DNA of 34,822 nt, taken from positions 1-34,822 of the forward strand of contig CAVVOP010000004.1 of the NCBI GenBank assembly GCA_963749915.1, read 5' to 3'. The position numbers and the translations under genes are program-made. Each line of letters opens with the position of its first letter. Position 1 is the first letter of the stretch. Source of the stretch: an uncultured cyanobacterium. GTDB taxonomy: Bacteria > Cyanobacteriota > Cyanobacteriia > Cyanobacteriales > Cyanobacteriaceae. Under the pieces are notes generated by a model that was not told where the DNA came from, searched no databases, and saw only the letters and a list, made by a program, of their open reading frames with translations. Shown piece by piece: positions 1 through 34,822 of this stretch.

Positions 1-2
1 GT

Positions 3-917
3 TATCTAATTATTCGTGAAGGATCTCAAAAACAAACCTTAAAACAAAAAATCAATGAATTAAAAGAGCAAATTGCTTTATTAACCCATGGAAGTAATAG
101 AGTTAAAGGATTTGATTGGGCAGTAGAATTTGCTGAAGTTTTTTCACAAGAGGGGTTTGATATTGTCTTAGCTAATCCGCCCTATGGTGCGACAGTTGAT
201 GATAACGATAACGTGCGTAATCTCTATTTTGACCGTCGGACTGATGGCGCACAATCCAAAGATACCTATGGTTTATTCATGGCTCGTGGCTTGCAGTTGC
301 TACGTCCTAGCGGTCAACTATGTTACATCGTTTCTGATACTTGGCGGACTATTAAAACTCACAAACCTTTAAGAAAGCGATTTCTTGAAAATACCACTAT
401 TGCTCATATTGTCGATCTGCCTTCTTGGGTTTTTGATGCCACAGTTAATACTTGTATCTTGACCGTAGGTAAAAATACGCCATCTGAAAGCCATAATCTA
501 ATCGCCGCAGATTTGCGTAGTCTTCAAAGTGGGGACTGGAACAAACTAACTGAGAACCTAACTGCGATCGCTGCTCATAGTGTGGATTTACAAACGATAG
601 ATTATGCTCGTTATACTTATCCTCAGAAGATAATAGTAAATTATGAAAATCTTTGCTTTTTTATTGGCAGTCCAACGATATTTCGCCTAACATCGGATAT
701 CAATTTAGAAAAACTAGGAAAGACTTATACTAAGCGTAACGGTAAAAAAATCTGGAGTAAAGAAGGTATATGCCAGATAATTTCGGGCATAAAAACAGGT
801 AATAATTCTAGATACATCCGTAGATTAAATGCACAAGTTCGTGGCTCAAATCTTGACCTTGTAAATCCTAGTCAAGTTTTATCTGAAAAACTAATCAATC
901 AATTAACCCAACAAGAA
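3..917 (+). pseudogene. Type IIG/Eco57I-like N6-adenine DNA methyltransferase, 5' part (begins before the window, interrupted by the Tn3-family element)
   Basis: Frame open from base 3 reads FDWAVEFAEVFSQEGFDIVLANPPY (NPPY catalytic motif), then DTYGLFMARGLQLLRPSGQLCYIVSD. It runs into the transposon IR at 918. Confidence 0.9.
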
Positions 918-961
918 GGCGTAAAGCTAGGGAAGCTGCAAAATCGGCAAAGTAGCTAAAA
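918..961 (+). repeat. Left terminal inverted repeat of the Tn3-family element
   Basis: Exact reverse complement of 4132-4175. Confidence 0.95.
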
Positions 962-1171
962 CTCAATCACTGCAAAGGTTTTATGATAGCTACTAAGTAA
1001 TTTAAATACACTATGGTTATTCTCTAGCATAGTTCCGAATTTTATCTAGAGATGACACTTTATGAACTTTTTTTAAATATAGGGATAAAAAAGAGCCTTT
1101 TAGGATATGATTATCAGAAATAAGTTCCGACACTATCTAAAAGCGGAATAAATATAGGAGCATAATCTAAC

Positions 1172-3422
1172 TTGAAACAAAATTGGGAAGTAGAAGAACT
1201 AATTGAATATTGGATTTTATTACCATCTGAAATGGCATTGTTAAGAAATAAAACAGGAGCAAAACGAATTGGTTTTGCAGTTTGTTTCAAGTATTTTCAG
1301 TTATTTAGTCAGTTTCCAGAAGCTCTTACCCAAATCCCTCTGGTAGTAATTAATTATATTGCTAGTCAAGTTAACGTATCATCTTCACTATATTTAGAAT
1401 ATGATTGGCAAGAAAGAAGTAGCAGATACCACAGAGAGCAAATTCGGGACTTTTTTGGTTTTAGATTAGTACAAGAACTAGATTTTCAAAAACTCAAAAA
1501 CTATTTATTATCAGATATATTACCCCAAGAACAAAAAGAAGAACATTTAATTATAGTAGTTGAGCAATATTTCCAAGAAAGCAAAATAGAACTGCCTAGT
1601 AAGAAAATATTACTACGTTTAATTCGTTCAGCGGTTCGTCAATTTGAAGAAGAGCGGCAACCGAACCACCTAGAGAATTACGCTCTCATTCCCCTATTAT
1701 TCGTTATACTTTAGTATCTGCTTTTTCCTGGTTAAGATTACTCCAAGTTACGGACAATTTGGTAGATTTACTGATTTCTATCATACATAGTATAAGTAGA
1801 AGAGCCGAAAGAAAAGTCGATACAGAATTAATCAAAGACTTTAAAAAAGTCACGGGTAAAAATCATCTTCTTTATCTTATGGCTAATGCTAGTTTAGAAA
1901 AACCTGATGGTGCTGTATCTGAAGTTATCTTTCCCGTAGTAGATGAAAACACACTATCAAATTTAGTCAAAGAGTTTAAATCTCAGGGTACTGCTTATCG
2001 TCAAAAAGTACATAATGTAATTCGTTCTTCTTATAGTCGTCATTACCGTCGCTTAGTACCGTCATTAAGGCAATGAACGGATTAATCGTATTAACTATGA
2101 AATAAGTGTTCTTCAAGCGTTGAGGGAAAGATTAAGATGTAAGGAAATTTGGGTAGTTGGTGCAAATCGTTATCGTAATCCCGATGAAGATTTACCCTCA
2201 GATTTTGAACAACATCGAGAAAATTATTATCAAGCATTGCAGTTACCAATGGATGTGGAAAGTTTTATCACTCCCTTGAAAATAGCATTATCATCTAATT
2301 TGATTACTTTAAATGAAGGAATACCCAAGAATAAGAAAGTCAAAATCTTGGACAAAAAAAATGGTTGGATTAGTGTCACACCTTTGGATAAACAAGCTGA
2401 ACCAGTTAATATTTTTCGATTAAAAAGTGAATTGGTGCAAAAATGGCCGATGACAAGTTTGTTAGATGTGTTAAAGGAGGCTGATTTAAGAATCGGTTTT
2501 ACAGATAGTTTCAAAAGCCTTGCCAGTAGGGAAGTTTTAGAAAAAGATGTATTACAAAAAAGGTTATTGCTTTGTCTGTATGGATTGGGTACGAATACAG
2601 GATTAAAACGAGTTAGTGATGGTACACCAAATATTGATTACCATGAACTTCGTTATATCAAACGCCGTTTTATTCATAAGGATTCACTTCGGGAAGCCAT
2701 CGCCTCTGTAGTTAATGCTATTTTTGAGATCAGAAATCCTGAGATTTGGGGAAATGGTACTACTACCTGTGCATCTGATTCTAAGAAGTTTGGTGCTTGG
2801 GATCAGAATTTAATGACGGAATGGCACCTGCGTTATGGTGGTAGGGGTGTGATGATTTATTGGCACGTTGAGAAGAAGTCAACTTGTATTTACTCTCAAT
2901 TAAAAACTTGTTCTTCTTCGGAAGTGGCGGCGATGATTGAAGGGGTATTGCGTCACGATACTCAAATGACCGTTAAACAGCAGTTTGTGGATACTCATGG
3001 GCAAAGTGAAGTCGCTTTTGCTTTTTGTCACTTGTTGGGTTTTGAGTTGATGCCTCGACTCAAAAATATTGGTAAACAAAAATTATATCGTCCAGAAGCA
3101 GGAGATAAAGAGAGTTATGAGAATTTACTCCCTGTTTTAACTCGCCCCATTAATTGGGATTTAATCCGTCAGCAATATGAGCAGATGGTGAAGTATGCTA
3201 CGGCTTTGAGATTAGGTATTGCTGAACCCGAAGCGATTTTACGTCGTTTTACTCGTGCTAATGTTAAACATCCTACCTATCAGGCTTTGGGGGAATTAGG
3301 AAAGGTAGTTAAAACTATGTGCTTTAACACCTTTAATTTATAGTCATATTAATCCTTACGGTACGTTTCATTTGGATATGAATGAGCGACTTGTGCTTAA
3401 GGTGGAGGTGGTGGTGGGGTGA
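1172..3422 (+). pseudogene. tnpA: Tn3-family transposase with three internal deletions/frame changes
   Basis: DUF4158-like N-terminus, then the motifs [34 protein letters not shown] and LMPRLKNI. The C-terminal [20 protein letters not shown] is in another frame (3321-3422). Frames change at ~1650, ~2067 and ~3318. Confidence 0.92.
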
Positions 3423-4126
3423 TCATGCAACGTACCAGTGCTAAAGTTAAGGCTAGAGCGATCGCTAAATTATTAAGGGATGAACATCCTGATTACAATT
3501 ATCTTAAAAGTGTTTTTCGGCATCTGCGTACTGAGCTAAATATTGAGGTAACTCATTCTGAAAAGAAATTACCAAAAGTTCCTACGGAAGAAGAGTTACA
3601 TAAATACTATCAAGCTGTTTGGAAAACTCGCAATGTGCAGGATATGGTGATTATTAAGACTTTTCTCTATACGGGTGTAAGAGTATCGGAGTTAGTTAAT
3701 ATTCGATTGGAAGATGTGGATTTTGATCGTTGTCAGATTCGGATTAATTCAGGGAAAGGGGGAAAGGATAGAATAGTTCCGTTTCCAATTTCTTTTAAGG
3801 AAGTTTTGGCTATGCACGTTGATAAGATGGAGGGTAAAAGCGCTAATTATTTATTTGAGTCTAATCGTCATCAAAAATATAGCGATCGTGGAATTAGAAA
3901 GATTTTGACAAAGTATGCAGACATGGCTGAATTAGATCATTCCATTTCACCCCATCAATTACGACATTTTCTGCTGACATGGCTGAAAAAACAAGGGATT
4001 GATGATGCTTTAATTCAACCCTATTCTGGTCATTCTTCTCGACAGTCATTAGAAGTTTATTCTCGCTTAAGTTTAAATGAAGCACAGTCTGCTTATGATA
4101 ACGTTATGTCCAAATTCCCTCTGTGA
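3419..4126 (+). CDS. Tyrosine recombinase (probable cointegrate resolvase of the Tn3 element)
   Basis: [23 protein letters not shown] and GHSS...LEVY catalytic motifs; start overlaps the tnpA stop; lies inside the IRs. Confidence 0.92.
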
Positions 4127-4131
4127 TAGCT

Positions 4132-4175
4132 TTTTAGCTACTTTGCCGATTTTGCAGCTTCCCTAGCTTTACGCC
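4132..4175 (-). repeat. Right terminal inverted repeat of the Tn3-family element
   Basis: Exact reverse complement of 918-961. Confidence 0.95.
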
Positions 4176-4180
4176 AAGAA

Positions 4181-5383
4181 AAAGAGAATGGCATTACTAA
4201 CCAACAAAGGTATTTTGTCCCTCTAGACAAAGGCGAAAGTTCTGATGCAGAGCAAGGCTGGTTACCTAATTATTCCGTAGAAACGAAATACTTTATTGAC
4301 TGGTCTTCCACAGCCGTTTCGAGTATGCGTCAAGAACCTCACTCAGACATGGCTAATGTAGAATTTCGATTTCAAAAAGGAATTACCTATTCCCGCACTG
4401 GAGAATATGCACCAACCTTCAGACTGTCCGCAGGGCGAATTTTAGAATCAAAAAGTTGTGGTCTATTTCCTGAAAATTTTGATATAGAAACTTTGTTGGG
4501 AATTCTCTGCTCAAAAGTAGCCCGCTATCTTCTTAAAGTATTTATTATGCACAGCGTCGAAACAAGTGTAGGGACAATAGGCGATTTACCTATTAAAAGA
4601 CCAAGGGATAATATTGATCATCAACTAAAAAAATTGGTTGCCAAAATTATTGAACAACAAAAAATTAAACCCAAATATCCCTATCATCTCCATGAACAAA
4701 AGGAAATCGATGACATTATTTATCAACTCTATGAATTAGACTATGAGGATATTCGTGAAATAGAACTTTGGTACTGTCGCCGATATCCTAAACTAGCAAA
4801 AGCTCAGGGTATCTTAGCCGAAGTAAAAGAAAAATATGAAAGACATATAGAACACTGTAATCGAGTTTTAGCAAAGCCTCCTAGTTACTGGAAATCCCAT
4901 ACAATTCTGACTCTCATTGCTCAAGGTGAAGGAAGCAAACTAGAGTTCAAAGAAACTCTAAGAGTAGATATTAAGACAAATACAAAAAATAAAGATGTTC
5001 TTTTTGCATCCTTAAAAACGATCACTGCCTATCTAAACACGGATGGCGGCACACTATTAATTGGAGTATCTGATACTCTAGAAATAAAAGGAATGGAAAG
5101 AGATTATGTATATGGAGAGGCTCAAAATAAGGATCTCTTTCAAAATCAATTACGACAATTTCTAGAACAGAAGATTAAACCTTTTCCACTACCTCATAAT
5201 CAAGTTTCTGTCGAGTTTATCACACTCCCTAAAGGAGAAATATGTCAAATCAACGTCAAGCCTCTTGACAAATCAGAAATTGCTTATTTAGACCAGAAAG
5301 TATTCATTAGAGATGGAAATCGAAGCAAGGAATTGAAAGACGAACCTCTAGAATATTGGAAACAGAAAAGGAAACCATCATAA
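4181..5383 (+). pseudogene. Methyltransferase 3' part: target-recognition region plus C-terminal Schlafen/AlbA_2 domain
   Basis: In frame with the 5' part after removing the transposon and one TSD copy (...TQQE|KENGITNQQRYFVPLDKG...). TaqI_C-like FQKGITYS and LLGILCSK. Schlafen/AlbA_2 motifs QGEGSKLEFKE, AYLNTDGGTLLIGVSD and FIRDGNRS. Confidence 0.85.
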
Positions 5384-5422
5384 CTTAAAACGAGTAAGAA
5401 TATTACAGTAAACATAAGGAGA

Positions 5423-5680
5423 ATGATTCCCATGACACAAGCAACCACTCACTCACAAACCATTTTAGAAAAACTGCACACCCTCACCCCACAACAACAG
5501 CAAGAAGTAATAGACTTTATTGAATTCTTGCAATTTAAAGCCCAGAAGACAGAAATTTCTGAGGAAGAAAAACCGATTTCATTCTATGAAGCAGCCAAAG
5601 AATACATTGGTTGTGTCGATGGGGGACCAGGGGACTTAGCCACCAATAAAGACTATCTTCGAGGTATTGGCAGCAAATGA
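5423..5680 (+). CDS. Antitoxin, DUF2281-like
   Basis: ILEKLHTLTPQQQQEVIDFIEFL and GCVDGGPGDLATNKDYL; overlaps the downstream PIN gene by 4 bp. Confidence 0.75.
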   Translation: MIPMTQATTHSQTILEKLHTLTPQQQQEVIDFIEFLQFKAQKTEISEEEKPISFYEAAKEYIGCVDGGPGDLATNKDYLRGIGSK

Positions 5681-6099
5681 AGTCAAATATTCTGCTAGAT
5701 ACGGGACCTTTAGTGGCAATAGTCAACCGTCGAGAAGCCTTCCATCAATGGGCAACTCAAACAACTACTAATTTGTCCTATCCATTTTTTACCTGTGAAG
5801 CTGTCATTACCGAAGCGTGTTTTTTACTACAGAATGTTTATGGCGGTGAAGATGCTGTCATGGGATTAGTTAAAAGTAAAAAGATTGTCATCCCCTTTCA
5901 GTTTAGTGAAGAAGTAGATGCTATTCGAGACTTGATGCAGCGTTATCAATCCGTTCCCATGTCCTTTGCGGATGCTTGTTTAGTAAGAATGAGTGAATTA
6001 ATGGGAGGCAGTTCCGTTTTTACAATAGATAGTGATTTCCATATTTATCGCAAGAATCGAAAAGAAATGATTGATTTAATTATTCCTGATGGAGTTTAG
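5677..6099 (+). CDS. vapC: PIN-domain (VapC-like) toxin
   Basis: ILLDTGPLVA, EAVITEAC, MSFADACLV and FTIDSDFHIYR acidic PIN motifs. Confidence 0.9.
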   Translation: MKSNILLDTGPLVAIVNRREAFHQWATQTTTNLSYPFFTCEAVITEACFLLQNVYGGEDAVMGLVKSKKIVIPFQFSEEVDAIRDLMQRYQSVPMSFADACLVRMSELMGGSSVFTIDSDFHIYRKNRKEMIDLIIPDGV

Positions 6100-6142
6100 C
6101 CGTAGCGTTTAACTGTTCACTTTCTCCTAATAACTAAAAAAA

Positions 6143-8270
6143 ATGCCCCACGACATCATCGACAATCGCAATCAAAAATTAGTCGATAACATCAACCAGA
6201 TTCTCCACTCCTCGGAAGCGGCTCATTTTGCCGTCGGTTACTTCTTTCTCTCCGGCTTCACAGAGATCGCCCCCCGCCTCGCCATCATCCAGCAGATGCG
6301 CCTCCTGATTGGCAACACCAGCAACCGCGAAACCATCGAACAACTGGCAGAAGGCTACCTCCGCTTAGAACTGATTAAAGACCATCTGGAGGCACAAGAA
6401 TACGCCAAACGGACAACTCGCAAGCAGATAGCAACGGAAACCGCCGAAAATATCCGCTCCAGCGTCGAACTGATGGATCAGACAGATGAAGCAGAAACCT
6501 TAGTGAAAAATCTCGTCCAGATGATCGAAGAAAAACGCCTTCAGGTGCGAGTTTACACCAAAGGGCGACTCCACGCTAAAGCCTATATTTTCGACTACGG
6601 CACAGTTTACAACCACCAGGGACAAGCCCTTAGATCGCAACGAAAAAGGCATTGCCATCGTCGGTTCTTCCAACCTTACTTTATCAGGAATTTCCCACAA
6701 TACCGAACTCAATGTCATCGTTCACGGCAATGACAACCATGCCAGTTTGACAGAATGGTTCAACCAACTTTGGGACGAGGCGGAAGATTTTGATGAAACA
6801 CTGATGCACTCCTTGAAGCAGTCTTGGGCGATGATTCCGGTGCGCCCCTACGACATCTACATGAAAACTCTCTATATGCTAGTGCGCGATCGCTTGACAG
6901 AAGAAACTGCTACCGAAATTATGATAGATAATGAAATTACCGAGAAACTAGCAGACTTTCAAAAAGTAGCAGTCAACCAAGCTATCAAACTCATCCGCGA
7001 GTATGGGGGTTGTTTTGTTTCCGATGTAGTGGGTTTAGGAAAAAGCTTCATTGGGGCTGCCATTGTCAAACGCTTTGAACAAGTCGAAAAAGCCCGCCCC
7101 TTAATTATTTGTCCTGCGCCACTGCTGGAAATGTGGGAAGGCTACAACGAAATTTATCAACTCAACGCCCGTGTTTTATCGATGGGATTGCTACGGGAAG
7201 ATGAGACAAGTGGGATCAGAGTTCTATTAGAAGATTTTAAATACAAAGATCGAGATTTTGTCTTAATCGATGAAAGCCACAACCTGCGGAATGCCGCTAC
7301 CCAACGCTATAAAGTAGTAGAAGCCTTTTTAGCAGCCGGGAGACAGTGCTGTTTCCTGACAGCAACTCCTCGCAATAAAAGTGCTTGGGATATTTACCAT
7401 CAGATTAAGCTCTTTCATCAAGATGATAAGACAGATTTCGCCATAGATCCGCCCGACTTAAAAGAGTATTTTAGGGTTTGCTGAATAAATCACAAAAAGA
7501 TTCATTAGTAGTAATAAGCAGAAATTAAGATAAGTTCTTGTTGATTTTCACTTATCGTTTGATAATCTTTTGTTATCGATCGCTTTTGACGATATTTTAT
7601 TTCTAAAAATAGACACAAAAAATCAGCAGTATCTGCCGATACAGGTATGATAAATTCATCACTAAAAATGTTAGTGATATAACTGTCATTGATGTTGATG
7701 GCAGTTTTGTCATTATTTTATTTAACCCGTATCTTCTTTTTCCTTCCCCTAATTTTCCTTCTACTCTATTTCTGACTTTTTCATTTTCTCTTGTCTCTTT
7801 TTTCCTCCTCTATACTTACATTTTTCTTCGGTCTTTCCAATGCAGGTCCATTCATTTTTATCCCTTTTTCCTTGCAATAGGCTCTATTTGCCCTCGTTCT
7901 ATATATCGCATCTACATGAATTGTAGCTGGATAATAACCCATTAATTTATAATATTTTTCTACTTGTTCTATTAGATGTGTTGACTCATTGAAATTATCC
8001 CAATTAGTAGAGAAAGGGGAAAGACAGTTGCCTGACTTATTATCTAACATCCTCATTCGCCGCACCCGCAACCACATTTTGCGCTGGTATGGCTTTGATG
8101 CCAAGACTCATAAACCAGTAGATACAGCCAACTTCAAGGATTATTTGAACGGGACTCAACGCGCTTACGTTATTGTTGGGGGTAAGCATCAGTTCTTTCC
8201 CAAGCGAGAACTGCAAACCATTGAATATAGTATCGAAGATACCTATCAGGGACTTTACCAACAACTGCGA
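6143..8270 (+). pseudogene. PLD (HKD) nuclease-SNF2-type helicase fusion, frameshifted, IS-interrupted and 3'-truncated
   Basis: AVGYFFLSG, RLHAKAYIFD, and after a frameshift at ~6630 GIAIVGSSNLT. Helicase motifs DVVGLGKS, DESHN and LTATP. The gene resumes at ~8002 (LVEKGERQLPDLLSNILIRRTR) and ends at the ISKra4 end near 8270. Confidence 0.88.
7473..8001 (-). mobile_element. IS5-family remnant (transposase C-terminus plus one end)
   Basis: Minus strand reads WDNFNESTHLIEQVE...VDAIYRTRANRAYCKEKGI...RNRVEGK..GKRRYGL. AGGGTTTGCTGAATAA terminus at 7473; no matching second end seen. Confidence 0.8.
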
Positions 8271-8334
8271 GAGCGAAAAATTTCGGGGGAGAAGCTTCGC
8301 GTATTACACTAACTAATTTTCAGAGGATAATTTC

Positions 8335-8967
8335 TTAAGCATCCCAAAGTCCTTGAAATCGTGCAGAGGCTAAATCTGTGTAACGCACCGTATGCTGGAT
8401 GTTACAATGACCGAGGTAGCTCTGAATTGTTCTCGTATCAATTCCTTTGTTAGCTAGATAGTAGCCTGTGCTATGGCGCAACATGTGAGTATGAATGGGG
8501 AAAGGAAGTTCCGCTAAATTTCCTGCTTGTTCAATGATTCCAGCAATTGTATCTTTCGCCAAAGGACTTCGCCGATTGGACTGAAAGACATAAGGACTAG
8601 CAGGATAATCTCGCTGTAGTTTTCGTAAAGCTCGAATCTCATTCCCATAAAGGGGTTGAATTGAAGGAGTACCATTTTTAACTCGCTTCACATAAATTGT
8701 TCCGCCGTTAAAATCTATCTGTTCCCATCTCAATGCCGCTGCCTCTGATAATCTTAATCCGTGACGATAAATCAGCAGAATTATGGTGTAATTTCGATGA
8801 GCATGGCGACTTCTTGATTTTTTGGTAGCAGAAAGCATCGCCTCAACTTCTTCTGGTAATAAATACTCTCTAGTTCTGACCTCTTCGTATTTATGACAAT
8901 TCGGAGATTGGGACTTTTGTTTTTCTATTTTGCCAACTTTCGGTAGTTGGATAGTTTTGGCTGTCAT
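8335..8967 (-). CDS. FimB/FimE-like tyrosine recombinase
   Basis: REYLLPEEV, YRHGLRLSE, HTHMLRHSTGYYLANKG and YLGHCNIQHTVRYT. Confidence 0.92.
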   Translation of the reverse strand: MTAKTIQLPKVGKIEKQKSQSPNCHKYEEVRTREYLLPEEVEAMLSATKKSRSRHAHRNYTIILLIYRHGLRLSEAAALRWEQIDFNGGTIYVKRVKNGTPSIQPLYGNEIRALRKLQRDYPASPYVFQSNRRSPLAKDTIAGIIEQAGNLAELPFPIHTHMLRHSTGYYLANKGIDTRTIQSYLGHCNIQHTVRYTDLASARFQGLWDA

Positions 8968-9007
8968 GGTTCAAACCCCTTTTTTTATTGGGGTGCATAC
9001 CACCATT

Positions 9008-9035
9008 TTACCAACTTATACCCTAAAGTTGGTAA
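9008..9035. promoter_or_regulatory. Candidate tyrosine-recombinase binding/crossover site
   Basis: TTACCAACTT-N8-AAGTTGGTAA perfect inverted arms about 40 bp upstream of the recombinase start. Confidence 0.6.
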
Positions 9036-9070
9036 GCATATCTATCTTCAAAACTATCTTTCTTTAATCC

Positions 9071-10321
9071 TTAAACTGCATTAATGAAGGATAAATTTTT
9101 CTCTTGACTAAGTTTTAGTCCTGAGTACCATTGCTGAAATTTCTGTTTTAACTCTTGATTAAGAACTTGCGTTCGTATTTGCAACAGTAAATGAGCACCT
9201 TTTGGAGTCCATCTCATCTGTTGTTTTTTGACAAATCGCTTGCTAATTACTTGATTAACTGTTGATTCGACAAAACTACTGGAAATAGGTTCTCCATACC
9301 GCCAACGTTCTCCGTAATTGGGAATCATCTCTTCATTATTGCTGATGTAAGTTTCAAATTCCTCCATCATCTTATAAAGTTTGAGGGCTACTGGACATGG
9401 TTTTTTCTCATCATCTCCCAAAATAAAAAGATCATCTAATAAATATTCAATTCGTTGCAATGCTCTAAAGACATTGCCATGCCATAAATACCATTTGACA
9501 CTGGTTAAATTTTTTTTGATAGACTTACGTAGCTTTTTGTCTTTAGTGGTTAAACCTTTGGCTACCTGATTCATCACGGTTATACGCATTGTAATGTGAA
9601 ACCAATCGAGTATCTGTTCTGAGTTAGGATTTAAACAAAATGCTAATTCACGGATTTTTTCATCACCGTCTGAGATAAAAGTGACCTGTTGATTCATCTG
9701 CATGCCTTGAGATTTCAAAACCTCAAAAATACGACGTTTGGGTTTGTCGTCGTAACAATAGGAAAAGCCAAAACGTAATGATGTGCCATCTGCTTTGGTA
9801 CTTTTACCTACCATGACTTCAAAGTTTCCTTTCTGCTTTGATTTGGAATCGTAGTAACGAACATACCCTCCATCCATTCCCACCACTAATGGCAAGTCAG
9901 GACGTGGTAATTTATCCCAATCCCTTTGAACCCCTTCGATGTACATGTCTTCTTCTTCTCCTAACTCGTTCTCCAAACGTTGAGCTATTGACTGTACATT
10001 ATTGCGTACCGTTGTGGCATTGATTTGTCCTTCTATGGGTAATAATTCTTCTAAGATTTTGACCGAAAGCCCGTAGGATATTACAGAGGCAAACTTTGAT
10101 TCCAGATATAACAATTCTGGGGATGTTCTTTCTTGGAGCAAATTAGCCAAAGGTTGAAATGTTCGGGTTGGCTGCTTCTGACAACTACAGTGAAATAATC
10201 GATTACATGGTAGTTTTAGCTTCCCAAACAGAGTTCTATATATAATTGTACGCTTGTCTTTATGTAATAATTTTCCTCCACAATGCTCACATGAATCATG
10301 TTGCTTTTCATACTCAGCCAC
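9071..10321 (-). pseudogene. ISKra4-family transposase, 5'-truncated
   Basis: CEHCG, VGMDGGYVR, ISDG, LDWFHITMR and ISSSFVESTVNQVISKRFVKKQQMRW; the usual N-terminus is cut off by the MITE at 10336. Confidence 0.88.
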
Positions 10322-10335
10322 TTGGCGTTAGTATA

Positions 10336-10512
10336 GGGTTTGTGCAACCAGGTGCAACTTGAGGTTAAAACGCTTTATTTATAAGTGTTTCAGCCTTTGA
10401 CTTTTTTCTCTTGTATTAAATTTGTGTTTTATAAGATTTTAACGAAATAATAATGGTTTCAGCCCTTTTTATCTAGCTTTTTATGGCTTACTGCACCTCG
10501 TTACAAGAACCC
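10336..10512. mobile_element. MITE (~177 bp) with imperfect terminal IRs flanked by TA
   Basis: Left TAGGGTTTGTGCAACCAGGTGCA versus right (reverse complement) TAGGGTTCTTGTAACGAGGTGCA; non-coding AT-rich interior. Confidence 0.8.
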
Positions 10513-10526
10513 TATGTTCGGGCCGT

Positions 10527-11174
10527 GTCGAGGGATTTATCCGCCAAGTGTTGGGGTGGCGGGAATACATGAACGGACTCTATCACTATCTGGATGATAA
10601 CTATTCCCAGAGTAACTGGTTCCATCACACTGAGCCGCTACCCGATTTTTATTGGTATAGTTATGAGACCGATATGAACTGTCTCTATCAAGTTCTCAAT
10701 CAGGTAGAAAACACGGGCTACGCCCACCACATTCAGAGGCTGATGATCTTGAGCAATTTTGCTTTAATTTCTGGTGTTTCCCCCCAAGAAATTGAAGCTT
10801 GGTTTCACGCTGCTTTCGTGGATGCTTACGACTGGGTGATGCAAACAAATGTGATAGGAATGGGGCAGTTTGCTGATGGAGGAATATTAGCGTCTAAACC
10901 TTATGGTTCCTCAGCCAACTATATCAATAAAATGAGTGACTACTGCAGTAATTGCTGTTATAATCGCGGCGATCGCACCGGAGAAAAAGCCTGCCCCTTT
11001 AACTTTTTCTACTGGGACTTCCTTGACCGACACCAAGAGAAGCTCAAATCCCTTGGGCGCATGAATTTAGTGCTAGGAAATCTCAAGCGCATGGAAGCAG
11101 AAGAACTCAAAAAAATCCGTGCTTTGGCTCAAAATTGGAAGCATAATAAGAATAAGCCCAAATCTCACCTCTAA
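10527..11174 (+). pseudogene. Cryptochrome/photolyase family (FeS-cluster PhrB/CryB type), C-terminal part only
   Basis: VEGFIRQVLGWREYM, GYAHHIQRLM, DAYDWV and YINKMSDYCSNC...ACPF; no N-terminal domain or start codon. Confidence 0.88.
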
Positions 11175-11183
11175 CTAACCCTC

Positions 11184-11339
11184 ATGGCACGCCAGAGATC
11201 TAAATCAAACCTCCCGACAAAAATTTGCCCTGTCTGCGGGCTTTCTTTCCAGTGGCGCAAAAAATGGGCTGATTGCTGGGATGAGGTGAAATACTGTTCA
11301 GAACGCTGTCGCCGCCGCCGCTCCCAAGTTAGTCAATAA
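11184..11339 (+). CDS. DUF2256-type small zinc-binding protein (51 aa, not in the ORF track)
   Basis: [51 protein letters not shown]; a typical neighbour of photolyase-like genes. Confidence 0.88.
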
Positions 11340-11342
11340 TTC

Positions 11343-11470
11343 GTCATCGATTTCCTGCTAGCACTTCTACTAAACCGGCGGCTTTCAAGGCGGCGGTGAG
11401 GGTGTTGAAGGAACTCGCTGAAGCAGCAATCTCAACAATCGTCTGCTGCTTGGCTTCAGCTTTTACCTGA
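11343..11470 (-). pseudogene. Fasciclin-domain gene fragment
   Basis: Minus strand reads AEAKQQTIVEIAASASSFNTLTAALKAAGLVEVLAG, then stops. Confidence 0.75.
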
Positions 11471-11504
11471 GAGATGGCTGTGGGACGAGCGGCACTAAAT
11501 TAGA

Positions 11505-11855
11505 CTACAGGGAATTTCCTTCGATAGGGAAACCAGCCGCCTTCCAAGCAGCCGCACCACCCGCTAATTCGGCGACATTTTGATAGCCGGCTTCCTTGAG
11601 CAAGGCAGCAGCGGCAGCCGTTTCTTCATCGCTAGAGCCGTAAACGTAGATATCCCGAACTAATTCGAGGTTCATGAGCGATTGTTCGGCCAGTTGGCCC
11701 AGAGGAAAAGAAATGGCTCCCGTGATGTGGCTGGTTTTGAAAACGTCTCGTGAACGAACGTCAATAATGGTCAGAGTCGGTTCGCCCCAGTCAAGGCGTT
11801 TCTTTAGGTCGTAGATGCGAGACTTAGATTTTAGTGGTTCGGGAATGGTCATCAT
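11505..11855 (-). CDS. Rhodanese-like domain protein
   Basis: LKKRLDWGEPTLTIIDVR, HITGAISFP and LAGGAAAWKAAGFPIE. Confidence 0.88.
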   Translation of the reverse strand: MMTIPEPLKSKSRIYDLKKRLDWGEPTLTIIDVRSRDVFKTSHITGAISFPLGQLAEQSLMNLELVRDIYVYGSSDEETAAAAALLKEAGYQNVAELAGGAAAWKAAGFPIEGNSL

Positions 11856-12168
11856 GATGATTTCTGGGTGTGAGATAGCTTCTATGAATAGTGTAACGAA
11901 CTATTAATTTTTTGTAAAGGTTTGTTGCAAAATTATTGACAGAATGGGATATTTATGAACTCTAATTCCCCAGACTAACAGGATGACTCTTATAACCTAA
12001 TGACCTGGGCTTTCCCAAGAATTAGTCACGCTACCGCCTGCTGTCCATCCCAAAACAGCGATGACGTTGTCCTCGCTGCTTGCCAAAATAATTATTATTT
12101 TCGCACCAGGCTCAGGACTTATGATAGAATCTAAAGAAAATATTAAGTTTTTCCCAAATCGCTCAGAA

Positions 12169-12408
12169 ATGAGGTGCAGCACTATGGAAGTTTCAACGTT
12201 ACGCCAGCTCTGGTCTTTGATTGAGAAAACCCAGACCAATACTCTGCTTCAGCTCAGCGATCCTGATTTGGTCGAGTGGTTACTCGGACAGATTGAGAAG
12301 CGAAAATCGCTTTCTCTTGAGGAAAACAACATCTTGACTACCTACATCCGCTCCAAAAGCTCACTGATTCGCGATTTGGCTGAGGCTCGCCTAGTGGTCT
12401 GTCAATAA
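12169..12408 (+). CDS. Conserved cyanobacterial hypothetical protein
   Basis: LRQLWSLIEKTQ...LVEWLL...YIRSKSSLIRDLAEAR resembles a small cyanobacterial family; start uncertain. Confidence 0.6.
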   Translation: MRCSTMEVSTLRQLWSLIEKTQTNTLLQLSDPDLVEWLLGQIEKRKSLSLEENNILTTYIRSKSSLIRDLAEARLVVCQ

Positions 12409-12409
12409 A

Positions 12410-12630
12410 AAACTGACGGGTATTTTATCGGTTATAGCGATGGTCGGAATTTTAGTTCCTTTAATTCTCCTCTACTTGAGTTTAGGCATTAACTTAACCT
12501 GAGTTTTGGTTAAGCAGATTGATTGGAGTGGCTGGGGAATTAGTCCTCAAGTTTGGACAGCAATCATGATGGTAGTAAGTGCGATTATAGCTGTAATAGT
12601 CACCTGGCAACGCAGGGATATCATTTGTAT
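12410..12630 (+). pseudogene. Membrane-protein fragments (tryptophan-rich sensory protein-like)
   Basis: ILSVIAMVGILVPLILLYLSLGI and DWSGWGISPQVWTAIMMVVSAIIAVIVTWQRRD, with no start codon. Confidence 0.45.
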
Positions 12631-12659
12631 GTATCTGTTTTAGTTGTATAGGGTTTGAA

Positions 12660-14757
12660 CCCACATTCCGCACGTCAAACTGTATAAATTCAGATTACGA
12701 GGTTAGAGGTTGAACAGTGATTGACTACGACAAGAAATACTCGGTGATTAGTTCTCTAGCTTATCAAGAGAACTCAGATAAATTAGTAGAAAAATGAGCA
12801 ACGTTTAAGGGATAATTAAATTCAGTTTTTAATTTAATTTTGGAAATGATGTTTTCAGAAGATATACAAGTTCAAACCATTAATCATTTAGGATTAATTG
12901 CTGGAGTTATAGATGAAATTGGCATTGAAGAAATTATTAATGATGCCCTCGGTATTGACGAGAGGGAAATCGTGACAGCAGGTCAAATAGTCAAAGCAAT
13001 TATTCTGAACGGATTAGGATTTATTTCTCGACCTCTTTATCTATTTCCACAGTTTTTTAAAGACAAAGCCACAGAACATTTAATCGGAAAAGGAATACTA
13101 CCTGAGCATTTGAACGATGATAGAATTGGAAGAATAATGGATGAACTTTATGAAAAAAGATTATCTTCATTATTTTTAATTATTGCTTTAGCCACAGTAA
13201 AAAAATATAATATCAACATAGATTTTTCTCATTTAGATTCAACTTCTTTTGCGGTAGAGGGGAAATATAGTCAGGAAAAAATCACCAAAAATTTGGTGAA
13301 AGAAAATGCAGAATTAGAGTTAATTAATCAAATTCCAATTAAAATAATTAAAGGTTATTCCCGTGACCATCGACCAGATTTAAAACAATTTATTTTGGAT
13401 TTAATTGTGAGTGGTGATGGTGATATTCCACTATTCTTAAGAGTAGCAGATGGTAATGAAAATGATAGAGCAGTTTTCGGCAAAATAGCGAAAGAATACA
13501 AATCAATGATAGATTTCGAGACGATGATAGTAGGTGATAGTGCCTTATATACAGAAAATAACCTCAAATTGATGAGTGGAATAGAATGGTTATCGAGAGT
13601 TCCATTATCAATAAAAGATGCCCTCAATTTAGTTTCAGAACTGGGTGAATCTGATTTTACTCCCAGCAGTTTAGAAGGATATTCATGGTGCGAAGTGAAA
13701 AATAATTATGCAGAAATTGAGCAAAGATGGTTAGTAATAGAAAGTGAAAAAAGAAAGAAATCAGATCTCGAAAAGCTGAGAAAAAAAATAGAGAAAGAAA
13801 AAGAAAAAGCAGAAAAAACATTAACAAAGTTGATGAAAGAAGAATTTAGCTCATCAGAAGTAGCAGAGGAAATAGTTTTAAGACTGAATAAGACTTTAAA
13901 ATATCATGAAATAACCGAGATAAAAATTAGAGAAAATGAGTTAAAAAAGCAGCAAAAAAAATCTAAAAAGAAAGAAGAAAAATTAGGAAAAACTCATCAA
14001 GTTACGGCTGTTTTAAAATCAGATTTAACGAAAATAGCCGAATTAGAAAAAAGAGCGGGAAGATTTGTCTTAGCCACGAATAGATTAGATAAAAGTAAAT
14101 TTAGTTCCGATGAGATTCTAATTAAATATAAAGAACAACAAGCCGCAGAAAGAGGTTTTAGTTTTCTGAAAGATCCATTATTTTTTGCAGATAGTGTGTT
14201 TTTAAAAACCCCAAAAAGAATCGAAACAATGGCAATGTTGATGGGGTTATGCCTGTTGGTATATTCTTTGGGGCAAAGAGAAGTGCGTCGCTTATTAGAG
14301 GAGAGAAAAACGGGGATAAAAAATCAGCTAGGAAAACTAACGGAACGTCCAACGTTAAGATGGATATTTCAATGTTTTCAGGGGATTCATTTAGTAATAA
14401 ATCAAGGAATAAAACAGATAGTAAATCTAACAAATGAACGAAAACTGATTTTAAATTTTTTCCCGATTTCTTGTCATAATTATTATATTTTATCTGGATA
14501 ACTTATGGGATTTAAGAGTCTAAACATTCTCAATTATAATACCATAAATAAAGAAGAGAAAACTGATAGATTTGCTCTGTTTATTTATTCTCATTAAAGG
14601 TGAAGTTATTGACAATGAGATTTTAATTTGAGCAAAGTTCGCGAGTACAAAACGCGAACAAAGAAGATATTGAGTATTATTACTTATATTTTGTCCAAAA
14701 TAAGTTGCTTGGTTTTAATATTTTTATCATCTTACAAAGTGACGTGCGGAATGTGGG
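12660..14757 (+). mobile_element. IS1634-family insertion sequence
   Basis: IRs CCCACATTCCGCACGTCA (12660-12677) and TGACGTGCGGAATGTGGG (14740-14757); no exact direct TSD. Confidence 0.92.
12840..14501 (+). CDS. IS1634-family transposase
   Basis: HLGLIAG, HLNDDRIGR, HLDSTSF, GYSRDHRPDLKQ and YKEQQAAERGFSFLKDP; frame intact. Confidence 0.93.
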   Translation: MEMMFSEDIQVQTINHLGLIAGVIDEIGIEEIINDALGIDEREIVTAGQIVKAIILNGLGFISRPLYLFPQFFKDKATEHLIGKGILPEHLNDDRIGRIMDELYEKRLSSLFLIIALATVKKYNINIDFSHLDSTSFAVEGKYSQEKITKNLVKENAELELINQIPIKIIKGYSRDHRPDLKQFILDLIVSGDGDIPLFLRVADGNENDRAVFGKIAKEYKSMIDFETMIVGDSALYTENNLKLMSGIEWLSRVPLSIKDALNLVSELGESDFTPSSLEGYSWCEVKNNYAEIEQRWLVIESEKRKKSDLEKLRKKIEKEKEKAEKTLTKLMKEEFSSSEVAEEIVLRLNKTLKYHEITEIKIRENELKKQQKKSKKKEEKLGKTHQVTAVLKSDLTKIAELEKRAGRFVLATNRLDKSKFSSDEILIKYKEQQAAERGFSFLKDPLFFADSVFLKTPKRIETMAMLMGLCLLVYSLGQREVRRLLEERKTGIKNQLGKLTERPTLRWIFQCFQGIHLVINQGIKQIVNLTNERKLILNFFPISCHNYYILSG

Positions 14758-14759
14758 TT

Positions 14760-15009
14760 CAAAGCTAATCTGACAAAGAGCTCTGGATGCGGAAAAAGTA
14801 AAACGGTTAAAAATGACTATCAGATTGAGCGGCTAAGGACTTGAAGCATTTTCAGGAGGGAATAGGTACTTGCAAGTATTTTGGATAAAGGGTTTCAGGG
14901 GTTTGAACCAAATAAAGATTAAACTTTTAAGTAAATTTTTCAGTTAGCTAGAAAAGGTGCTGGTCAAATTATGTGTTAACTTAGATAGTACAGGCTTCTA
15001 GCTGATACT
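14760..15009 (+). promoter_or_regulatory. CRISPR leader-like region of the mini-array
   Basis: Non-coding; contains AAGGGTTTCAG and AAGGTGCTGGTCAAA...GGCTTCTAGC motifs like cyanobacterial leaders; abuts the first repeat. Confidence 0.55.
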
Positions 15010-15117
15010 CTGATTTATTGCTTGATGTCGTAAGGCGTTACTCACTGGCTATTTGATAATCATCCCGCTTTTACTGGTAAAGTGTTTTATTACTTGATGT
15101 CGTAAGGCGTTATTCAA
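15010..15117 (+). CRISPR. Mini CRISPR array: two 36-nt type I-B-like repeats and one 36-nt spacer
   Basis: CTGATTTATTGCTTGATGTCGTAAGGCGTTACTCAC (15010-15045), spacer TGGCTATTTGATAATCATCCCGCTTTTACTGGTAAA (15046-15081), GTGTTTTATTACTTGATGTCGTAAGGCGTTATTCAA (15082-15117). Resembles the cyanobacterial I-B repeat ...TTGATGCCGTAAGGCGTTGAGCAC. Confidence 0.82.
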
Positions 15118-15188
15118 AGGAAAATTTTAGTAGTGCTCTTTTACTAAGATTTTAGACTTGCCCTTTCCCCATGTTGAGTTTTTCTCCC

Positions 15189-15358
15189 AATTATACAACT
15201 TTATTGTTCGACATAATTTGACATAAGGAGGACTCTGAACTCATCTATCTATCTCACAGTCCAAATTATACAACTTTATTTTTTAAGATGCCAATTCAGG
15301 GAACGAGAAATTGAGAGATTCATAAAAGGAAATTATAAGACTTTATTCTGTCTCTACA
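15189..15358 (-). mobile_element. Tn7-like transposon end (left-end architecture)
   Basis: Minus strand from 15358 reads TGTAGAGACAGAATAAAGTCTTATAATT (compare Tn7 TGTGGGCGGACAATAAAGTCTTAAAC). Three same-orientation sites: AATTATACAACTTTATT at 15189-15205 and 15264-15280, and AATTATAAGACTTTATT at 15331-15347. Confidence 0.82.
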
Positions 15359-15388
15359 CATGGGATTGTCCAGAGTGTGGTACGAGTT

Positions 15389-15691
15389 ATGAATAAACTT
15401 TTACTCATCATTCTTTTATTGTTGATAAGTGGTTGCCAATTCACAAGCTCAGAACTACCTACTTGTACAACAACTGACTGTGATTGCTCTGATTTTACTA
15501 CTCAAGAAGAAGCTCAGGCGGTGTTAGAGGCTTTTCCAGACGATCGCTACAGACTTGATGGTGACGGTAATGGTATTGCTTGTGAGTCATTACCTAGAGG
15601 CAAGAAAACTACTAGGGGCAATCTAGCTCGAAACGATTGCTATATAAGAGATTTAAAACTAATATTTTGCGATCACCTTAGAGAAAACTAA
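15389..15691 (+). CDS. Lipoprotein with an Excalibur calcium-binding domain (C-terminus possibly truncated)
   Basis: Lipobox [22 protein letters not shown]...[15 protein letters not shown]. Confidence 0.8.
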
Positions 15692-15763
15692 CCACGCTCG
15701 TCTTGTCGTCGATCAACTTGCTCCACTAAATCGGGATTTTGTTCTAATTGGTCTAGGAATAAG

Positions 15764-16325
15764 GCGATCGCCGAAAATTGTGATGAGGATACTACGATAA
15801 TTATTCCTTTTGCTAATCGTTTACCAACATCAATTAGATATTGGTTGGAGGATTTGATCAATATGGGGGTAACTATTTGTGCTGTAGCTAACAATAATCC
15901 TTGTAAAGATATTTTCCTAGAAATGCTGGAGATGGAGCTAGATTTACCGAAGGATAAGCAGATTCGGGAGATAATGAAGGATGCGGCACAGAGGTTGGGG
16001 TTAAGTTTGAGCGATCGTGCAACGCCAGGCTTCGCCTGATCGCAAATTAGCTGAATTACAATGTTATGTTGGGAAAAATCCGATGTTGGCAAGGAAGGCT
16101 ATTCAGAATGAGTATCTGGGGCTAAATAAACAAAATCCTCAGCATACCCAATATGTGGTCATTATGCCGATTATTATTGCTATTTTGATGGGTTTTGGCA
16201 TCGTTCGATTTATCGGTCTGGGTACAGGGAATAAGTCACTTTATATCTTTGGTGGTGTCACACTTGTGGCAGGGATGACTCTGAGGCAGTTAGGTAAAGT
16301 TAGTGGAGCGAGGAGGAAACTATAG
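15764..16325 (+). pseudogene. Plasmid-type ATPase-like/membrane protein, 5'-truncated and frameshifted by a 25-bp insertion
   Basis: ORFs 15845-16039 and 16017-16325 join (GLSLSDR|KLAELQ) when 16018-16042 is removed; two C-terminal hydrophobic segments. Confidence 0.6.
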
Positions 16326-16453
16326 GGCGGTCAATGATGATTTGATAGTCTAATTATTTTCTTATTATTTAGAATGGGTTTTAGTCATCAGCTTTTCTCT
16401 TAGCCCCTCATGACAAGAAGCCCATGTTTCCGCCAAATAGTTTATTTGTCTTC

Positions 16454-16852
16454 TTACTTAATAAATTGTTTCACATAATTAAGGTATCCCTGTCTTCCAT
16501 TCTTTTTTGTCCAAAAGTTGACTGATGATTTAAGACGTTTTAGACATTCAACAATTTCATCCAGTGTCGTATTACCGATATCTAAAATATCCTCTCCTTG
16601 TTCATCTGTCAATGGTGAGCGTCCTAACCTAATTTCACACATTGCCTGTACTGAATCACCAACTTGACGAGAAATACCACCCAAGGGACGGGAAAAAGAA
16701 CGACCTTGAATTTCAGCATTATAAAATCGGATCAACCAATCAAGTGCCGTTTCAACTTCCGCATCAATCAAATCAGGATTTTCTTGCCAAAAAAAGATAA
16801 TAGCTGCTTCTAAATTCTGTAATACATCTTGATAGTCCTCTTCAAAAGTCAT
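16454..16852 (-). CDS. Hypothetical protein
   Basis: 132-aa ATG ORF with natural composition (YQDVLQNLE...FWTKKNGRQGYLNYV). Confidence 0.7.
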   Translation of the reverse strand: MTFEEDYQDVLQNLEAAIIFFWQENPDLIDAEVETALDWLIRFYNAEIQGRSFSRPLGGISRQVGDSVQAMCEIRLGRSPLTDEQGEDILDIGNTTLDEIVECLKRLKSSVNFWTKKNGRQGYLNYVKQFIK

Positions 16853-17174
16853 GATTAATTTTGATTTAGTTAAATTTCTCTAGTATTTTACTAGGAAAAA
16901 GCAGAATTGGATTGCAGTTTTAACATTGAATTAATTTTTATCAGAGGCGTTCGATAACTTTATTCGCAAATTTTGCTCATTTACTTATTGTGGTTTTTAT
17001 ATCTTCCAAATCATCTATAAATAAATAATCAGAAAATTTGGGAAGAAGGCTTATTAATATCAGTCAGAATAGATGTTGTACCATCATTATCTAAAGATAT
17101 TTTAGCCTCATAATAAACAGCAATAATTTTCTTTTTGTAGAAAGATTATTATAATAATTGTAACTAAAATATTA

Positions 17175-17573
17175 ATGATAATGAAAGATATTATTACTGG
17201 TTTAAACGGCAAAAAAAATGTTAGACGAGATTTAAGTTCTAGCTGGGATAGAGCTTTTAATTTAGGTAGAGCAGACGCAGGGGAAGATTTCTTGATTAAT
17301 GGTTATCTGGGCAATACCAATTCAAAAGGATTTTATGATAGTGTTGACCGCTTACGATTTAGCACCAATAGTAATCTTCAGTTTGAGTTAAATACTGATC
17401 CTTCAGTTATTACTGAATTAGTTAGATTCGATTCTCAGGGAACAGCGACGGTAGTTGCTGATATAGAATATGGTAATTTTCTTTCTGCTAATCTTACCCC
17501 CGGAAATTATGGCTTAAGTTTTTTTGTGGAAGGAGATTTAATTGATTATCAAGTAAATGCTCAATTTCTCTAA
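17175..17573 (+). CDS. Hypothetical protein (beta-rich, PPC-like)
   Basis: 132-aa ORF flanked by AT-rich intergenic DNA; ANLTPGNYGL motif. Confidence 0.6.
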   Translation: MIMKDIITGLNGKKNVRRDLSSSWDRAFNLGRADAGEDFLINGYLGNTNSKGFYDSVDRLRFSTNSNLQFELNTDPSVITELVRFDSQGTATVVADIEYGNFLSANLTPGNYGLSFFVEGDLIDYQVNAQFL

Positions 17574-17674
17574 ACTTGATTAATTTCTACAGAGGATCAT
17601 TGATTAGACTCCGACTGGCAGAAAATAAACCTAGGTCATTGCGACTTATTTACATCTAACCCACATTCTCTCAG

Positions 17675-18488
17675 GTTTCCATTAATTCCACTACCCCGAA
17701 GGGTAGCGACGCATTTATTAGTCAGGGTTTAATAGCATTTTAGTCAAGATGGTTTCCATTAATTCCACTACCCCGAAGGGTAGCGACTAGCCGATTAGGT
17801 ATCGTAAGCGTGAATATGACTCCAGGTTTCCATTAATTCCACTACCCCGAAGGGTAGCGACCAGTACGAGGCGGCTAACAGGGAGATCCTGGTTACACGT
17901 GGCTGTTTCCATTAATTCCACTACCCCGAAGGGTAGCGACTAAACTAGTCAAATTCAGACTCAGTAGCAATCGAGTGATCTTGGATGTAGTATCATGGGT
18001 TTCCATTAATTCCACTACCCCGAAGGGTAGCGACTACAGGGCTAAACTGGATTACTTGAGAACTTGAATGACTAGGTTTCCATTAATTCCACTACCCCGA
18101 AGGGTAGCGACATAGAACTAAGGTTAGGACGCATTGTATCTTACAAAGAGGGTGTTTCCATTAATTCCACTACCCCGAAGGGTAGCGACAGTCCGATATT
18201 GCATACATGAAAGATGTCTAATCAACGTTTCCATTAATTCCACTACCCCGAAGGGTAGCGACACTACTATTACTGCGTACTTAATCATTGCTTTTTCCTT
18301 TGTTTCCATTAATTCCACTACCCCGAAGGGTAGCGACTAAATAACGTACGTGCAGCATATGGGATAGGTTTTGGTAAAGTTTCCATTAATTCCACTACCC
18401 CGAAGGGTAGCGACATCTAGAGCTTAGGTGGAACTATCAGGAGTAACATTCCGTTTCCATTAATTCCACTACCCCGAAGGGTAGCGAC
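17675..18488 (-). CRISPR. Orphan CRISPR array, 11 identical 36-nt repeats and 10 spacers
   Basis: Repeat GTTTCCATTAATTCCACTACCCCGAAGGGTAGCGAC starts at 17675, 17752, 17826, 17905, 17999, 18076, 18154, 18227, 18302, 18379 and 18453. Spacers are 37-43 nt, plus one of 58 nt. The minus-strand repeat ends in ATGGAAAC. Confidence 0.97.
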
Positions 18489-18680
18489 TGTCCTGATTTT
18501 AACTCCTTACCCTGTCTGGTGTCTAGGAGGGGTTTGCGAGGCTCATCAAAAAATCTTCGTGATTGCTTTTGTTTAATCATGCTTACATAACTGAAGCCTA
18601 TACCCTGTCTATTGCCGAGGCTCAGAACGAATTTGGTGGATTTGAGGTTATTTTGCTTTTGCTTCGCAGTCAGATAATAA
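18489..18680 (-). promoter_or_regulatory. CRISPR leader
   Basis: Non-coding; GGGGTTTGCGAG and a duplicated TACCCTGTCT motif, at the 5' end of the minus-strand array. Confidence 0.65.
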
Positions 18681-18891
18681 TGGACAACAAAAAGTAACAG
18701 ATAGCAACTAATTAATAAAAATTAGGTCTAACATTTTAGCCGTCGGGTTATTGTAATCAACAATAGTAATTGATGCTAATAACGATTAGTTAATAACAGA
18801 TTGTGACAGAGATATATTTGTTAGCCATTTTGGGCAGACTTTATTTATAGACAAAAATTCGGTGAAATCTTATTGAATGGAGGTTTGGTTT

Positions 18892-19812
18892 ATGGGAGAG
18901 GCAAAACGACGCAAGAAACTTGATCCTAATTATAGAAAATCTACTCCCAACAGTAATAATGATGCTATTCCAACAGAAGGAGAAATTCTGGCAGAACCAG
19001 ATTATAAGTCCTTCGTAGATGAGTATTTGAAGTATGGCTCTTCTCATTTAATTGTAAAGATCCAGGAATGGATGGAGGATAATGATCCTCCACATATTGC
19101 TTATCAAAATATAGATGGCAAACTTTTTCCCAATTTAGACAGACTAAATAAGATTACAGAGACGGTTTCTGTTTTAACCTCTAAGCAATTAAAAATATTA
19201 TCTTCAAAAGATTTAAAGGAAGGAAGATTTAATTTACGTGTGCCGTCATTACCAAGTGACTACGCAAGATATGCTCCTGTTCGTGACCATCCTGAGTTAG
19301 CCCTTGAGGGAATGCATTTATTTAATACAGGATTTTTCGACAAGGCCATTACTGAACTAATAAATAGTGATGGTGATGTTGTTAGTACCTTGAGAAAGCA
19401 TGTTGTATTAATTTATATGGGTACTAATGAAAATTATAAAATAATTGATGCTGCTTGTTCTTTAGTGAGACTCAAACCCTTCCAAATGGTTAAGTATGTG
19501 GGGGAACAGCGGCATTCTTTAGACACCAGATTTGAAAATGTCTTTAAACCATTAGTATCCAGGATCGAAGATTTTCGCATTACTCAAAAAGGAGCAAATA
19601 AATATCCCTGCTTAACATTGCTCTTTTTTATTGAGAATAAGACCAGTCGAAAATTCTGTGAGTTTAGACAACATTACACCGCTCAAGGAGGCTCTCAATT
19701 AACTATTCCTGGCTTTAACAGCCAAACACAAGACGTATCTGTTTGTCCTCCACTTAATATTTTAGGAAACCCGCTTAACATTCCCAGCATTAGGGGATTT
19801 AAGCAGAATTAA
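18892..19812 (+). CDS. Hypothetical protein with an N-terminal MGEAKRRK (DUF2839-like) motif
   Basis: ~306-aa ORF beginning MGEAKRRKKLDPNYRK. Confidence 0.7.
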   Translation: MGEAKRRKKLDPNYRKSTPNSNNDAIPTEGEILAEPDYKSFVDEYLKYGSSHLIVKIQEWMEDNDPPHIAYQNIDGKLFPNLDRLNKITETVSVLTSKQLKILSSKDLKEGRFNLRVPSLPSDYARYAPVRDHPELALEGMHLFNTGFFDKAITELINSDGDVVSTLRKHVVLIYMGTNENYKIIDAACSLVRLKPFQMVKYVGEQRHSLDTRFENVFKPLVSRIEDFRITQKGANKYPCLTLLFFIENKTSRKFCEFRQHYTAQGGSQLTIPGFNSQTQDVSVCPPLNILGNPLNIPSIRGFKQN

Positions 19813-19908
19813 GACGAGTTCAACGATTTGAACCGCTGTTATTTTACCGGGGTTTCTGCCACATTAAAACAGGAAATAATCAAAATCGGAAATTAATATC
19901 AAAAAATA

Positions 19909-20822
19909 ATGAATCAGTATCCATACAGTATTAGTCCTAGTAATTTTGATGACCTTATTACAGGACAAGTAGAGCGACCAATACCTCCTCCCCCTTCAAT
20001 ATCAAAACCGCCAGTCTTACCTAAAAAACCAGATGAACTTAAACAACCTCCTAAAAAATTCAATCTTATTACTTTAGGATTGTTGGAGTTTATATCTGCG
20101 GTTATCTCTGGTATCCTTGGATTCTCTTTAACTAGCTGGATCATTGGACTTATTATCTTTTTGGCTTTATCTTTTGGTGTAGGTGTTGTTGCTTTTTTTC
20201 AAAGAAAAAAGTATCCTCAAAGATTAAATAAATATCGTGAGATAGAAGGACAATACGAAAAAAGTATACAGCAACACTGGATTGAACTCTTTCAATGGCA
20301 ACAAGAAAAAGAAAAAAAAGAACAGGAAATGGATCTAGAGCGAATACACGAGAAGGATACTGTGAAAGACATTTCTCTGTTCATTTAATTACACATTTTA
20401 ATAAGTTTATTCATCTCAATCTCATTCTTAGAAAATATGAGGATTACCCTTATACTGCTGACTTTGCCTATATTGATGAGGTAAATAATATTTGGATTGA
20501 TATTGAGATAGATGAACCTTATTACTACATAACAAGAGAACCAACCCATTACCTAGGCGATAACAAACAAACAGCTAGAGATAATTATTTTCGGAATAGA
20601 GATTGGTTCATCATACGTTTTTCAGAAAAACAAGTAGCTCGATACCCTGAGAACTGCTGTCGTACCATAGCTGATTTTATCTCTCAAATAAGAGGATTTG
20701 ACTGCGTTCCTGATTCTCTAAGAGCCCTTTCACCTGTCTCTCCAACTCAACGTTGGACTTATGAAAATGCGATAGATATGGCTAATAATAATTACCGAGA
20801 TACTTACACAGATTGTTGTTAA
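19909..20822 (+). pseudogene. Membrane-anchored DUF559/Vsr-like PD-(D/E)xK nuclease, split by a frameshift
   Basis: ORF 1 has two TM segments and a coiled coil. The overlapping ORF 2 has ADFAYID...IDIEIDEPY...RDNYF..RDWFIIRFSEKQV. An A-rich run lies at ~20300-20322. Confidence 0.65.
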
Positions 20823-21892
20823 TTAAAAAAATGACTACTAATAAAGAATTTGATTTGTACGAGTATAACGACACAATCACACTAATGGATTTGCACAAGT
20901 ATACAGGAAAAAATATTTTTGACAGACTTAACAAAAAATACGGAAGAGAAATAACAGAGGAGGAGTGTCAAGAAATTGCACATTATAACTCCAGCTTGGA
21001 TGCTGACGACTTTTATCGGTCGGATACTCCTGACTATATTATAAAGGAGGAGAACGAAGAAGAATGGAATAACGAGCAGGAGGAACTAGGAATGATCCTT
21101 TATGACGTAGAAATGATAGCCGATTCGTTTCTCAACCAACTACCTTACGACTGGGATGAGGGAACATATTATTGGTCACATGAGGATTTAAAAAGAACTA
21201 CTGTTTTTATTGCTAAGGAGTATTTTAAGGAGTATTGCAGTAAGCATTATGCAAAAGATACGGCATGGTACATATCTATTAATTGGGATGAGACTGCGAA
21301 AATTCTATCAAAAAACTTTAACGAAATTGTAATAAACAACAATATTTATTACTACGATTCGGGTAAAGAGAAAAGTAGGCTATGGGAACTAAAAAATTTC
21401 TTTGAGTATGATAATGATAAGTCCAGTTACATAGAATTTAATTCAAAAACACTCTTAGAATATCGAGAACACATAATTTGTAATATTAACAAATTAAAAC
21501 AAGAGCATTATGAATTACGGGAGAATGAGGAGGATGAGAATGGTGATTTGAGAGCGTGCAAAATTAAAGAAGAAGTCACTAAACTGACCGATAGAATAGG
21601 GGAACTCAACAGTGCGATCGAGCAGTTAAATAATGTTTCAGGACACACATGGAAAGATGGAATTAATTTAATTGGCAAAGATGAATTTCCTCGGTACTGT
21701 GCAAGTTTGTTGTATAACAATGGAGAAATACCTAACCTACCTGAGTGTGTTGAAGAAGCAATAGATTGGGATAAAGTGGCAAGCAAAATGGTAATTGATT
21801 ATAAGGTAATAAATTTAGTGGGAATTGATTTTTATTACTATTGTTATTCAGAAACTCACCCCGATTACTCAAATTTTATTATCCCCTTTTAG
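20813..21892 (+). CDS. Acidic protein with two ArdA-like (antirestriction) repeats
   Basis: Very D/E-rich; YFKEYC...INWDETAKILSKNFNEIVINNNIYYY and EFPRYC...IDWDKVASKMVIDYKVINLVGIDFYYY. Confidence 0.6.
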   Translation: MLLIKKMTTNKEFDLYEYNDTITLMDLHKYTGKNIFDRLNKKYGREITEEECQEIAHYNSSLDADDFYRSDTPDYIIKEENEEEWNNEQEELGMILYDVEMIADSFLNQLPYDWDEGTYYWSHEDLKRTTVFIAKEYFKEYCSKHYAKDTAWYISINWDETAKILSKNFNEIVINNNIYYYDSGKEKSRLWELKNFFEYDNDKSSYIEFNSKTLLEYREHIICNINKLKQEHYELRENEEDENGDLRACKIKEEVTKLTDRIGELNSAIEQLNNVSGHTWKDGINLIGKDEFPRYCASLLYNNGEIPNLPECVEEAIDWDKVASKMVIDYKVINLVGIDFYYYCYSETHPDYSNFIIPF

Positions 21893-21911
21893 TTTTGGCT
21901 CACCAGAAAGG

Positions 21912-21942
21912 ATATTTGAAGTTTTCTAGGCACTTCAAATAT
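21912..21942. terminator. Hairpin downstream of the acidic protein gene
   Basis: ATATTTGAAGT-N9-ACTTCAAATAT, an 11-bp stem about 20 bp after the stop. Confidence 0.4.
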
Positions 21943-22378
21943 ATCAACTTATCTCATTGCAGATATATTACTACATATATTAGGTTTTAACAATACTAAC
22001 TGATATGACTAATTTTCTTCTATATTTCTTCATTTAGTAGTTGCAGAATATATGTATCAAATATTTAAATCTATCCTGTCATTCCGTTTATTGAATTAAT
22101 AGCAGTAATTTAGATAAATTTTGCCGATAATCATTAGTAGCTTGAAGTAAATCAAAATCAAGTTTATCAATATTTTCCTGATAGTTCAAATACTGATTTG
22201 TCGTTCCTTCACCATTACTATATTTAATTAAAAATACTTGAGACTGTAAATTAACTTTTTTCTTTTTCTGATTGATTAATTTAATCCTTTCCCCACTTTC
22301 TTCAATGTTTAAGAGGGCGATCGTTCGCTCGAAGTATTAGTAGAAGTACAGGAGTGCAAGCACAGTAAATATTACTTA

Positions 22379-22660
22379 CTAGTTAGACTTTGACTTGGCG
22401 TATTTTGCTAATATCCTATTTGTTTCTTCAAGATTAAATTCTTCAGGATCTAACTCTTCACCTAACCATTCAAGCATTTCTTCATACTCGGGATGCTCAG
22501 GGTCTTGGATCACTTCTAATAACTCTTGATAGCCCCATACCCCACCACAATCTTCTGGTGGACAAGCCCGTTTACCTTTGACACAGCTGGGCAGTTTTAT
22601 GTTGGGATCATAGGCAAGCTTCTTTTCTAGCACTATCTTATGACTCCAACCATCTCCAAA
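22379..22660 (-). pseudogene. Plasmid pRiA4b ORF-3 family protein, C-terminal fragment
   Basis: FGDGWSHKIVLEK...GKRACPPEDCGGVWGY; the N-terminal half is absent. Confidence 0.85.
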
Positions 22661-22664
22661 TATG

Positions 22665-23199
22665 TTACTCCTCTAGAAATGATTCTATCTTCTCTATCAA
22701 TTTACTAACTTTTTGCCATTTCTTCGGTTCTTTTTCCCACAATTTAGATTTATTAAGACCTTTTACTAAATTATTAACTCGTTGTTTCGGAGAATTTGAT
22801 TCTTCTGGCTTAGGTTGTAATTGCTTGATTCTTTCCTTGATTTCTTTGAGAGATAAATTAGATTCGATCGCTTCTGTTAATAAATTATCTTGTTGCTTTT
22901 CATCTTTTACTTTAGCAATAGCGATCCCTTTGGTGTAAGCAATTTTTCCTTGTCGTAAAGCTTTTAAAATATTTTTAGGTAAGTTGAGAATCGGTAGCCG
23001 AGTTGTAACAAATGATTCCCAACTAATAATTCCTAAAGAGCGAAAAACCGATTTAATTTGTTCTCCTTCAGAGTTACCCAAAACGTTTTGGGTAACTTTT
23101 CCTTTGGTTTCATTGTGCATTGGCTTCTGTTGTAGTTCCTAATAAAAGATCTACTCCTTTTAATTTACTAGTGTAGGGTTGCTGTTTTTTTCCTGCCAT
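22665..23199 (-). pseudogene. parB: ParB partition protein with the ParB/Srx domain deleted
   Basis: N-terminus MAGKKQQPYTSKLKGVDLLLG (ATG at 23199) is joined out of frame at ~23122 to ...SWESFVTTRLPILNLP..ALRQGKIAYTKGIAIAK; downstream of parA. Confidence 0.85.
23072..23097. repeat. Perfect 26-bp palindrome inside parB (candidate parS)
   Basis: AGTTACCCAAAAC|GTTTTGGGTAACT. Confidence 0.7.
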
Positions 23200-23299
23200 T
23201 ATACTTAAGTTTTAATGGTTGACTTTATTTGATTGATAGTTCAAAAGCTTTTTTTAATCTATCTAATTTAGAGTTTTAAAGAATCTGTATCAACTTCTG

Positions 23300-24058
23300 T
23301 TATTTCAATTTTTCTAACTGAGAACTAATTTTTTTGATTATTTTCACAGCAGGGTGTTTTGGTTTATAAACAGCTATAGGCATTCTTTGTTCAGTAGCAT
23401 CGGCAAAAGCGATCGATTTAGGAATGGGGTCAAAAACCGTTGCCAAAGGAGACAGTTGTTCTTGTATAGCTTGGTAAGTTCTACTTTCTTGAGCAGTCCG
23501 AGCATCATACATTGTAGGAACAAAACCAGCAATGGCTAAATTTTTATTAGCAGATTTGCGTAATCGAGCAATAGTATTTAACAGTAAATCAGTCCCTTGA
23601 AAAGCTTTAAATTGAGTTTGAATAGGCACTAAAACATGAGTAGCTGCTACTAAACTGATAATGGTTAGAATACCCAAACTAGGGGGACAGTCAATCAAAA
23701 TAAAATCATAGTTAGAAAGATAAGGATTAAGTGCTTCTTTTAAACGCAACTCTCGCATCAAAGCCGAAACTAATTCAATTTCTGCCCCACTTAAATTAAT
23801 ATTAGAGGGAACTAAATCCATCTGATGAATTTGAGTATGAATGGGTAAATCTTCTTCTGCTACCACTGCTTGGTAAATAGTTTTTTGCAAATCTACAGGA
23901 TCTAATCCCATAAAAGTAGTTAATGAGGCTTGAGGATCTAAATCTACTAATAAAACTTTTCGTTTTCTTTTAGCAAGAGCATAACCTAAGTTCATCGTCA
24001 GAGTGGATTTGCCGACACCACCAGATTGATTAAATAAAGTGATAACTTGACAGGACAT
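23300..24058 (-). CDS. parA: ParA/Soj partition ATPase
   Basis: [20 protein letters not shown] and [12 protein letters not shown]. Confidence 0.95.
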
Positions 24059-24127
24059 AAATTGATTTTCAGCAGAAGAGGTGATTATAGTCTATCAAAA
24101 TCAAAAAGGATTTCTCGGATTTGAGCC

Positions 24128-25150
24128 TTAAACGACTGCTGAAGTTAACATCTGAATTGTCCCTAGCTCGGCGTCAATCTCTACGGTTAAACCGACGGGG
24201 AGAGTCCATTTATCCTGAACGTGACCGAAGGCCGCACCGGACCAAGCAGGAATGCCTAAGGGTTTGAGTAAATCCCCTAAAACTTGATCTAAGGTCAATG
24301 ACGGTTCGCCATCTTCTCCTTGAGGACAATGGGTACATTGACCGAAAATAAACCCGGAGAGTTGCTCTAAAATACCTGCCAATTGGAGTTGAGTTAACAG
24401 ACGATCGAGGCGATAGACATCTTCGCCAATGTCCTCCACAAATAAAATGGCCCCCCGCCAGTCAGGAAGGTAGTCAGAACCAATCATGGCGGCTAAAACT
24501 GACAAATTACCACCCCATAAACGTCCCCTAACCTTACCACCAGTGATGGTCTTGATGGGCAACTCTGGCGGATTTTGTAAGACCATGGCCTGACCATCCA
24601 CCAAGAGGGCTTGGACATAAGTAAGAGTAAAATAATTCCAAGTCGACGTTCCTACGGGCCCATGAAAAGTGACTAAGCCCGTACGAGAAGAGATGGCCAG
24701 TAAGAGAGAAGTAATATCGCTAAAACCCATAATTATCTTCGGGTGGTGGCGGATTAACTCATAATCAAGTAGCGGCAGGATGCGATTGCAGCCCCACCCG
24801 CCTCTCAGAGTTAAAATCCCCTGAACGGAGGGATCTGCAAACATCTGATTAACATCCCCTGCACGAGCTTGATCTTTACCCGCTAGATAACCGTATTGCT
24901 CAAAGATATGCTCCCCTAACTTGACAGCAAACCCTTTGTGGGAGAGAAAATCGACTACTGATTCAACTTCTTCAGCTTTGATTTGATTGGCTGGACTAAT
25001 TAAGCCAATGAGATCCCCTGGTTGCAGGCGATGGGGTTTGACCAGAGAAGGGGAATCACCATAGCTCTCACTCACCAAGGATTTACCTAACTGAGTGCCC
25101 CATAAACCCATACCGAAGAAAGTGAGAAATTGACGGCGATCTAAAATCAT
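24128..25150 (-). CDS. LD-carboxypeptidase (peptidase S66) with a Tat signal
   Basis: DRRQFL; RGGWG, GFSDIT, GGNLS, EDIGE and FGH. Confidence 0.92.
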   Translation of the reverse strand: MILDRRQFLTFFGMGLWGTQLGKSLVSESYGDSPSLVKPHRLQPGDLIGLISPANQIKAEEVESVVDFLSHKGFAVKLGEHIFEQYGYLAGKDQARAGDVNQMFADPSVQGILTLRGGWGCNRILPLLDYELIRHHPKIIMGFSDITSLLLAISSRTGLVTFHGPVGTSTWNYFTLTYVQALLVDGQAMVLQNPPELPIKTITGGKVRGRLWGGNLSVLAAMIGSDYLPDWRGAILFVEDIGEDVYRLDRLLTQLQLAGILEQLSGFIFGQCTHCPQGEDGEPSLTLDQVLGDLLKPLGIPAWSGAAFGHVQDKWTLPVGLTVEIDAELGTIQMLTSAVV

Positions 25151-25297
25151 TGAGAACTAGTGCTTCGGCAACTTAATCTTCATAGACTGGTGAGAATAAT
25201 TATAGAACCAAATGCCGAGTGGTACTCAAATTCTGTTTTCCTTTGGTTTGAAGATCCCACTCCCAATACTGCTCAGCTTTTTTACCATTGCTGATGA

Positions 25298-25813
25298 TTA
25301 CTTATGAATAATCACAGGTGTGTTCAGCGAAGTCCAATGAAAGAGCCATTGTGCCTGGTCAACGGGGACATTGATACAACCATGACTGACCGGAGTGCCA
25401 AAACGATTATGCCAATAGGCTCCATGTATAGCATAACCTCGGTGATAATACATCGCATAGGGAACATCAGGAACATCATAATCACTTCCTTGCATACGAT
25501 CAAGGGAGCGTTTGGATTGGATGGCAAAAACCCCAGGAATTGTTGGTGTTTCTTTTTTTCCGGTGGAGACCATCACACTGTAAATGGGTTGATCTCCTTC
25601 CCAAGCAGTTAAACGTTGCCTTGATAAATCAATTTCGAGCCAGCGTTGTTGGCTATCTTTCAGGGCAATTATTTCTTGAGCAATGGGGGCGGAAATTCCT
25701 TGGGCAAGGGCAACCGTTGAATTAACCGTAAAATTGCCCATCACCATTGAGAGTACAATTATGACCGAGAAAATCCCCTTGCCATTAAATTGAGTTAATT
25801 TTTGGCGTTCCAT
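25298..25813 (-). CDS. L,D-transpeptidase (YkuD family)
   Basis: IDLSRQRL, VSTGK and AIHGAYWHNRFGTPVSHGCIN. Confidence 0.93.
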   Translation of the reverse strand: MERQKLTQFNGKGIFSVIIVLSMVMGNFTVNSTVALAQGISAPIAQEIIALKDSQQRWLEIDLSRQRLTAWEGDQPIYSVMVSTGKKETPTIPGVFAIQSKRSLDRMQGSDYDVPDVPYAMYYHRGYAIHGAYWHNRFGTPVSHGCINVPVDQAQWLFHWTSLNTPVIIHK

Positions 25814-25975
25814 AAGACCACCTCCCTTTTTTTCTCCAGTTCCTAAATCAGCTGGAGAATCATTTATTTTCCATTAAAGAGGCTTGACTATCTAGAGCTT
25901 GCTCAAAATGAAAACCACAAAAATGCGTAATACGCTTATAACTATTCTTCGATAAAGTGTTCTTTATTCCCTACT

Positions 25976-27604
25976 TCAATTATACTGTGAAAAGCTAAAA
26001 GTCTGATTCAGCAGGCATTTTTGTAATTGAGGCAGCCTCCCGAGAAAGCCCACCGTAGCCATCAGGGACTGATTAATTTTTTCTAGGAGCAACACCGCCT
26101 GGTCTTGAAAATCCTTGAGCTGCTGGGGGGTAATTTCCCCTAGAGGCAGTTTGACATAATTGTCCAAGGTTTGCAGCTGAATCTGAACCGTATTGAGGGG
26201 CTTGAGCAATCCTTCCCGTAAAATGTCGATAAATTGCGAGAATAGCCCGAGTTTCTCTTGCTGGAGTAGTTCCTGCTGAGCCTGTTCCAATTCCTGCTTT
26301 TTCGCTGCCACTTGGTGTTCCAAGGTCTCGTTAAGCTGTCGCAGACTCTGATTAGCTACTCGCAGTTGTCGGTTGGCTCGGGACAGTTTTTGCTGGTCGA
26401 AGCTGAACTGACTGGCTAGGGATGAGAGCCAAATCCCCAGCAGGGGGGGAACTAGCGGTAACCACCAGGAATGGAGAAAGGCCAGGAAAGTAATGGCTAC
26501 GGTCACCGCACTCAGGAAGCTAGCTAGCATAATTGTCCCCGCCAGCCCTGAAGAAAACCGCCTCAGCCGCCAGAGGAGCAGGGGAGACAGGCTGCACCAA
26601 GCCACCGTCCACAGTCCCGAGGAAAGCCAGCTCCAAGTTTTCATCAGGGGACGCCCGTCGAGGACGGCACTGAGAATTTGAGAAGCCGCCTGGGCCTGGA
26701 GGTCGATGCCCCGCACGAAGCGTCCTGAATACTTCGTGAAAGGAGACTCATGGAAATCATTGAAGGAGGCTCCGCTGACGCCAATGAGGACGATGCGCTC
26801 TCGGAAGAGGTCGGGGGCAATCTGGCCGTCGATGACTTGAAAAAAGCCGACTTGCTTGAAGGATTGGGGTGGCTTGCGCCAGTTGAGCAGGATTTGGTAG
26901 CTGCCTGCGTCGGCCCGGACATAGCCGCCATCGTTAGCTTCAAAATGGGGGAAATGTACCCTGCCCAGTTGTAACCAAGCGTTATTGCGGTCGCTGTTGC
27001 GCCCTTCGATCCCCTCGGCTTGGAGGTAGAGATAGGCCAATTGGAGAGCTAAGTTAGGAATCGCCGCTTCGGGATTGCTGGTGTCGGAGATGGGGTAGAG
27101 GTAAACCCGGCGGTTGACGCCATCCCGGTCAGAAATCCCCGAGACATCTCCGTACTGTTGTTTTTCGGCCAAAATGGGCGGCGGCGGCACTCTCCCCGGA
27201 GTTAGTTTGGCAATACCCATCAGGTTGGGGGTCGTCTGAAAAATTTCCCTTAATTCCCCTTCTCCCGGCGGCACCCGACGGTCGCGAAAGATGTCTAGAC
27301 CAATGGCCCGCGGTTGTTGAGCTCGGATCTCAGTTAGCAGTTGGGCGTAGAGGCGATCGCTAAAAGGATAAGTCCCTGCCCGCTGGACATCTTCTTCCTG
27401 GATGGCCACCAGAACGATGCGCTCGTCCACTGGCTCGGACGGACGCCATTGTAGGTAACGATCGTAGGCGGCCCATTCCCCAATCTGCAAGGCACCAGTA
27501 AAGCGCAGTAAAAGAACAAAAATACTAGTGAACAGACTGATTTTTAAGGGCAGCCCAGATTGGCGAAGGGAAATAAGGATTTTAGGGAACATCAGGAACG
27601 ACAA
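25976..27604 (-). CDS. CHASE2-domain transmembrane sensor with a degenerate output domain
   Basis: DERIVLVAI, PRAIGLDIFRD, IVLIG, three TM helices and a coiled coil; no complete kinase domain. Confidence 0.88.
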   Translation of the reverse strand: MSFLMFPKILISLRQSGLPLKISLFTSIFVLLLRFTGALQIGEWAAYDRYLQWRPSEPVDERIVLVAIQEEDVQRAGTYPFSDRLYAQLLTEIRAQQPRAIGLDIFRDRRVPPGEGELREIFQTTPNLMGIAKLTPGRVPPPPILAEKQQYGDVSGISDRDGVNRRVYLYPISDTSNPEAAIPNLALQLAYLYLQAEGIEGRNSDRNNAWLQLGRVHFPHFEANDGGYVRADAGSYQILLNWRKPPQSFKQVGFFQVIDGQIAPDLFRERIVLIGVSGASFNDFHESPFTKYSGRFVRGIDLQAQAASQILSAVLDGRPLMKTWSWLSSGLWTVAWCSLSPLLLWRLRRFSSGLAGTIMLASFLSAVTVAITFLAFLHSWWLPLVPPLLGIWLSSLASQFSFDQQKLSRANRQLRVANQSLRQLNETLEHQVAAKKQELEQAQQELLQQEKLGLFSQFIDILREGLLKPLNTVQIQLQTLDNYVKLPLGEITPQQLKDFQDQAVLLLEKINQSLMATVGFLGRLPQLQKCLLNQTFSFSQYN

Positions 27605-28031
27605 GCACTCGTAAACTTTTGTGGGTGCTGGGACGTTCCCGATTACAGAGGAGACTGGCGGTGAGGATATACTGACGGCCAGATTCTAATGGGGGAACTA
27701 CTTCCAGCTTAGTTTCTCCCACGACCTCATAGGTCTGGCGGAAAACTTGGTGCCAGCTAGTGGTTTCGACCAAGCTCACCAGCACTTCCTGGGTGGGTTG
27801 TACCGGGGGTGGAATGACCTCTAATTGCAGTACGGGAGCCAAGGAATTGACCACCAAGTTGTTCTGGGAGGAGGTTTTTAAGAAAATATTACCTAAAGGG
27901 AAGGGACAGCCCCTTGTGCCTTGGGCACGGCTTTGTTTTCCTTCCCTGTCCTCCGACTGCCGGAATTTAGCCCAGGCAATGGCTGGGTTGAATTGTAACC
28001 AGAGGAAAATGATTAACCAGAAAATTTTCAT
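27582..28031 (-). CDS. DUF928-like secreted protein
   Basis: Signal peptide, GTRGC and PPLESGRQY...LLCNRERPS; directly upstream of the CHASE2 gene. Confidence 0.7.
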   Translation of the reverse strand: MKIFWLIIFLWLQFNPAIAWAKFRQSEDREGKQSRAQGTRGCPFPLGNIFLKTSSQNNLVVNSLAPVLQLEVIPPPVQPTQEVLVSLVETTSWHQVFRQTYEVVGETKLEVVPPLESGRQYILTASLLCNRERPSTHKSLRVLVVPDVP

Positions 28032-28074
28032 AAAATTGCTTTTTTTTCGCAGCACCAATAAAATTATTTTTATC

Positions 28075-30272
28075 ATGTTTATCTTGATTTGGCGAAGATT
28101 TATAGTCTGGGTAGTCATCGGCGTGGCCATAGTGCTTTGTTGGGGTCATTCGGGTGGGGCCGTGCCGTCCTGGGCAGAATACTACCAACAGGCACAAGCT
28201 CACTGGCAGCAGGGGCAGACCCGTCAAGCGATCACCCTCTGGCAGCAGATTTTAGCGGCAACCAGCGACCCTGATTTAAGAAGCCGCATCCTCTTAAATT
28301 TGACCCAGGCTTACTTGGAGTTGGGAGATGCAGTCCGGGCTCGCTCTGTTTTTGCCGAGGGAAAATCCGGGGCGAGTCGAGATCTAGCACCTCTGGTGGC
28401 GGGGATTGAGGGCAATTTAGCTCTGGCGGCTGGGGATTGGGATAGGGCGATCGCTGCCTACGAGAATGAAGCTGCCGACAGCCTCATCGTTCTCAATAAC
28501 CTGAGTATTGCCTACGAACGCCGTTCCCAGCAGAGGCAGCAACAGTCTAGATCAGCTCAGTGGGAGGTAGACAAAGTAGGAGCGAGGAAGTGGGCGCGAT
28601 TGGCTGCCGAGGATCGAGAAGAAGCTCAAACAACTGCCCGCAAGGCGATTGAGTTAGCTGAATCAGAAAAGTCCCTAGCCGCTGCCCGCAGTTGGCTACG
28701 TTGGGGCAAGTTAGGTCATGCCCGGGGCTGGGACATGGCCGTAGAGATCTTGGTAGCTCTGCCCGACTCGAGAACTAAGAGCCTACTGCTGCTGGAGGCG
28801 GCTCGCCATAACTCCCAAATGTTTCCCTTTGCTCAAGGTGCCGCGGAAAGATTGGCGGAACCGTCGTTGCTGGCGAAGGTGTGGCAGGCAGAGGGAGAAT
28901 ACTGGCAGGAACGGGGGGAAGCCCAGAGGGCCCTGGACTTCTTCCAGAAGGCTTACCAGAGTTACCCTGCCAGAGAAAGACAGCGGTTATGGTCCCTCTT
29001 CTGGGATTTGGGGCAGAGCTACCGACAATTGGCGCTCTCCAGAGCCAGGCTCTTCAATACTACCGCCTGGCTCTGGATGCGGTGGAAAAGCAACGGGCGG
29101 ATTTAGCCTCAGCTCCCAGACCAGTTCAGTTGGCTTTCCAGTCGGAGACGGCACCCCTATACCGAGAACTGCTAGAACAACTTTTGGCCGAGCCGAAAGC
29201 CCAGGAGCTAGCAGAAGCGACCAAAGTACTGCAAAGGTTTCAGCTGGCGGAACTAGAATCTTTCTTTGCTGACCCCTGCCAGTTGTCGATTAACACCAGT
29301 TCCATTGCTCCTGACCAAGCAGTTATTTATACGATTATCCTGCCCGACAGCCTCCAGGAGATTGTTCGCTTCGCCGATGGCAGTTACCAGCATCAAGCCC
29401 TGTCAATTTCGGCCCCAGAGCTTAAAACTTTAGTGCGGCAATGGCGAAAAGAGCTTGAAGACCAATCTAGCTATGAGTTTCGCTTCAAAGCCGCCACCCT
29501 CTATAATTGGTTAGTGCGTCCTTGGCAGGAGGAATGGCAACGACGGGGAATTGAACGTCTGACCTTTATTAATGATGGGGTACTGCGCAATGTACCGATG
29601 GCAGCCCTCTGGGATGGACAAGGCTATTTAATTGAGTCCTATCAGCTTAGCTATTCCTTGGGCTTAACTGTAACTAGTTCCCCACCGAGTAGGAATCTGT
29701 CGACGGCGATCTTCGCCACCAGCTGGGGTACAGAATGGTTTCCCGAACCCGTCCCCTTTGTTTCCCAGGAAGTCAGGGCGATTCAACAGTTAGTGGGGGG
29801 CAAAGCTTTCCTCGACAGCCAGTTTACCAAAGCAAGACTCTCCCAAGTACTGACGACTGGAAATTACACAGTACTTCATCTGGCTTCCCATGCTCGTTTC
29901 GCTTCCTTTGAGGACAGCTTTGTCCAAACGGGAGAGGAGCCACTGTCCTTGGCCGAGTTGGAGAAGGCACTACGCTCAAGGTCAGCCCCCCTACAATTAC
30001 TGGTACTATCAGCCTGCCAAACGGCAACGGGTAATGAGCAGGCGATTCTCGGACTAGCAGGGATGGGAGTGCGCTCTGGCATCCCCTCGGTCTTGGGGTC
30101 ACTCTGGTTTGCCGCCGACCAGACTACAGCGGAACTGGCAGAGAGCTTCTACCGTCACTGGCAGGAATTAGGAAACCCAGAAGCGGCTTTACAGCAGGCA
30201 CAATTGGAGCTAGTTGCATCACCCTTAGAACATCCTCGTTATTGGGCGACGTACATTTTGGTCAAAAATTAA
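28075..30272 (+). pseudogene. TPR-CHAT (caspase HetF-associated) protein with a 1-bp frameshift near 29031
   Basis: TPR-like helices in one frame; DGVLRNVPMAAL, LHLASH, LVLSACQTATG and HPRYWA in the next. The frameshift may be a sequencing error. Confidence 0.85.
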
Positions 30273-30418
30273 TCCTCGTCACCAAATAGGAATTGCTAAT
30301 TCCCAGACAATAGACCTCTTGTCAAAATAGATTTCTCCGTTAGGTAATTTTGGATTTTGGATTTTGGATTAACAGCGATATAATTAAGTTTAACGTCAGT
30401 TCGATCATATTTCTCACT

Positions 30419-31843
30419 ATGGCTAAAAAAAAAGCTTGGTCAAAATCTTTGGACAAACCGGCTAGAGAATTTCCTCTAACCTCTTTAGCCATTCTTTCAG
30501 GAGAAATACCCGAAGGTTTGCAAGGAACTCTCTATCGAAATGGACCAGCAAGGCTTGTACGGGGAGACTGGCGGGTAGGACATTGGTTTGATGGAGATGG
30601 TGCTATTTTAGCAGTCCATTTTAGAGAGAGGGAAGCATCGGCAGTTTACCGCTACGTTCAAACAAAGGGCTATCAAGAAGAAACGGCAGCAGGGCAATTT
30701 CTCTACGGCAATTATGGTATGACAGCTCCAGGTCCAATTTGGAACCAATGGCTCAAGCCCGTCAAAAATTCAGCCAATACTTCCGTTCTCGCTTTAACAG
30801 AGCGCTTACTAGCCCTGTGGGAAGGAGGACAACCTTACGCTCTAGACTTAAATACTTTAGATACGATAGGAGTTGATAATTTAGGGGGATTAAAAGAGGG
30901 ATTAACTTATTCGGCTCATCCTAAGCGAGATCCAAACACTGGTGCTATTTATAACTTTGGCATTAGTCTGGGTGGTTTAAATGCGACCTTAAATCTTTAT
31001 CAAAGTGACAGGACGGGAAAGATTATTAAGCAGTCAGCTTTTCCCCTCAAAGGAGTTCCCCTGATTCACGATTTTGTCCTGGCTGGGCCTTATCTAATTT
31101 TTCTGATGCCACCAGTGAGACTGAACATTCTCCCCGTCATGATCGGGCTTAAAAGTTACAGTGATACTTTAGAGTGGCATCCCCAATTAGGAACTCAGAT
31201 CTTAGTCTTCCAGCGAGATACTCTCGAGTTAGTTAGTCAAGGAGAAGCCGATTCTTGGTTTCAGTGGCATTTCGGCAATGGCTATCTAGATTCGAGTGAC
31301 AGGGTGATTTTTGATTTCGTCCGCTATGAGAATTTTGGCCAAACTAATCAGCATCTTAAAGAAGTAGCTACGGGAGAAACTTCCACCTTGGCTAAAGGGA
31401 CTCTGTGGCAAATGCAGCTTAACCCCCAAACGGGAAAAGTTATCAATTTAGAAGAAATGATGAACCGTTCTGTTGATTTTCCGATAGTTTGTTCCTCTCA
31501 AGTAGGGCAAAAATGGTCTTCTACCTATATGACAATCCATCGTCAGGAAACTGATATCACTCAAGAACGTTATGATGCGATCGCTTGCTTTGACCATTCT
31601 ACGGGAACGTTAATTGAAGCCGACTTAGGAGATAATCGTTACCCCTCCGAACCAATTATTGCTCCAGCTCCAGATAATCCAGAAGGAGGTTGGCTGTTAA
31701 CCGTTGTTTATGATGGAAATTCCCATAGTAGCCTAGTTTATATTTATGATCGAGGACGGCTAACTGAAGAACCAGTTTGTATTTTAGGTCTGCCCAGTGT
31801 TATTCCCCTAGGTTTTCATGGAACTTGGAGAAATGAAGTCTAA
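30419..31843 (+). CDS. Carotenoid oxygenase (RPE65/CCD family)
   Basis: [34 protein letters not shown] and LGFHGTW (four iron-binding His). Confidence 0.93.
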
Positions 31844-32286
31844 TGAAAATAAAAAAGCCAAAAATAGCTTTAATTCTTTTTCATCTCTTATTTATTCTAG
31901 TTAGCGGCCAATCAAGGGCACAAATTATTCCGGACAAGACATTGCCCCATAATTCTCTAGTTAACTCTCAAGGAAATATGCTGGTCATTGAGGGAGGAAC
32001 AGCAAGAGGGAATAATCTTTTCCATAGTTTTGCAGGATTTTCGGTTTTGACGGGACAAGAAGCTTTGTTTAATAATGCCGCCAACATCCAGAACATTCTG
32101 AGTCGAGTAACAGGGAGTTCAATTTCCCAGATTGATGGCTTACTGAGAGCTAATGGTAGGGCTAATCTCTTCTTTCTCAATCCCCAGGGAATTATTTTTG
32201 GTCCCAATGCCTCTCTTAATTTGGGTAGTTCTTTTCTCGCTTCAACTGCCCACAGCTTGAAGTTTGCTGATGGACAAAAATTCAGT
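31843..32286 (+). pseudogene. Filamentous haemagglutinin (TpsA-like) N-terminal domain, interrupted by an IS
   Basis: [23 protein letters not shown] and [18 protein letters not shown]. Confidence 0.9.
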
Positions 32287-33521
32287 GGGAGCATCCCATT
32301 TTTGCAATTTTATTTGTGTTGCTTTCAGAAGCATAAAATATTGTCTTATTTTAAAAACTTGATACTTTCTTCAGACCGAGAGTAATAATTGAATTATCCA
32401 CATTTATTTTAAACCTACTTACTAACTATGATTTCTACAATTAACATGACTCCTGAAGATGGTTAGAGTTGGATAACTCTTTGAGAAAGCTAGTGAGATT
32501 CTTTACCGTTATAGTAACGCTGACGATTGTGAGTCTTTTGCCCATTTGGAAAATCATGTACGTCATCAAATTTTAGAGTTTGTTAGTCCCAACTCACCCT
32601 TTTTTTATCGAGAAGAAAACAAATTTACCACTATCAGGAAGGGTCAGAACTCTTAAAAGTTGTTTAGGAACTATTTCTATTAGTCAAAAACAAGCACAAT
32701 ATTTGGGAATAGAACCATCAACTCGTTTGAGTCCGTTGCTAGAAAAATGTTGTCTTTTACTAAGTGCCAATGAGTCTTATCAAAATGCACAACAAATTAT
32801 TGACAGGAATTAAAGTCGGTCATTCGACTTTAAGAATCAGGTGGATTTGCCAGATGCAGAAATGAAAAGGATTATCAGAAATAGCAGTAGATGGGGGAAA
32901 AGTACGATTGAGAAGTGAAGTCAAAGGAGAACCAAGCTATTGGCAAGACTAAGACAGCAAGGTTACAAGGACTTTATTATGGAGCTTTTTTCCAATCAAA
33001 TCTTTGTTTAAGTGATTGGATTACAGTCAACCTTTGACATCACGAGAGATTTAGTTTGGAATATATTTGAAGAGATTGGAGAGAAATGAGTGGAAATTTT
33101 GGATTGGTATCATCTAAGAAAATCTGTACAAAATGGAGGCACAAAAGTCCATCTTGGAAAAATTAGAAGGACAGTTATGGGCAGGACAGGTATCGAGGCA
33201 ATTTTTTTAAAGATTAGAACCAACAGGAGGAAAAAAAATGGTTAAAATCTTCAAAAGCATCGGTACCGAGTCATCAATTACGAATATTGTCAAAGAGAAA
33301 AAATTTGTTCCATCGGTAGTGGAGCAGTAGAATCAGGAGTAAAACAAATCAGTCAAAGAATAAAACTAACAGGGGCACAGTGGAAAAAAGAGGATGTGAA
33401 TAAAATATTGCAGTTGCGTTGTGCTTATCTGAATGGTAAATTTGCACTACTTGCTTAAGACTACTGATTATTTTAGTAGCATCGTATATGTTTTTCTATT
33501 TTTGCAAAAATGGGAGCTCCC
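32287..33521 (+). mobile_element. Degraded ISKra4-family IS
   Basis: IRs GGGAGCATCCCATTTTTGCAA and TTGCAAAAATGGGA-GCTCCC. Fragments SPLLEKCCLLLSANESY, AVDGGKVRLR, ILDWYHL and IGSGAVESGVKQI..RIKLTGAQW, with many frameshifts. Confidence 0.88.
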
Positions 33522-34822
33522 CAAAATCAGGAGTCAATGTCAGGAGCAATTACCATTAAAGCTTCTGAATCCTTACAATTGGGAGGTACTGCTCCTGATG
33601 GACTCTTAAGAAGTGCGATCGTCACGGAAACTTTGGGATTAAAACCGAGTGGCCCGTTGGAAATTTTGACGAAAAATTTGAGGATTGAAGCAGGAGGAGT
33701 AATAGGCAGTCGAGCTTTTGGACCAGCTAATGGGGGCAATATTACCATCAGCGCTGATGATTCGCTTCAAATTTCTGGAGTATCGGCGATTAATACTTCT
33801 TTTAGTAGTTCGATTACAGCCATTACCTTAACTGAGGGGAAAGCCGGAGATATAACCATCGATACTAGTAAATTAAGCATTACCGATGGAGGCTTCATTA
33901 CTTCCGGTACTTTTAGTTCTGGGCAGGGAGGCAATTTGACTCTCAATGCTACCGATTTTGTAGAACTAATAGGGGTAGCTCCTATCTCTTCTGTAAGAAG
34001 TACGTTGGCGGCTACTACACTTAATTCAGGAGATGCTGGCAACTTAGTCATTAACACCGCCAGATTAAAGGTGATGGAAGGAGGCCGAATTGATTCTTCT
34101 ACTCTCGGTACGGGTAATGCTGGTAATCTGGTAATTTGGGCTTCAGATTCGGTAGAAGTATCAGGAACAGGGGGTAATTCTTCGATTCCCAGTTCGATTA
34201 TTTCCTCGGCTGATTTTTCGGAGCCAGAATTACAACAACTATTTGATTTAGAGCCCATACTTTCTGGAGATTCCGGCAATATAAATATTAAGACTAAGAG
34301 TTTAAAGGTAGCTAAAGAAGGAATAATCTCCGTGGAAAATGAAGGAAGCGGTGATGGGGGTAACATTTCTCTGAACGCTTCTAACATTCTGGTGGAAAAC
34401 TTGGGCAGAGTGAGTGCATCTACCTTGTCGGGAAAAGGAGGTAATATCTCCCTTAACGGTCAAGAACTGATCTTGAATAACAACGGTCAAATTTCAGCAA
34501 CGGCAGGAGGAAGTGGCAATGGAGGTAATATAGCTCTCCATACTGACAACCTATATGTTATCAGCAGTGCCATTACCGCCCAAGCCTTCAAGGGAAGAGG
34601 CGGTAACATCGACATCAATGCCTCTGAGTTGGCCTTAATTTCCCCTGATAGTCTAATTTCCGCCAGCTCCCAGTTAGGCATTGATGGGGAGGTAAAATTC
34701 AATACTGATTCCTTTCAAATCCAAAACTTGACCTCTCTGCCGGTCAACTTTTCCCCGGAAGTTCTGCTTTCCCGGAGCTGTTTTGCCGGCAAGCCAGCCC
34801 AAGTCAGTTTTCTTTGGCAAGG
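33522..34822 (+). pseudogene. Filamentous haemagglutinin repeat region (continues past the window end)
   Basis: Frame reads SGAITIKASESLQL, GGNITISA, AGDITIDT, GGNLTLNA and AFKGRGGNIDINA...ISASSQLGIDGEV. Confidence 0.88.

Follow-up and report, generated by a model that had tools for sequence, protein, structure and literature searches.

How does a CRISPR array with a single spacer come to lie beside a Tn7-like transposon end on a DNA that encodes neither Cas nor Tns proteins? The question is raised by a contig of an uncultured cyanobacterium of the Cyanobacteriaceae, of which a stretch of 34,822 nucleotides (the window) was analysed. The original prediction had described a leader, a one-spacer array and a Tn7-like end at 14760-15363 without cas or tns genes nearby. 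All of these features are present at the positions given, and Pfam and gene searches revealed no tns or cas gene in the entire window. With a probability of roughly 0.8, we consider the region 14760-15358 (Table 1) to be the left-end fragment of a type I-B1 CRISPR-associated transposon (CAST), which would have arrived by means of its own guide and would then have decayed by deletion and through an insertion sequence (IS). The host contig is plasmid-like, with ParA and ParB-HTH at 22.6-24.1 kb; an end overlap of 20-127 nt, as for a circular contig, was not found. The assembly comprises 34 contigs with many IS copies, and missing pieces could be unassembled. The best of the sequencing runs contains a fraction of 0.18 of the sampled words, probably those of the IS part.

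Table 1. Coordinates of the CAST remnant and of its flanks in the window.
Feature	Position	Strand	Basis or remark
IS copy	12658..14759	+	right edge truncates the CAST remnant; edge uncertain by ~5 nt
Probable last two codons and stop of cas5 (CAAAGCTAA)	14760..14768	+	alignment to cas5 3' ends
CRISPR leader of type I-B1 CAST arrays	14769..15009	+	local alignments to relatives
CRISPR repeat 1, standard type, 3' end ...TTACTCAC	15010..15045	+	matches related CAST arrays
Single 36-nt spacer, in frame WLFDNHPAFTGK	15046..15081	+	matches coding strand of DUF6464-like zinc-ribbon gene
CRISPR repeat 2, terminal type (...ATTAC...GTTATTCAA)	15082..15117	+	matches the last repeats of relatives
tnsD upstream region and first ~6 codons (ATG at 15171, MLSFSP)	15118..15190	+	deletion-fused to left-end site 1
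Putative TnsB-type site, innermost	15188..15205	+	aligned with left ends of G018, G002, G294 and own C20
Putative TnsB-type site, middle	15263..15280	+	repeat search; left-end alignment
Putative TnsB-type site, end-proximal (15330-15347), and terminal 11 nt ...TACA	15330..15358	+	TGT on minus strand
CATGG, presumed copy of the 5-bp target-site duplication	15359..15363	+	sole visible copy; other end lost
3' remnant of target gene, last 12 codons and stop	15359..15396	+	tblastn; identity to paralogue

From left to right, the remnant consists of the probable last bases of cas5, a complete leader, a repeat, a 36-nt spacer, a repeat of the terminal type, the region upstream of tnsD with about six of its codons, and a left end. 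Every one of these pieces is homologous to its counterpart in relatives with the order glmS-tnsA-tnsB-tnsC-tniQ-cas6-cas8-cas7-cas5-array-tnsD. For example, the relative G058 encodes glmS, tnsA, tnsB, tnsC, tniQ, cas6, cas8, cas7 and cas5, followed by an array of 11 repeats and a tnsD fragment, and its cas genes belong to NCBIfam type I-MYXAN/I-B at scores above the cut-offs. The genes cas6-cas8-cas7-cas5 stand beside the same repeat in G058 and L070. The claim of a type I-B CAST that runs leftwards from its left end at this locus is borne out by the leader, both repeats and the three-site end, all of which are homologous to those of relatives such as G058. Of cas5, at most 9 nt are left in the window (14760-14768), and these align with the 3' ends of cas5 in G294 and G058, directly before the leaders there. 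The first 4 of these nucleotides may instead be part of the IS terminal repeat. The leader aligns to the interval between cas5 and the first repeat of G058 with a score of 130 (window 14782-15006) and to that of G294 from window 14760 onwards, and the same leader is also found in L064, L067, and L063. On its plus strand no promoter-like site passed a simple scan. A promoter/terminator scan of 14700-15400 is uninformative: it gave 3 promoter-like sites where 2.0 are expected, and every one of them is on the minus strand.

The two 36-nt repeats enclose a 36-nt spacer, as predicted, and agree at 31/36 positions (84% identity over 43 nt at a spacing of 72 in the repeat search). Repeat 1 shares 34/36 positions with L070, 33/36 with L063 and L067, and 32/36 with G294 and G058. 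Common to the related CAST arrays is the core TTGATGTCGTAAGGCGTTA, and the exact 19-nt repeat core was found at 11 loci of genome_contigs, 9/11 of which are cyanobacterial. Repeat 1 can form a 7-bp hairpin on the plus strand only, on which Rfam CRISPR-DR33 also matches it weakly (18.9 bits, below the gathering score of 39). Across the window, Rfam detected nothing at gathering score and, at E <=1, only this weak match and a chance snoRNA match. Repeat 2 agrees at 33/36 positions with the last repeats of L063 and L067, in which the bases that follow (AAAG.AAAAT) are likewise conserved. The remnant accordingly contains the leader and the repeat family, with the terminal variant repeat, of a CAST-borne array. 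The tnsD stub aligns to L070 through ATGTTGAGC.TTTTTCCCAA, which is the start of a 627-aa ORF in L070. The protein encoded by this ORF is 58% identical to the TnsD of G018, which matches Pfam TnsD at 1e-110. The stub between array and end, the subtype I-B1, and the match of the spacer to the insertion target had all escaped the original prediction.

The left end contains three direct 17-mer sites in the same orientation (15189-15205, 15264-15280, and 15331-15347), spaced by 75 and 67 as predicted. At <=2 mismatches, this 17-mer is present 3 times in the window while 0.07 occurrences are expected, and 0/100 shuffles reach 3. The minus strand from 15358 reads as claimed and presumably resembles a Tn7 end, and the five bases at 15359-15363 are CATGG. 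The layout of the terminus (site, 7 nt, TACA) is also found in G018, G002, and G294. In G294, the array is followed by 195 nt, three sites and the terminus; an Rfam search of this 195-nt segment revealed nothing. The same sites delimit an element of G018 that lies at glmS and has the 5-bp duplication CCTTT. In addition, a Gloeothece plasmid carries a 335-bp mini-element composed of a right and a left end and flanked by an AGAAA duplication, and this plasmid has neither tnsB nor the repeat. The original description of AvCAST is said to be that of Saito et al. from 2021. AvCAST, from Anabaena variabilis ATCC 29413, is the prototype of the type I-B1 CASTs according to the available parts of PMC13251919, PMC11406308, and PMC9881144. 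The first of these, as far as its accessible text goes, describes three contiguous sites at the right end and three spaced sites at the left end. The remnant has the left-end features of this description, a TGT/ACA terminus and three widely spaced TnsB sites.

The boundary at 14760 coincides, within about 5 nt, with the right edge of the IS copy, as had been proposed. The transposase ORF of this IS (12840-14501) comprises DUF4277 and DDE_Tnp_1 in Pfam. In a blastn search of the genome, dozens of copies were found with 81-100% identity and ends at 14757-14769, and the inverted terminal sequence is readable at the edge of the IS. For the absence of the cascade genes two explanations had been offered, their loss at the IS junction and their action in trans. 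The loss is supported, while action in trans is not: the genome has neither cognate TnsA/B/C, TniQ, and Cas6/8/7/5 nor a partner right end. One could nevertheless regard the remnant as a non-autonomous guide carrier, served in trans by CAST proteins that would still mobilise it or make use of its crRNA. Two-ended miniatures of this end family do exist, as the Gloeothece plasmid element shows, and the window retains an intact leader, two intact repeats and three intact left-end sites. However, a tblastn search of the genome with eight CAST proteins of G058 revealed no TnsA, TnsC, TniQ, Cas6, Cas8, Cas7, or Cas5, and the only match of the TnsB query is an unrelated V-K-like gene on C22 with 28% identity. 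The Cas proteins of G018 had 0 matches in the genome, and so had the Pfam models DevR, Cas6, and Cas5d, although the control of the Cas6 search also matched nowhere, as did the control of the Pfam search for an absence of TniQ. The tnsA/B/C, tniQ, and cas6/8/7/5 genes, for which an HMM search had been suggested, thus have no cognate representative in this genome. In type I-B1 CASTs, tnsA and tnsB are separate genes, tniQ is linked to Cascade, and the Myxan-type cas genes come without adaptation or nuclease genes. Its other Tn7-type genes are only a distant tnsA-tnsB pair on C15 and the V-K-like tnsB-tnsC-tniQ set on C22. The C15 pair was considered as the cognate transposase and rejected: at E 1e-3 it does not resemble the G058 proteins, and C15 contains no sites of this kind.

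A second TGT end, proposed as partner, was also not found: the cluster scan of the genome yielded no unpaired right end, and the window contains none. The scan lists only three end clusters of this type, namely the left end in the window, a left end on C20, and a right end at glmS on C34, as well as one loose unrelated match on C22. The C34 right end was considered as partner of the window end and rejected, because the C20 left end suits it better as a partner and CATGG is not its flanking sequence. The flanks of this better pair are GGGAC and GGGGC, and both adjoin IS copies. AvCAST needs all three right-end sites for activity, according to the part of its description that is available. In addition, the cas5 and tnsD stubs resemble deletion scars and not the edges of a trimmed functional unit. 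Continued mobilisation or guide use in trans is therefore very unlikely. Because the genome has neither cognate tns and cas genes nor a partner right end, the remnant is a decayed relic and not an element that can be mobilised in trans. It cannot move, and its leader at most drives an unprocessed transcript.

Which sequence did the element insert into? The flank to the right of the terminus is the end of a small DUF6464-like zinc-ribbon gene. With the 108-aa protein of G018 as query, tblastn gave a match at 15358-15393. This gene is common on cyanobacterial plasmids (36 PLSDB records, including Nostoc, Acaryochloris, Calothrix, Microcystis, Synechocystis, and others). A paralogue in the same genome, C10:52946-52693, is 97.6% identical to window 15361-15614, and further upstream it runs into an intact gene. 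The homology to this uninterrupted paralogue begins 3 nt past 15358. Therefore, the homologous locus is not continuous across the terminus, as the original prediction had considered it might prove to be. At the point corresponding to CATGG, the intact homologues read ...CATGGGATTGTCC in G018, G011, and C15a of the own genome. The pattern of left end joined to target gene occurs 0 times in metagenome_contigs. A copy of the target gene on a Cyanobacterium aponinum plasmid was considered as a CAST insertion and rejected, its early end being due to an IS630-like insertion.

The spacer matches this same gene. BLAST detected the matches in G018 and G015, and zinc-ribbon homologues were also found by tblastn. 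The number of mismatches per 36 positions is 7 in G018 and in G015, 8 in G011, and 9-11 in four paralogues of the own genome. In five of seven homologues (G018, G011, C13, C15a, and C10), the best match ends exactly 40 nt before the pentamer that precedes GGGATTGTCC. Transferred from these homologues to the window, the insertion point would lie at a distance of 81 bp (36 + 40 + 5) from where the protospacer borders the PAM, with the left end distal. For AvCAST, whose protospacer measures 36 bp, RNA-guided insertions with the right end proximal are located 78-81 bp downstream of the PAM in the accessible portion of PMC13251919. An insertion distance of 44-48 bp from the target site is given in PMC11300857. 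Both the spacing of 81 bp and the distal position of the left end agree with the reports on AvCAST. It is therefore very probable that the element was brought here by its own guide, judging from paralogues and orthologues that differ at 7-11/36 positions, while the true protospacer half of the gene and the right end are absent from the assembly.

The PAM position (-3 to -1) is occupied by TTA in four of the seven homologues (G018, G015, G011, and C15a), by CTC in two (C13 and C10), and by GTA in one (C15b). The PAM of type I-B CASTs is ATG, as far as described in the available parts of PMC9881144 and PMC13251919. In the TTA homologues, an ATG overlaps positions -1 to +2, that is, it reaches 2 nt into the spacer match. 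A degenerate pattern of the same spacer beside this repeat gave 0 loci in genome_contigs and 0 in metagenome_contigs, and a pattern of the protospacer followed by a right end was found in 0/401 genomes of the order. Against the PLSDB plasmids, the spacer gave chance-level matches only (E >=1), none of them cyanobacterial. Among the spacers of seven related arrays, 0/36 match the zinc-ribbon family beyond chance words of 8-12 nt.

The missing true protospacer, a PAM position that is not ATG in the homologues, and at least 7 mismatches in the best extant matches would also suit an arrival by another route, be it TnsD-like targeting, untargeted transposition or recombination, in which case the spacer match would be secondary or coincidental. 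However, the match is on the right strand, on the right side with the left end distal, and at exactly the AvCAST spacing, and among random spacers drawn from some 35 kb of replicon, few would be expected to land there. The TnsD of this family, moreover, targets glmS. The element copy at glmS in this genome, on C34, begins 24 bp beyond the stop codon, and 24 bp is also the distance reported in the available text of PMC13251919. The sole TnsD match in the genome belongs to this place and is truncated. Another route of arrival is thus highly improbable. In cyanobacteria, there are also Tn7-like transposons that target CRISPR repeats, and the accessible part of PMC11837452 places the end of such an element no more than a few hundred bp from an array, as in the window. 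Their insertion point is a spacer, and the array remains external to them. Here, by contrast, the array lies inwards of the TGT at 15358, in the orientation also seen at the glmS-bounded ends of G018; the outer flank belongs to a protein-coding zinc-ribbon gene and not to a spacer; and the leader, repeats and tnsD stub are of the I-B1 CAST kind. There is next to no chance that the array is a resident orphan beside such a transposon. Direct repeats about 70 bp apart on a plasmid-like contig can be iterons, but it is extremely improbable that the 17-18-nt repeats are iterons or regulator boxes near an unrelated defence array, a doubt already raised in the original prediction, given that the same sites, spacing and TACA terminus bound transposons in G018, with its duplicated CCTTT at glmS, and recur in G002 and G294, that the Gloeothece mini-element has its AGAAA duplication, and that the terminus is where the homology to the paralogous empty site ends.

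The guided arrival and decay of an I-B1 element most likely went as follows. The ancestral element would have had the order tnsA-tnsB-tnsC-tniQ-cas6-cas8-cas7-cas5-leader-array-tnsD-(cargo)-left end. The crRNA from its one-spacer array, bound in Cascade-TniQ, may have recognised a protospacer in the zinc-ribbon gene on a plasmid-like replicon. TnsC and TnsA/B would then have inserted the element, the right end beside the protospacer and the left end on the far side. The joint would have lain 81 bp from the PAM-side edge, and the insertion would have duplicated CATGG. A single deletion fused tnsD at about codon 7 to the innermost left-end site; the scars are visible, and the order of events is our reconstruction. 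The IS copy now lies within about 9 nt of the cas5 stop, and to its left nothing remains, neither cas and tns genes nor a right end nor the part of the gene that held the protospacer.

With AvCAST, by its partly available description and not by sequence, the element shares the 36-nt repeats and spacers, the position of the array downstream of cas6-cas8-cas7-cas5 with tnsD after the array in the relatives, the glmS copy (own C34) at the same distance, and an insertion distance within the reported range. It differs from AvCAST in that only a left-end fragment with a single spacer is left, without tns and cas genes or right end, and in the TTA, CTC, and GTA of the surviving homologues where ATG would be expected. 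Like Tn7, elements of this kind end asymmetrically, with several TnsB sites per end and a 5-bp duplication (only presumed for the window), and use TnsD to reach the terminator region of glmS, but their second pathway is Cascade-TniQ with a crRNA in place of TnsE. Type I-B1 CASTs that carry an att-spacer as final guide of the array, with comM, comEC, and an unknown hydrolase as targets, have been described by Hsieh and Peters (PMC9881144, available in part). As in these, the element lies within a coding sequence at the site specified by its last, here only, guide. In the available text of the same paper, however, the targets are chromosomal competence genes and not a plasmid zinc-ribbon gene, the PAM is ATG in all cases, unlike in the homologues of our target, and the subgroup is described without TnsD, whereas the element in the window still had tnsD, of which the stub is left.

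Could the single guide, instead of being left over by accident, be hard-wired for homing to plasmids, in a I-B1 lineage that kept TnsD for glmS and a fixed crRNA against the zinc-ribbon gene? We regard this as unlikely, if worth mentioning. The native leader, the one-spacer array with its terminal-type repeat, the conserved in-frame motif of the target (WL.DNHP.FTG), and wobble mismatches, which may be tolerated, fit such a lineage. Against a widespread one stands the absence of the same spacer from the 36 spacers of the seven related arrays and from the two collection scans. If true, the guide would be an RNA-based counterpart of the TnsE pathway by which Tn7 moves onto plasmids.

CASTs have mostly been studied in Escherichia coli and in vitro, and natural copies whose site was specified by their own array have been described mainly for chromosomal att-spacers. 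New here is the identification of the flank as the remnant of a zinc-ribbon gene and of a spacer that matches this gene at the AvCAST spacing. Of the two pathways open to a tnsD-bearing I-B1 element, it is thus very probably the other one, guided insertion into a gene on a plasmid, whose trace can still be read here. This natural pair of guide and target, with a non-ATG PAM position in the surviving homologues, is directly testable in existing I-B1 assays. The locus also shows how CASTs decay where IS copies abound: orphan mini-arrays and single ends stay behind and are overlooked by annotation pipelines. An isolated repeat-spacer-repeat beside three spaced AT-rich sites can therefore be the dead end of a CAST, and not a defence array or a set of iterons.

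It is close to certain that the window holds the left-end fragment of a type I-B1 CRISPR-associated Tn7-like transposon (CAST), and we put the probability that this element was inserted by means of its own guide and then decayed at roughly 0.8. We observed directly what each remnant is, how the pieces are spaced in comparison with homologues, the junction itself, and the lack of cognate genes. As the original prediction had it, there are two 36-nt repeats flanking a 36-nt spacer, three direct sites of 17-18 nt at 15189, 15264, and 15331, and a terminus that reads TGT... on the minus strand from 15358 inward and is adjoined by CATGG. The repeats are identical at 31 of 36 positions. With up to two mismatches the end-site 17-mer matches three times in the window against 0.07 expected, a number reached in none of 100 shuffles. 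The claimed lack of tns and cas genes holds as well: by Pfam, the 35 ORFs of the window include ParA, a ParB-HTH protein, fragments of Tn3-family and other transposases, integrases, and an IS transposase (12840-14501), and none encodes a Tns or Cas protein. The Tn3-family transposase (1172-3343) is broken up into two or more ORFs, with the DUF4158 part at 1172-1714 and the DDE part at 2120-3343; together with the integrase genes it shows that the contig is pieced together from mobile-element debris.

Features in the window and transposon ends on other contigs (C) of the same genome; G, related genomes; L, individual loci
Feature	Position	Relation
cas5 tail and leader	14760-15009	aligned to cas5-to-first-repeat interval of G058 and G294
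Repeat 1	15010-15045	34/36 to L070 repeat; 32-33/36 to G294, G058, L063, and L067
Repeat 2	15082-15117	33/36 to variant last repeat of L063 and L067; bases 3' of the repeat likewise conserved
tnsD stub	15118-15190	aligned to upstream region and first six codons of the 627-aa ORF after the L070 array
Left end (three sites and terminus)	15189-15358	aligned to left ends of G018, G002, and G294
Integrase genes	3419-4126 and 8335-8967	
Right end	C34:3710-4711	24 bp past glmS stop; then truncated tnsD (90% to G018), hsdM fragment, IS630-type gene, window-type IS
Two-site left end	C20:94190-94440	behind window-type IS and ygjP-like gene tail, as in G018

Relatives were sought by a family-level DNA search, by a Cas6 protein search in 301 genomes of the order, and by scanning genome_contigs with the 19-nt repeat core. 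Cas6 matched in 80 of the 301 genomes and had no match in the own genome, while the repeat core was found at 11 loci, nine of them cyanobacterial. In the related genome G058 a single strand carries glmS-tnsA-tnsB-tnsC-tniQ-cas6-cas8 (567 aa)-cas7-cas5-leader-array (11 repeats), followed by the beginning of tnsD as a TniQ-domain fragment and then by a type I restriction gene. The cas genes are of type I-MYXAN/I-B (cas6/cmx6, cas8a1/cmx1, cas7/DevR, and cas5/cmx5, over the curated NCBIfam cut-offs). Hallmarks of I-B1 CASTs, as far as described in PMC11406308 and PMC9881144, are separate tnsA and tnsB genes, a glmS-directed TnsD, and another TniQ coupled to the I-B Cascade. By alignment to G058 and G294, the first 9 nt from 14760 are the final two cas5 codons and the stop codon. 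The 627-aa ORF matched by the stub is TnsD (58% identical to a G018 protein with a Pfam TnsD match of 1e-110), and because the stub directly abuts the innermost end site, tnsD and any cargo must have been deleted. In G018, this type of end and a right end with tightly packed sites bound an element with CCTTT on either side, beginning 25 bp beyond the stop codon of glmS. Downstream of glmS this genome carries decayed elements in tandem (G018:C1:3796700-3827400; L021, L016, L017): the first, with its ends flanked by CCTTT, retains only cas6, tnsD, and restriction-modification cargo, and the second begins directly after it and contains a split cas6 and a truncated tnsD. In G294 the array immediately precedes the left end with a gap of 195 nt. 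This G+C-rich segment of about 195 nt (L058:15925-16090), present also in L064, is without counterpart in the window and, with E values up to 0.1 allowed, without any match in Rfam.

To the left, the remnant borders a single IS copy (12658-14759) with its terminal inverted sequence at both edges; dozens of full and partial copies with 81-100% identity are found in the own genome. The IS copy ends at 14759 and the DNA left of it bears no likeness to CAST genes, and thus the remnant is cut at most about 9 nt from the end of cas5. This IS, whose transposase has 553 aa (DUF4277 and DDE_Tnp_1), is spread over at least 20 contigs. Several of the assembly's contigs terminate inside it, and it is therefore the probable source of much of the assembly fragmentation. 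The assembly (34 contigs, 4.69 Mb, with the window being the whole of contig C4) is fragmented and IS-rich, and the joints are read from the assembly sequence.

The original prediction recognised the CAST left end but overlooked that the spacer matches the gene family of which a remnant lies at the insertion flank. Among the matches of the family-level search, two are to the spacer itself, one in G018 and one in G015. In G018 the spacer matches the coding strand of an ORF of 108 aa containing CxxC pairs, which encodes a DUF6464-like zinc-ribbon protein (weak Pfam match under the cut-off, E 0.0017; DUF6464 annotation on one plasmid record), and the in-frame spacer translates into the WL.DNHP.FTG motif of this family. 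The G018 gene continues 40 nt past the match with CATGGGATTGTCC..., the sequence that the window has from 15359 onward, and window positions 15358-15393 encode the last 12 residues of the family. We compared seven target homologues, from G018, G011 (same genus), and G015, and from the own contigs C13, C15 (two copies, C15a and C15b), and C10. In G018, G011, C13, C15a, and C10 the best spacer match stops exactly 40 nt before the pentamer preceding GGGATTGTCC, the pentamer being CATGG in G018, G011, and C15a, while in C15b and G015 the C-terminal part of the gene differs in length. Mismatches to the 36-nt spacer number seven in G018 and G015, eight in G011, and nine to eleven in the own paralogues. 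Window 15361-15614 has a counterpart with 97.6% identity at C10:52946-52693. Unbroken homology across 15358, named as a counterargument in the original prediction, is not seen: the homology breaks at the terminus, and C10 runs upstream into the gene and not into a transposon end. The C10 copy serves as a paralogous empty site. The zinc-ribbon family is present on 36 PLSDB plasmids, 35 of these at 80% protein coverage or more (Nostoc 17, Acaryochloris six, Calothrix three, and others). On a plasmid of Cyanobacterium aponinum PCC 10605 (NC_019777.1, L071:20001-21400) the gene is broken by an IS630-like element within the protospacer-equivalent stretch.

The I-B1 prototype AvCAST from Anabaena variabilis ATCC 29413 is known here by its published description. 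According to a 2026 preprint (PMC13251919), its right end has three contiguous TnsB sites, all needed for activity, and adjoins the target, and its left end has three sites with wider spacing. The preprint, in which the protospacer has 36 bp, places RNA-guided insertions 78-81 bp downstream of an ATG PAM (79 in the model) and TnsD-guided ones 24 bp beyond the stop codon of glmS; for AvCAST, the distance from the target site is 44-48 bp according to PMC11300857. With the spacing taken from the homologues, the right-end joint would fall 36 + 40 + 5 = 81 bp beyond the base that precedes the protospacer and 45 bp beyond the protospacer end. Both distances are within the AvCAST ranges described, the left end is the one remote from the protospacer, and on C34 the own element copy at glmS has its boundary exactly 24 bp past the stop codon. 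The sole feature that does not fit the AvCAST description is the PAM position of the surviving homologues, which reads TTA in four of seven, CTC in two, and GTA in one (positions -3 to -1); the real allele of the target no longer survives. The TTA homologues do have an ATG 2 nt deeper into the match, from which the count would be 79 bp, but such a boundary shift is unsupported by the repeat-spacer boundary of the G294 and G058 arrays.

The resident guide would have directed insertion into the zinc-ribbon gene, the right end of the element and the 5' half of that gene would formerly have lain left of the remnant, and two deletions, whose order we infer, would have followed. In tblastn searches of the own genome with the G058 proteins and the G018 Cas6, no cognate TnsA, TnsB, TnsC, TniQ, Cas6, Cas8, Cas7, or Cas5 was detected; the single match to the TnsB query is a gene on C22 with 28% identity. 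Pfam DevR, Cas6 (PF09559), and Cas5d had no match in the own genome either, although the Pfam Cas6 and TniQ searches, whose controls matched nowhere, carry less weight than the protein searches. Elsewhere in this genome there is no repeat core at up to three mismatches in 21 and no spacer at up to eight in 36. The C22 gene belongs to consecutive genes for TnsB (584 aa), TniB-type TnsC (286 aa), and TniQ, which is small (168 aa), next to a type I restriction-modification system (C22:174790-177915; L005:8790-11915, minus strand); in size and order these three genes agree with type V-K CASTs. At the very end of C15 (C15:24229-27084; L006:17066-19921), tnsA (212 aa) and tnsB (713 aa) of another Tn7-like family directly follow a full-length Tn3-family transposase, on the contig with two copies of the target family.

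Ends of the window type occur at three places in the own genome, the window, C34, and C20. Those on C34 and C20, flanked by GGGAC and GGGGC, probably stem from a single decayed element resident at glmS. The proposed search for a second TGT end yielded these other ends of the type but no partner for that of the window. Mobilisation in trans of a guide-carrying element, the other option of the original prediction, is unlikely given that the window end lacks a right-end partner and that the own genome lacks cognate proteins. The end family does include two-ended miniatures, though: in PLSDB the region has a single DNA match, a 335-bp element carried by a conjugative plasmid of Gloeothece verrucosa PCC 7822 (NC_014502.1, L083:19827-20161) with three packed sites in the right end, three spaced sites in the left end, and AGAAA on both sides. 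Neither the repeat core nor a Mu-transposase C domain is on this plasmid record, so that a CAST located elsewhere in that genome presumably mobilises the element in trans. A coincidental match of the spacer to the neighbouring gene is hard to square with strand, side, and spacing all being correct. Plasmid iterons and an array-targeting Tn7-like insertion, as far as described in PMC11837452, both conflict with the way the sites face and with the bounded copies in relatives.

Already described in PMC9881144 are type I-B1 CASTs with their ends, as well as I-B1 copies inserted at the gene that the array's final guide targets (comM, comEC, and a hydrolase). What an I-B1 element inserted by its own guide would add here is modest: a plasmid-borne zinc-ribbon gene as target, a tnsD-bearing element caught at the target of its own guide, a PAM position that is not ATG in any surviving homologue, and the mode of decay.
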